Shown here: positions 1-64,000 of the stretch, piece after piece | Numbering within the stretch: position 1 is the first letter of the stretch | How the letters are laid out: every line of letters begins with the position of its first letter | Source: Marsupella aquatica | Taxonomy: Eukaryota > Plantae > Marchantiophyta | Reading direction: 5' to 3' | NCBI GenBank assembly: GCA_973895155.1 | Contig: OZ316898.1 | Location: forward strand, 7,117,079-7,181,078 | Length of the DNA: 64,000 nucleotides | Position numbers and translations under genes: made by a program | Notes under the pieces: model-generated | The model's input: the letters and a program-made list of their open reading frames with translations, nothing else | What the model was told of the DNA's origin: nothing | Database searches by the model: none

Positions 1-1445
1 TACTAGGAGACACTCAACAGAGATTTTAAAAGTTTCCCCAACCCAGTGTAAATGCTTATAGTAACGGCCAAAGTGCATTCTAGTTTCTTGCATGAATTCC
101 CCAAAACCCTGTTAAACCACAAAGTCACCTATAACAAACTAGGAGTGATCCATAGATCTCATTATAAAGTGCACAAGTCACTTTCACTAAGAATGGGCTT
201 GGGCTCCACTTTTTTGTGGTGAGTGCTCCACCTTTTATGGTGAGTACACTATTCACCACAGGACAAGAATGAACAGAAGCGAGACAAATAATTGGGCATT
301 GATATAGGCAGGTGTGGTTTAAGGTCACAGCGCCATCAATTTTACATACTAGTTGTCTACTTGGTACAATGCAAGATTGATTTGTAGAAGATGGACAAAT
401 ATGTAAGTCAAAATTGGACTTGAAGCAATTGGGAACATTGTGTGTGTGCTCTTGTCAACTAGGATCCTGCACATGGGAGTGAAGAGTATTTGAAGGGTTC
501 GACCTCCTGTAGTTACGGGTAGAGTTTATTGACTTGTTGCAAGGTCTTAGAAATATTGATGTGGGGTTGAGCACTCTTCTAATCAATTCAGTTACAGTTT
601 GAGGGCTTTGTTGTTGTAAGATCAGTACATCAACTCTTGATCCAACTGATGACTCCTTAAGTTGGATCAGGAGTTGCAGTACAAAGTCGTGATCCAACTC
701 AGTTCTCAGTCAGCCAAGCCCTATGTTAGTCACTCTGTGACAACCAACCTTGGTGGATTTTCAGATTGATTCAAGATTTCATTCACTTATTGAGTAGCCT
801 GTCTTGACAAATGCATATCATCACCCTCCCTAGAAATTTATTAGTCAATGTAGACCAGACTAGAATGAGGCTCATGTCAATGGGAAACAAAATTTACATA
901 CAGTTTGGAAGGTGCAAGGATGTCAAGGTGATTGCGAGGCTAGCAAAAGACAAGTTGCAATGTAGTGCCCTCTACTCCCCACCCAAGTCATATCCTACTT
1001 GAAGTTGAGGTTCCTACTTTTGTGGGCCAACAACATGGAGGATTACTACAGTTTAGGTTATAGACAAACAAAAGGGAACCAAATGGCCCTCTACAAACAA
1101 ATATTAATCACAAGTACCCATATGTCAACCATTAACTTTAAAGACAGTCTCATTCATTGATACCAACCTGGGGGCACATGATGTCCGTTACACTGCCTTG
1201 ACACCAGGCATCTGATCAAGATTGAAGCTAGTCAAAGTTTGGGATAGGATCCTCCACAAAAACTGGTGAAAAATTTGTTTTGGAAAATGAACCGATTGAA
1301 TTCCAAGGGCAACCACTGCAAAAACCGGCTGGGCACAGAGAAGAACAAACCTAAGGGGCTACAACACACCAACCAAGAGCGGCAGCTCCAGAAGCAGCCC
1401 AGCCAGGCCACAAGGTTGCCCACTAAAAAACTTGGGCCTAGAATA

Positions 1446-1690
1446 GGGCGTCCCAAAGCTGGCAATTTGATGTACTTTAATCCCCTAGTTATGGGTCATG
1501 GACACAAAAAGTTATAGACTACAGAATTAATAGTCCATAAATTTTTGCCATGAGTAGTGGTCTTATGCCATAACCATTAGTGCTGGTGAAAAAAAAACCC
1601 AAAAAAACTTTTACACAATTGTGAAAAATTTATGACCTATTCTTTATGACTGAATGTCATCATTCGTAATTTCCAAGCTTTGAGACACCC
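1446..1690. mobile_element. MITE-like foldback element with ~23-bp imperfect TIRs and 5-bp TSD (GAATA)
   Basis: Left end GGGCGTCCCAAAGCTGGCAATT versus reverse complement of right end GGGTGTCTCAAAGCTTGGAAATT. GAATA flanks both sides (1441-1445, 1691-1695). Internal CATAAATTTTT/AAAAATTTATG pair is also inverted. Confidence 0.65.
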
Positions 1691-2523
1691 GAATAGAGCA
1701 GGCGGGGGAGCAAGGTCAGCCACCCATAAAGAGACATAACATGAGTCTGACAGCTAAGGTGCTGAAAAAAGTTGTTGCCAGCCCATTCTCAACCCCCTGG
1801 ACTTTAAGGGGGGCCTTTGCAGGGAATGACCCATAACAAATGACTGGTCACTTCCAAGATTTTGCTGTTAGATTTCATCACACCTTTAGTATTGATGTCC
1901 AGTCCATTGTGGCTTTATATACAATAGAGAAATCACTTGTACAAGAAATCTCCCAACCCTATATGCACTAGAATGGGTCCCCCAAAATGCTTATTTGGAC
2001 AATGAAAAGACAGCTGGAATCATTCTTATTCTCTGAGTACAGTCACTATTAAATAGGCTGCCTCACCACCTCTTTTTTTTTTGGGTCTGGAGGCATTATA
2101 AATATATTTGCAAAGGAACTAAAATGCCCAATGGGGACACATGCATGATCCCAATGGCCAAACAACCCAATAAAGGGGAAACAAAGGAGAAACCTGGAAA
2201 AGGCAAAAGCCAAAAAGCTGAAGGGCCAAAAAAATGCTTACCTGGACAATAAAAGGACAGGTGAGTCTCTTCTCATTCTCAGTACAGTATTGAATGCACT
2301 ACCTGACCACCTTTAATTTTATTTTTGTAGGGAAAGGTGATGGTGCTCCCAGATGATAACAAAGACCATTGTAAGGAAGACCAGTGGGGCACAAGGCACA
2401 ACAAATTCTAAGTGCCAGAGCACATGCCACCCAAACAGGCCCTTTTTATCAGTATGCATTCTAAATGGACTTACGTGCCACTATGATAAAACACAAGTGG
2501 CTAATCAATTTTTGTCCTCGAAG

Positions 2524-3160
2524 TCTTGTAAAACCCCTTGTTAGGCAGTAATTAGTCTTGGAGTCATAACAACAAGCCAAAATAAAGAATCCATTAAATG
2601 TGCTTTGTAGGATGAGAGGTTGATCAATCATTCAGTGTCCCCTAAGCAAGGCTTCTTTTTAAATCCCTTGCTAGGCACTGATTATTCTTGGAGTCATTTC
2701 ACAACAAGCCAAAATGCAGAATGCAGTAAGTGTGCTTCATAGAATGAGAGATTGATCATTGAGTGTCCTAGGCAAGGCTTCTTGTAGAACCCCTCAGTAG
2801 GCACTAGTTATTCTTGAACTCAGTTCACAACAATCCAGAATGCAGAATCCAGAAAATGTGCTTGTAGAATGAGAGGTTGATCATTTAGTGTCCTTAGGCA
2901 AGGCTTCTTGCAGAACCCTCAGTAGGCACTAATTATTCTTGAAGTCAGTTCACAACAAACCAGAATGCAGAATCCAGTAAATGTGCTTTGTAGAACGAGA
3001 GGTTGATCATTTAGTGTCCTTAGGCAAGGCTTCTTGCAGAACCCTCAGTAGGCACTAATTATTCTTGAAGTCAGTTCACAACAAACCAGAATGCAGAATC
3101 CAGTAACTGTACTTTGTAGAATGAGAGGTTGATCAATCATTCAGTGTCCCTAGGCAAGGC
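2524..3160. repeat. Tandem repeat, ~120-128-bp unit, about 5 copies
   Basis: Recurring TAGGCACTAATTATTCTTG...CACAACAAACCAGAATGCAGAATCC...GAGAGGTTGATCATTTAGTGTCCTTAGGCAAGGCTTCTTG. Confidence 0.9.
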
Positions 3161-3678
3161 GTCAAGTTAGTGTCAAACAGCTATGAAGTTCCAGCTTTCA
3201 ACTGTGAGCCTCATGAGTGAGCTGCTGACAAAGTGAGGGGATTATGCTTCACAAGGCATGGCAGAGGACTACCTAGAGGAGCATAAAATTGTTGCAGTAG
3301 GAGCTTTTTCAGACACTAGGCTGGTCTGGTCTGAAAGTATTTACTTTACCACTCTCAAATGGCCACTCAAAAACCAGAGCAGGAGACAAGAGTGGAGAGA
3401 TTGGGAGAACTCCCAAGTAATAAGTGAGAACTCACAAGTAATAAGTCTGAGAAAAAAGCCTACATGATTGAATAAAACTAGCTGGAAATACGGAGAGCAT
3501 GCTGCCCACCAATGGTGATGGTGTCGTTTCTGCGCGCATTCTTCGGGATCTCGCTTCCAGCTCTGACCCACAATCTCAACTAGCTGCCCAAGTGCCAAGA
3601 TGCTTGCGTGCCCGCCTCTGGTCGTGCATTCTGAGCTCTGACCTGAACTGACGAAGAATCCGGTAATAATCCGGTTCT

Positions 3679-4056
3679 TCAAGCATCGGATGGATGACCC
3701 AAAGTCCTGACCTCGTGCAGCAGTGTCTTGGATCGGTCTTTGTACATGAAATTGATCCGCCCGAATGCCTGTTGGAGTCTCTCTCTGTGTGTTCCTCTTG
3801 CCTCTGTCCCTCTTGCCTCTGTCCCTCTTGCCTTTGTATGCCGGTGGCGCAATGCAAGACGGACAGAGGAGGTGAGGGGGAGGGGAGGGGACAGGAGATT
3901 TGACGAGATCAAGAACGAGGAAGAACGAGGGAAGATCAAGTGAGGATTGGACTTTGGAGCACTGAAAGAAGAAGGGACTGGGGAAGGGCAGGAAACGGAA
4001 TTCGTTGGAGCAGCAGCGGCTGTGGGAGCGGATTGGGAATCTGAGGCCAACGCCAT
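3679..4056 (-). other. Ser/Pro-rich ORF divergent from SPPL1; hypothetical or degenerate gene
   Basis: ATG-initiated 125-aa ORF in GC-rich DNA with a 15-bp repeat (ARGTE x2-3). No recognisable domain. Confidence 0.2.
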
Positions 4057-4980
4057 TTCGTGCGAGCTGGAGATTAGATTGATTGCAAGGAAGTTGCAGG
4101 TTAGGGCTTGATTTGAATTTTGTGACAGGGAAAGAAAGCTCGGAAACGGAAGGAATTGCTCCTTTGACTGGTTAGGGCGATCTCGTTGGCTGGTGACACT
4201 GCAAATCTGTCTGAATTTTGTTCCAGCTAGGAAATTGTTCGAGTCAGGGTCCGGCTGGATTCTTATCTGGCTGTGCGGGTGTGTGGTGAGGTGTTTGGTT
4301 TGATTTCACTTTCCTGAAGGCTCCAAGCGGTTCAGAATCTGTGCCACTGTATGGTTCTTGGTCGGATTCAACTAAACTGTCGTGATTTGGTCGGCATTGA
4401 GAACTTTCAGTCTCTGATTCGACTCCGGGATGTCAATCGCAAGGAAACAGAGGATTATTTGTTGACCAGCCCGTTGGTACGTTCTATAATTGAGATGACA
4501 TAAGTTGAGGTGACGCGGTGAGTCTTCGGAGATATAGACTTTAGTGTATTGCGCTGCCATTCCCATTCTCTTTCCGATGTAGAATTTACCCCTCGTGCTG
4601 CTGCCGGCCAATGTCTGTCGTTTGACACTTCTTCCTTCCTTTTCATCCTGTTTCGTTTCATATCACCTGGTTGTGAATTCGGCGAAAAGCAGAAGCCTAA
4701 TTAGCCACCTAGGCGAGAGGAATCTTGGTTCGCAGTGTGGTGTCAAGGCAGCGATGGTGGCAAATCTCTTTGGTGATCATCGCCTTATCTTTGGTGGAGC
4801 AGATTGATGTCCCTCCCGAGTACCAGAGTCTAAATCGTTCACCAATGTGTTGGGTTTTTTGTTTGGTGCACTCTGTAGTCCTGGCAAGGCCACTGAATGG
4901 GCGGCATTGCGCAGAGGGTGGAGAGAGTCGTGTCACGGTAGGGAGATAGGCACAGGAGCAGGAGGAGGAGGAACGGAGCA

Positions 4981-7044
4981 ATGGAGTCTCTTTGGAATCT
5001 GTTACATCTCTTGGAGCCATCATCTTTGATATTAATTGCAACTGCGATGTTCGTTGTGGTGGCATCAGCGCAATGTGCTCTAAACTATGAGAGAGACATT
5101 GATAAGCATCGAGATTTTGCAGAGGCATCAATCACACTTGACAGCCAGCAGGCTCTGATGATTCCTGTGGCAAGTTCCTGCAGCCTTTTGCTGATGTTCT
5201 ACCTCTTCTCATCAATATCTCAACTCGTAACCGTGTTCACAGCGATTGCATCTGCATCATCTCTGGCGTTCTGCCTGTCACCTATTGTTTCCGTAGCCAA
5301 TTCCAAACTGGGGCCATTGGCTTTCCTCGGAGCCAAGTCTTATTGCGGGCCCTTGAGTCGTGGCCAGGGATTACTGGCCTTGATCAGTCTGTCTATGGTG
5401 GCAGCCTGGCTTTTTTCTGGACACTGGATACTGAACAACATTCTGGGAATGTCCATCTGCATTGCGTTCGTGAGCCACGTCCGGCTTCCCAACATCAAGA
5501 TTTGTGCACTGCTACTGTCGTGCCTGTTTGTGTACGACATATTTTGGGTGTTCTTCTCAGAGCGGTTCTTTGGGGCGAATGTCATGGTTTCGGTTGCCAC
5601 ACAGCAGGCTTCCAACCCCATGCACACAGTCGCCAATTCATTGAACTTGCCGGGCTCTAGTTCCATAACACAGAAACTGGACCTGCCGGTGAAGTTGCTA
5701 TTCCCGAGGGATTTGCTCGGAGGAGTGGCAGCGGGGAAGAGTGGTTCAGAGTTCATGATGCTCGGTCTTGGAGACATGGTTTGTTGTCCCCAAAGCACCC
5801 TTGTTTCTCGTAATGCTGCCTCCAATTTGTATATTCAAGATACCTTTTTTTCTCATGCGAATGAAGATGGCAGTATGAGGAATGAAGATGAGAGGCTTCT
5901 TGAGCTGATATCGATCACAGCATTTGCCAGTGCACCCGTTTTAGGGTTATTGATCTAGTGCAATGTCTCAGATTGAGTCTCTTTGGGAGAAGTTTTTTGT
6001 GGTTTGTTTGTTTCTCTCAAATGCGAGCCGTAGGTATGAGCGTTTGAAAAAAAGGAAAAGAGGGTGGTAGAGGTCAGGGTTTTGAATTGTGTTATGAACT
6101 CACCAATTATCGTAATTTACAAACGGGATAAGATTTTCATCTAGCTGGGTTAGACCAGTCCTGATGTTACTCACGAAGATGATTCGTGATGACATCCTGG
6201 TTTCTAGAATTTGACCTACCGAATTCTGAAGACTTGAATTGCAGGCAATTCCAGGTATGCTGCTAGCGTTGGTGCTTTGCTTCGATCATCGAAAAGGTAA
6301 AGGAGACTTTGATATGGAGATGGCCTTCTGTAGAGGCTACAAGTATATTTGGTATGCTGCAGTTGGGTATGGTGTTGGATTAGTTGGAGCACTTGCTGCT
6401 GGTGTGCTGACCAGAGCTCCTCAACCAGCTCTCCTATATTTGGTACGTTTGTGCAACCTTCATCCAAACTTTTGACACGCGTTGAGGTACACCTTGGATC
6501 AATATTTGGTAGGATTTAATAATAGGAGCACTTCCACGACTTCAAATACTTTCTGTACAACTGTAAGCGGTGATAAACGAGCTTGAAGTCTACACTTCGA
6601 AAGAGATTACGTTCTGCTGCTGCTATGCATTTCATTCTATGTATTGTGCGATTGAGTGAAGGCTCCGTTGTCATTTAGTGACACTTGACTGTGGCCGGAA
6701 TGCTATCAGAATCCTGTTTTCGAAGCGGTGCAGCCAGGTTTATTGGTGATTTTGTGAAGAGTTTTTCTGGGAACTAGGGTGTGAAGCTTCTTGTCATTCA
6801 CTCAGACTAGATGCATTCCACGAGCAAGTTCGAGCTGGCAGCCTAGCTCTGAGTTCCTTCTAATGATTGGGTGTTCTTTCTAAGTTCAGCATCTTCGGTT
6901 CCCGTAGTAATTTGCGGCTTTTTGCAGGTTCCTTCAACATTGGGACCAGTCGCTTTTGTAGCATGGACCAGAAGTGAGTTGACTGAGCTGTGGAATGGAC
7001 CAAGGCCCATTATTAATGACAAGATGCGGCTCATGGAAGTCTAG
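4981..7044 (+). CDS. SPPL1: Signal peptide peptidase-like 1 (GxGD aspartyl intramembrane protease), 3 exons, ~370 aa
   Basis: Exons 4981-5778, 6245-6442, 6928-7044 with GT-AG introns. Motifs YD (FVYDIFWVF), GLGD and QPALLYLVP. N-terminus MESLWNLLHLLEP matches plant SPPL1. Confidence 0.93.
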
Positions 7045-10000
7045 TTATGGGAACAAGAAAAGGTCAATTCATTTCCCAGTAGTCAGACAAGCGCAATGGT
7101 CAACCGTCGCATTTCATTTGGGATGGATCAGCTATAAACTTTCTCGGTCATCTCCTTTGGGACTGAAGTTTCATACATGTCCCTTGTGTAAAATTTGGTG
7201 CATTGGAAGCTGTTGAATGACTACCATCACCAGAAAGTGTACATCAAGACTGCCAGTCATCGGATATGGACTACGCGGCTGTACATCCTGACTCATTCTT
7301 TGCAGGTCAACGAACCAGAGTAATCTACTTGGCGAGAATAACATATGAATTTATGGCCTGTCTGTGACGGGTCTTCATTGAACAGACCTCAATGGTTGGT
7401 GTTGCTATAGGTCCCAGTGCTGGGATGGTAGGTGGATCGGAGTATCATCAGAGGGGGAGGAACAGGAAATTAGTAGGATTTGTTACAAGACGTCAGCGAA
7501 TGGAGACAACAGACTCTTCTATTGGTGACAATGTTGTCACGTTATGCTTCATTGAGCACCTGAGGGGAGAATGTTGACATCAACGCTCATAGGTTTCCCC
7601 AATCTGTTTAGACGACATTTTTTCGAGGTCCCTGAGGCTCGGGGATTGTTTATTCTACGAAAGTAGTCGAATTTTCCTGAGACTCTGGATTATTTCAAAG
7701 ATAAATAGCTGTGAGGGCAGGCAGCAGCTTGAAAGAGATTTTTTAAGATGTCCATGAGGCAATCTTCCTCTAATTATGAGGCACTCTAGTCTCACAAGAA
7801 ATTTTGACCCATGTGCAAGTGGAAGGCTGTCTTAGGATCTGAACTTCTCTGACGGAGCAAGACACGAGAGGTTGACAGCACTCGCGCACTGCAGCATCAT
7901 AATTATTTCTTTCGCAGGTTAATGTTTAGATCCCAACCTGTATGAAGCGATTTGTAAGGTAGCAGAGTAGTGGTGAAGGTGATCTCGACATACTGATGGA
8001 TCTCAGCCCCAAAACTCACTCAATTGTATGCTACAAAAGTCGCTATATGAATGTAGGTGTACAGAACTGAAACCTTGAACACAACTGATCCTCACTTTTG
8101 AACTAGACACTTTTATTGAACACAGCTAAGGCAACTTCAGGCAAATCAGAGCTTGACAAACTACAGTTATGCATGACTGACTGGACTTGCAGACCAAGAA
8201 CCGATCAACTCTGAGGAGAACTATAACCTGCCCAAGAGAATCCTGGAGAGTAGTAATCCTCAATCTAATAATAAAGAGCAATTAAAAACTATGAAGTGGG
8301 CCCATTGTGTAGAGTGAAACCACTAAAACGTGTCTCTAAGTGAGGGCATGACTGAAAGTAAGTGAGGGTGTAGACAGTGAGGGTGGAGACAAATAACAGG
8401 GATGAGGGCAAAAATGAAGAGGAATTAGCATGAAATCTCTTTTTCTGCAAGGTTTTTTTTTTCTTTTTTCTCTTCATCTCTATTTCAGTTCAAGGAACGG
8501 TATTCAGGCTGGTTATATTGCATCTAGGACATCATCTCCAGGCATAGTGGTCTTAAACATTGAAGTCAGACAAAAAAAACTAGCGAAAGGTTTGAAAGCT
8601 GAGGATGACCTAAAGACAAACAACTTGAAGATGGCAAATGCTCATCATGGACATTGATGCTTAAGCAATGGGCTTAGTCTTGGTATACAATAGTGAAGAT
8701 TAGAGGAATTAATGTTAAGCCCAATATGGACATGCCTAACCCTAGCCGGCTTGTGAGTATTGGTAATTCGAAGAAATCTACAGTAATTTTTTGTGCAAAC
8801 ACACCAAGAAGATAAGGCCTTCCTCAATTTAAATGAATATTGAGAAGGTACCACTTCTGTTGAATTATGAGAGCACCACATCTTAAAGGGGTGGGTTGCT
8901 GAACAAAACAGAGAAAACAAGCTTGCCAGCATTAGGGGTGCGTCACTAGCCTGCATTAAATGACCCACCAGTGTGAATTTCTAAAGTTTTCCATAAGATA
9001 TGTTAGAGAACAAAGTTGGTCCATGTGCCCATTCACGGTAACTTTTGTTTGGATTTCAGTGTGTCCAATCAATTTTTGCAACATCATTTCTACCCCAAAG
9101 GATGAGTAAATGACATCTTCAGTTACAAGTAATGGGCCCAAACTCGTACCAGGTTGGAGCATTATTGAGGTCTGCACCCCCACGACCAAGGGCTGTATGG
9201 GAGTTTCAGGTACCTGAACTGATGATGCACCAATTATGTGTTTGGCACTGTAGTTTCTTAAACCACCACTAGCCATGACACAACCTAGATCCACAGGTTT
9301 CACCATCAATAGTACACTTTTCCTGAAATTTTGGAGCAAAGTGGCACCATAGAGGAGACAAATACTACACTTTTCCCTGAAATTGTGGAGCAAAGTGGCA
9401 CAATGGAGTATACAAATGAGTGGCATGTGAAAAGGTGAGAAGTCTTGTACCATTCCCCCCAGTGGCAGTTTAAACCCCAAATAAGCTTAGTTGTGTGGTT
9501 TGAATATGCCAAGTAATTTCCTGGCAATCATATACAGTATACAGTGGATAAGTGCACCATGTATAAGTGCATTCTGTTGGTAACTGCAGGTCGATTGTGT
9601 AGTCCCCTACTATACAACAATTTTCTTTGTAAAAGCACCAAAAAATGCACCTATTGTAAGTGCAGGTAGACCTCACTAAGCAACAAATACATAAGTGTAT
9701 TTTCATTTATAAAAGTGCATATGCACTAATCAATTACTCCAACACATATGCTAGAAGCATTTATTGATAAGTGCAGTGGACAACTACACATCATAGTTTC
9801 ATGCACTATGAAGATTCAAGGTGTGATGCATATGACCTGACAACACAGTTGTGAGAGTGCATAAGCTATTTCACATGCACATATTGGAAGTGTAACATGC
9901 ACATATGGATAAGTGCATAATGTGGATAAGTGCAGGTTTAGGGAAGAGTCTGCACTTAGACTAGACTGTATGTAAACCAAACTATATAAGCTTTGCTTGT

Positions 10001-10140
10001 GTGTGTAAATAGGTTTTGAATTATAAAGGAAATAATTCTTATAAACATGTGGATTCAAAGTTGAATATAGATGAGATGGTTTATTACCCTTGGCTCAGAA
10101 TACTGGATGCTAAGGGTATATGATATTCAAACTTACTCCC

Positions 10141-10646
10141 CAATTAGTCTAGTCCTAGACCCATCGATTCATTCTCGCATTGACATCGCCATAGCCAAGG
10201 TTCTCCTTCATTGTTGTCTCTGGGCAGCAACCACGACCACAGTGGTGTGGTGATCACCCAGGAAGAATGTTTTGGCTGATTGATTGATTGAAGGATTCGA
10301 TTCGGGGAATGGTGATGACGATTACTGTGAGTTGGTGCCGATCCTCTGTTCCTGTTGTCGATGAGACATTGTGAATGTGATAAACGACTCGGTGGAGACG
10401 GACCACGGCAAAGGAGCCTTCATGACGAGACAGACGATCCAATGGCCAGTATCATATGTGCCTATTCCTGACAGTCGTGGTATGATCTCACAAGAACAAT
10501 CGTGGTAATTGACGACCTTTTCCAGAATCATTCTGTGGAAGCAGAAAACACCTGATCTCAATCCAAAGTTCACACTTTGAGAGTATTCCAGATTCCCTGT
10601 GTGCCACGCCGACGAGTTTGTCTTAGCTATGGTCTCACAATTACAA
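10141..10646 (+). pseudogene. Diverged duplicate of the RibF 5' flank and intron 1, with coding exon 1 deleted
   Basis: 10141-10414 aligns to 17565-17851 and 10411-10646 aligns to 18697-18964. The two parts join at an AAGG microhomology. Confidence 0.85.
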
Positions 10647-11300
10647 CGCCTCACCACTTCTTTGCCTCACCACACTATATTGCCTCGCCACTTGAGTAGG
10701 GCTTTAATTCGTTTGCGGTTGCTTTGAGTATATGGGGCTTTGAGTATTAGGCTCTTTGGTTTTCCCAAATTTTGTCCATTGTTTTCCTCCTTTTATTGTG
10801 TTCTTGGCCTTTGGTATCCTGTCTCTGCAGTGATATTTATATATATTGCTTTGTCACCACTTCTTAATTTGTCTCACCTCTTTATCTTCTACTCACTTCT
10901 ATTGAAAGTATGCACACGTATTGAACTACTGTAGTTTCAGATAAAGGAGTAAGTGGGGTCCTCACCCCTCACCTAACATTGTCGATACCATAGAGCCAGA
11001 TAAATGGCAGTAATTCACAAGATTCATAGAATTGTTGAGGAACTCTGAACACACACCGTACCTTTTCCAGATCGTCGGTTGAGATCAAGCTGTATTTTCG
11101 TTTGACTATCAGGACCAGAGGAAAACTAATGTTTCTTACGTTCCCTTGTTCATGAGGCAGCCGGGTGGGCAATTTGCAATCCTTCTGCTGTAATTTGCAT
11201 GCCTAGTGAACTCGACGATATCTGACTTGTGAACTGGCTCGAGAGACAGCAAGCACGGAAGCATTGCTACAGAGTTGCAAATTTGGGTGCACTGAATTGA

Positions 11301-12578
11301 ATGGTCGGAGTCATGGGATGCACAAGCGCTCTCGGCGTTTCAGTCTCTGCTGCGGTGATCTCCCCTGAGTCTCCATCACGATCTTCTTCGCAGGATGGAA
11401 TTTATGGTGGCCATGGCTTTCGACCGGCTGCCCCGAAGGCGACGACGATGAAGAGGAATTTTGAGCCATTACTGAAGGTAGTAGCGAAGAGCATCAGCAG
11501 CACGCCATGGAGAGAAACGTCATTTCGTGGGAGAATGAAAACTAAGGATGTCAGGGTGCAGGCATCTTCGTCGGATGAGAAGTCTGGTGAGAAGGGTCAG
11601 GTGAAGACGGAGAATGTGCCTGGCTGGGCAGAACCCAACTCCGAAGAGCTTCCTCCATGGGCTAAGACCGAGCGCCCAGTCTCCCAGGAGCCAGCGCAAG
11701 ATCTCCCATTCCCTGTCTACCTCATTGGCTCCACTCTGGTGGCTATCGCGGCGGTACATCTCTATTCGACGCTGCTGATTATTGCTCTTTTGCTCTTTCA
11801 GAGTCAACTTTCATGGCTCTGGTGCCTCTTGCTGAAATTTTCTCCTCTCCCTCTCCAGTCTGGTGCGAGTGTTTGACAGTGCCAGTTCTGGCCCTGGACA
11901 TCTTATGGGTATTTCCATGATTGAATGAATCAATCAAAGCCCACGGTGCTTAGTTTGTAACTACGGTTGGAGGGTGCGTAGTTGCAAACTTGTACAAATT
12001 TCTTTCGTACTTCCAAGCTACTTCTGCACGGGTTGCTGAATCTGGTGAAGTAGCACATTCTTTTGAGAACGAGATGGCAACTGATCGCGTTTCCGGTCAC
12101 AGAGTTTAGCCATCCTAGTGCAGTGTTCGGAATTCCTAAGTTCGAACTTTTGCCTTCCCTAGCGTTTTTGTTGGAAATATGCCCATAAGTTTGTGCTTTG
12201 ATTTGTGTAGGTGGGTTCGGTGTTTGAATACTTCAACAAGAATCCGATTTTCGGAGTGATATACCCGGACAGTCCGTTCTACACCCCTATTCTAGGCTTC
12301 TTCGCCATCACCGGCCTGCCAACGGCGGTAAGTCTCCTCTGGTAGCAATTTTCTCAGTAAGGCTTTTTTCGGAATATTTCTACGCGTCTCTCAGTAGATC
12401 ACTTTCAACAGCTCTACAGACAAGTCTTTCGTGTAAAAGCCACTTCCCGGCCTTATAGAGTCCCAAATCTGAGCATATTGCTCACGTTTTTCTGCAGGGT
12501 TTCTTGTTCTACAAATGCATACAATTAGCAAACAAGGCATCCGAGGAAGCAGACAAGGAGGATGGCTTTCGTCGGTGA
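11301..12578 (+). CDS. Plastid/thylakoid membrane protein of unknown function, At1g50020-like, 3 exons, ~216 aa
   Basis: Exons 11301-11753, 12211-12327, 12498-12578 (GT-AG). Transit-peptide-like N-terminus. Conserved PFPVYLIGSTLVAIAAVGSVFEYFNKNPIFG...PILGFFAITGLPT...ANKASEEADKEDGF. Confidence 0.85.
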
Positions 12579-13399
12579 AGAGCAGTTCACTAGTGTACGA
12601 ACGCTATCTTTTGAAGGCAAAAAATGTCCGAAGTCTTACGAGGTGATGGCTATCCTGAAGTCACTTTGAACGTGTGGTGAATTTGCGGCTCGAGGGACAA
12701 TTACAGCCGTTAACCTCCTTTTGCATTCCTGATTTTTCCGGTTCAAGTCAGTTTGGACAATGTGTTGAAATGGCGCCTCGAGGGACAATTACAGCCATTA
12801 ACCTGGCTGTGTCAGTCCCGATTTTTCCTGTTGAAGACATTAGAACAGGGAAACGGAGAACAGGGAAACGGTGTGAATGGATGTGATCGCAATTGTTCTT
12901 GGTGGATTGTGCTAAACTTGTAGCTTTAAATTTGGAAAGAGTTTTGGAGATGAAGTACAGGGCCTTTGGCAAGAAGTCGATGCACGGACAAATCAAGTAT
13001 GCCTGCTTTCTTGTGAAGGCTCTGTTTTCCCTTCCAATGAGCTTTCTTGCTTCAACCGCCCGCACCAGGTTGCTACTGGTGGATGGAAGCTCAAAAAATG
13101 TGTCTATGTAAAATATTGAGCAGACAGGATGCACAATTCTGATCTGGTGTACGAGGTCTTTAACGAGGGTCTTTAAATCTTTACTTTCAATTTATCCTGA
13201 GGTTCACACGTAAATGAGGGTGAGAGGCTATCACGGAGTGCAAAGAAGTTACTTTTGATAGTCTTTTGCTTTTTTAATGATTCGTGTGTGTCATATTCTC
13301 CACAGCTATGTGGATCTTTTGTTTTGCCATCGTCCTGTGGCCCAGGAAAAAATCCTTCCAATAACACGAAAGGTCCGTAAATTCTCTTGATTTGTCAAC

Positions 13400-15960
13400 A
13401 AGGATTTAGGCAAGTTTCTGTACATCCCAAACATTACCAACGCTGCCCATGGCAAGGCAACGACAAGTAAGACAACTCTCTAACATCTTGGAACGTTGTA
13501 AACAGAGGCATCAATATCAGATATGAAGACACGATGTTCCCCATAAAACAGAGTGATCTGTTTAAAAGCTTTACTTCCAAGTGAATTGATTACGTTATCT
13601 TGAAGGGAAATCACCCTTCATACAAATGGAATTGACCTGAATTGTGACTGTAATCCACTGAAGGGTACTTTCCCGTTATTATAAAGGAAATGATATGGAA
13701 TGCTGACTTGTGCTGCACGCTTTAGAGCACCTTCCCGTTGACATTTGGACGTGAATGTATTGGGATGAAATGGTGAGCAAGGGCCCCTCCGTTGGCAAAG
13801 AACACTCCCATGGACAGCAAAATCTACAGAGAAATAGCCGTCGTGGAGTAGATTCTCCTTTGCATCATGACAGGATGCCTGCTCATAAGAGAAGAATACA
13901 CAAATAAAATTGAAGAATTCATAAGATCTATAAACAGGCTCCCAATTTAGCAGCATGGAGAGGCCTTAATGCGTACTACTTGTGTGTTCGCTCGCCCTAG
14001 AAAGACATTTATGACGGGACACCACCCTGTGAAACTAACAGGAACTCAGCATTTTATTGAACTCTGTTCCTAGCCTTGATTTGGGAATCACACCAACAGT
14101 GCTATTAAAATGAGGAGATCACCTCAACTAGGTTGAACTGAAGATTTACCCAATTCCACTCCACATTGGGAGAGCTGCAGTGGGAACATCGCAACTGTGT
14201 TTGAACTTCTGACTTAGGTTGAAGGAGCCAAATGACAGAATCTAATGACTTATTTCCCTCCAAACTATGCAGGTCTGGTCAATTGAGAGAATCTGTCTCG
14301 TCGCTAAAAGTACAAAAGCACACAACTCTCGCCTCAAAGAATTGCTACCATCGGCACCGACACCAAGCACACAGCTTATCAAAACTTCAAAGATCTCCTA
14401 TGATTGTCAGACACGGCCGACCACAACGTGGAGGCGAAATGAACAATGCCGATGTTGGATTCCCTATTTTCTGCGAGAATTACAGAAATAGCCCTACTAT
14501 CTATGCACCTGTATGACCATTTTAGTCACCATGACACGTTTAGTTCTTACGAGACGTTAACTGCAGAAGCAGATAAAGAATGAACAAAAATGATCTCAAC
14601 TTCGTTCGCTACAATGGTAGGGCAGTGGAAGTGGCACAATATGTGCTGATCCTTTAGAACTATGATCGACCGTGACGGGGATGAGATTATCTCCTAGAGG
14701 AGGGGTTTCTGACCATTGTTAGGAATCACATCAGTTCAAGAATCAAGTTTTGTTTATCAATCCTCAGCCCCTGGTTGCTCCATTTGGGACCCTCTCTCCC
14801 TTGCTTGATCCCTGGGTATCCCTGGCTCCTATAATGTTGCATGCTTCAAAGATGATGTTCTCTACTGATGGGTGGATCGTTTTTCTCACGACGTTGCTTA
14901 TAAAATGCATCTGTACAATTTGTACGCTAACGCTTACCTATGTACAGTTATTATCTTTACTTAGACCCACCATGGTAGCGGACTCTAGAGACCTAGCGAC
15001 AATGACAGAAAGGAAACACTCCAGGTCATGTATAGAGGTTTCCAGTACGGAATATCAACACATTAGAGCTCGGCTTGGCCATGATTTTCTAGCAAGCAAA
15101 CGTCCTTTAGTCAGTAGGAAAAGTAAAATGTCTGCTCCCTGGTTTGGTCTTCCTCTGGATCTTCCCTTTCAGTTGTTTTCTCTCCTTTATTGGGTCGGCT
15201 GCCTTGCCATTGGGGTCTTGTCTCCCAGGGTTTTACGATTTTTGTTCTTTGGCCCAACCAACCTACCAACCAACCAACCATGTAGCATGATATGAAGTGC
15301 TCGAAAATGAAAATCAAGTATATATGACATCCTTCACGTAAGTAGCTCCATACTTAGAGTAGCTGTAAGTCTCTAATGCGCAAATACGGGGAGCTCCCTG
15401 CCCAGTGATGTTCATTTTGCTGCTGGCCACACCAATCAGAGTGTATGATCCCAGCGCGGGAAAGATTAACGAGAACCGAATCACTAAGTTGTCACTGATA
15501 TTCAGGCAGCTCATGAGCTCACCCAGAGAAGATTTAGACGCCCTCCTGAACGGAATTGCTACGGTGTTATTGAGAAGGCAGGTCGACATGAGCTCACCCC
15601 TTAGAGAAGATCTCGTTCGTCCTGCTGTCCTCAAATGCGTTTTGTAACTTGACGAAAGTGGGAATTGAGTTTCTCTTGCCCAACGTAAAGAATACACTTG
15701 ATAGTCTATTTCTTTCACAAAAGACCAGTGTCAGCAAGGCATGCGCTTAGTGGAAGTTGAGTCTCTTTTCTCAGCTCTTGTCAGCGAGAGCAGGGCTTAG
15801 AAACTTGGTAGTCTTTTCTTCCACAATGACAAATATCAGCAAGGCAGTGCTCGTTGATAAGCTGAAACCAATCGTGCTTTGTGCCCCTGAAATCGCTGGG
15901 GAAGCTGTGAGAATATTTTATGACATCCAATGTATGTCAAGCTCGACGACAAGATGGAAT
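13400..15960 (+). pseudogene. Decayed coding relic, possibly an endogenous mononegavirus L (polymerase/capping) gene fragment
   Basis: Stop-ridden + frames give collinear GINI (~13507), L*STEGYFPVIIKEM (~13648), FGNHT (~14080), LLT*VEG (~14206), NCYHR (~14340) and NADVGF (~14445). These resemble L-protein motifs recalled from memory; not verified. Confidence 0.35.
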
Positions 15961-16689
15961 GTAACCCGAGAGTTAAAGTACAAGAATTAAGATAACCGTA
16001 GGCAAATTGGGGATCATTGTAACAATTAAACTAGTTTTGGGGTCGGGTTACTAATTTTGCTCAATTAAGGGGACAGGTTACTGGAAAAATGTAGCCTCGT
16101 CTAACTATGTCATTGCCCCAGAAAACTAGAACGGTAGCACAAGTTTTGAGGGGCATTATTCTCACAATTCCCACTTCTGGGACATTAACATAAGTAAACA
16201 CTTAGTGATTTTTTTGGAAAAAGACAAGAACAAATCAACTTATGAAATGGATGCTGAAAAATAAACAGCCATGCAATTGGTTGAAAACCTGCACGAAGTT
16301 TAAGATGGAAAATATTCAGCCATCCAATATATTCGATTCTGGATACAACCTGCCTTATGTAAGACAATCTTTAATTTTGTTTTATATGGTAAGCTATTTT
16401 CTGTCTCGTACAATTTCCTAGACTTCCCATAACACCCTCCTCATACTTAGATTTGAAGCAAGTACTGTGCACTTCTGGTCACACAGCTTTAGTGATAACC
16501 ATTTACTCTCAGGGGTGTAAGGTCTACATGGACGTGAGGTTCACCCGCTCAACCCATCCAGCCTTCAAGTTCCATTAAGAATCTAAGTAATAATTTCAAT
16601 CAAAAGCTACTCCCGTGGCCTATTGTCTAGAGAGAAGTGAAGACTCTAGAGTGTGACGCTAACTGATGACACACCTGAAAATGATGGTG

Positions 16690-17410
16690 CAAACAATGAA
16701 TAGGATGGGACAAGGACAAACAAGAAGTAGTATGGAATTCTTTTTTCAAGGTGTTTACTTCTCCTCATCTTCATTTACGGCAAGGAACAACGTGTAATGA
16801 GGCTAGTTATATTGCAGCTAAAACATAAACAATGAGGATGGGACAAGGACACACACGAAGTAGCAAAGAATCCCTTTTTTAAGGTGTTTTCTTCTCCTCA
16901 TCTTTATTTACATCAATGAAAGTTTAATCAGGCTACTTATATTGCATCTAAAACATCTGAATAATAATTGGCCAAGAGAAGCTACTTTTAAGGTCTAGGG
17001 TCTAGAGTGAAGTCTCTAAACCATAACTCCCAATAGAGACAAAACCCATCATGAGTCTTAATAAGGACAAAACTTACAATGATGAACAAAAATTGACAGT
17101 GACTCTAAATAAAGACAAAACTGAAATGAGGATAGACAAAAAACAAGAATGGGGCAAATTAAGATGAACCCAAATAGCATATAATTTTTGTGTGCAAGAT
17201 CTTTTGTCTTCTTATCTACTACTTTCAAGGAATTGGTAATAAAGCTACAGTAGTTAACAAAAAATAGGATGGGACCAGAACTAACAAGAAGTAACATGGA
17301 ATCCTTTCTTTGGGGGTGCTTTTTCTCGTCATCTTTATTTTCGTCAAGGAACGTTTAATCAGGCTACAGTAGTTACATTGCATCTATTGCATCTATTGCA
17401 TCTACAACAT
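16690..17410. repeat. Three dispersed copies of a ~130-bp unit (16695-16825, 16833-16958, 17265-17410); related copy at ~8395-8533
   Basis: Shared GGATGGGAC..AAGAAGTA..TTCTCCTCATCTTTATTT..CAAGGAAC..TCAGGCT..TTATATTGCATCTA. Confidence 0.75.
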
Positions 17411-17968
17411 AAAACCCTTGTGGGGGTGAGAGTGAGCTCTACTCTAGGGCAACGTAATATAATGCGCCGTGGTTTCACGACCTCCACACAGATTGTATTC
17501 CTTCCTCAAAGCCACTTCCTTTGAATATCAGATTGGTCCCCTTTTTGGTTTTTGACTCGCTCCTCAATTAGTCTAGTCCTAGACCCATCGGTTCAATCCC
17601 GCACTGACATCGCCATCGCCACCGTTCTCCTTCGTTGTTCTCTCTGGGCATCAACCACGACCACAGTCGTGTGGTGATCACCCAGGAAGAAATGTTTGGG
17701 CTGATTGATTGATTGATTGATTGGAGGATTCGATTCGGGGAATGGTGATGATGATTCACTGTGAGTTGGTTCCGATCCTCTGTTTCTGTGTTGTTGATGA
17801 GAGAATGTGAATGTGATGAACGAGTCGAGTGGAGACGGACCACGGCGAAGGGAGAGAAGGGAGAGGAGGGAGAGAGGGGGCAGCAGCAGAGGAATGCAGT
17901 AGGACACATGATTTCTAAGATTTCTCTGCGGTTGTTGCGTTGCGGGCAGCGGGGGCGGCGAGAGCAAC

Positions 17969-20900
17969 ATGCCAACCACCGCCACCGGGCGGCTTTCGAG
18001 TGCAGTGAGCGTGAGCGGTAGTGGCTGTGTATCGTGCAGGCGAGTGCTTCACATCCTTCGTGGGAGGCGTGCTGTTCAACAAGCAGCTGTGATCGGGAAT
18101 CGGAATAGCCCTAATTCGTCTCGGAATTTGCTGCTGGAAATCGGCTGCGGTGCTGTTGCCGGATCTGGTCGTAGTCGTGGTCAAGCTGGTACTGGGACTG
18201 GTACTGGTGCTGCTGGTGCTGCTGCTGTCAGCTCATCGTTTAAGAACAGGGAGCCCTCGTCCATTGCGTGGGGAAGGAAGGCGGTTCACATGGCTTCACA
18301 GGCCTCTAAAGGTTGTTGGTGGTGGTGCTACTCTGGCCTCTTGCTCTTTTGGGGCTCTTTATGTTGACAAATGTGGTTGCCTCCCGGGATATTCCAATAT
18401 TGATCTGAAAGCTGTTGGATGAGTGCCATTTCATTGACACTGACTATCATTATGAAACTGTGGGGATTTCCACTCAGCTTCTTCACTGGACTGCCCATAT
18501 CTGTCTAGAAGTCTCTGTAGCATTCTGATCAGACCTTTCTGACGAAACTTGTCCGTGCAGCCATTGATGAGAGTGAGTACAGACCTCCGGATGCAAAGCT
18601 GACACTCTGGTCATGTTCAATTTTGTTGCTTGTTTGTGAAGAGGGGATACAGAGAGCTGAAAATTGTCATGCATGATTTGCAGAATTGCTGAAAGTAAGG
18701 AGCCTTCATGACGAGACAGACGATCCAATCGCATCAACAGAGAGGGTGGCCACGCCTGTATCATATGTGCCTATTCCTGACATTCGTGGTATGATCTCAC
18801 AAGCACACTCTTGGTAATTGACGACTTTTTCCAGAATCATTGACTCTGTGTAAGCAGAGACCTTCTCCCTAATCTCAATCGCAAGTTCACGTTTCGAGAG
18901 TGTTCCAGATTCCCAGTGTGCCACGTCGACGAGGTTGTCTTAGCGATGGTCTCACAATGACAATTCACTTCATGAATCTAGATTTCGGGTAGAACCAGGC
19001 TTGCGTGAACTGAAACCTGGGTCATTCTGTGAAGAATTACGTTTCTACGAATTGTGAAGGATCTTTGCATTGCCATGTTTTCTATCGTATTCGTCTATCA
19101 TTATGAATGGATCGCATTAGAGGACATGGGCTGAAATTGGTGTTGACCTAACAGGAGCAGTGATAGCTCTCGGAAAGTTCGATGCCCTCCATGCTGGGCA
19201 CCGGGCTCTTGCGGAGCAAGCAGCTAAAATGGGTGCTCCAGTCCTGTTATCTTTCTCTGGCATGGCTGAAGTCCTCGGCTGGGAGACACGGTATGTATTC
19301 TACGTCCTCAATGTCTGTCATCAAGTGTGGGGTTCCACTGATTCTCCTTAGTAGACGGGTTCACATAGGTTGGCTCGCAATTGATTACGAGGAACAATTG
19401 TTTTATACGTTTGCGGATGAACTCAGTTATGTCGAGTTGAAGCACGGATGTGGATAGGATGCCCCGTCGTGAAAAAACTTTAGTTGCAGATGGTCTAGTG
19501 AGAAATACCTCACCTGTATGGTTGCATGATTTGGCATGGTTCTCATGTTTGTAGGGTTATTGCAATGCTAGAGACCACCGATTGGCGCTTCCCAAAGTTG
19601 ATCCTGTAAAATCATAGATTAAAGTATTTCCGTAGAAAATTTTGCATCGTTCGGTGAATAAACTTATTATACTAAATCACATGTGCTCCAATTTGAACAT
19701 CATTTGTAGAACTGGGCTGGAATTATTGTGTGATTTGCAGTTCGGGTTCACGGGTCGAGAAGTTACTAGTTTAAAACCCTTACATGCTTATGATTGGAGC
19801 ACACGGCTCATGTAAGCTTCCGCATCATTGCTTGTTGCAACAGATATTTAGGTCACCCTTGGGGTGAGTGGAGTACTTGTGGAAGTATATGTTGGAATTA
19901 TTAAGAACAACTGAAGAGAAATGTTTTTCGCCATGATCTGGGGGCAGATTGCCAGTCGCTGCATTTTATGACCGCAAAAGGATCATGTCGATATGGGCAA
20001 GACACTGTGGAGGACTTGTACCTCAAGAGTGCGCTCTTGAGTTCGTCAAAGTCAGATCCTTGAGCCCACGAGAGTTCGTTCAGAAGCTTTCGACGGACTT
20101 GTGTGTGAAAGGAGTTGTTGCTGGTAAGTTTCAACCTTCACTGTTTCCTAGTGTCCTTGTTGTGTGGAGCAAAACCTTGATAGTCGGCTTTTGAAGGCTG
20201 GTGAGAAGTTCCGGTTGTACGTGGTTGGGGCTCGTCACCCGCTGTTATTGCATGGACAAGAAGAAAAAGGTCTCATTCCCACAACTTGGTGGAGATCACC
20301 TCAGCCATTAAGTCATGCATATGTAGGCGCTTGTGAACGTAGAGCACTAGAGCTGTGCTAAAGATTGAAGGACTTGGGAGAAAGGCTTTAATCCATTTCT
20401 TTTGTATGAAGGCGGAATTAGTACAATTACTAAACTTTTCACTGCATAATTGTACATTTCATGGTACTTAGACGAGACAGGGATCGCTCCTGGATGTCTG
20501 GGCCAGTTTAGGCTGTAATTTTCATCATAATATTTGGAATCCAGGTTTTGTTTTGGCAGTGGACTTGTTCCAGATGCGAGAATGTTCTCAACAGCAAAAT
20601 TAGGATTTTTGAGGCTTTCACGCATGAACCATCAGTTTAATGTACCATTTCCAAAGGAATTTTGATTGTTGGATCGGGCAGTATGAACAAGCTGCTGTTA
20701 CCGAGCTCAGTTCTGAGCTTTAGTGCAATACCAAACTTGTATTTAAGATGCATTGTATGTGCTTCAGGGGCAAATTATCGATTTGGATACAGGGCAGCAG
20801 GAGATGCGTCGGATCTCGTACACTTGTGCAGTGAGTATGGTCTCCAGTCGTTTATTGTAGATCCAGTCATGGATAAGGATGAAGCGGTGTACAGCATGAA

Positions 20901-21306
20901 TGGAGAATTAGCAGGGAATAGTCGGGAAAAGGGACAGATTTCGTCTACACGAGTCCGAAAGGCTCTTTCGATGGGAAACATGGAGCGGGTGACGAATCTG
21001 CTTGGACGGAGACACCGGCTAATTCTGAAGCTTGATAACTGTAGCAAGGAAAGCGATAGACTAGTTATCCCCATCAAGAATGCAACGAATCAATACCCTG
21101 GCGAAGGCTTGTATGATTGCGTTCTCGTGCTAACAGGGGAGCAAGTAGTAGTTGCTACAGGTGGGCAAGATATTGGTAATAACGTGGCTGACGATTTGAT
21201 AGGGACTGTAAAGGTGAAGATTGGACCTGCTTCTATCGAAATCATCATGGAAGATGCTATTGCTGGAAAGGTGTCTCAAAGAAGGCTTTTGGGCGTGGAA
21301 TTTTAG
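17969..21306 (+). CDS. RIBF: Plastid FAD synthetase (RibF family, FMN adenylyltransferase), 4 exons, ~397 aa
   Basis: Exons 17969-18311, 19155-19290, 19948-20123, 20768-21306; phases are consistent. Motifs [12 protein letters not shown] (HxGH), GANYRFG and ISSTRVR. The C-terminal domain lacks the riboflavin-kinase PTAN motif, as in plant monofunctional RibF. Confidence 0.92.
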
Positions 21307-23881
21307 TACGGTTGATGAATGCCTGATATATTATTCCGAGCTGTTGTACATGGGATGGCAGTACCGATAAGGATGTGTCCTTTCACTGGCGTCATTTTGG
21401 GATGACTGATTTGTGATGCGGTCCTCATCACGGAGCCAGTGGTACTACAATATCACAATGCCATGTTTCGGTTGAGGAATTGGCTGTTTTTTGATCCAAC
21501 TCGGCGATTTGAAGAGGTGGAGGAGTTAACGACAAATTGACCCCTCCGTTTTGGTTCTCGTAGGTATTCACTGTCAGTTTTGGTCCAATCTGGGGATTGG
21601 AGAAGGTCTAGTGTGTCATGGATCCAGAACTGACATATTTCACAGCATTTTGGTTCTAGAGTTAAAGTGTCTCAAAGATATTATATGGGGTTCAGTATGG
21701 GGCCCCAGCGACCACGGCAAACAATGCGCTCTCTCCCTGATTCAAATTGTTGGTAAAACCATTAAAGGTCAAGATCACAATAAACGATGATGTTGTGAAA
21801 TATTTGAGGTACTCATGTAGAAAGGTTAACTCTAGTGTTGACCGTCACCGGCACCTAAATCACTAAACCACATTCACCCTGTTTTTGCAAGTTCCGATTG
21901 CCGGATGTTACAAGACAGTGGGGATTGGACTTAGTCACCAGTAAAAGTAGTGACAGTTCAGGTGGCCCTAGAAACTTATAGTCCAAGAAGTACAGTATTC
22001 TATCTGCACGTATGATCACTTCAATGCAGAATTCAAAAGCCAGGTACCGGCTACGATCACTTTAGACACAATCTCGTAGATGAGGGGGAAACGATGCAAC
22101 GAAGTGTAATAATTGCAGCGGTTCAACCTCAGAGAGAAATGCATCAGTCCACACGAGTTTTTGCCAATATGGCATGCACAATGTCGTTCGCCCAATGATC
22201 TACTGTATCCAGGCCCCTTGTTTCGCGCAACAGTTGACACACAAAATTGGTGTCGATAATCCGGTTGTTCGTCTGTGATACAGTTGAGCTTTCCGAGGAG
22301 GCTAAGCACGGAGGTTGTCCATAGGCACATGGCCAAAGGTGTAAGGGCTAAACGAATCGACCTTTATACAGCAACTAGTTTCCACTTGCCGTAACGACAT
22401 TTGTCATTATCCTCATAGGGTGGAGTGACGTTTTGGAGGTCTTATATGATCAACTGTTAGACCTAACACCGCAGTATCCACTCAACTACTATACTGGACA
22501 TCTACCATCCTTGCTTCGTCAGCTCCGATCCGAAGCCGTAATTGTATGAAAGACTAATTCTATTCTGTTCCACCGCAGCACCAAGAAGCCAACAACATGA
22601 TTATCGTCACTAGTTTTGCCAGAGTGAAAAATATTAGCCCCGGTAAAGCCAAGTGAAAAAGAGGGACCCTTGTCTGTTAATTTTGATCTTCGCGTTTGCC
22701 ACATTAGTAACATTGCCACTTTCATCCAGAGTTTATGTTTGCTGCATTAGTAACCCTTTCATCCGGCTCTGGTCCCTTTAATAAACTTTTATCTTTTTCG
22801 CTATCGGGTTAGCTATTTCTCTATATATTCATAGCAACAAATTTGAGTATCTGAAAATGATACAATTTTTACTTTTTTGAAAAGATTGCAACCGAGAGCT
22901 CTAATAACTTGATCATAACATGGTCAGATCTAATAACCCTCTTGTTTCCTTGGGTCACAAGGTATTTGTCCCTCTGTATGTACAGACTACGATACTCAAT
23001 AGCTTGGGATTGTACTGCACAACAAGCCTGGCCATGGAAGAAAGAAAAGAACTATTGTTTGTCTACAGCCTCGCTAGCTTGGGAATGTACGTTAGTGCAC
23101 AACACGCTTGACCAGATCATTCTAGGCCCCTCGTCGCTGAATCGAGAGTTCGATTATTCGGCCAGATCATTCTGGGTGGCCCCTCATTGCTGAATTGAGA
23201 GTTGCATTAGTCTGTCAGAGCGGCATACTGTTGGAGTTAGCAAAGCAAGCAAGAGGGGTGTCTAGAGTAAGGTGAATCTTCCGTTGAGTGGACGACTACT
23301 GTAATGTCAGTTTTTAATTGCCATTATCAATCTGCCACATCACGTTCTCAGGAAACTATGCAGAGATTGAACCTTTGTTTCAGTGGGCGACTACTGTTAA
23401 GTAAGGCTCTCGCTCAAATTGTCACTTCAATTAATCTGCCATGTCATATAAGTAGGAAACCATGCAGAGGTTCAAGTGTACAGCAATTTTGATTAATACT
23501 GGCGCACTGCACTGTTCGTTTCCAATTCACGACGAGCAAATGAATGTGTTGGAAAAATGAGAAGCGAGCTTTTCTTTAGGACGAAGAACTCAATTACTGT
23601 TATGGAACAGTAACTGGAAACGCTAGAGTCTCGCGAAACCTTGGGCTTTGTTTCTACACGAGCCTTTTGATCAGATAAGTTTGACGCGTTGCAAGACATA
23701 CGTTTCATAACAGTAAGGGGAAGGTGAGGCGGCCCAAATGCTTTTAATGACATCGTCTGCTCTCTTCGTTTCTCATTCGAAATGTCTCGTCGAACTGTGA
23801 AGATTCAACCGAAATCCAACCAAAGTGCGATAGCTTGAACATTGAATGCGAGCAGGACGAGTCATTGAACTATCCGATGTC

Positions 23882-24700
23882 CTAGTTCGTGATCTCCTTG
23901 AGGCCCATAAACTCCCTCACTTGGTGAAGAATCCTCGGAAACTCAAAGAAAAGAACGGACGACACTCCTGAAAGTCCCGTTCGGCTCAATCTGTTCAATC
24001 CAGAAAGGTTTTTACAAGGGCTTCCCCCCAACAACGAAGTCGAAGCCTCCAACCTGGGTCAGCAACTCCTCTAGAGGTTTTCTGTCCAAAGCTCTCAAAT
24101 CTGTATACCGTAAAATCAACTCGCCAGGTTGGTTTGTGGCTTTCCACCATCGGTCAAGTACACGGCGAGACCTCTCATCGCGCACTCACAACCACATTCA
24201 AGCGAACCAATTTTTACAAACCTTTCCCCCAATCTACCCAATATAAACCCAATATTGCTAAGGTGCCCCCCAAACAAAATTAATTGTCAACCTGTCCTCT
24301 ATTTTGTATTGGGTTAAGATTAACTTCTAAACCAATTCCCATTGCCATGTGACAAGTCACTACCGGATAGCCTGAACCCATCAGGAACCCCCTTGGCCCC
24401 ACATGGTTACGGGAACCCATATACAAGTTAATATTGGGTTAGTTTGGGGGACATGTTAATAATATAAGGTAGTTTGGAGGACAGGTTAGTGAAAAACTCT
24501 TCAAGCAAATTCCTAGCTTCTGCAATGCAACCTCAGCACCTCCTATTCCTGCAAACAGTGACAACACAGTCATGCCTCTTCCTTCAGCACTGAGAAATGG
24601 TACCCCACTGTATGCACCTGGAAAGAGTCCCCCAAACGTTTAAGCTGGTCATTGGGATGATAGAGGGCTCGAGTATGACCCTTGTCAAACACCAAAGTAC
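23882..24700 (-). pseudogene. DRM: DOMAINS REARRANGED METHYLTRANSFERASE (DRM) C-terminal pseudogene fragment interrupted by a MITE
   Basis: Minus strand reads FDKGHTR...LGDSFQVHTVGYHFSVLK, GMTVLSLFAGIGGAEVALQKLGI, [MITE], LNVVVS, RRVLDRWWKATNQPGEL...GGFDFVVGG, SPCKNLSGLNRLSRTGLSGVSSVLFFEFPRILHQVREFM. Motif X precedes motifs I-IV, the DRM order. Three frameshifts. Confidence 0.9.
24206..24499. mobile_element. Mutator-like MITE inserted in the DRM pseudogene
   Basis: Long imperfect TIRs (TTTTTACAAACCTTTCCCCCAATCTACC versus rc TTTTTCACTAACCTGTCCTCCAAACTACC). 9-bp TSD TTCAAGCGA (24197-24205) / TTCAAGCAA (24500-24508). Removing it rejoins the DRM reading frame. Confidence 0.8.
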
Positions 24701-25663
24701 AACACAAGAAAAGCTCTTTAAGAGTGTTTCCCACAAAGTGACCAGAAAATCTACCATTTCAGGCCAGCTGCCACTAAATTGTTGTTTTGTTACCCACATA
24801 CAAGTCATTGTTAATAATTTTGCTTGAAAAGTAACTTATGAATGAGCAAATGTTTAATGAGTTGAGTGAGCAAGTACATCACCCCCTTACAACCCCTTCT
24901 CTCTTACAGTCATGGTCAACTGAATGTAGTTATTCACCTGGTTGTGTTAACAAGAAGTTTAGTTGTACTACTTTAGCCCTACAGTGTTGTGCAGATTTAT
25001 AGTCTCAAAGGTCATTTGCTTAGTACTAAAATGATAAGACAAACGATTATCTACCTGTTTGATATGATACACAGGACTTGGTGGTCAAAGGATCATCCTT
25101 CCGGTTTTCCTTTTTTTACTTATATCTGTACCTTAAAAAGACACACCAAAAAAATCATCCCATAAAAAGCTGTGTATCCACCCCTCTCCAAATAAAAACA
25201 AAAAATATTTTAAAGCATGGTTTTGTCCCTCCAGTTAAACTACCCTTTAAAATAAAATGTAAACGTTGAAAAGTAAACACATTAAAAGTTCACCACGAGC
25301 CACTTCGTCTCTTAAAATGGCAAGAAAAAACAAAAGGAATCAAATAAATACTCTCCAAGAAAAAACAAAGAAATTCAATGTTCCATCATTTATTTTTGTC
25401 TCGTTACATTGTAATTCTCAGGTAAACCATCCTGATGTTATGGAATGAGGTATGCAATTTAGGGTCTTTTTGGTCCGTTCACATGGTGTGAAACAGTAAT
25501 GGAGTCCAGTATTGCAATCCATAGTCCATTGTATGGGAGTCCGTAGATATGGCAGACAAAACCACCTTGGGAAGGTTTTTTGGTCCCCCATCACACAGCC
25601 CAGCCTCAATGCTCAAGTCCCGCATGTGAAACTCCTGAAATCATGTTGCATCCAAAGAAAAGG

Positions 25664-25736
25664 TTCCGTAACCGGGACTCGAACCCGGGTCGCCTGGGTG
25701 AAAGCCAGGTATCCTAACCATCTAGACTATTACGGA
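25664..25736 (-). tRNA. tRNA-Glu (anticodon TTC)
   Basis: Reverse complement TCCGTAATAGTCTAGATGGTTAGGATACCTGGCTTTCACCCAGGCGACCCGGGTTCGAGTCCCGGTTACGGAA folds as a cloverleaf with intact A/B boxes. A TTTT Pol III terminator follows immediately. Confidence 0.97.
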
Positions 25737-28700
25737 AGACAGATCATTGGAACATTTTACAATAAATATAATATCTTCTGTTGAGGTTGTTATTGCCACG
25801 TGCTTCGGAGTGCCGTGGTTTTATACTGTGAAGTATTTCTCTTGAAAAAGCGAACCGTAAATTTATTGTAAAGAGTGTTAATTTACAACAAAGGTGGGAA
25901 AATAAAACTAAATAAATTGGCCACTTAAGGTCCATGTTTTACATTTAAAGCCAATAATCGATTCATGCATTAAGATGATGGGGAGAGTAGGGCCAGATTA
26001 ATATGATCAGTGGTCATTTTCTCTCTAAACTTAATAACCCTCTAAGCCAAACATTCTAAGCCTTTTCACCAACCAAAGAGAATTAAGACTCGTTCAGGTG
26101 AAGTGAGAAATTACATCTTGTGCATTCTTGAGTTCCAGGTAGTGTGCAAGATTCTTCTATGTGGGCTCTAAAGGACAGCACATCCAGAGCCTTGCTCTAC
26201 TCAGGAATTGGGAAGATTTCACACATTAATGAGATGCTAAATTCAAACTTTACACAATTTTACTCACAAATAAATGTCTGTCTACAAGCCATTTAAAAGG
26301 CTTTTCCTTCCCGAGCTGGTGAGGGTTCTAGAGAAATACAAAGTCCTTCCTTCTTTCAGCCTCTAGGGACAAATGCCAGGTGTCCCGGGGAACAGAGGGT
26401 GAGGCTCACAACCAGCAAGGGGATAGATTTTGTATGTGAGGGTCATTCCATAACATATGTGAGAGACATAACATCCCATAAACATCAATAAATTATTAAA
26501 TTTTTTTAAAGGAGAAATCTGTGAAACCCCACAGAAAAAGAAGAGTCAACCACAATAGTTGAACCCAAGACCTATCAGTCTCTACTCAAACTAGTTATCA
26601 CAAAGTCATCCTCTAGATCTATGAGTATCAACTCAAGTGAGGTACCACACAGTCATGCCTCTTTGGGCAGTAAACATCAAAATTGACAAACAAGAGAAAC
26701 TTTTCCCCATGCTTTGCAAGGTCTAATATCAAATAACTATATCCTGTGTAAAAAATCAACGTCAAAAGTGGTGAAAAAATCCATTTTCAGTAGGGTTACT
26801 TTTCAGTTCGCTTCTGCACCAGTAAGCGTGTGTGTATCCAATTTGCTTGCTGTATAAAATGATCAGCTGGGAAATAAAAGGAAGTTAATTCCCTGGCAAG
26901 AGCTCACTGCTTGGGCAATCTATGGCTGGTTCCTGCACAAAATACTCAGCTTAGCCTATAGTACTCACTTCACATCACATATAGTACAATCATGTATACC
27001 AAAGAGCATGTGCTATTTTCATGAATTCTAAAGTATTAGTGTTTAGGTTTCCACACACAACTGTATTCTGAAAATGTGATAGTTTTTAAGAAATCACCGA
27101 ACAGCATTTTCAGCATAAGAGGGTCAGTACATGAGTGGGACAGTCTGCAGTGCAGGTTAGATTACTGTTCACCTGGGCAAATGAAAACGAGTTGTCATTT
27201 TAGGAATTTAGGGTCAACGAAACTGTCAAATGTTCCTGTTAATAGTGGCAGCTATGGATTTATTGTCTCTGTACTTTGGCAGCAACCGCGCTTTTTTTCC
27301 CACCGACCGATGGTTTCCCACACAAATGGAGCCCACTTGTGAAGCCAAGCAGTGTGCGCAGAAAGGCTGCTTTTCAACGGGCAAAGGAAGCTTGAGCGAT
27401 AACTGGATTCATTTATTCCAGACCTACTGAAGTGTGCATTGAGTTGAGTAGTGCAAACTGTGATGGCTTCATTTCAGCTGTTTGTCACGGGGAAACTGTG
27501 ATGGCTTCATTTCAGCTGTTTGTCACGGAGTATCTTGACTATTGATGCGTCCACAGTTGAAAATTCTTTGACAACACCGTCCCAAAAAGCCAGAGCCGTG
27601 GCATTGAATTGGGAACTATCCAATCTGATAGAGGAATGATTCTCGATGTAGTTTCTTAGTACGAATTTATCCTGGGAAGTTGTTTTCGACTCATCATATC
27701 AACAGCAAAGTAACTTTCTGATTCTTACAGTGCACGAAGTGTTAGTGAGGCATTCAAGGATTGTAATGCCGTGCTTGGCCGTTACTCTTTCAATGCCTCT
27801 ACTTCTAAGCATGATGATGAAAATGATTATGGAAAACACACTCCCATTCAAGGGGGACATATATACAACGAGCTGTCAGTTGAAGATTTACAGGCGAATG
27901 CATACTCGTAATTAAGCGTACTGCGGAGGAAGACGAGAGGAGAGGGGAGCTGAGAAGCGGACAACTCGATTGTGAGCAGACTTTCAACATTACAGCATTA
28001 AAATTTCCCGGAGGAGACGAAGACAAAGGCCAACAGTTTAAACGAATCTAATTGACCGTAAGAAGTCGAGACAACATCTTCACAACGTATTTCATGGGAT
28101 ACACGATAATAATCATGCCCAAACACACGTTCAGGCAGAAAGTTTAGTGCTAGCAGTGACGATGACTTATCAATTGAACATTGTTGCAAACAGAGCTCAC
28201 AGTTGGCCACAATCGTCCAAGACAGTCGACAATGACCAAAGTCTCATTAAACAATTCATGGCAATGGTGACCATCAATTCAACACTGTTTCAGATAGGGC
28301 TTAGAGTTGGCATCAATCGTCCAAGACAGTCGACAATTATCGAATACCGCACACCAAATTTATTGCCTGCAACATCCGTTTCTCATAATAATGTCAAAGT
28401 CTACGTATTAACCCGGACGAGGCCACCTGTACATTTCGTAAGAACTCTTTACAACCTAGACATCTGCGAATACTGATGGCCTGGGAGGAAGTTTCCCAAC
28501 GAGAGCCGATAACGACTCAATACATTAAGAAAATCTATACAACTTGGACATCTGCGATTCCAAACGGCATGGGAGGAACTTTCCCAACGAGAGCCTAGCA
28601 CGCCTCGGTAGATAATCAAGCAATCATGCTTCTGTAGATGCCTTGGAAATGTGCAGAACAACGAGCCCACCTAAAGCGACTGTTCTGTTGGCTGCTAAGT

Positions 28701-28919
28701 TACAAACTGAACAAACCGCTATCTCAACCGTCTCGGCAGATGTAGTGGTCTACATATTCTACAGACATTCCGGGGCCTCTACATATATCCTACAGACATT
28801 CCGGGTCCGGTCTCAATTTCAGTGAACAAGGCTCCAGAAAAGTTGCACCAACTTCTTCGAGTATATCTGCAAGAAAGTGAAGTAAATCTGAAATGTATGT
28901 ATCAGTACTGGGCACCGAT

Positions 28920-29405
28920 CTATTGAGCAGGAGGAGGCGTAGATGCGGGAGGCGTAGATGCGGGAGCACCAGCTGCCGGAGCACCAGCTGCCTTTGGCTG
29001 TCCATACTTATCCAGATACGTCTCAGCCTTGTTGAAATAATCCCCGTATTGGCTGTCCTTGGCAAAACCGGATTTCTCAGCTGATTTCAGCACATTCGAG
29101 GCCGCCGAAGCGAGCTCCTGGTCGTCGATGTTGGATTGCTTCCCCGACATCTTATCCTGGAGTCCGTGGTACAGCGTCTGTGCGTTGCCATAGACCTCTG
29201 CGTAGCCCGCTGAACCTGCAGCACTAGCAGGGGGAGCAGGGGGAGGAGTGGTGGCCGCCGATAGCGCCTGCGGGTTGGTGGCTGCCGGAGCATCGGTCGT
29301 CGGGGCCGAATTGTGAGAACCCATGAAACCTTGCGCCTGCTTCATCAAATTGGCCTCTCCGGCACTCCCTCCCATGCTCTCAGACGCCTTCTTGAAGAAA
29401 TCCAT
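28920..29405 (-). CDS. Nodulin-related protein (NRP1/NRP2)-like, single exon, 161 aa
   Basis: MDFF start, core ELASAASNVLKSAEKSGFAKDSQYGDYFNKAETYLDKY similar to Arabidopsis NRP1, and a MKQAQGFM motif. Confidence 0.8.
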   Translation of the reverse strand: MDFFKKASESMGGSAGEANLMKQAQGFMGSHNSAPTTDAPAATNPQALSAATTPPPAPPASAAGSAGYAEVYGNAQTLYHGLQDKMSGKQSNIDDQELASAASNVLKSAEKSGFAKDSQYGDYFNKAETYLDKYGQPKAAGAPAAGAPASTPPASTPPPAQ

Positions 29406-29629
29406 GGCCGCTGGCTGGCTAGAAAGGTCTCAAGTACAGTCCAACGTGCACCACAACTCACTCGATCCTCCGAATTGGAACTCGAAAACTCGCCAAATCA
29501 ACAATCGATAGAATGCACTTGTCTCCGATTTCGAAACGACACTTTGCAGAATGAGGAGGTGATCAGAGGCTGAAGTGGGACTGCTGTGAGACTGAAAGTG
29601 GATGTTGCTGTGTTGTCTATTTATCCTGT

Positions 29630-29637
29630 TTTTTATA
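29630..29637 (-). promoter_or_regulatory. Candidate TATA box of the NRP-like gene
   Basis: Reverse complement TATAAAAA about 230 bp upstream of the ATG. Confidence 0.45.
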
Positions 29638-31595
29638 GAGGCAGGTATAAAGTGTACGCTATACGAGGAACTTAGCCGCGTCGCCCCGGGATAACCGGTG
29701 AGTGGGCCCAGTGGACTGTACAGTAAACTGCGACTGTACAGTCCACTCCGGCACTCCCTTCCATATCGCCCCCTACTCCCCTAGAGGAGCATTTCCCTTA
29801 TTAGTCCCTTACTGGCCAGAATTCCACTTTTGGCGAGAATGAGTTTATTTTGTCTTTCCATGAGGCCAGTTCCTCACCTGGCTACCCTTTCAGTCAGAAT
29901 CTGACGGTTATCCTTAAATCTAGAGAGATCAATCTTGAGAGATATGGTAGTAAAATTAGATAAAGAATCTTCTGAACATCATGGAGGAGTTCACACACAC
30001 CATTCTGCAAAAGAAGGACACCACAAGTACTTTATTTAGGGAGATTTAGTGTTCAGAAACTAAATGAGTAAAATTTGATTTAATGAATATTCTTAACCTT
30101 CACACAACGAAGGTGACCCTGACGAAAAAGGAAAAACTTTAAAAATCACCATTGGGAACACTCTTAGGAAAGAAGGGGAAGGTGCACTCTCAGTTAAGTT
30201 CAACATGGATGATCTTGAATGTATAGACGGGGCCTGTGACAAAAATGGGGTTTGGTCACAAGACGACTATTGAATTTAATCTCTTGGTCTGCAGCCAGAG
30301 CACCAACTCCTTCACCCTTGCTCATTCCATTCTTTGTACCGTCCTTCTATATTTTTATTGTTTGTTGTATACTCTCAAGAATCTGACCTCCCTTCACTTT
30401 GTTCATTGAGTCAGTGCATGCCGATTCTCATGGTTGCACTTCTTGATAAGTGCAACATTGATGACCATGCACTTATTGAAATGCTGCATGATCCCTCATG
30501 CCTACTCGGATTGTACAACACCTCCCATAAAATCCCCTGTACCCTACTGCATAATTGCAACGCTATACACTATGACAAAAATGTCAACACGTATTGAGAC
30601 GTTTTGCAGACCATGTCATAGCTAGTATTGATAAATGTATATGCACTCTAGTAGAGAGTTTGCACTCATGTTCCTATCTTCTAGTGGAGAACTGGAAACA
30701 CTTATAAAAGGTACACTTGCTAGGGCATCAGGACCCTTGGCGGGCATTTCCTGGGACATTGCCTTTGTGACAGGGCTTCAGGGTATTTGAAGCCCAACTC
30801 GGACTTAGGTCGACAGTGGGCTGGTACCTTTTGCATTACTATAACCAGAACTCTTCCTAATTTTTGTTGGTGAAATAATACAGATCTTGCACTAAACTCT
30901 CAACCACTTTGTGTGTTTAATTGAAGCAAATACTTAGACCAAGTGTATAAGTTCAGGTAATGTCAATGCATCCATGCCTTCTCCAAGGCTTAATTGAAGT
31001 ATAAAGTAAAGGTAAATTTACATTTTCTAAAATGACTTTATAACACAAAACCCTTGACTCATTAATGAATTTTCTTTTACCGTTGAGTCATTCTTCCGTA
31101 AGGCATATAGCATGCCCAAAGAACTTTCCCCTGGACTCTAATATTTGCTGAGCCCCTCAAAAAGGGAATCAAGACACACTTGATGTTCTCAGCGGTTCTG
31201 TACCAAATTATGTCACTCGTTCAATGCTTCAAATCTTTTATATATCCCTTAGTGGCTAGTGGTAGGAATTGTATGAAATTTACAAAAATGGAAAATAGGA
31301 GTGTTTTGGCCTCAAACTGGGTTGCAAGGCTTAGGATTTCCAGACTGTACTAAGACAAGGGGATGAAATATAGTTTTTGAACTTGACGGGAGATTTGGAA
31401 GAATTCTAACATTTGGCATTAAGTTGTGAACATTGAAATTCTCAATTGAGTTTGTTCATGAGATGAAGATGAGCCATAGAGTTCAATTATGCCTCAAAAT
31501 TCACTCAAAATTGATTATAGCATAACTGCAAACAGTTCCCTGCAAGTACTTTCATTGCACATATTACAAGTGGAACCAGTATATGGGTCCAAAAA

Positions 31596-32270
31596 GCCAA
31601 TTGGCTGTGGTCAGTTGGCTAGGGAATTAGCCTAGAACCAAGAGGTCCCAAGTTCAATTCCCCCTCCACATGCAAGGGGAGGGAGGATATATGTGTGTAT
31701 GTGTAGGTGGGGTGTAGTGGTGGGAGTTCTAGTTTTTTCTCAACCCTTAGCTGGTCCATCTTGGGGCCCTGATTCAATCCTCTCTCCCTTGTTGAGCATA
31801 GGCGACAATTGCAACGGCAAGCCCATGACCCATCCAACGCACAAAAGTCGACACAGAGAGATACTTGGTTCACCTCCACATGAGGCTACGTTCATGGGAA
31901 CACACATGAGCTTTACTGCACTCTAGGCTTACCGGCCATACCAAGCATCCATAGCGCAAGCTCTCCCTATCTCTCAACTAGTTCCGTAACAATGAGCCCG
32001 AGTTCACACTCTCCAAGCAAACACCGCTTGGTTATAGAGTGTGCACAACATGACTAACCTAACCAAGCCTGCGACTAAGGTTAGCCTTAACTATGGTACA
32101 ATCGTAACTCTAGACCTAAGAGTAAATCCTAACATCCCTCATGGTCTTTCTTGTCGGATCCTTGGGTAGTGTCCCCTTGTGACTACCCTACATAAAATTA
32201 CATGCTCTGGAGCATGTCATCTATCCTCGATCTGTTGGATGGGCTGTTTTATGCTTTCAAGACAAAAATA
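31596..32270 (+). mobile_element. tRNA-derived SINE-like element (interrupted by a solo LTR)
   Basis: A-box-like TGGTCAGTTGG and B-box-like GTTCAATTCC. The body is homologous to 36064-36390 on both sides of the insertion. Confidence 0.75.
31790..32134. mobile_element. Solo LTR (345 bp)
   Basis: TGTTG...TAACA termini with a perfect 5-bp TSD TCCCT (31785-31789, 32135-32139). Absent from the sister SINE copy at 36 kb. Confidence 0.88.
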
Positions 32271-33849
32271 CATATAATTTTTTCCCAAGTGTAACCATTA
32301 TAACTGTGTGTCCAGCTTTCCAAAAGTGTTTAATTTGGTTTCATATAATATACAAAAACACAATCCCCACAGGTCAGGGGCGCATGACATTGGTGCACAT
32401 TGAAATCTGGTGCTTGAAAGTGAAGAAACTCAGCAGGTGCATTAAACAACTGATTGCACTGTATATGTTGCACTGTATGGGGTGCACTTGTGCCGTACAG
32501 TCAGGGGCTTATGACATTTTTTTGTTCTCGGGAGATATTTTAGTTTAAATAATAAAAAACTAGAAAGGGTGTACAGCACACAAGGCTCACCACAGTTTGG
32601 TCACCACCGGCAATGGAGCAGAGATTGATAGTCTCTCTCTAAGTGCACAGTCCCGGGGAGTATCCGGAGCTCACTTGACTGGCGTGGTGCACTTAGATAA
32701 TGGTTTGCAATGGGACTTCTTTAGTCGACATTCTTGTGACTTAAACGTACATCCTACCCTAAGACGTGATTAACTCAATTACAATTTTTATTCTGTGTAA
32801 ACATTACACGCATCAAAGGAATTGTCCAAAGAATTGTGCACTTAACTATAAGTGCGCAGAAGGAGAAACAACATTAAATGGTACGACAAATCTTTCAGGT
32901 ATAAAAATGTACAATCTTCTCTTTCTTTGTTACTACAGTGGGGCATTGCATCATGGGCAATAATAAAACCCTTCAAAACTTTGGCTACAGCCCTTGGCTT
33001 GAGGGGTGTTATGGCCTACAAATGCCCTGTTTTGGCGTTAAAATGTACAGAAAACGCAGGGGACAAAAACTTAAGAAGAGGATACATTGCAATTAGCCAG
33101 GGTTTGCAATTATACAGTGAGCACTTAGCGAGAACCTCCTGTACATGCTCAGCATGGCGGACTGCAGACTGCCCCGGGCTCCTAATTATACGGGGGTGGA
33201 TATGGTCGGCGGGCCACCAAATCGGATCAGCATAAAATTGCAAAATTCCGGGGCCCTAGATTGTAGACATGACTATTTTACCTACATGCTTCATTTATTA
33301 CCACCGACCAATCTTGATTGCACTGCAGTGTCATACTAATCTAATCTAGATTGACTGCTTCGAATGGCAACCTCATCATTTGGACTCATTTTCACTTGGT
33401 TTTCTTTTTCTTTTTCTTACTTTTCTTGAAACATCCACTTGAATTCGATTCAAAGAGATCGGGTGGCCCATTTTTCTATTCTGTTCTGGTTTTGAATGGG
33501 AATGAGCTCCGACTGATGGGGTCTCAATTCAAACTGTAAATAGGTGCGCAGAGATTCGCGGATAGGCAGCCAAATTAATATTTCGTAGAAAGTAGGTGCT
33601 GAGCTCCGGTAGCGTCGTAATTGGTCTTCAGAATGCATTTTCCGAAAGTAGAGTGGGACGTGACATTAGAAATGTTCCCATAATGAAGCTACCATCATTT
33701 CTGTTTATGTAAATTTCTTTCATCGATCTACATCATGTAACAACAAAAACATTTGCACAGGTTTTTGGCTACTTGGCCTCCGTGCATTGCTATTTGAGTA
33801 GTAGGTTTCCCATCTCAATCGTACTGAATCACAACAGTGGTGCTCTTCT

Positions 33850-34230
33850 GTTTGTTTGGCTCCAAAGGCTCCAAGATTCTCATCTGAACCGTACTCGATC
33901 ACAGAATTTGTGATCATCTGTTTGTCTGGCTCTGGGTTTCCACCTCAATTGCACCTCGATCACAGAAGGTTAACTTTTTGCCCCGAAAAAAACTTACTCT
34001 ATCACAGAAGTTTGTACTCGATGAAAGCATGTTTGCTCGATCACAGAAGTTTTGCTCTGGTTTGGCTCGAGGTTTCTCATCTCAACCGTATCCAATGACA
34101 GAAGTTGCACGATCGTCATTCTGTTGGTTTGGCTCTCAGTTGTCCACCTCAATTGTACTGGATCACAGAGGTTATGATCGTGATTGGACGGAGGTTCCCA
34201 TCTCAGTCGCACTCGATCACAGAAGTCGTG
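33850..34230. repeat. Degenerate minisatellite with a CTCGATCACAGAAG core
   Basis: About 7 occurrences of (CTC)GATCACAGA(A)G-like motif plus TTTGGCTC...TCCACCTCAATTG subunits. Confidence 0.7.
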
Positions 34231-35223
34231 ATCGTATGTTTGCTGGGCTCTATAGAATGATGACCAGGAGATGAACGCGGTTTACATGGATACCGGCACG
34301 GAAGAGTACCACTCTCCTGTATCGTGAGATGTGATTTGGGCAATTGCCACGCAGGTTGCACCGATACCACTGTCCAATGCTGGCTAAGACCAAACCAGCG
34401 AACAGAAAAAGCAAGGCTGTTTATATCTTCGCTGTTTATATCTACGCTGTTCATATCTTCGCTCCCAAATCACATCACGCGGACGCACGTATCGTATCCC
34501 ACTGGAATCGTGTCGACCGACCAAGCAGAAGCCACCTTTTATAGGAACGTCAGTCGCAGACTCGCAGAAGGAATATAGAAAAGCAATATATCGACTGTTG
34601 TGGAGGAGATCCGCAGTCCAACAATTATTGATCCATGAAGCGCCGCAGATTGATGAAGAGAAATTGCAGGCACTGGAGTATCCGGGTGGAATCTTGTGGA
34701 CCGACCACACTGAGGCAACGTTAGAAATTCAGGAAGATGAGTTCCCCAATTAAGTGCTGTTTTGACAGTGGGACTGTCAAAACTCACTCTTCCCAGTTCC
34801 CACTGCCAGTCTCCCTCAGAGTGTCATAGCCTGGAGTATCTACTGAAATATCCAGCTAATAAATGGGATTCAAAGCCTCAGAGCTAACAGCTAGTCCAGA
34901 GTGAAACCTATGGACTCTGACATTGTGGGGAAGGGAACTGAACAGGGCACATCTATTTGTTGGGGTTGGAAAGGGCACATGGCACTCACCATCTACTGTA
35001 GTTATGAGCATTCAGGCTATTCATATTAAATGGGGTGCACTCGAATTAAGTTAAGCTTAATGCCTTAGCACTTTTTTTTGTGGTGATTTCCGGGTCATTT
35101 ATAGAAGAATACAGGGGCAAGATTTGGATCAGCTCCTTATGAAAATCCTCCAGTGCTTTTTTTCTGAAATTAGCAACGATAAGATTTTTACAGCCAGGCC
35201 TTTAATTGTGTTAAGGTTGTGTT

Positions 35224-35390
35224 ACCAGAGCATTGTGGGCAAATAACAGCCCCTTAAAAAATTCAGCCTGAATTCTCTTTACTCGGGGCATTCTGGCACC
35301 CCAACATTGTGGGCAAACAACAGCCCCTCAAAAAATTAGGGCAGAAGCTCCCTTTACTGGGGGCATTAATATGGCGCACAATGCCCTGTC
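35224..35390. mobile_element. Small TIR element (CAGGGCATTGTGGG family); related pieces at ~32933-33030 and ~58337
   Basis: CAGAGCATTGTGGGC ... GCGCACAATGCCCTG termini with an internal duplicated CATTGTGGGCAAA..ACAGCCCCT. No clear TSD. Confidence 0.45.
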
Positions 35391-36063
35391 AATAGGACTT
35401 CACTATATACATAAAACCCTCTCAAAGTCATCCAAATGAGCCTAGTTCAATGGGAGGTAATCTCTCTGGGAAGGAAGATGCGAGAGCTAACTCTATGAGG
35501 TGCACTCAGATTTTCTTTAACTTAATGCCCTTCCATGATTTTCCCTTTGTAATTTTCAGTGCATTAGTGGTAATAGCCCTCAAAAGTCAAGCTAAAGCTC
35601 TTGTTTCTGCAGGTCATTTATATCCCACCATTGCCCTGTAATCAGACCATTAGGATATACTGAAACCCTCCCAAAGTGGGTACACCAGGAGCACTTGGCC
35701 TCAACCTTTCATCGAACACAACAACCAACACTCTTTGGGCACTATAATTGCATATTAAAATATGACGTATATGTGTATGACATCTCTCTATACTATCATA
35801 AAGCTCATTATTTTCTTTACATCAGGAAGTGCACACCATCTATTACCACATTTTGATGTGTGATTACCGGCAGGGCACTCTTCCCTAGTGAATTAACAAT
35901 CTTTGAGTGAGTCAGACACTGCCGTAAAGGCGCTTACCGGGACTCGTCTTTTATGAGAAACGTCAGCTGCTGGTGGATTGTACAGCAACAAGCGTTGCCG
36001 CAGATTGATGAAGAGAATTTCCAGGCACTAAAAGGTAACGATGCATTCAAGTTTGCACCACTG

Positions 36064-36390
36064 AACCAACTGGCTTTGGTCAGTTGGCCAGTGGATGAAC
36101 CTAGAACCGAGAGATCCCAGATTCAATCCTCCCTCCACATGCAAGGTGTGTGTGTGTGTGTGTGTTTTGATGGGGTGTAGTGGTGGAAGTATTGGTTATC
36201 TCCTTAGCTTTTGGCTGGCCCACTTTGAATTGGGGCCCTGGTGTAACCCTCTTTCCCTCCTGGTCTGGGTCCCTATTGGATCCCTGGGTATTGTTTCCTT
36301 GTGACTACCCTACATAAAGTCACATGCTCCAAAGCAGGATGTTTATCCTTTGTTGGATGGGCCTGCTTTTGGTTTCAAGGCAAAAATATG
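36064..36390 (+). mobile_element. tRNA-derived SINE-like element, uninterrupted copy with (TG)n
   Basis: TGGTCAGTTGG and ATTCAATCC boxes. Shares CCTCCACATGCAAGG, GGGGTGTAGTGGTGG and GTGACTACCCTACATAAA with the 31.6-kb copy. Confidence 0.75.
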
Positions 36391-37734
36391 TTTGCATGTA
36401 TCATCCACGACCGTTTTCAAGATTCATACTTTCTGAGCAAGGAGAGTGATTGGCAAAGCACACAAAATCACCTGTACGAGAAATTAAAGAAAAGGGATGA
36501 CTGTGGCAGAGCTAATGCTTATTCTGAGTCTATACAAGATATTTACTTGATGGGACCCAAAAATGGAAATTGTTACTTGGTAGGACGCCTGAAGTTTTGG
36601 GTACTTTGATTCAAGGTTTATCACTGAGGTCAATCAACGGTACAGATCACTCAGGGGTCCTATCAAACTGACAACACTTTTCATTTTGGGGTCTTATCAA
36701 GTAAATACCTCAAATGGATAGAGGAGCATCCAGGTAATCTCTTGAGTATGAGTTTATAGACTGTGCTTTAGTGTCCACACGGTGTCCACAGGGACACATC
36801 AGTCAACAATTAAGAAAAATATTGAGCGCCGTAGTAGACGGGCGTCCCGCAATGCACTCGGGACCACCAAAACTAGGTATAGCCGGGCAGTGATACTTTT
36901 GGGTTCTCAGATTTGAGAGGGGTCGCGGCAGTGTGAGAAACTCGCAAGGTGAGTCAATGAACACACTGAAATTGGGTCCTCTACTTGTAGCCCATCGGCC
37001 TCAGTTTCGGTCACGACTCCCATGTGATTGGTCAGGCCTCACATTCGGACCAGTCGTGTTCCTGCTACCCCGGGTCACAACACTGGCGGATGAGGTCAAG
37101 CACAAAAATTCATTGTATTTGGGACACCTAGTAAAGCGCATGACTGACAGAGGCTTAGGGCTGTCTTGCATGTGCAAGAGTCCTGAAAAAAGCAACCCTT
37201 AGCACCCCACCGATGTTGGCAAAAAGTGTGTGACAGGATCTAAATACAATCAAGAAGAGCTTACGTGTGCCGTGCTTACTCAATCGCATCTACTCCACCG
37301 CAAATTGTACAAGGCAGGATCCGCTGCGGTTTTGTTTTATTCGCAGTTCAAAGTTCGGGACCTCAAGGGCCGGAAAATTTCCGGCCCTTGCCCTTGCATA
37401 TCCTCTAAAGCCGCCGTCATGACTGCCGGCCTGTTGCTGCATTTACAAATGCCACGGGTTCAGTTTAGGGCCGGAACACAAAGGACTTGTCACATGCAAG
37501 ACGGCCCTTAGGGCTAGGTTTCATGGGACTGGGAGTGAGGAGTGCACATGTGTCTTAGCATGCTTAAGATCACAGCTTTTCCTGGGAATGAGGAGTGTAC
37601 AAATAAGAAAGTAGGGAGTATGGTTTTCCCTCACACTCCCTGTTAAACTCTAGGGCACCCCCTGCCCTTGTATAGTGATAATACAGTGCCTTCTCATACA
37701 TTTAACATACTGTGCACACCTTGGCATCCCGTGT

Positions 37735-37853
37735 GTCTGGGCCCCATGGGGTGTCAAGAGGAGCGTGTTTGGGCCCCATACGGTGTCAAGAGTCTGGGCC
37801 CCATGGGGTGTCAAGAGGAGCGTGTTTGGGCCCCATACGGTGTCAAGAGGAGC
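37735..37853. repeat. 57-bp tandem duplication built from two GGGCCCCAT..GGTGTCAAGAG subunits
   Basis: Directly visible exact repeat. Confidence 0.9.
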
Positions 37854-39951
37854 ATATATTTCAAGGTTTTTTAATTTTTAGCCAGTGTGGCAAATGTTGG
37901 CTTCCATGATGGAGTAGATTCTAGGAATATTCTCTATCAGATTTTTTGAATTACATCATGACAGTCAGATAACCCTAGATTTAAGGAGTACTGTTAGATT
38001 CCGGCTAATGGGGTCCATGATTTGACAAATATTCTAGCAAAAATTTTTGCTAGACAAATTTTTGATAACCATTTTTTGAGGAGGTGGAATTTGGCTTGGA
38101 ATTAAATTCGCACTTCAAAAATACTTTTGTCAAGAGGGAGTAGGTGGAATTTGGCTTGGAATTTGGCTTGGAATTTGGCAAAAATTCGCACTTCAAAACT
38201 ACTTTGGTCAAGAGGGAGTGATCGTACTCCTTGCCCATGGCCCATGGAACCTTGCCCTTAAGGCGGAATCTTCAGTCCTGCAGAGGGTGTCATCATTTGA
38301 GAGAAAAGCTTTCGAAAAGTCTCTTTCAACACAGGGCTGATCGCAGATCAAATGATCACGAACAAGTGTGTCATTCTCCCTTTTCTTATCCAAGAATAAT
38401 TGACATCGTGGACGAACGCAGGACTTGAAAGGGTGTCCGTGTGACCACAACACAATCGAGAAGACAAATTTCCCAAACAGAATAGGTGACTTCTCTCTGC
38501 TGCATTGTTACCTCAGTATGATTGCACAGCACAACAGCCATTTCGATTATACAACGGTGATGTCGGAAATTGCTTCCTTGCTGTCGCTCTTTAGAGCACC
38601 CCCTTCTATTTCTTTTTGCTGTCACTCTCTCCCTTAAGGATGGGATTCGAAAGATTATCAAGATTATTCGATCTGAGTTGAACTGGAGAAAATATTCATT
38701 ATTCACCCATTTCAAATCACGACCGACCTTTTGAGATGACGTGCTTTCAGAAACAGAAAGTGGTACTTTTTCTTTTCTTCATGTATATAGTAACGTCCTT
38801 TTTGCTATAATGCCCCGAAAAACCAGAGCTTCAACTCGAGTCTACAGGGGCTATTATTGTCCATAATGCTCTGAGCAAGACCTTAAGAAACTTACAGGTT
38901 TAAGAGATTTTTCATTTTACTAGCTAGTTTCAGTAACAGTAGAGGAGTATTTTCATAATGAACTGATCCAAATATTCACTAGGAACTTTCCGCATCAACG
39001 CCCGCAAAATTGCAATTAAAGATAAAATTCACGAAGGGCATTCGGACACTTTCTTTCCGAGACGAATGTCGATGAAGGTTGACTTCATGACAAACAGAAT
39101 CAAGAAACCGAGGCCGAGCATCACAATTCATCTTCGGGTTCCAAGTTTGTACTGCATTGAATGCTTGTACTGGGAGTGTCAAGTACGAGTGTTACAGAAA
39201 TTGACATTAGGACATCCAAGTCGACTGTATATCGAACATTTAGCTTGACCTGTTTCGTAAAACAGTCGTCTCTCTCAATTGCATATCTTGATTTCTTGAG
39301 ACGCGAAAAACGTGAAGCGTCGAGGATTTGATGTCTGGAAGGCGGTAACAGGAGGTTCTTTCACCATTTAAACAATTAAAGACCAGTCTGGGATCCACCA
39401 CTCTCCAAATTAGGCAAAAGGGTTCAACGACCAGGTATAGAATTATTCAATTCAGATGTATGTGTCTGTGACCTGCAATAGTGTCACGAGAAATGAGCCT
39501 CGAAAAGTCAGGGCGCGGGGTCCACCTGTGTGGCCAGCGAACCTACTAATATAGCAAGCATGGCAAGCACTGAAACGAGACAAATCAGTAAAGTTTGTGA
39601 GCTTTTCCAAGAGGTCACCGACCCTTTGCTCTGGGTACTTTAAAAGAACTTGTGGGAGCTACAGAATATGTCAGTGTTCACCCATTGCAAAGGTGAGGTC
39701 TATTGCATACACTACCAGTTCAAATGTGTCAGGTCTAGAGAAAATAAATGCAAGATCCTGAAAAGAAATGGACCAAGCTGTCCTTTCTTTAGACCACCTC
39801 AAAAGATCCAAGGTTTTGATAAAACAGCATGGCCACATCAGAAGAAAAGGGCTCAGTAGCAGGTGATAGGATCTGTAATGGTTTTAATAGACTGTGCCCC
39901 CAAGTTTATGTAATGTGAAGTCTCACTTGTTCACATTTTGAATGGTTACCA

Positions 39952-40198
39952 TTGCATCTCAGACATAGAAACAAAAAGAGACTCACACATTTGAATGGCT
40001 GGGTTAGGATTGCATGTCAGACATAGAAATAAAAAGAGACTCACACATTTGAATGGCTGGGTTAGGATTGCATCACATGCATAGAAATGAAAAGAGACTC
40101 ACACATTTGAATGGCTAGGATTGCATCACAGGCCGAGAGATAAAAAGTGACTCACACATGTGGATGACTAGGACTGCATCTCAGACATAGAAATGGAA
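39952..40198. repeat. Tandem repeat, ~55-59-bp unit, 4+ copies
   Basis: Unit TTGCATCTCAGACATAGAAA.AAAAGAGACTCACACATTTGAATGGCT. Confidence 0.9.
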
Positions 40199-42937
40199 AG
40201 GGACCTACCATCAAGTTCTCAGAAAGACAGTTAGAATACATTGATTGACCCTTCGAGGAAGGGGAACGAGTCCTTCGCGAGTGATTGAGTTGGGTACATT
40301 TGCAAATTCGCAGAAGAGGCTGTCTAACCACTGTGGTCTATTGGACACAAAAAGGAGATGAAGATCCATCAGTTTCTTCTGCCTCACATCACTCTCAGTC
40401 TCGATGGGTTCCGGATGCTGCAAAACTTTTCTTCTGTCTTCCTTCTGTCGATTGGACAGGTCACCGGTGTCGGCGCCCGAGCATTTCAATTAGCGCTCTG
40501 AGGATCCGTGAAGGTGAAGGCCATGTGACATCCTCGTGCCGCTCAGGTTGTCCATTTCTACGGTAGGTCATTGAATCAGCCGCTACTGTACTTTGTCATT
40601 AAGATTTTGTCGTTTCAATGGATGAGGCAGTACTCGAATGAACATGGGGAAGCCATGTGCGGAATGATTTGGGTACTTTGCACCCACACTATGCATGCCC
40701 ATTCCTCTGGAATTCCGTTTTCATCTTCTGACTTGCATTCCAGTGCAACACTTCGACTATGATCATATCTCTGAAGACTTAGTTTTCATGGATTAACTAG
40801 CCCTCGCAGCAAATGGTGGACAGGTAGCTCGATCTTTGCCATTCACAGAGAAGAAGGTATGGCCCAATCTCTCCGTCCACAAGAACAAAACTATTTGCGA
40901 AAAATAATGAAGTTTAGGCGAACTTGAAAAACGCAGCTGAGCTTTCCCCATGAGAAAGATGGTCGTAAGATGGAGCTTCTCCTAGACTTCTCGCTTGATG
41001 TCTGCCTTTTCATGGTCATGTTAGAGTAAAAAGCTGAGCCCTATGCAAATCCTCTGACTAAAGAAAGACTTCAAAAGCTTATGATGGCGGAAACGTTTCG
41101 AGCACACCAAAAACTTGCTCGTTGTATTTGGAGGATCGAGTGAGGATTAGTATTTAAGGGTATTGGCAGCTTTAAAGAATGCCCTCTTGAGAAAACGCAA
41201 ACGAATGCGAAAGACTCCAGTAAGGCGACACAACACAGGTAAAGGGGTATCAGTTCCATGCGAAGAGACAAGGAAAGCATTGTTAGCAATTCATTGATGC
41301 AGCGCCAAGGCCCTGGTCCGGTGGGACCAAGCGACAGTGCAGGTTGAAATTAAGGAGTTAAACTCATACAGAGACTGTCCTCAAGATTCTGTTCGAACAA
41401 ATTCGAGTCGAGAATAACATCGCATTTCATGATAACTCTGGGCTGAATCTGAAGAAAATTGGGCACAAAACATTTTCTGCTAGAGTAATTAAGTATCCAA
41501 TGGCATGGACCTGGTGATACCAAACGGGGCTCTCCCTTCAATTCTTTCAAACTGCAAAAGATAAGGGCAAAGCAAACACCTGATGAAAATTGCTCTTCGC
41601 AATCGAAGAAAAGTACAGGTCAGAACGCAGGCGTGATGACGGCTATCCAATCAGAAGTGAAAAGGTTTCATCAGAGACGGCACGTGGAAGTACAAATTAT
41701 GAAATAATGAGCAAAAGCTCCTATCAGAGCACATTAATCCTATTGTAAGAGGTCGGCGAAACTTCTGAGTGTCTGTATGGCCCAAATGAATCGGCCGCGC
41801 AAAGGGTAGCATCTGGGATTAGCGTGAGGGACCTCTATTGTAAAGCTGATGAGAGCATTGAGAGAGAATGCCACCCCCAAAAGACGACGGAGGGCACATC
41901 AACGTCCGTAGTTTTACTTTGGTTGATAATATAAGTAGTATAAAGAAGGCATTGATCAGATCCCAATCGGCTTGACCACCACAGGTCAATGAAGGTCCAT
42001 TTTCGAGTTGATCCATACAGGTTAGCTTCCAGATAGATTTCACTAGTTAATATACAGCACTGGGTCGTTGAGCAACAACTCAGTCCGACTCAGTTTGTCC
42101 ACCCAGTGAAGCTCTGGTGGTGTATTCCTATCATAACACCTGCTAGACCCAAATCTTCTACTGCTTTAAGGAGGTCCCTTCCACGCAGCATCCGTGCTAT
42201 GAAATCTAGTCATCACCGTGAAAACAAGTTCATGAAACAACAACAAAAATCATCAGTGAAGAAAGTGCATGGACAAAAATAAAGCTTTCCCGTGATTGTG
42301 GCGACTAGATGTTCTCTGCAATTGTTAGAAGAAAGTACGGGGAAAAAAAATTAAATGCTGCGTGTTTTCCAATGTAAAACACTAGGCACGAAAACCATGA
42401 TGACGAAACGGAACAATTAGAACGGATTGAAATCGTGTGTCACACTACCTGTCAGACCATTGAACTTCATCATGTGTGGCACCGATAGGTTACCATAGGA
42501 TGAAGTCTTTCATTGATTTCCTTACAGGGTGCAGGTCGACAAAAAGCACTTACCTGCGAACAGAATTTCTGTCCCTGCTTAAGAGCAATCTGGCTACCTA
42601 ATAGAATGGTGAGGTCAGAGAAGGCCCGAATTGTCACTTTTCTGACCGAGACCGATCACCTAACAGGAGAAGAGATACAAAGATCCCAGTGAAGAAACAA
42701 AGATCAGTGCAGCTATGGTAGAACAGCATTGCACTGAACGGCGACCTCGGCGACTTCTCTCCTCAGACTCATGCAGGACTCTCAGAATTCCCGCAGAATC
42801 ATCTCTGCTGTGCACTGAAAGACTAAAGCAATTTGAGATCTCCACTTCTAACAACAACCCCCTCCCCTCGTCTTAAAACCTTTCGAAACTGGCCTACATG
42901 CTCTACAATAGAAAAAATAAGCTACAAAATCGAGGAC

Positions 42938-45415
42938 TTAGAATCGCTCTCCAAATCTTACAGATAGTGACCCACTACCCTCGTTGCAATCCATGGCATA
43001 CTCAGCCCTGATAGTACCCAGCTTCACCCCAACACCGTAAGTAGCTCCATTGCCAGCTCGTCTGAAATATTCAGTTGGATTTCCCCTCACGTCCTTCGAG
43101 CTTCCAAGGTCGGTTCCATACTCCGCGAAGGCATAGGTGTGTGAATTCTTTATAGGGATCCGAACTTCGGTAGCAACCTCCAGGAACTTTCTGCAAGCAC
43201 CCAGTTCTCCAATACTGTAGCCTCGTACAGAATACGGGCCACCTAATGTGTATGCATCATAGGTTGCAAGATCTCCCACGCACCCACCATATCGACCATG
43301 AAGTACCAACACAGGAGGCGGTTTGGTTTGATCCTTTGTGTCTTCCGGTTGAAGCTGGACAAAGTGGGTAACGGTAAGTTGATGGCGGTTAAAGAATGGG
43401 AACTTGCTGCCGAGTCCTAATCCTTGATCCCACTGGAATATGTTTCGAGTTCCAATAGGCGTACCGTTCACAAATCGCGTGTTGTCATGGGTAATATTGC
43501 CTTGAAGGAAAGCAACACGGTCAATTCCCGTATCACTGTGTGTCGTTGGAGGACCTTCCATAGACAATGCCCCACTGGGCAGAGTCCTAGATCCGTTGGT
43601 GCAGATGGCACTTGTTTCATCTCTTGTAGTTACCTCTTCCACAACCAAACCGTAAGTGAACTTACTTTGTCGTGTGAAGTTTTCAGTCAAATTTGCTTTA
43701 AAACCAGCTCTATCCACCCAAATGGCCGGTACTTCGTCTTGGCCAGCTCCACCAGTGAACACAGCACTTAGCTTCCGACTATTGAAACAGCTTGCTCGAA
43801 ATGTGCGGCTCCGGGGGTCATCTACTCCATCGACATAAGGGTGGACGTACTCTGCCTTGAAGCCAAGATCATCTTGAGGGTTTAGTAGGTTACTGGAGGT
43901 GACGCAGCCTAGGATGGAGCGATTCAAGCCATAGAGGTTACGGTGCTCAAAAGTAACGCTTCCGCCGGGTCGAATTGAAGCCAGGGTCGGACGACCAGAA
44001 CTTCCAGGGAAGACACTCCACTCAGAACTGACTTCAGCTGTTTTCTGCTCGAGCTCCTTCAGCTTCACTTCAACAACAATACCACCATCACTCTCTTCAT
44101 CGGGCCTCGGGTTGACTTCAATGTTGGAGAATAAGGCCAGCCCATTCACATTCCTCAAGGCCTTTTTGCCTGCCTCAATATTAAATACTTGACCGGATGT
44201 GAGCTGTTCTGGTAACTCCCTGCCTATAATTGGCATCTTAGTGACACCCTCACAAGGCACACCCATCTTATCCAAAAATTGAATCTGCAATTTGGTAATG
44301 TCTCCCTCCACAACCTCGCAAACCACCTCATTAGTATTCAAATTCCCAAAATTCACAACTTGGGCACAGGCATATCCTTCCTCGTGGTACCACCTCTGAA
44401 CCCTGTCTCTAATTCTTTGAAGCATCCGGGCAGTGACCCTAGTTTCGGTGCGTAGCCAGCCGGAGATCTCCCGCTCGACACTCTTGGGCAGCATGCAGGG
44501 TCTAGCTCTCCTGAGGCGACTCTTATATTCATCTTCCTGAACCTTGGCCATTTCCTCTCGCTGCTGATCCGTCATCGTCGTTTCGGTCTCAGGCAGACGG
44601 CTCTGAGAGAGCAATCCAACATTTACACATCTGAATGAGTCTGCAGGTTGCCATTGGCTCTCCACAAACGAAATCTGCATTTTCAAGCTTCCGTCGGTTT
44701 GGGTCAACCCTTCCATCTCCACGGTTTGGAACATTCCACAATTCAGTAAGTTGTCCACCTCAGCATCAAGCTGTGCCTTCGTAGCAATCCCTCCAGGGCG
44801 CAACGTTACCAGCTCATAGAATGGGTCCTTTCCATTAACAGGCTGCTTGGTCCGCTTATCTATCAACTCTACACCTGTGATCTTATATTTCTTATTAGGA
44901 TTCAGCTTGCTTACGTGCACCTTAATGTCCACTTTCAAACCGTGGGGATCAAAACCTTCAGACTCGTCACCGGCAATGGCCAGACCTATATTGTCAAAAA
45001 TTGAGGACCACCCGCTTCCACCATGGCCACCTCCTCCACCTCCACCACCTCCGAAACCCCCACCGTCTCCTCCCAAGCTTCCTCCGCCAAAACCACCACC
45101 CAGGGCAGAGAGAATAGAAACAGCTCCAAGCCCCGAAGTCACTCCTGCCGCACAGGACAGAACTTTGTGCCAGTCTACAGACTTGGAGAGCAGAGAGATA
45201 GACGATATATTTGGGGACAATCGCCTACGCCCCCGGGCCCCTCTTGGCTCTGAAGAAGCTGAGGACGAGCTCCGCAAACAGAAGAATCTCGATGGACTAT
45301 GCAAGGACTGCATGGCCGAATATGTGTCTATCTGCGCTTCTCTACCAGAAAAATGCTGGAGCAATATGCTCCCACCATTTATCCCCGTCGAAGTTCCATA
45401 AGTGAGTCCTTCCAT
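42938..45415 (-). CDS. TOC75: Chloroplast outer-envelope import channel Toc75-III (Omp85/BamA family), intronless, ~825 aa
   Basis: First ATG at 45415. Bipartite transit peptide with a polyglycine stretch, POTRA region (GYACAQVVNFGNLNT), barrel motif SVRGY and C-terminal RFGERF. Confidence 0.96.
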   Translation of the reverse strand: MEGLTYGTSTGINGGSILLQHFSGREAQIDTYSAMQSLHSPSRFFCLRSSSSASSEPRGARGRRRLSPNISSISLLSKSVDWHKVLSCAAGVTSGLGAVSILSALGGGFGGGSLGGDGGGFGGGGGGGGGHGGSGWSSIFDNIGLAIAGDESEGFDPHGLKVDIKVHVSKLNPNKKYKITGVELIDKRTKQPVNGKDPFYELVTLRPGGIATKAQLDAEVDNLLNCGMFQTVEMEGLTQTDGSLKMQISFVESQWQPADSFRCVNVGLLSQSRLPETETTMTDQQREEMAKVQEDEYKSRLRRARPCMLPKSVEREISGWLRTETRVTARMLQRIRDRVQRWYHEEGYACAQVVNFGNLNTNEVVCEVVEGDITKLQIQFLDKMGVPCEGVTKMPIIGRELPEQLTSGQVFNIEAGKKALRNVNGLALFSNIEVNPRPDEESDGGIVVEVKLKELEQKTAEVSSEWSVFPGSSGRPTLASIRPGGSVTFEHRNLYGLNRSILGCVTSSNLLNPQDDLGFKAEYVHPYVDGVDDPRSRTFRASCFNSRKLSAVFTGGAGQDEVPAIWVDRAGFKANLTENFTRQSKFTYGLVVEEVTTRDETSAICTNGSRTLPSGALSMEGPPTTHSDTGIDRVAFLQGNITHDNTRFVNGTPIGTRNIFQWDQGLGLGSKFPFFNRHQLTVTHFVQLQPEDTKDQTKPPPVLVLHGRYGGCVGDLATYDAYTLGGPYSVRGYSIGELGACRKFLEVATEVRIPIKNSHTYAFAEYGTDLGSSKDVRGNPTEYFRRAGNGATYGVGVKLGTIRAEYAMDCNEGSGSLSVRFGERF

Positions 45416-45860
45416 GGTGAAACGGGGGCGAAACAATCTCAAACACAGACCTCACTGTCCTCCAAAAATCTCACTCCACACCTCGCTGCGACAAATCAGT
45501 CCGTCCCAAACAAAAAGCAACAGATTGACCGTCGAAACAGTCTAAACCCTAAATATGTGACGCTCCAGCAAATCATCAGAACGAGAGACTTATCTGCACT
45601 TCTCTACGAGAGAAATGAAGGAGCAATAATGAAGTGCTCCAGTCGTTCATCCCCGTCGAAGTTCCATATGTGCGTCCTTCCATGGCCGAATTGATCGGGG
45701 TGAGCAAAACCATACGCAGACCTCACTCCTGTACTGTGGTGCAAAGATCTGACTCCACACCGACCGAAGCTCAATGCGTCTGAAGCGACACATTGAGGTT
45801 CAAGAGAGCATAAACCCTAAATATGGGACGACCCAGCATATCATGAAGAAGGAGAGATAG
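45330..45860. repeat. Tandem duplication (~265 bp) of the TOC75 5' UTR and first codons
   Basis: 45592-45860 aligns to 45330-45590. Both copies contain CCCCGTCGAAGTTCCATA, CAGACCTCACT and the telobox AAACCCTAAATATG. Confidence 0.85.
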
Positions 45861-47226
45861 GACACAATCTTTTCCACTTCCCACCTTCTTTTGTCTTTTA
45901 GTAAATCCTTTCTGCACCAATTTTGGCCCAAAAAGACACTCAAGGAACAGGTGTGGGATCCAGAATCTTGTATTCCAAGGCGGGGTAATGAAGGAAAATA
46001 TGACCATACCCTGGGTCATTGCGGCCAGGTTGCCATAGCAGCCGGGTTGTTGTTGGCGGAAAATGTGTAGGGTAACCCATCCCCAAGAGGGGGCTGTAAT
46101 CCCCGAGGGCATTGAGCTCGAGGGGGTTACAGCCATTATCCCCAAGTGCGGATGAGTTACTGAGCCTAAAGCCTGAGTGAGTTTTTACACAGCATTCAAT
46201 TTAGTTTTATATAGAAAAAGTCTGTCATTTGTACTTTATTCTATTTTTAATTCACATTTCATAATCCCCAGACCAGGCTAGCCCAGTGGTTCATTGGTTT
46301 CACCCAGGGTAATGCCTCATAACCTTGTACTTACACATATAGAAGGAAAAAAATTCAGGAAGGGTTTATATGTCCTTCTAAGGTTGTCCTTGTGAAATTC
46401 TTGTACTTCAGTTGATTAATTCCTGGTTGTGGACTGGTACATAGGATTGCAGGGTGAGAGCAGGGGTTGTCAAATCAGGGGGATGATGGCAACTTTTTGA
46501 GTTGGGGCTAGGGTTGAGGTAAAAGCTATGGCAACATCGAAGCAAGAGCAAGGCTAACGTGTGGCAAGGTAGAAGCAAATATTAAACCCCACTTCTTCTT
46601 CCCTCCTCCCATTTCCTTTCTCCTTCCTCCCCATGCCCCCTTTTTCCTTCTCTTCCCCCCTCTCCCTCCTCCCAGCCTTCCATACACCCATTCCGGATGA
46701 AAGAAAACAATTTGGGTGCAAGCTCTTGTATGCACTTATAAAAATGGCAAGATCTACTCATAAAGAGCGATCAAAAGCTTACGATGGGCCTATGGTCTAA
46801 ATTCTAGTGACACAGCTCCTGTTGGGGGGAAGAACTGAAAAAAAGGGCACCAGATTAATCATCATCTATTTGTGAACAAAGCTGGGGCATTGAGACTACT
46901 TGAAACGACGGGTAGCCAATAGGAAAAACGTAATAAACATTGGGGACGAAGCATCAACCTTGCAGTAACCCATGTTGTGCACTTATCCACGGTTCAGAGT
47001 AACGAAACACTTCCGCATTACAGTTCACTTCAGTACTGTAGTAAGTTCAAACCCACTAACTTCGTTATCCATTGGAGGAAAACTCGGGTTTGGCGAGCTC
47101 AAACATTGAGTTGCTCATCACAAAAAGCTATGGCGCTGAGACCAGTGTAGATCGCACTGCCTCCTCCTTCTCTTCCTCCTCGTCGAAGTTCCAGCGAGCT
47201 TTGGATCGGGAGCAAGTCCCCCCAAC

Positions 47227-50154
47227 ATGGCGGCGAGCTTGGTCTCCATCTCGGGTCAGCTGGGTTCTTCTCCCGCACTGATTGTCGCAGAATGCGCTCA
47301 CATTGTCGACCAACGAGACAGCAGCAGTGGAGGTCTAGGGTTTATCACCAGGTGGCCACCATTGGGAAGAAGTGCAGGCCTGTCATGTAGTTCTCGTTCC
47401 TCCCGAGCAGCTGTTGTTTTTGCCACAAAGCAGAAGCGCAGAAGTGCGGTTTTGCATATGGATGACGATGTTGAGGATGATGACGAAGACGATAAAGCAA
47501 CGGAATTCGCAGATATGGAAGAGTGGATGAGAGCCAAGCCGTCTGGGTTCGGCGTGAAGCAGTATGATACTTCTTTGGAGGATGGCTTGCTGGCAGAGAT
47601 GGAGGCTGAGGAAAAAGCGCCTCCAGCACTCGCTTCCAAGAAGAAAGCGAAGAAAACACCCAAGGCAACTGAAAAGCAAGGTGCGTTGTTAAGCTCGTCG
47701 AGCTTGGTCACAATTCGTTGGTATTGGTGGTATGTGATTTGGATGACACATTGGCCTTTTCTCAGTTTCAGACTTCGATCAGAGGGCACAAAATTTAGAA
47801 AAGGAAGGAACAGAACCAGCAAACCCGAAAATAATGAAGGTCAAGTGATTTGGATTGTGCTTTTTGGTCTCAGAAGTATCTCTGAATCTATTGCAAAATG
47901 TGAATAACTATTTGTTTTTCAATTGAGTGGTCTTTGAACTTTCACCTTTCGGTGTGGTACACGCTCTGTAAAGTAATTACGTTCTTAACGATTGGTTTTT
48001 GCACAGATGCCCCACCTCAAGGAGTGGAGGTTTATATAGGCAATTTACCTAGGAAGAGAAACGTCGACAGGGATTTGCGAGCAGCTTTTAGGTCTGCTCA
48101 AGGTCTCTTACACGTTCGGCCCATTGTTGATGGGAATGAGAAGACAAGGGAACCTATGTGCAAGGGACTGGCTTTTCTCACATTCGCCTCTGGTCGGGAA
48201 GCAAAAGGGTGAGATCCCCTGTTCCCCCCTTGACGCTCTTTGTGGTCTGAATACCTTCTCTTGTTCTCCCCCATCAGATTGTATCTCACGTTTTAGGTGT
48301 ATTTGTGTTGAGGAATTATTATTTTGAGCTGTTTGAATGACGCAATTTCTGCTTACACAATTTGGTGAATCGATGCTTACACAATAGAGGAATGCGAAAC
48401 TTCTCTCGTCAGTGAAGCTAGACTGGCCTTTTGCTACTCTATACTTTATGCAGTCCTTTGATATGCTATCCGCGTATCCGAAGTTTAAGCTCAGCAGTGA
48501 AGTAGTGAGAGGTTGTCCGTAGGCAATAAACGAGTTTGGCAGAATTTGCTGAAGCTGCGTTTCATCAAATCAGTCTTCCCTTGCATTTAGGTTCACTAAC
48601 TGGTGACGTTGTATTTTTACACATGTGCAGTTTCATTCAAAGGTATAATGGTGAGGATGTCAAGTTTGGAAAGACGGAGAAGAAGGTAGTTTGTGAATTG
48701 GCTGCCGTGAACAGTCCACACAAGAAACAGGTGTCTCAGGCGCGAGGCACAAATGCCCCTCCACTTCAAGTTAGAGATACAGTGCGCAGTTCTCCGTCCG
48801 CAGGAGCTTCCCCTTCCTCTCATATGGATGTAGAACTCGAAGATAAAACCACCTTCTCAGCTGTGGAGAGCAATTCGAGGGATAGACCTTCGCTTTTGAA
48901 TTCGGACAATCTTGAGGGACAGGATGAGGAGATCGATTCCCTGGAGGTGTCAGGGGATGAACTGCTTGCGCAGGAAATTTGGGCAGAGCTTGAGGACGAA
49001 GATGATTTTGAGCTAGACCGGGAACTAGAAGCAGATGAGGAGGAGGACCTTTCCGTTTCACTGAATGTGGAGAACGCCAAGGGTCTTGGTACTGGGAATG
49101 ACTTCGCCCAAGATAGGCAGGAGCTTGGACGAATTGATATCCATGCATCTGACCCCATCGATGAACGCAAGGCTGAGAACGATGTTGTTGTGGAAGCTGA
49201 ACAGACGCAAGCAGGTAGTATTCGAGGGCAAGGGTTCGGTTCTACCTCAAATAGTATGCCTGAAGCTGCAGGAGACAAGGACAGAAGAATACTGGAGTTG
49301 GAATCCAAATTGAAACAGTTACAGGTTCAGCTAGAGAAACGACAAATAAACGCAAAGGCTGGGGAAGACACTCCCAAATCCGACGAAAAAATTGAGGCTT
49401 TAGAAAGGCGGTTGCTTGCCAGGGCAAACAAACTCGAGAAGAACTCCAAAACCGCAAAGGAAGTGACAGGATCAAAGAAGCAGTCTGCAAAAGCAAAAAG
49501 TGTTTTAAGCAGGAATGAGTCTCGGCCCAAACTGGGAGGTGCAAGCAGGTGATGACTTCCTCATTGCACCGAGCTACGTGGGCCTAGAACACCGAGTCCA
49601 TCCCTTGTCTCGTTTAATTACATTCGAACGTTCCGTCCGTCGGATCACTAGAAAGAATTTTATGAAATGGAGATTAGGACTGATAGTGTGTAATAAGTCG
49701 ACCTCAAGACTGACAGTCCGCAAAACTTAAATTGGAATCGTCATTCGATGCTTTGTTGACGATCAAGCTTATGGTACATTGTGGCCCTCTCGGGAGACGA
49801 GCAGTAAATTTACGAAATGCAACTTAGGACTGATCGTGTGTAATAAGTCGACCTCAAGACTAACAGTCCGCAAAACGTAAACTGGAATCGTCATTCGATG
49901 CTTTGTTGAAGATCAGGCTTGTGCTGACATTGGGGCCCTCCTGGGAGACGACCAGTCTTTGGTATGGATGAGAATTGTGTAAGACTAGCTGAATTATTAG
50001 GGTATGACATAGTTCATAGATAAATCCTGTGAAGTGAGGGTTCTTCTCACCTTCTGTGTCGCTTCTCTCTTTCAGGTTAAAGGAGAAAGAAAAACAGCTT
50101 TATACAGGTGTGTTGTCAAAATATTCTCCTTCAGCAAAGGAGATGGCGATGTGA
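47227..50154 (+). CDS. RBD1: Plastid RRM protein, RBD1 (At1g70200)-like, 4 exons, ~550 aa
   Basis: Exons 47227-47680, 48007-48208, 48631-49548, 50076-50154; phases are consistent. RRM VYIGNLPRKRNVDRDL...CKGLAFLTF, KPSGFG motif, and C-terminal RLKEKEKQLYTGVLSKY. Confidence 0.85.
49656..49956. repeat. 150-bp tandem duplication in RBD1 intron 3
   Basis: Two copies of TTAGGACTGAT..GTGTAATAAGTCGACCTCAAGAC...GGGAGACGA.CAGT. Confidence 0.9.
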
Positions 50155-51859
50155 ACGACGTCATTTATGTGACGCTGATTCCGTCAGATCAGACAAATCC
50201 AAGGTTTGTAGTCAGCTCGTACACAGTGCCACCTGATTTAACAACTGTTTGATTGATTTCGGACATCCGAATGAGTCTAGTAATTTTGGATAAAATTGTT
50301 TCTGCTAATAAATGGATTTTGATGGCCAGAATTAGGGTCAATCTTTCTTGTTCAAGATTGTGTGGTGTACCATAGCTGTAGTATAGCTTGACTGGTTTCA
50401 GATTAACAGTTGTTTAAATGTTGTATTGCAGGGAGATATCCCATCTGATCATCAGCAGTAGAATGCTCCCAGTCTGCCTGACTTTAACCTGTCGAGTGTT
50501 GACGGAGGTTAGTCAAGAGTTTTGTCATCTACGATAGAATCATCTTTCGAGTCGTTAGGCTTATGACTGCAGTGGTGCTACGCGGAATAAGTTCAACGTC
50601 TGGCAGTCCTGAATCAGTACGGATTCGAATTTAGCAGTAACGATTGTTAGAATATAGCTCATTGAGTATGGAGTTTCTTTCAGTGCTTGGTTATCCGAGT
50701 ATGTTCTTGACAGATTTGAAAATTTAATCCTTTTCAGAGGGACATGTCAAGAACAACGGAGGCGAAAGTAATGAGATTCCGTTTGAGCAAGTTGTGAGTA
50801 GTGCAGAGATAGTACCTTTCCCTACTTTGAAGGTTGTTTCTTCCTCCAATATGGATATATTCTTCTGCCGGAAGCTCAAATTTATGTAGGGATGCTCGGC
50901 AGCAAGTTACCCCTCAGTGGCTCTGGATTATAAAGAGCAGCTAAGGTAGTGATCTTATTTCAAAGGTGTGCTACCAGAAGGATTTAAAACCGGAAACTTG
51001 AAGAAGTAAATCTGTCGTGTTTACTTTTGTGACGGTTACTGTTCCTCTGGTTTTGGTATCGGTTTCATCCTAGTTCATACCCTTCTAATGCCTTTCACTC
51101 CTTGACATTTGGAAGTCTGTCAAATCTACATTTCAAGGGATGCATCCATTAGAAGTGTCACCGTTGGGAATTATTCACAGTCTACTCGCCAATTCAGATT
51201 CCCTTGAGACACAGTTCATGTTGTTGCAAGTCCTAAGTTATCCTCCACTTGTTCTCGATGGCCAATTTATGGAAACTAGATCTGTCCATTCTGTTGACTA
51301 TCATGTTTGCGCAGATCAGAAATGATGATCCAAATACTACTACGTGTAAATATCTTGAACCTTGTGCTACATATGTGTTTAAAGCCCGATAATTTTGTGA
51401 TAGTAGTGTTCTGCGAAATGTTGCAAATGAAGAGTTTGAGGGTAAGAGCCAGCATGTTGCCTAGGTGCGGTCAACAACTCTTTGTCCTCGGTCAAGCATC
51501 AGTGATCTTAATTCATCGTGGCAGTGAAACCCATGGAAATCTGCGACATTAGGACTCACAGCATCCCTGCCAGAGATTATGAAAGTCTTTTCCAAATAGT
51601 AATGGTGTGTCGATTCCATAAATTTGAGAGAAAAGTAATCCTAACCGCCGGTGTACTACTCAAGCTGATATGCAACGTTGGAAATCTCGATTGCAGCGTA
51701 TTGTTGGGTAGCTACATTATTTACAATCTAAACTCATGTCAGTTTCATTGCAAATGTTGTGCAACGACTGCATGCAATGCAACGCTTTTATAGCCACTTG
51801 GAGCCACAGTATAAACCTACCAATCGAAGTGTCCAAAGCTAGTTGAACTTCGGATAGCT

Positions 51860-52057
51860 AGTTGAAAGTCGACACGACTGCTGTCCTTCCCATTATCAGG
51901 CGATCCAGTCAGAGCTTCTTGCAGTCAGTAAATCTGCTCCGACCCAGTATTCAAGGCACTCGTGGCCTCGTCCAGCAGCTAGTGAAATTGCGGGATTCCT
52001 CAGCACAGCCCGAGCGATGGCCACTCGTGGCTTTTGTCCGCCTGAGAGCTGGACTCG
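51860..52057 (-). pseudogene. ABCB (P-glycoprotein-type) NBD fragment
   Basis: VQLSGGQKPRVAIARAVLRNPAI, then after a frameshift LLDEATSALN.GSEQ...QEAL. This covers the ABC signature, Walker B and D-loop. Confidence 0.85.
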
Positions 52058-52500
52058 TTTTCCTTTTTGGTTACGTGATTGGATTGGATTCATGAACAAC
52101 ACAGCGGATGCTCTATGAATACCCTTCCCTCACGACACGATCGAAAATAAAGGGGCTGAAGGGGCATAAGCGCTACTACTACGTCTTCTTCGTGGCCACA
52201 GAACCTGCTTCCGGGAGGCAAGGGAGTCCAAGGAAGGGCGTCCAAGGAAGGGCTGCCTGTTTGGCTGGAAGGGCTCATCAAGCAAGGGCGTCCAAGGAAG
52301 GGCTGCCTGTTTGGCTGGAGGCTGGCTCGGAGAAGAGCATGAGGCTTTACTTGAAGCTGGGGTGGGAAGTGGTGGAGGAGTTGGTGTTGGGGAAGGGAAA
52401 GGCGACAGCGGATGGGACATTGATGCAGGGTGGGGAGGGTGTGAAGCTTTGGCCCATGGTGTGGTGGCCACCAACGACTAAAGAGTGAAAGCTAGTGTTA
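52051..52500 (+). pseudogene. Truncated, scrambled copy of GNAT exon 2 and its intron end
   Basis: Aligns to 57648-58071 and lacks exon 1. The acetyl-CoA motif region is replaced by duplicated CCAAGGAAGGGCTGCCTGTTTGGCTGGA pieces. Confidence 0.9.
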
Positions 52501-55500
52501 ACAGCCTTACATACGTACTATAAGATTTCGTTGTGACGAGAATGCGGCCCAATGCAAGGGCATTGAGATATATCCTCTCTACTCATGCGTGGATCGAAAG
52601 AAGAAAAATTATAATTGTAAACAATGGAGAAACCTCATGTTCTACAGTTTCTATCCTCGAATACTAGAGTCCGTACGGCTCAAGCTTCATTAATTTAGAT
52701 CTAATCGAGAAGATTAAGCTTAGCTTCTGAACCTTATTCCCAACCACCTGCATACAGCAAGAGAGTCTTCCTCCTTCCTACACCTCACTCTCGAGTCTTG
52801 CAGAAGAGGAGTCGATCTCCTAGGTAGGTACCCCAATGTACTGTTTTCTTGTACTCGACTCTCGTCCTCGACCATTAGCAGGGATCAAACTTAGCCGCAA
52901 GAAAGCTGCCCACTGTAAAAGAACGAATATAGATGCTGTCAAATCTACAATTGCACTAGATAGGTCACGGATGTTAACTCACGACAGTAGGACGAACTAA
53001 TTAATTAACCAGCTCTATTCAATTTGGTTATAATGTAACACGGCCTACATTTATTTCACAATTACAAGTTCATGCTTTTCTCAACAAAGACTAGTCTCGC
53101 GGACATGAGTGTCCGTCTCCACTCATCTACTTCTCAATCTCTATAATTTCGTTGCTCTGCTACCATTGATGGTACTTTTCATTACGACTCTCCTTCCTCT
53201 CCAACAGTCCGGCATCTGGACGTAACTCCTCTATGGAGATCAATATCTTCATGAATGTCATCGAGAATGTCGTGCTCAGTCTCCAAAGACTGCGTTCTGC
53301 GCGCAGTTCAGGTGAACAACATAGCTTGAAACTTCTTCCACGTGTATGACTATCGTAAACTCTTGTCCTTCCTCTAAAATCAATGTTTTGACTTTCAAAT
53401 GACCAAGTCTTCAATAAACAAGCTACAATGAAAGGAATGAATGCATCAACCGATGAACGGGAATTTACCAAAAGGCCACACCACCAGGCCGCAAGAGAAA
53501 AAAGCGCAAGGAACACTTCAAAATCCGTCTACACAGAAAAACTCTTGGCCTTCTTTCACCCAGTCCAGGAAATACAGTAAGTTTGCTAGAAAGTTGGAGG
53601 CAGAGGACGGATTATATTGCTTGCAAATCCCTTTTCCATTCACAGGACAGACAACGTGTGCTTGTCAGGAGCACGAACACAAGTAGGACCATGCATTTCA
53701 AGGGCAACGAAGTTTGACCAAAGCTTGGGTGCATAAACGTTGAATGTCCATTCTACGAAAGAAATTGCTCATTCAGCGGTTACACCAAGCAATCGATTAG
53801 GATCAGAGATACACCTGACTAGCATTAGCAGACGACCTGTTTATCCAGGAACAATGCACCCGCAATGCAATGCAATGCACTAACACTAAATGTGATAGTA
53901 TCAACCAAAGCTTGAGCTGCTGCAAAAGGAACGAAAAACTCGAGCTGTTGCAAAAGGTTGCAAAACTAAGGAACAAATCCTGGTGTTCATTCCTACCTAT
54001 ATGAGATCAAATCTGGTTTAAGGAGATCCCCTCTCACTGACCAAACTTGAAACTTGTTGACATCCTTTTTCTAAACTCTTTTTGGAAAATAAATAATACA
54101 ACTCTCAAGAACACTTAGTTCTTGGAATCCACGGGTTGCATTGTACAACATTGATTTTGGACAATTGTACTCTTTGATTCTTTCTGGATAAGATTGGGTT
54201 AATACTCTGCAATTTCAATAATATATCATTTCACCTTTCGTTCTTGCATAGAATGAAAGTAATGTAGGACTCACAACTCTATTTCCCAACGCGCTCTGCT
54301 TCTGGCCTAATGCCCACAACATTTCTTGGAGTAAAAAAATCTGGACCAGGCCAGGCATCTAACGTGATGGACTTTGAAATTCTTTGGAACCCACCTTCAT
54401 GAACCCAGGTCATGAACTCACGAGTTCTCATTTCCGGGCTCATTTCTAAGTCTTAGTCCTTGCCTGAAACCTGTTTTCCCTTGATTGCATCACAAGAGAC
54501 TCATCCAAAGGGCAATAGTAATTGTTTGTTGCTTTACCGGGCTTTACCAGGTACTGGTGGGAGTGTTCCTAGCTAGAGCATCTCCAACCATTATTGAGTT
54601 GGTCTATTGTAACCTTATAGTTAAATTGACCAAACCCAATATGGTTGAAGCCAAAACAACAACACAATGGGTTTATTGGAACTCTATAACTCAATTCTGA
54701 GCTTCCTGGGTTTTCTGTTACAGGATCTGTATAGGAGCTGTATATGAGCTGCTGTATAGTGCATTGATTGAATACAGGATTGATACTTGTGTTCTTGAAG
54801 ATCTAAATAATGATGAGTATTCAACAGTGCCTATGTGAGGAGGCACTAAATAACCTGGTAACCATTGGGCTTGCATTTTGACATATCATTCTTTACTATA
54901 TAAGTATACCAGGCGCAGTCAATTGGAAGTTTTGGGGGCTGCCTGGTGTTACCATGGCTGTTGAGTGGGTGCTCACATATGGGTAAATGGTGCATTGTTG
55001 GCAGTTTTCTGGCAGCAGCTGGGCAGACTGGATTGGCAGCCTTCGGTGGGTGGATTTGGCTGTTGCCCTGATAGTTACTAGGCTGGTTTTCTGGTTAGAG
55101 AGTTTGCTTCTTTTGGATGGCTTTGCACCTTTTGTGTTTTTTTTTGGGGGGGAAGGTCTTTTTTGGTTTTTAACTTTTTGGAACTCCACATAAAGGGAAC
55201 AGTAAGTCACAACATTTGATCCCAATATCTATGTCACTACTGAAGTGAATTATCAAATAGTCATGACTCTCTGGGGCAATGCTCCTTTTGTGTTGTCTTT
55301 GCTCTTTCATTAGCTTTGTTCAGTTGGCAGTTTTCCACCTTCTGGGGTTCCTCCCTCCCTCGCTGATCTGCCCCCTTCCCATTAGTCTGTAGGGTTGGGC
55401 CCTTCTCCTTGTACTCTTTGGGAGTGCTCCTTCTTCTTGCCCCTTAGTTTCATTGCTTTTGTTTTCTCCTGACTCCTCCCCTCAAAAGGGAGTCATTGTT

Positions 55501-55604
55501 TTGCTCAGATGTTCCCGTGTGCCTCTCAAGCTGGATCATTGTTTCGTCCAGGTGTTCCCGTGTTATAAAGTTTCTTGGGACCCTTGCCCCATTCATAAAA
55601 AGAA

Positions 55605-55775
55605 AAAGTTATTAATAAACAAATGGACAGTTCTTTACGCTCTATTGAATTTGCCCCGTTCTGAAAAACATAAATTTATAAATAAACAAAACTGACAGTT
55701 CTTTACGCTCTATCGAATTGCCCCATTCTTAAAAACAAAAATTTATAAATAAATAAAACAGACTGCTCTGTACGC
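55605..55775. repeat. ~66-bp tandem repeat, about 2.5 copies
   Basis: Unit AATAAACAAA..GACAGTTCTTTACGCTCTAT.GAATT.GCCCC.TTCT. Confidence 0.75.
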
Positions 55776-57108
55776 TCGTTTTAATTGTATAGAGTAAGTA
55801 AGGAAATTCCATATGCAGTTGGAGATCTCTTTTAGTTGGGCACTTTGACGCGATGCCTCCGTTGACCCGGCTGTTGCGCATGTGCGACTTAACAGTGCTT
55901 TCTCTCTCTGCAAGTAATTGGAATGGGCTACCTCAGGTCTCGGTCTGCCTAGCCCTTCCATCAAATCGAGCCTCCTACAGGCTTGTGCAAGGCTGCAAGG
56001 ATGACATTGCCTTGCCCAGATTGCTTGAAGCCGGACCTTTTGCCTCTCTTTGCTGAAATTCTGCTTCCCCACATCGATTATTGGGACCCAGGTTCTTCTG
56101 ACTCCGACTCGCAAGCTGGACCATTCTGCTGCCCCCAATCGATCCTAGCTAGCTCCCCAGCTAGCTACGGCACTGCCAATTCTCATTGCTTGGTTCTCGA
56201 GTTCGATCTGCAAGGGCTGGACCGTGCTGCCTTCATCGATCGACTGCTCCAGTATTTAGATTACTGCTTTCCTGTAAAAAGGTTTGGTACTCCCTTTGCT
56301 CTCACTGGCAACATTGACCTTCCCCCGCAGACCCGTGTTTCAAGCGCTTCGGCTGTGCTTCCCTTTTGCTAGTTTGCCTGCGTCCATTGCCATCTTGATT
56401 TTCCACGTACCGCTGCTCAAGATGACCTGAACGAGAATGAAGTGAACGGAATGATCTGATTTCATTCGCCCGGTTGGATACTATTACTGTTGGATTTTGA
56501 TTCGAGGTAACTTCGAGTTCAAATGCAATTCCGGGAGACATTCTGCGATTAGGGATTCTCAAACAAGTGTAATTGGTTTTATTGTTAATAATAGATCCAG
56601 CAATGAGTGGATAGAAAATTCAGGAGTCACACTTATGCCACTTAAATGCGTGACATTTTCTAGTAAGACATTCAAGAATCAAGAGATCTGCTAATCTAAT
56701 TGAGGACGCGGTTGCCTCCTTGCAGGGCATCAATTCTCCTTACGTGTTGGCCAATCTTGATAACAGCGTAGCCGCCGTGATCAGCAGCCTCCGTAGTAGT
56801 TCGTTCGTCCATGCTTGGCACCAGCAAAATTGGCAATTATCTCACTTCTGGCGACAAAAAGGGGCTCATTGCTTCTGTCACTACAGACTGCCGTTACTGT
56901 AGTCGTCTCGATCATCAAGCCACATTGCTGAAGCAGGTACATCTTGAGCCCTGATAGCTCAAATCGAAAGCAGGTACACTCCAAAACGTGAGACAGGTAG
57001 ATCTTCTAATCTCATTCCGCAACAAGCAATCAAGCTGCCATCGCAGCCAACGTCCAGGTCGCCGTCGGAATTCCAACTCAGCACTCACCTCACACTCGGG
57101 CTTTCCAA

Positions 57109-58059
57109 ATGTCATCCCACCAAATATCAACAGGCGGCCATGACAACAGCCGTCGCCTTGTCCCCAACGCCTCCTTGCTACTCTCCTGCGCCTTCGCCTC
57201 TGACCCCGTGATAAACTACTTGATATCCTCGATGCCGGCCGCGAAGCGAGCCGCCTATCTTCCTGAATATTTCACAGCTTTGTTGACGGCAGCGACGATG
57301 AATCATGGAAGTATTGAGAGCATTGCGGATCCGATTGGAAATGCGCCGGAGGAGGAGGACGGTCAGGGTGGGAAAGCGGTGCACGAAGAATGTGGGGAAT
57401 GGAAGTGCTGCGGGGTGCTGATGCCGCCTGGAGAGGCTATCGATAATCCGTGGACGCTTTTGCCGGCAGGGCTGCTGAAGATGGCGCGAAGTGTGAGATG
57501 GGGAGGTTGTGTGGTATGTGTTTTCAGGACCTTTCCTTTCTGTTCAGCTTTCTCGATTGTCTGAGAAAGCAAATTTTCTAACAGATCGATCTTGGTTACA
57601 ACTATAACTCTGATTGCTACATTTTCGTCGTTGATCATGTGATTGGATTGGACTCGTTTTCCTTTTGGTTACGTGATTGGATTGGATTCATGGACAACAC
57701 AGCGCATGCTGCATGAATACCCTTCCCTCATGACACAAGCGAAAAAGAAGGGTCTGAAGGGGCAGAAGCGCTACTACTACGTCTTCGTCGTGGGCACAAA
57801 ACCTGCCGCCGAGAGGCAAGGGCTATGTTCAGCCATCATGAGGGAGTATCAAGCAAGGGCGGCCAAGGAAGGGCTGCCGGTTTGGCTGGAGGCTACGACG
57901 GAGAAGAGCATGAGGCTTTACTTGAAGCTGGGGTGGGAAGTGGTGGAGGAATTGGTATTGGGGAAGGGAAAGGCGACAGCGGATGGGACATTGACGCAGG
58001 GTGGGGAGGGTATAAAGGTTTGGCCCATGGTGTGGTGGCCATCAGCGACTAAAGAGTGA
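57109..58059 (+). CDS. GNAT-family N-acetyltransferase of fungal (ascomycete) type, 2 exons, ~253 aa
   Basis: Exons 57109-57513 and 57703-58059 (GTATGT...CACAG). Motifs AFASDPVINYL, LMPPGEAIDNPWTLLPAG, RYYYVFVVGT...RQGLCS (motif A), PVWLEATTEKSMRLYLKLGW (motif B) and GEGIKVWPMVWWP. Confidence 0.88.
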
Positions 58060-58959
58060 AAGCTAATGTTGACCAACTAATATCCCTGGAAGAGTATGCC
58101 CATCACACAGTACTCTACTAGTCTCTTCATTAAGAAAGTAAAATCTGAACTTACATAATTTGGGTTTGTCTTCAAATCAATTGTGAAGAAAATCAATTGT
58201 GAAGAAAAGACAAACAGAATAAAAAATTATATGAACTTTGAGTTTGTGCTCAAGTGTGAAGAGAACACAAACAGAATCAAAAAGAGTATGAGTGAAAACA
58301 CTTCACGGATTAAAATGTATGCACTCCTCTTGTTACCAGGGCATAGTGGGTAATACTAGCCTCTCAAAGCTTTGGCTCAAGCCCTCATTTTCTGGGCTTT
58401 ATAGCCCACAAGGCCCTCGAAACAGGGCGTTACTATATACTAATGACCTGCGACTAAACTTGCAATGTCACATCTGAGAGGAAATATCTAGTTTTGGTCA
58501 CATTTGCAATGGATGATGCAAGTATAGCAAAACCTGTAAAGTTTCCTGAGAGCGAGCGAAAATCTCCACAGGAGATGCTATGAGTATCGACATGCGAGTT
58601 GCGTCTGGGCTCCTGCGCTTCGCATACCGGCGGACGAACTGGACTGAATGCAAGTTTATCTGGGAGAGCCCTCGAGAATTGGATTGTGCTCGAGAATGGA
58701 GGTCCTGATGGCCCGGACGCTGGCGACGACACCGCTTTCACAGGCAATAGCGAGCTCATCAGCACCATCCCCAGCACTATTTCACGGGGCCTGGAATTAT
58801 GCACATCGAATTTCTGGGGTCGAGGTTAGGATTAGGGTTTAGCAGCATCAGTAGCAGGAGCAGGGCACGGCGGAGAAGGAGCTGCAGGGATTTATCATCC
58901 GAGAGTTCGAGCAGCAGGAAGCGAGTTTCTCTTCACCTCTAGAGCTCATCAGCAACGGC

Positions 58960-60127
58960 TATGGGCGAGGGGCGGTCCTGCGGTTCAGAATATGGACCCC
59001 AGCACCATGCTTTTGCAGCAGAGGGTCGTCGTTCTTGGTGGACAGGTTGGTTGCAATCCTGATTACTCGGTTGTTGCGTGATTCAGCTTTTTGCTTAGAA
59101 ACCGACCATTCACAATGAGAGAGCGGATGTAATATGAATTAATGTTTTGGCTTCATTAACTCTCCTGGTGTTTCAGTTATTGCCCATGAGCCTCTCTGTT
59201 TTTTCCATATAGCGCGGTTCACGAGTGTTCTGTTCTAGCAATTGGAGGCTAAATTTGACATGTTTGTAATTCCGAATGCGGAATTGAGCAGTGAGGATTT
59301 AAATACGTCTGTCGACAATCTCCAGAGACTTAACTAAGCAGTGAGACCAGGGATGGGGATCTACGATGCAATGAAGTTGTGCAGAGCAGATGTATCCACA
59401 ATTTGCTTTGGTTTGTTCTTACTGCTTGTTCCTTTGCCGCCGGCAACGAGTAAGAACACTCCCATTTGCATGCCTAATGCTCGGGTTATGATTCAGCAAC
59501 CTTTGGGTGGTGCGGATTGATCAGTAAGGTCATGTGCTGCCACATTAGAAAACGTTTTCTCTCCTTTCGCCTTCGAAAAGAAATTTTATCGCAGCGAATA
59601 AGATCTGGCAACATCTTCTCTTTTGGGGCCCGTATCCCAAATCCAATTGGGAACTTTGTTAGAAGATATTCAACTTTATCTCTAACCGTTGCAAAAATCA
59701 GATTCCGGACCTGTCACATGAAGGTTAATTTGTTGGATTTCGATTTCTTGTTCGACAAGCTACATGGGTACGTGAATACCTGGAACCAGGCTCTAATGTC
59801 TGTTTTCCTGTTACTAATTGTCGGGCAATAGTATTAGTCCTGCAAGTGAGGGAGATGATGTATCACAAGAGGAAGTTATTTAAAATTATAGCTCGCTTGA
59901 ATGGGCAAACAGAGGAACAGGTTATCTATCTTGAGCTTGTGGCTGCTATAGGAGAAGGCAAGGAGCCACCAAAGTCCTGTGTTTGGGATTATTGGATTGC
60001 AAAGGAAGGGAAAGACAGGAAAAGTCTCCCCACCGAGGAAGTCAATTTCCATGGAGGAAAACAATTTGGAGATAGACTGGAGGAATCGGTGGAAGAGAGT
60101 AAAGAAGGAGAGATGGCAGCGGTATAA
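58960..60127 (+). pseudogene. CLPP3: Plastid ClpP3-like protease subunit pseudogene (intron-retaining)
   Basis: MDPSTMLLQQRVVVLGGQ; FINSPG; GMGIYDAMKLCRADVSTICFGL; CMPNARVMIQQPLGG then stop; VREMMYHK..; ClpP3-type tail AIGEGKEPPKSCVWDYW..LPTE. Several deletions. Transit-peptide remnant probably lies at ~58500-58960. Confidence 0.85.
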
Positions 60128-61859
60128 ACGTCATTAGAATTCCCATTAAGAAGGTTTATGAATCTGTGGAGTGACAATGAAGAGTTGTGCATGTCTCGTG
60201 CTAGATCCGGTTGGACTTTGGTTTGCTCTGGTGGCTGGAAACCCATTCCAGAGCAAAAAGCTTTGCCCCTCTTCCAGTCATGCAAGTAGGAATCTCCTTG
60301 TGAAGCTCTGTATATGATTTAACAGAGCTTCGCATTCGTCTCATTCTACTGTCACAATGCTATGTGCTTTCATTTAATTTGTTTCTTCCAGGTGTACCAA
60401 ATTCCAGTCACATTCTAAATGTCAGAAAGTTTTGAAGCCATCAGTCTTCAGTCAACAGCTCTCGTTACAGCCAGAATTCTTAAGTATGGGTCATGCTCAA
60501 GGGGATGATCTTCGCAAGCCCCACAAGCCCTTAGACAGCCACTGATGGGATCTACATCATCTCAAGTTGTGTTAAAGAGCCGTCACGTGGGTATTGGAAA
60601 GCCATCACATGAGCTTGTATTAAATCCAACCATCACAGGAATGCCATGACCTTGGATGCTGTGATAGCTGTGTACTTATTGACCGTCTTGTCTACACACC
60701 TGGTTTTCAGTGTCGGGTCTCTCATAGCTACCACACTGGTTTGAAAAACTGACTGTAGATTCATGTTACATTCTAATACATACATTTCCGAGCAGATCGT
60801 TTCCACAAGTAATATAAACCTCCCTGAAGGCCTCTTTACATAACCTTTTCCCGATTTGTGAGGGCCCATCTCCTCAGGCCCTCTTTTGCATAATCATTTG
60901 GCACTCTCCAATCCGAGATCCCATTAGCACTCCATAGGAGCAGGTGTTTGTGACTCACTCCCGTTGTCACTGCAGGGAAAGCAAGTGCTTGTGAGCTCAC
61001 TCCCATCCCCAAAATATCACTGGCACTTTTATAAAAACAAGTGTTTGGGAACTCAGTCCCATCTACAGACCACCTCCGCAGTTGGTATTTCTATTCGGGC
61101 TGTAGGCCCATTGAGCATCTTTAGCTATAAATAAAAACAAAACTAGAATACTGTTAAAGACATGGACATGAATTTCCAAAGCTCACGTTTGAAAACAGTC
61201 ATAGATTAAAGCATTGGGTGAAATTAATGAGGATCATTGCTGCCCAAAAACCTAGTAACCCTAAACTCTGGCAGGGTTAAATGAATGACGATCATTGCTC
61301 CAAAGCCCAAAACCTTAGTAACCACAAATTCTGGCACCTACAGGATTGACTAAAGAAACTTTGATTGAGGCTGAGTAGTGCGGTCATCTTGAAGTCTATT
61401 TAATTACTTAATCTTATGTAATAAACTATAATATGCAGTTGTGCTCCTTTTTTTTCATGGTATGTTTACAAAATTTAATTTTGGCCGAAGTCTCTTTGGC
61501 TGCTCAATTATGGTGACAAATTTTACTAACCTTGAGATGGACCTAAAAGTGCCCATGTGCACATTTTCCTCGCCCAGTGAGTCACTCTCCCTCAAACTTG
61601 CACACTCTTTAAAATCCAGCTGTGAGATCGATATGTTGACTCCCCTCAGCATTTGATTACCTGGCCATCTCACTTATGCTCAAGAACACTCCCACTCAAC
61701 ATCCCTTGAGCTCATTGTCCCTCACTATGGACAATACTTGTAACCCACCTACTAGTCTGTCAATTCTCATAAGCAAAGTGTTATGGCTGTGACTATTTGA
61801 ACATTTGACCCTCAGGGGCACTTATACAAGAAGCCCATAAGAAATTTTTTCCCAACCAT

Positions 61860-62210
61860 ACCACCATTTTATGACCTCTGCTGAATTTCACTTACAGCCC
61901 TGTTTTGACAAAACCTATTGAGCTATGTCCCGACCATAAAACCATTTTATACATTGGCCGAAGCTCACTTACAGCCCAGTTTTGACACACACTATTTCCC
62001 AAGATCCAGACCATATAACCATTTTATGACCTTGGCCTAAGTTCACTTAGGGCCCTGTTTAGACACCCCTATTGAGCTACTGGTCTGCATTTATTACAGT
62101 ACATCTCAAAGAGATTTATGGGGTTGAGGTCTCGGACAGGTGATCTAAAATCCCAATTTCATTGACCAGGCCCTGGTTGTGACACGCCCTATTAATTAAG
62201 CTACTGGTCT
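61860..62210. repeat. Degenerate ~75-80-bp tandem repeat
   Basis: Recurring ACCATTTTAT..CACTTACAGCCCTGTTTTGACA..CCTATTGAGCTA. Confidence 0.65.
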
Positions 62211-62772
62211 AAATTCCCAGTGTCATTCCCCAATCGAGGTTTTGGGTTTACTGATCTATGCACCTCCAGCGATCGAATGCAAGTGCTGTTTCGTGCGGAT
62301 CCTGGTGAATCGTTGTGGAACTTCCACTGAATCTGTGTTTGGTTTGAGCTTGCTGTTCTGCCTTCAGCTCTCTGGGAGCTCCGAATTACGTATTCGTGGT
62401 TTTGGGTTTACTGATCTATGCTCCTGAGTCTTCCAGCGATCGAAAGAAATGGATAGACTCGAAGAATAAGCTAATGCGGCATGTTGATCGAAATGTGATC
62501 GAAGCATTCGGCCTGAATACTTTAGATCCTTGTGTTTCAGGGTTTTGTGGTGTATGAAGAGTTCGGAGATCGAAGCCAAGTGATTCCAAAATGCAAATCA
62601 ATGCTGCACGGTGTTGATAGAAATGCGAACGAAGCAATTGGGTTAAGTAATTTCGATACCTGTGACATCCGGAGCTTTGTCCTCTCTCTCGCTCGGCCTC
62701 GTTCGCAACATACGGATCGGGGTGGAGCGTCTAGGGTTTTAGGTCCGGGTGATTGGATCGGAGTTCAGCAAA

Positions 62773-63611
62773 ATGCGTGCTCATCTTTTGCCGTTGATTG
62801 CACGAGCCGCTATAGAAGCTGGGAGAGATTCGTCATCGTCAACTACAAAAGCCCTGGTGACTGGAATTTCTGAAGTACCTGGAGTTTCTGGAATCGTTGG
62901 AGTATGTAGAGGTTTGAGAGTTGGGAGAGCTTTAGGGATCGATTCTAGTGCCGGACAGTTTGCGTGGAGAAGAGAATTCGCTTCCGTAGCTGCGATCGAT
63001 CAGGAAGATGATAGACCGCCGAGTATGCGCAAGTCAGCGGCGAAGAAAGAGGACTTGGTGCTGCGAGCATTTCTCCGGGAGAACAGTGGCAAAATCCCCG
63101 CAAAGAAGGAGAGGAGATTAGGGTTGGTACCGAGTATCGTTTTCGAGCAGGAGAAAATATCGGAGAAAAGGCTCATTTCATTGGAGCGGAAGCAGCTGGA
63201 TGACATTGTAAATAGACTCGGGCGAACTTTTTTCCTGTCAAGGGCGTACGAGTTGGAAGTCTATGACAAGCCTGGGCCTGACGGACAGCTTCTCTCCAGA
63301 GAGATGGTCTTACCACGCACGGTGTGTTGTAGCCTCTTCTGGAAACTCTCCTTGTAATTTTGTACTATATGTGTAGCTCTTATCTAGGAGGTGGTGCATG
63401 TCCACATTTGTGTAGATTGGAACAGTGAGGTCCTAGCATATCAGCATTTTCAATCATACGAGACAATTGTCTGTGAGTGTGCAGATTCACCATTCTGCGG
63501 AAGACAAGCTTCTGAATGTCACTTTCATGAAGGCACTTTCAGACTCACAAGTGAAGGTGGAAGTTCCAATCATGTTTCTGGGAGAAGATTCCTGCCCTGG
63601 AATTCGTAGAG
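62773..63611 (+). CDS. RPL25: Organellar (probably mitochondrial) 50S ribosomal protein bL25/TL5/CTC, 5' exons; gene continues beyond the window
   Basis: Exons 62773-63321 and 63485-63611. RENSGKIPAKKERRLGLVPSIVFEQ, FFLSR, VLPR, LLNVTF and VKVEVPIMFLGEDSCPGIRRG match the plant L25 family. Confidence 0.88.
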
Positions 63612-64000
63612 GTATCATTCTCTGCTTCGCATCCGCCCTGTATCAAATCTGGTGTTATGGATGTCTTGTCCAAGGCTTTTGTTCTGGACAGTACTCATGT
63701 ATGCAGCCATCTAAATCAGATCAATCGTTCTTTAATGCAACCTTCTGACACAGTAGGTTATGTTAAGTCGAACTCAGCAGGTAGGACCTTCATTACTGGG
63801 ATGTAGTAGTTGACTTCTAAATCCAGGTAGTCTCATTAAATTGGCAACCCCAGCAGCCCGGATGGATTTACCCCAATCTTTTTTATTTTGGGTAAATTCT
63901 GCTGCAGCCTAGCTGGAAATATTGTCAGCCTAGGTTTGCTGTAGAGCTAGAAGTCTTCACTATTGCCTGCAGTATGGCACGTTGATCTAATGAATTTGAG

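What the first reader, a model, noticed from the sequence alone, without database searches (positions are those of the whole stretch)
57109..58059. Intact fungal-type GNAT acetyltransferase in a plant genome: candidate fungus-to-plant gene transfer
Seen: an intact two-exon GNAT embedded among clearly plant genes (RBD1, ClpP3 relic, bL25), with a second decayed copy 5 kb away, which argues against simple contamination. Recalled knowledge: the block pattern AF..DP...YL / PPG..DNPWT.LP.G / KRYYY.F..GT / LPVWLEATTE.S..LY.KLG / LGKGK..ADG....GGEG.K.W.MVWWP is typical of uncharacterised filamentous-ascomycete GNATs, and I do not recognise it from angiosperms. The intron has a GTATGT donor and an internal CTAACAG about 70 nt in, like a short fungal intron that was later extended. 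Inference: a horizontally acquired small-molecule acetyltransferase, possibly for detoxification or specialised metabolism.
Basis: partly seen in the sequence, partly recalled or inferred. Interest (0 to 1): 0.85.

Follow-up and report, generated by a model that had tools for sequence, protein, structure and literature searches.

The report
Fungal acetyltransferase gene in a liverwort
An intact two-exon acetyltransferase gene in this leafy-liverwort chromosome was acquired, intron included, from an ascomycete fungus before this species and Calypogeia diverged; it is a solid but fairly ordinary example of the fungus-to-bryophyte gene transfer already known to be common.

Summary
Window 57109-58059 (+) carries an intact two-exon gene: 135 + 118 codons and a 189-nt phase-0 GT-AG intron. 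Exon 2 is a GNAT acetyl-CoA-binding domain. A truncated copy (3' part of the intron plus exon 2) lies at 52050-52502.

- All named full-length homologues come from five classes of Pezizomycotina. The only named plant hit is the leafy liverwort Calypogeia fissa.
- Separate exon trees place the liverwort sequences as one clade. That clade is sister to unnamed ascomycetes whose copy sits in a conserved fungal neighbourhood (acyl-CoA dehydrogenase – GNAT – dynamitin – LSD1-like).
- The intron sits at the identical codon boundary in liverworts, Mollisia, Scytalidium and these metagenome fungi. The window's intron still aligns with the nearest fungal intron.

The gene is genuinely integrated.
- A Toc75 gene and a bL25 gene flank it.
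- DNA contigs from two organisms and two studies span it.
- Its 5' flank and intron are collinear with the Calypogeia locus.

dN/dS against Calypogeia is 0.29. The predicted fold of a fungal orthologue is closest to puromycin N-acetyltransferase. The substrate and expression are untested.

The same genome has several other unchecked scan notes of fungal-type genes. This is a new member of a known kind.

The parts
57109..57513 (+). Exon 1 (135 codons). It encodes the N-terminal substrate-side half of the GNAT and carries the family motifs AF..DP, MPPG and DNPWT.
   Evidence: The ORF and the GTATGT donor were read. It is homologous to fungal N-terminal halves and to Calypogeia P0002.
57319..57387 (+). 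Liverwort-specific acidic insertion of about 23 codons within exon 1 (codons 71-93). It is absent from all fungal homologues.
   Evidence: The exon-1 alignment shows it shared by the window, Calypogeia and the P0001 contig. It is missing in L002, L005, Mollisia and Phialocephala.
57514..57702 (+). Phase-0 spliceosomal intron (189 nt, GTATGT...ACAG), inherited with the gene.
   Evidence: The same codon boundary (…GGC-V | R-M-L…) is found in Calypogeia, Mollisia, Scytalidium, L002 and L005. The sequence aligns with the Calypogeia intron (z 19) and with the L002 fungal intron (z 7.4, 0 of 200 shuffles).
57703..58059 (+). Exon 2 (118 codons plus TGA). It encodes the GNAT acetyl-CoA-binding core and the C-terminal GGEG..W.MVWWP tail.
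   Evidence: It matches Pfam PF00583. It is 77-79% identical to the fungal metagenome ORFs P0005 and P0006. The profile matches puromycin N-acetyltransferase 7k09.
56194..56897 (.). 5' flank, collinear with the Calypogeia fissa locus. This is the orthologous insertion site and possibly holds the promoter or 5' UTR.
   Evidence: Three collinear blastn blocks match L001 8056-9557; the best is 68% over 201 nt, E 3.5e-18. There is no similarity to the fungal loci.
52050..52502 (+). Truncated paralogous fragment: the 3' part of the intron plus exon 2, with no exon 1. An internal duplication disrupts motif A. It is a young local duplicate.
   Evidence: blastn and tblastn are and the translation. dS is 0.18 and dN/dS 0.64 against the gene. 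It is sister to exon 2 in the tree (99/87). It is also present in the read contigs of both organisms.

Best explanation
This is a nuclear gene of a leafy liverwort. It was acquired as genomic DNA, with its single spliceosomal intron, from a filamentous ascomycete.

The donor was probably a Leotiomycete-like lineage in which the gene sits between an acyl-CoA dehydrogenase gene and the dynamitin gene. The transfer predates the split between this species and Calypogeia.

Since then the gene has gained a roughly 23-residue acidic loop, and its intron has lengthened (189 nt here, about 1.4 kb in Calypogeia). It has evolved under purifying selection.

The product is a roughly 250-aa single-domain GNAT acyl-CoA N-acyltransferase with no targeting extension. 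Its fold is closest to puromycin N-acetyltransferase. By inference, it transfers acetyl from acetyl-CoA to an amine on a small molecule, such as a microbial toxin or a specialised metabolite.

Shown here: the gene structure, its fungal affinity, its integration in the chromosome, its orthology with Calypogeia, and sequence constraint. Inferred only: catalytic activity, the class of substrate, expression, and the exact donor.
For: Gene model and domain:
-.

Fungal distribution:
- Every named full-length homologue is from Pezizomycotina: Leotiomycetes, Dothideomycetes, Eurotiomycetes, Sordariomycetes and Lecanoromycetes.
- The only named plant hit is Calypogeia fissa.
- An exhaustive HMMER search with exon 1 finds only 142 cluster representatives.
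- No bacterial or archaeal genome carries the signature peptides.

Trees:
- Exon 1, careful tree: liverworts form one clade (100/95). L002 joins next (100/85), then P0043 (97/85), then L005 with P0003 (85/92).
- Exon 2, careful tree: liverworts plus P0005 and P0006 form one clade (100/99). It is sister to a clade that contains a Scytalidium sp. 3C cluster.

Polarity of the transfer:
- The nearest fungal copies (L002, the P0005 contig, L005 and the P0043 contig) all lie next to dynamitin.
- The two longer contigs of these four, L005 and the P0043 contig, also carry acyl-CoA dehydrogenase and an LSD1-like gene.
- The nearest Atlas clusters to that dynamitin are Ascomycota.

Intron:
- The phase-0 position is identical in liverworts and fungi.
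- The window's intron aligns with the L002 intron.

Integration:
- Toc75 and bL25 flank the gene.
- Contigs from 4 runs, 2 organisms and 2 studies cover the gene and both flanks.
- The 5' flank and the intron are collinear with the Calypogeia chromosome.

Constraint:
- dN/dS is 0.29 at dS 0.59 against Calypogeia.
- 21 of 23 near-invariant family residues are kept.

Fold:
- The family profile hits 7k09 at E 2.8e-12.
- The AlphaFold model of the Mollisia orthologue has pLDDT 94. Its best Foldseek hit is 7k09, with target TM 0.80.
Against: - No RNA evidence was available, so neither expression nor splicing is shown.
- The trees rest on only about 110-118 columns each and are unrooted. Nesting within fungi depends on midpoint rooting plus the synteny argument.
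- The AU test does not reject placing the liverworts just outside the dynamitin-linked fungi (p 0.08).
- The closest fungi are unnamed metagenome contigs, so the donor taxon is an inference.
- The Calypogeia copy in the public assembly has a 2-bp deletion that gives a frameshift and a stop.
- A 94%-identical second copy of exon 1 in organism B shows about 10 nonsynonymous to 3 synonymous differences. The gene therefore seems dispensable in some lineages.
- Motif A reads E-R-Q-G-L-C in the window, instead of the canonical Q/R-x-x-G-x-G/A.
- Absence from other plants rests on searches limited by length and word matching, and on names that only NCBI records carry.
Confidence: 0.8

Rival explanations
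1. The transfer is real, but the gene is now a functionless, slowly decaying passenger in this genome. It would be an intact-looking ORF with no expression or selected role.
For: - No RNA holder was found.
- The Calypogeia orthologue carries a frameshift.
- A truncated duplicate lies nearby.
- The divergent exon-1 copy in organism B has mostly nonsynonymous differences.
- Motif A deviates from the canonical pattern, and one near-invariant Gly is replaced by Arg.
Against: - The ORF, both splice sites, the start and the stop are intact after a divergence of dS about 0.59 from Calypogeia.
- dN/dS is 0.29 overall and 0.21 in exon 2.
- 21 of 23 near-invariant residues are kept. The two changes are shared by all the liverwort sequences, so they are old and tolerated.
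Confidence: 0.13
2. The gene is an ancient eukaryotic gene inherited vertically by both fungi and plants, and lost in nearly all plant lineages.
For: - The shared intron position could in principle be ancestral.
- An unrooted tree with a monophyletic liverwort clade cannot formally exclude a root on the liverwort branch.
Against: - Only Pezizomycotina and leafy liverworts appear among the named hits.
- The liverwort sequences are 67-77% identical to one fungal lineage, while fungal members differ from one another by up to 60-70%.
- The intron sequence is still alignable between the liverwort and the L002 fungus, which is implausible after more than 1 Gyr.
- A root on the liverwort branch would make closely related, syntenic fungi successive outgroups to five fungal classes.
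Confidence: 0.03
3. The segment is fungal DNA from a contaminant or symbiont that was misassembled into a plant scaffold.
For: - GC content at 57001-58000 is the highest in the window (0.53).
- Leafy liverworts commonly host ascomycetes (my own background knowledge).
Against: - Contigs from four runs, two organisms and two studies join the gene to both flanks. They include a 3,069-nt contig with no mismatches.
- The 5' flank and intron are collinear with the Calypogeia chromosome-scale scaffold.
- The insertion in exon 1 is specific to liverworts.
- A local partial duplicate exists in the same genome.
- Plastid-related genes lie on both sides.
Confidence: 0.01
4. The transfer went the other way, from a liverwort into the L002/P0005 fungal lineage.
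For: - L002, P0005 and P0006 are the closest sequences to the liverworts.
- The L002 intron is unusually long for a fungus (153 nt) and aligns with the plant intron.
Against: - L002, the P0005 contig, L005 and the P0043 contig carry the gene at the same fungal locus next to dynamitin. L005 and P0043 branch outside the L002-plus-liverwort group. The locus is therefore ancestral in the fungi.
- The family spans five fungal classes.
- The liverwort-specific insertion is absent from L002.
Confidence: 0.03

Closest known systems
Uncharacterised Pezizomycotina 'Acyl-CoA N-acyltransferase' / 'N-acetyltransferase domain-containing' proteins of about 225-250 aa (for example Mollisia scopiformis P0192, Phialocephala subalpina P0189, Lachnellula suecica P0051, the Scytalidium sp. 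3C cluster of P0017, and Penicillium and Xylaria members)
   Same: - The same length and architecture.
- The same signature motifs (AF..DP, MPPG..DNPWT, YYY.F..GT, P.WLEATTE.S..LY, GKG...DG....GGEG...W.MVWWP).
- 21 of 23 near-invariant residues.
- The same phase-0 intron position.
- The liverwort clade nests among them in both exon trees.
   Different: - It sits in a plant chromosome next to plant genes.
- It carries a liverwort-specific acidic insertion of about 23 residues.
- It has two clade-specific substitutions at otherwise near-invariant positions (Gly to Arg, Phe to Trp).
- Its intron is longer (189 nt to 1.4 kb, against 49-153 nt in fungi).
Puromycin N-acetyltransferase (PAC, Streptomyces alboniger; PDB 7k09/7k0a)
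   Same: - It is the best solved relative of the family by sequence profile (E 2.8e-12 over the acetyl-CoA core).
- It is also the best by fold: the model of the Mollisia orthologue has target TM 0.80.
- Both are single-domain GNATs of about 200 aa with a helical N-terminal substrate-side half.
   Different: - Identity is only about 17%.
- The match was obtained on a fungal proxy, not on the joined liverwort protein.
- There is no evidence that puromycin or any aminonucleoside is the substrate.
- PAC is bacterial and has no intron.
Published fungus-to-bryophyte horizontally transferred gene families (Nat Genet 2025, PMC12513842: 1,809 HGT-derived families in 49 streptophytes, including the fungal-derived FB lectin, RDS1 and EUPF in liverworts)
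   Same: - The donor kingdom and the recipient group are the same.
- The gene is short and intron-poor.
- It is lineage-restricted ('accessory').
- It sits between genuine plant genes.
   Different: - This GNAT family is not named in that paper's main text, and its supplements were not readable here.
- Here the donor's intron came along and still aligns with a living fungal lineage.
- The donor's genomic neighbourhood can be identified.

Membership tests
GNAT superfamily (Pfam clan Acetyltrans; PF00583) | Sequence match to the acetyl-CoA-binding core above the curated threshold | tested here: met
   Exon 2 scores 25.9 bits against a cut-off of 20.7, E 1.3e-5. Weaker hits fall on PF13527, PF13508, PF12746 and PF08445.
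GNAT superfamily (Pfam clan Acetyltrans; PF00583) | Motif A pyrophosphate-binding loop Q/R-x-x-G-x-G/A | tested here: inconclusive
   The window reads E-R-Q-G-L-C and Calypogeia reads R-G-Q-G-L-C. Many fungal members read Q/R-G-x-G-L-C/G. The central Gly is invariant and is kept. The first and last positions deviate.
GNAT superfamily (Pfam clan Acetyltrans; PF00583) | Acetyl-CoA-dependent acyl transfer | not testable with these tools
   This needs an enzyme assay.
Pezizomycotina PAC-like GNAT subfamily (uncharacterised) | Signature motifs and near-invariant residues across both halves | tested here: met
   21 of 23 near-invariant columns are kept, and all the motif blocks are present.
Pezizomycotina PAC-like GNAT subfamily (uncharacterised) | Phase-0 intron between the ...G-G-C-x and R-M-L... 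codons | tested here: met
   The boundary is identical in the window, Calypogeia, Mollisia L003, Scytalidium L006, L002 and L005. It is absent in the L004 clade.
Pezizomycotina PAC-like GNAT subfamily (uncharacterised) | Phylogenetic placement inside the family | tested here: met
   Careful exon-1 and exon-2 trees. Nesting relies on the midpoint root and on synteny.
Puromycin N-acetyltransferase-like fold | Whole-chain structural similarity to 7k09 | tested here: inconclusive
It was tested on the Mollisia orthologue only (pLDDT 94; Foldseek E 6.6e-13, TM 0.67/0.80).
Fungus-to-plant horizontal gene transfer | The recipient sequence nests within the donor-group diversity | tested here: met
   The AU test for the finest placement gives p 0.08.
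Fungus-to-plant horizontal gene transfer | Absence from other plant lineages | tested here: inconclusive
   No named plant other than Calypogeia appears. However, only NCBI records carry names, and the searches are limited by length and word matching.
Fungus-to-plant horizontal gene transfer | Physical integration in the host chromosome, shared by related hosts | tested here: met
   Toc75 and bL25 flank the gene. Independent DNA contigs span the borders. The locus in Calypogeia is orthologous.
Fungus-to-plant horizontal gene transfer | Expression and function in the recipient | not tested
   No RNA run was available. The only indirect support is dN/dS 0.29.

The most novel reading that the evidence does not exclude
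The gene and its spliceosomal intron entered the common ancestor of a group of leafy liverworts (Jungermanniales) as genomic DNA. The donor would be a Leotiomycete of the kind that colonises liverwort rhizoids. The donor lineage survives and is identifiable by its acyl-CoA dehydrogenase – GNAT – dynamitin microsynteny. Its intron is still alignable with the plant's intron. The plant would have kept the enzyme to acetylate, and so neutralise or modify, an amine metabolite exchanged in that association.
Probability: 0.3. Interest if true: 0.6.

Novelty: new member of a known kind. Interest (0 to 1): 0.42.

Why it matters
Fungus-to-bryophyte transfer is already documented as frequent, so the existence of one more case is not surprising. 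What makes this locus useful is how cleanly it can be read.
- The donor's intron came along and sits at the identical codon boundary.
- The intron still aligns with that of a living fungal lineage.
- The donor-side genomic neighbourhood is recognisable.
- The recipient locus is orthologous in two liverwort genera.

Together these give both polarity and a minimum age for the transfer. They also show directly that a fungal spliceosomal intron can persist, and grow, in a plant gene.

If the enzyme is expressed, it is a candidate for amine-toxin detoxification or specialised metabolism in leafy liverworts. It also offers an entry point to an entirely uncharacterised fungal GNAT family related to puromycin N-acetyltransferase.

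Tried and rejected
- The joined 253-aa spliced protein was never searched, aligned as one row, or folded.
- The search for related loci with the 45-row alignment A3 failed because it had no conserved stretch. It worked with the exon-2 alignment A4 and found no bacterial or archaeal relative.
- No RNA run holds the locus. All four runs laid on it are DNA contigs without splice joints, so splicing and expression remain untested.
- DNA could not be fetched for the P0005, P0001 and P0043 contigs because the files were too large. Only their gene tables were usable.
- In-window synteny with Calypogeia beyond the gene was looked for with tblastx and not found. Only the 5' flank, the intron and the exons are collinear. 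The TVP23/ECHIDNA neighbour seen in Calypogeia is reported for this genome only by an unchecked scan note outside my window.
- Dynamitin is not present in the window, in Calypogeia L001, or near the Mollisia or Scytalidium copies. No larger fungal fragment was therefore co-transferred, and the dynamitin synteny is specific to the closest fungal lineage.
- The flanks show no similarity to the fungal loci.
- Pfam on ORFs around 59.5-60.3 kb did not confirm the ClpP relic.
- NCBIfam gave only sub-threshold generic GNAT hits.
- Literature searches found no paper naming this family or the run SRR18067441. The supplements of PMC12513842 are not held.

Full report
**What is there**

Window 57109-58059 (+) holds a complete two-exon gene.
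- Exon 1 is 57109-57513, 135 codons from an ATG.
- A GTATGT donor follows at 57514. The intron is 189 nt and ends ACAG at 57702.
- Exon 2 is 57703-58059, 118 codons plus TGA.
- The intron is phase 0. If it were retained, translation would stop at 57562-57564.

Exon 2 passes Pfam's threshold for Acetyltransf_1/GNAT (25.9 bits against 20.7). Exon 1 has no Pfam family.

The joined 253-aa protein was never searched, folded, or used as one row.

**The second copy**

A second copy lies at 52050-52502. It corresponds to 57649-58073, that is, the last third of the intron plus exon 2, at 84% nucleotide identity.
- It has no exon 1.
- An internal duplication breaks the acetyl-CoA loop.
- dS against the gene is 0.18 and dN/dS is 0.64.
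- In the exon-2 tree it is sister to the gene (99/87).

It is therefore a young local partial duplicate. Contigs from both organisms that carry the gene also carry this fragment.

**Who else has the gene**

- With exon 1, the word-index search found four proteins. The best named one comes from the leafy liverwort Calypogeia fissa (66% identity).
- An exhaustive HMMER pass over 1.84 billion cluster representatives found only 142 hits. After the Calypogeia protein at 68%, identity drops to 55% or less.
- With exon 2, there are 37 hits, mostly metagenome ORFs of 115-130 aa at 55-79% identity. These are exon-sized ORFs of eukaryotic genes split at the same intron.
- A profile of full-length members retrieved 129 proteins. 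Every one that carries an organism name is from Pezizomycotina:
  - Leotiomycetes: Mollisia, Phialocephala, Cadophora, Acephala, Pseudogymnoascus
  - Dothideomycetes: Pseudocercospora, Fulvia, Hortaea, Cladosporium, Oleoguttula
  - Eurotiomycetes: many Penicillium
  - Sordariomycetes: Xylaria, Rosellinia, Fusarium, Purpureocillium
  - Lecanoromycetes: Toensbergia, Mycoblastus
- add Scytalidium sp. 3C and Lachnellula suecica, both Leotiomycetes.
- No bacterial or archaeal species genome carries the signature peptides.
- The ESM Atlas's nearest clusters for exon 2 are also Ascomycota.

**The closest relatives are fungal, and the gene is resident in them**

P0005 and P0006 are the nearest sequences to exon 2, at 77-79% identity. 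Locus L002 carries P0006 and also the nearest non-liverwort exon 1, at 67% over aligned columns.

- In L002, in the P0005 contig, in L005 (P0008) and in the P0043 contig, the GNAT lies tail-to-tail with a dynamitin gene.
- The two longer contigs, L005 and the P0043 contig, show a wider conserved order: a GST gene, acyl-CoA dehydrogenase, GNAT, dynamitin, then an LSD1-like amine oxidase. Their ORFs are long and uninterrupted, as in fungi.
- The L002 and L005 dynamitins are 71% identical.
- The nearest Atlas clusters for that dynamitin are Ascomycota.
- From my own knowledge, land plants lack dynactin.
- Neither the window nor the Calypogeia locus contains dynamitin.

**Trees**

I built one tree per exon, using IQ-TREE with LG+C20 and both support values.

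Exon 1 (56 rows, 110 columns):
- The window, the P0001 contig and Calypogeia form one clade (100/95).
- L002 joins next (100/85), then P0043 (97/85), then L005 with P0003 (85/92).
- This group sits within a larger group that holds Helotiales.

Exon 2 (61 rows, 118 columns):
- The liverwort sequences plus P0005 and P0006 form one clade (100/99).
- Within it the liverworts group together (95/49).
- The clade is sister (88/87) to 17 metagenome rows. These include P0017, whose 90% cluster contains Scytalidium sp. 3C.

The larger quick trees agree.

The liverwort clade thus sits among fungi that share one genomic neighbourhood. That gives the polarity fungus to plant.

Caveats:
- The alignments are short and the trees are unrooted.
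- The AU test does not significantly reject moving the liverworts just outside the four dynamitin-linked fungi (ΔlnL 13, p 0.08).

**The intron**

The phase-0 boundary lies between the codon after ...G-G-C and R-M-L... It is identical in all of these:

| Source | Intron length |
|---|---|
| Window | 189 nt |
| Calypogeia | about 1.4 kb |
| Mollisia scopiformis | 125 nt |
| Scytalidium sp. 3C | 49 nt |
| L002 | 153 nt |
| L005 | 130 nt |

- One fungal clade (L004) lacks the intron.
- The window's intron aligns strongly with the 5' part of the Calypogeia intron (z 19).
- More remarkably, it also aligns with the L002 fungal intron over more than 100 nt (z 7.4, 0 of 200 shuffles). Other intron pairs score at chance.
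The nearest fungal intron is already about 150 nt. The 'short intron later extended' idea is therefore not supported. The intron arrived at roughly its present size and expanded further only in Calypogeia.

**Integration and age**

- The window carries an 834-aa Toc75 ORF at 42941-45442 (minus strand) and a bL25 gene at 62749-63354. Both are plastid- or organelle-related plant genes, one on each side.
- Logan contigs of four DNA runs (two organisms, two studies; a fifth run from a third study holds part of the stretch) cover the gene and both borders. They include a mismatch-free 3,069-nt contig. There is no break at the gene's edges.
- In the chromosome-scale Calypogeia fissa scaffold the gene has the same structure.
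- About 0.7 kb of the window's 5' flank (56194-56897) is collinear with the Calypogeia 5' flank, so the loci are orthologous.
- The three liverwort sequences share an acidic insertion of about 23 residues in exon 1 that no fungus has.
- The transfer therefore predates the divergence of these liverworts (dS 0.59).
- There is no similarity between the plant flanks and the fungal loci, and no second fungal gene is nearby. Only the roughly 1-kb gene was retained.

**Is it functional?**

In favour:
- dN/dS against Calypogeia is 0.37 for exon 1 and 0.21 for exon 2, and 0.29 from the summed counts.
- 21 of 23 near-invariant family residues are kept. The two exceptions are shared by all the liverwort sequences.

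Against:
- No RNA data could be found.
- The public Calypogeia copy has a 2-bp deletion early in exon 2 that creates a TAA. The annotators split it into two proteins.
- A 94%-identical second version of exon 1 in organism B differs mostly at nonsynonymous sites.
- The first position of motif A is Glu in the window.

**What it probably does**

- The family profile's best solved relatives are puromycin N-acetyltransferase (7k09, E 2.8e-12) and a Corynebacterium GNAT (2qec).
- An AlphaFold model of the Mollisia orthologue (pLDDT 94, pTM 0.89) matches 7k09 best (Foldseek E 6.6e-13, target TM 0.80). After that come insect arylalkylamine and polyamine N-acetyltransferases.

The family therefore looks like a single-domain N-acetyltransferase acting on small-molecule amines. 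The liverwort N-terminus aligns with the fungal start and has no extension, so a cytosolic location is the default inference. The substrate is unknown, and no member of the family appears to have been characterised.

**Comparison with what is known, and novelty**

Fungus-to-bryophyte transfer is well documented and frequent. PMC12513842 reports 1,809 HGT-derived families in 49 streptophytes, with more per species in bryophytes. Other first-stage notes on this same genome list at least eight further fungal-looking genes, all unchecked.

This is therefore a new member of a known kind. Its distinguishing points are the co-transferred and still-alignable intron, the identifiable donor-side synteny, and an orthologous locus in two liverwort genera.

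I found no earlier scan finding of this gene on other DNA.

Noticed in passing
window 42941-45442 (-): An uninterrupted 834-aa ORF encodes a complete Toc75 (two POTRA families plus Omp85). A Toc75 gene without introns is unusual for a land plant. It could be a retrocopy or a lineage feature.
   Followed up: partly
L001 (Calypogeia fissa CBCUJL010000003.1) about 11846-11850: The Calypogeia orthologue has a 2-bp deletion early in exon 2, which gives a frameshift and a TAA. The public annotation splits it into P0002 (144 aa) and P0033 (78 aa). This is either a recent pseudogenisation or an assembly error.
   Followed up: partly
L001 13798-13940: Calypogeia also has a small decayed, frameshifted fragment of exon 2 about 1.7 kb downstream of its gene. 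It appears independent of the window's upstream partial copy.
   Followed up: no
window 57085-57357 (run X4, record 27): Organism B carries a second version of exon 1 that is 94% identical. About 10 nonsynonymous and 3 synonymous differences are listed, which suggests a relaxed homeologue or paralogue.
   Followed up: partly
L005 4642-12738; the P0043 contig; L002 361-2297: Several unnamed ascomycete metagenome contigs share a conserved microsynteny: acyl-CoA dehydrogenase, GNAT, dynamitin, then an LSD1-like amine oxidase. It is absent around the Mollisia and Scytalidium copies.
   Followed up: partly
P0183 (Mycoblastus sanguinarius), P0072, P0004: These database proteins read through the in-frame intron at the conserved position, which inserts about 16-21 spurious residues. 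This is an annotation artefact that inflates apparent insertions in the family.
   Followed up: no
L004 8016-8669: One clade of the family (the P0200-P0213 group, near Cladosporium) has no intron at the conserved site, so the intron was lost or gained within Pezizomycotina.
   Followed up: no
The ORFs I tried around 59.5-60.3 kb gave no ClpP Pfam hit.
   Followed up: partly
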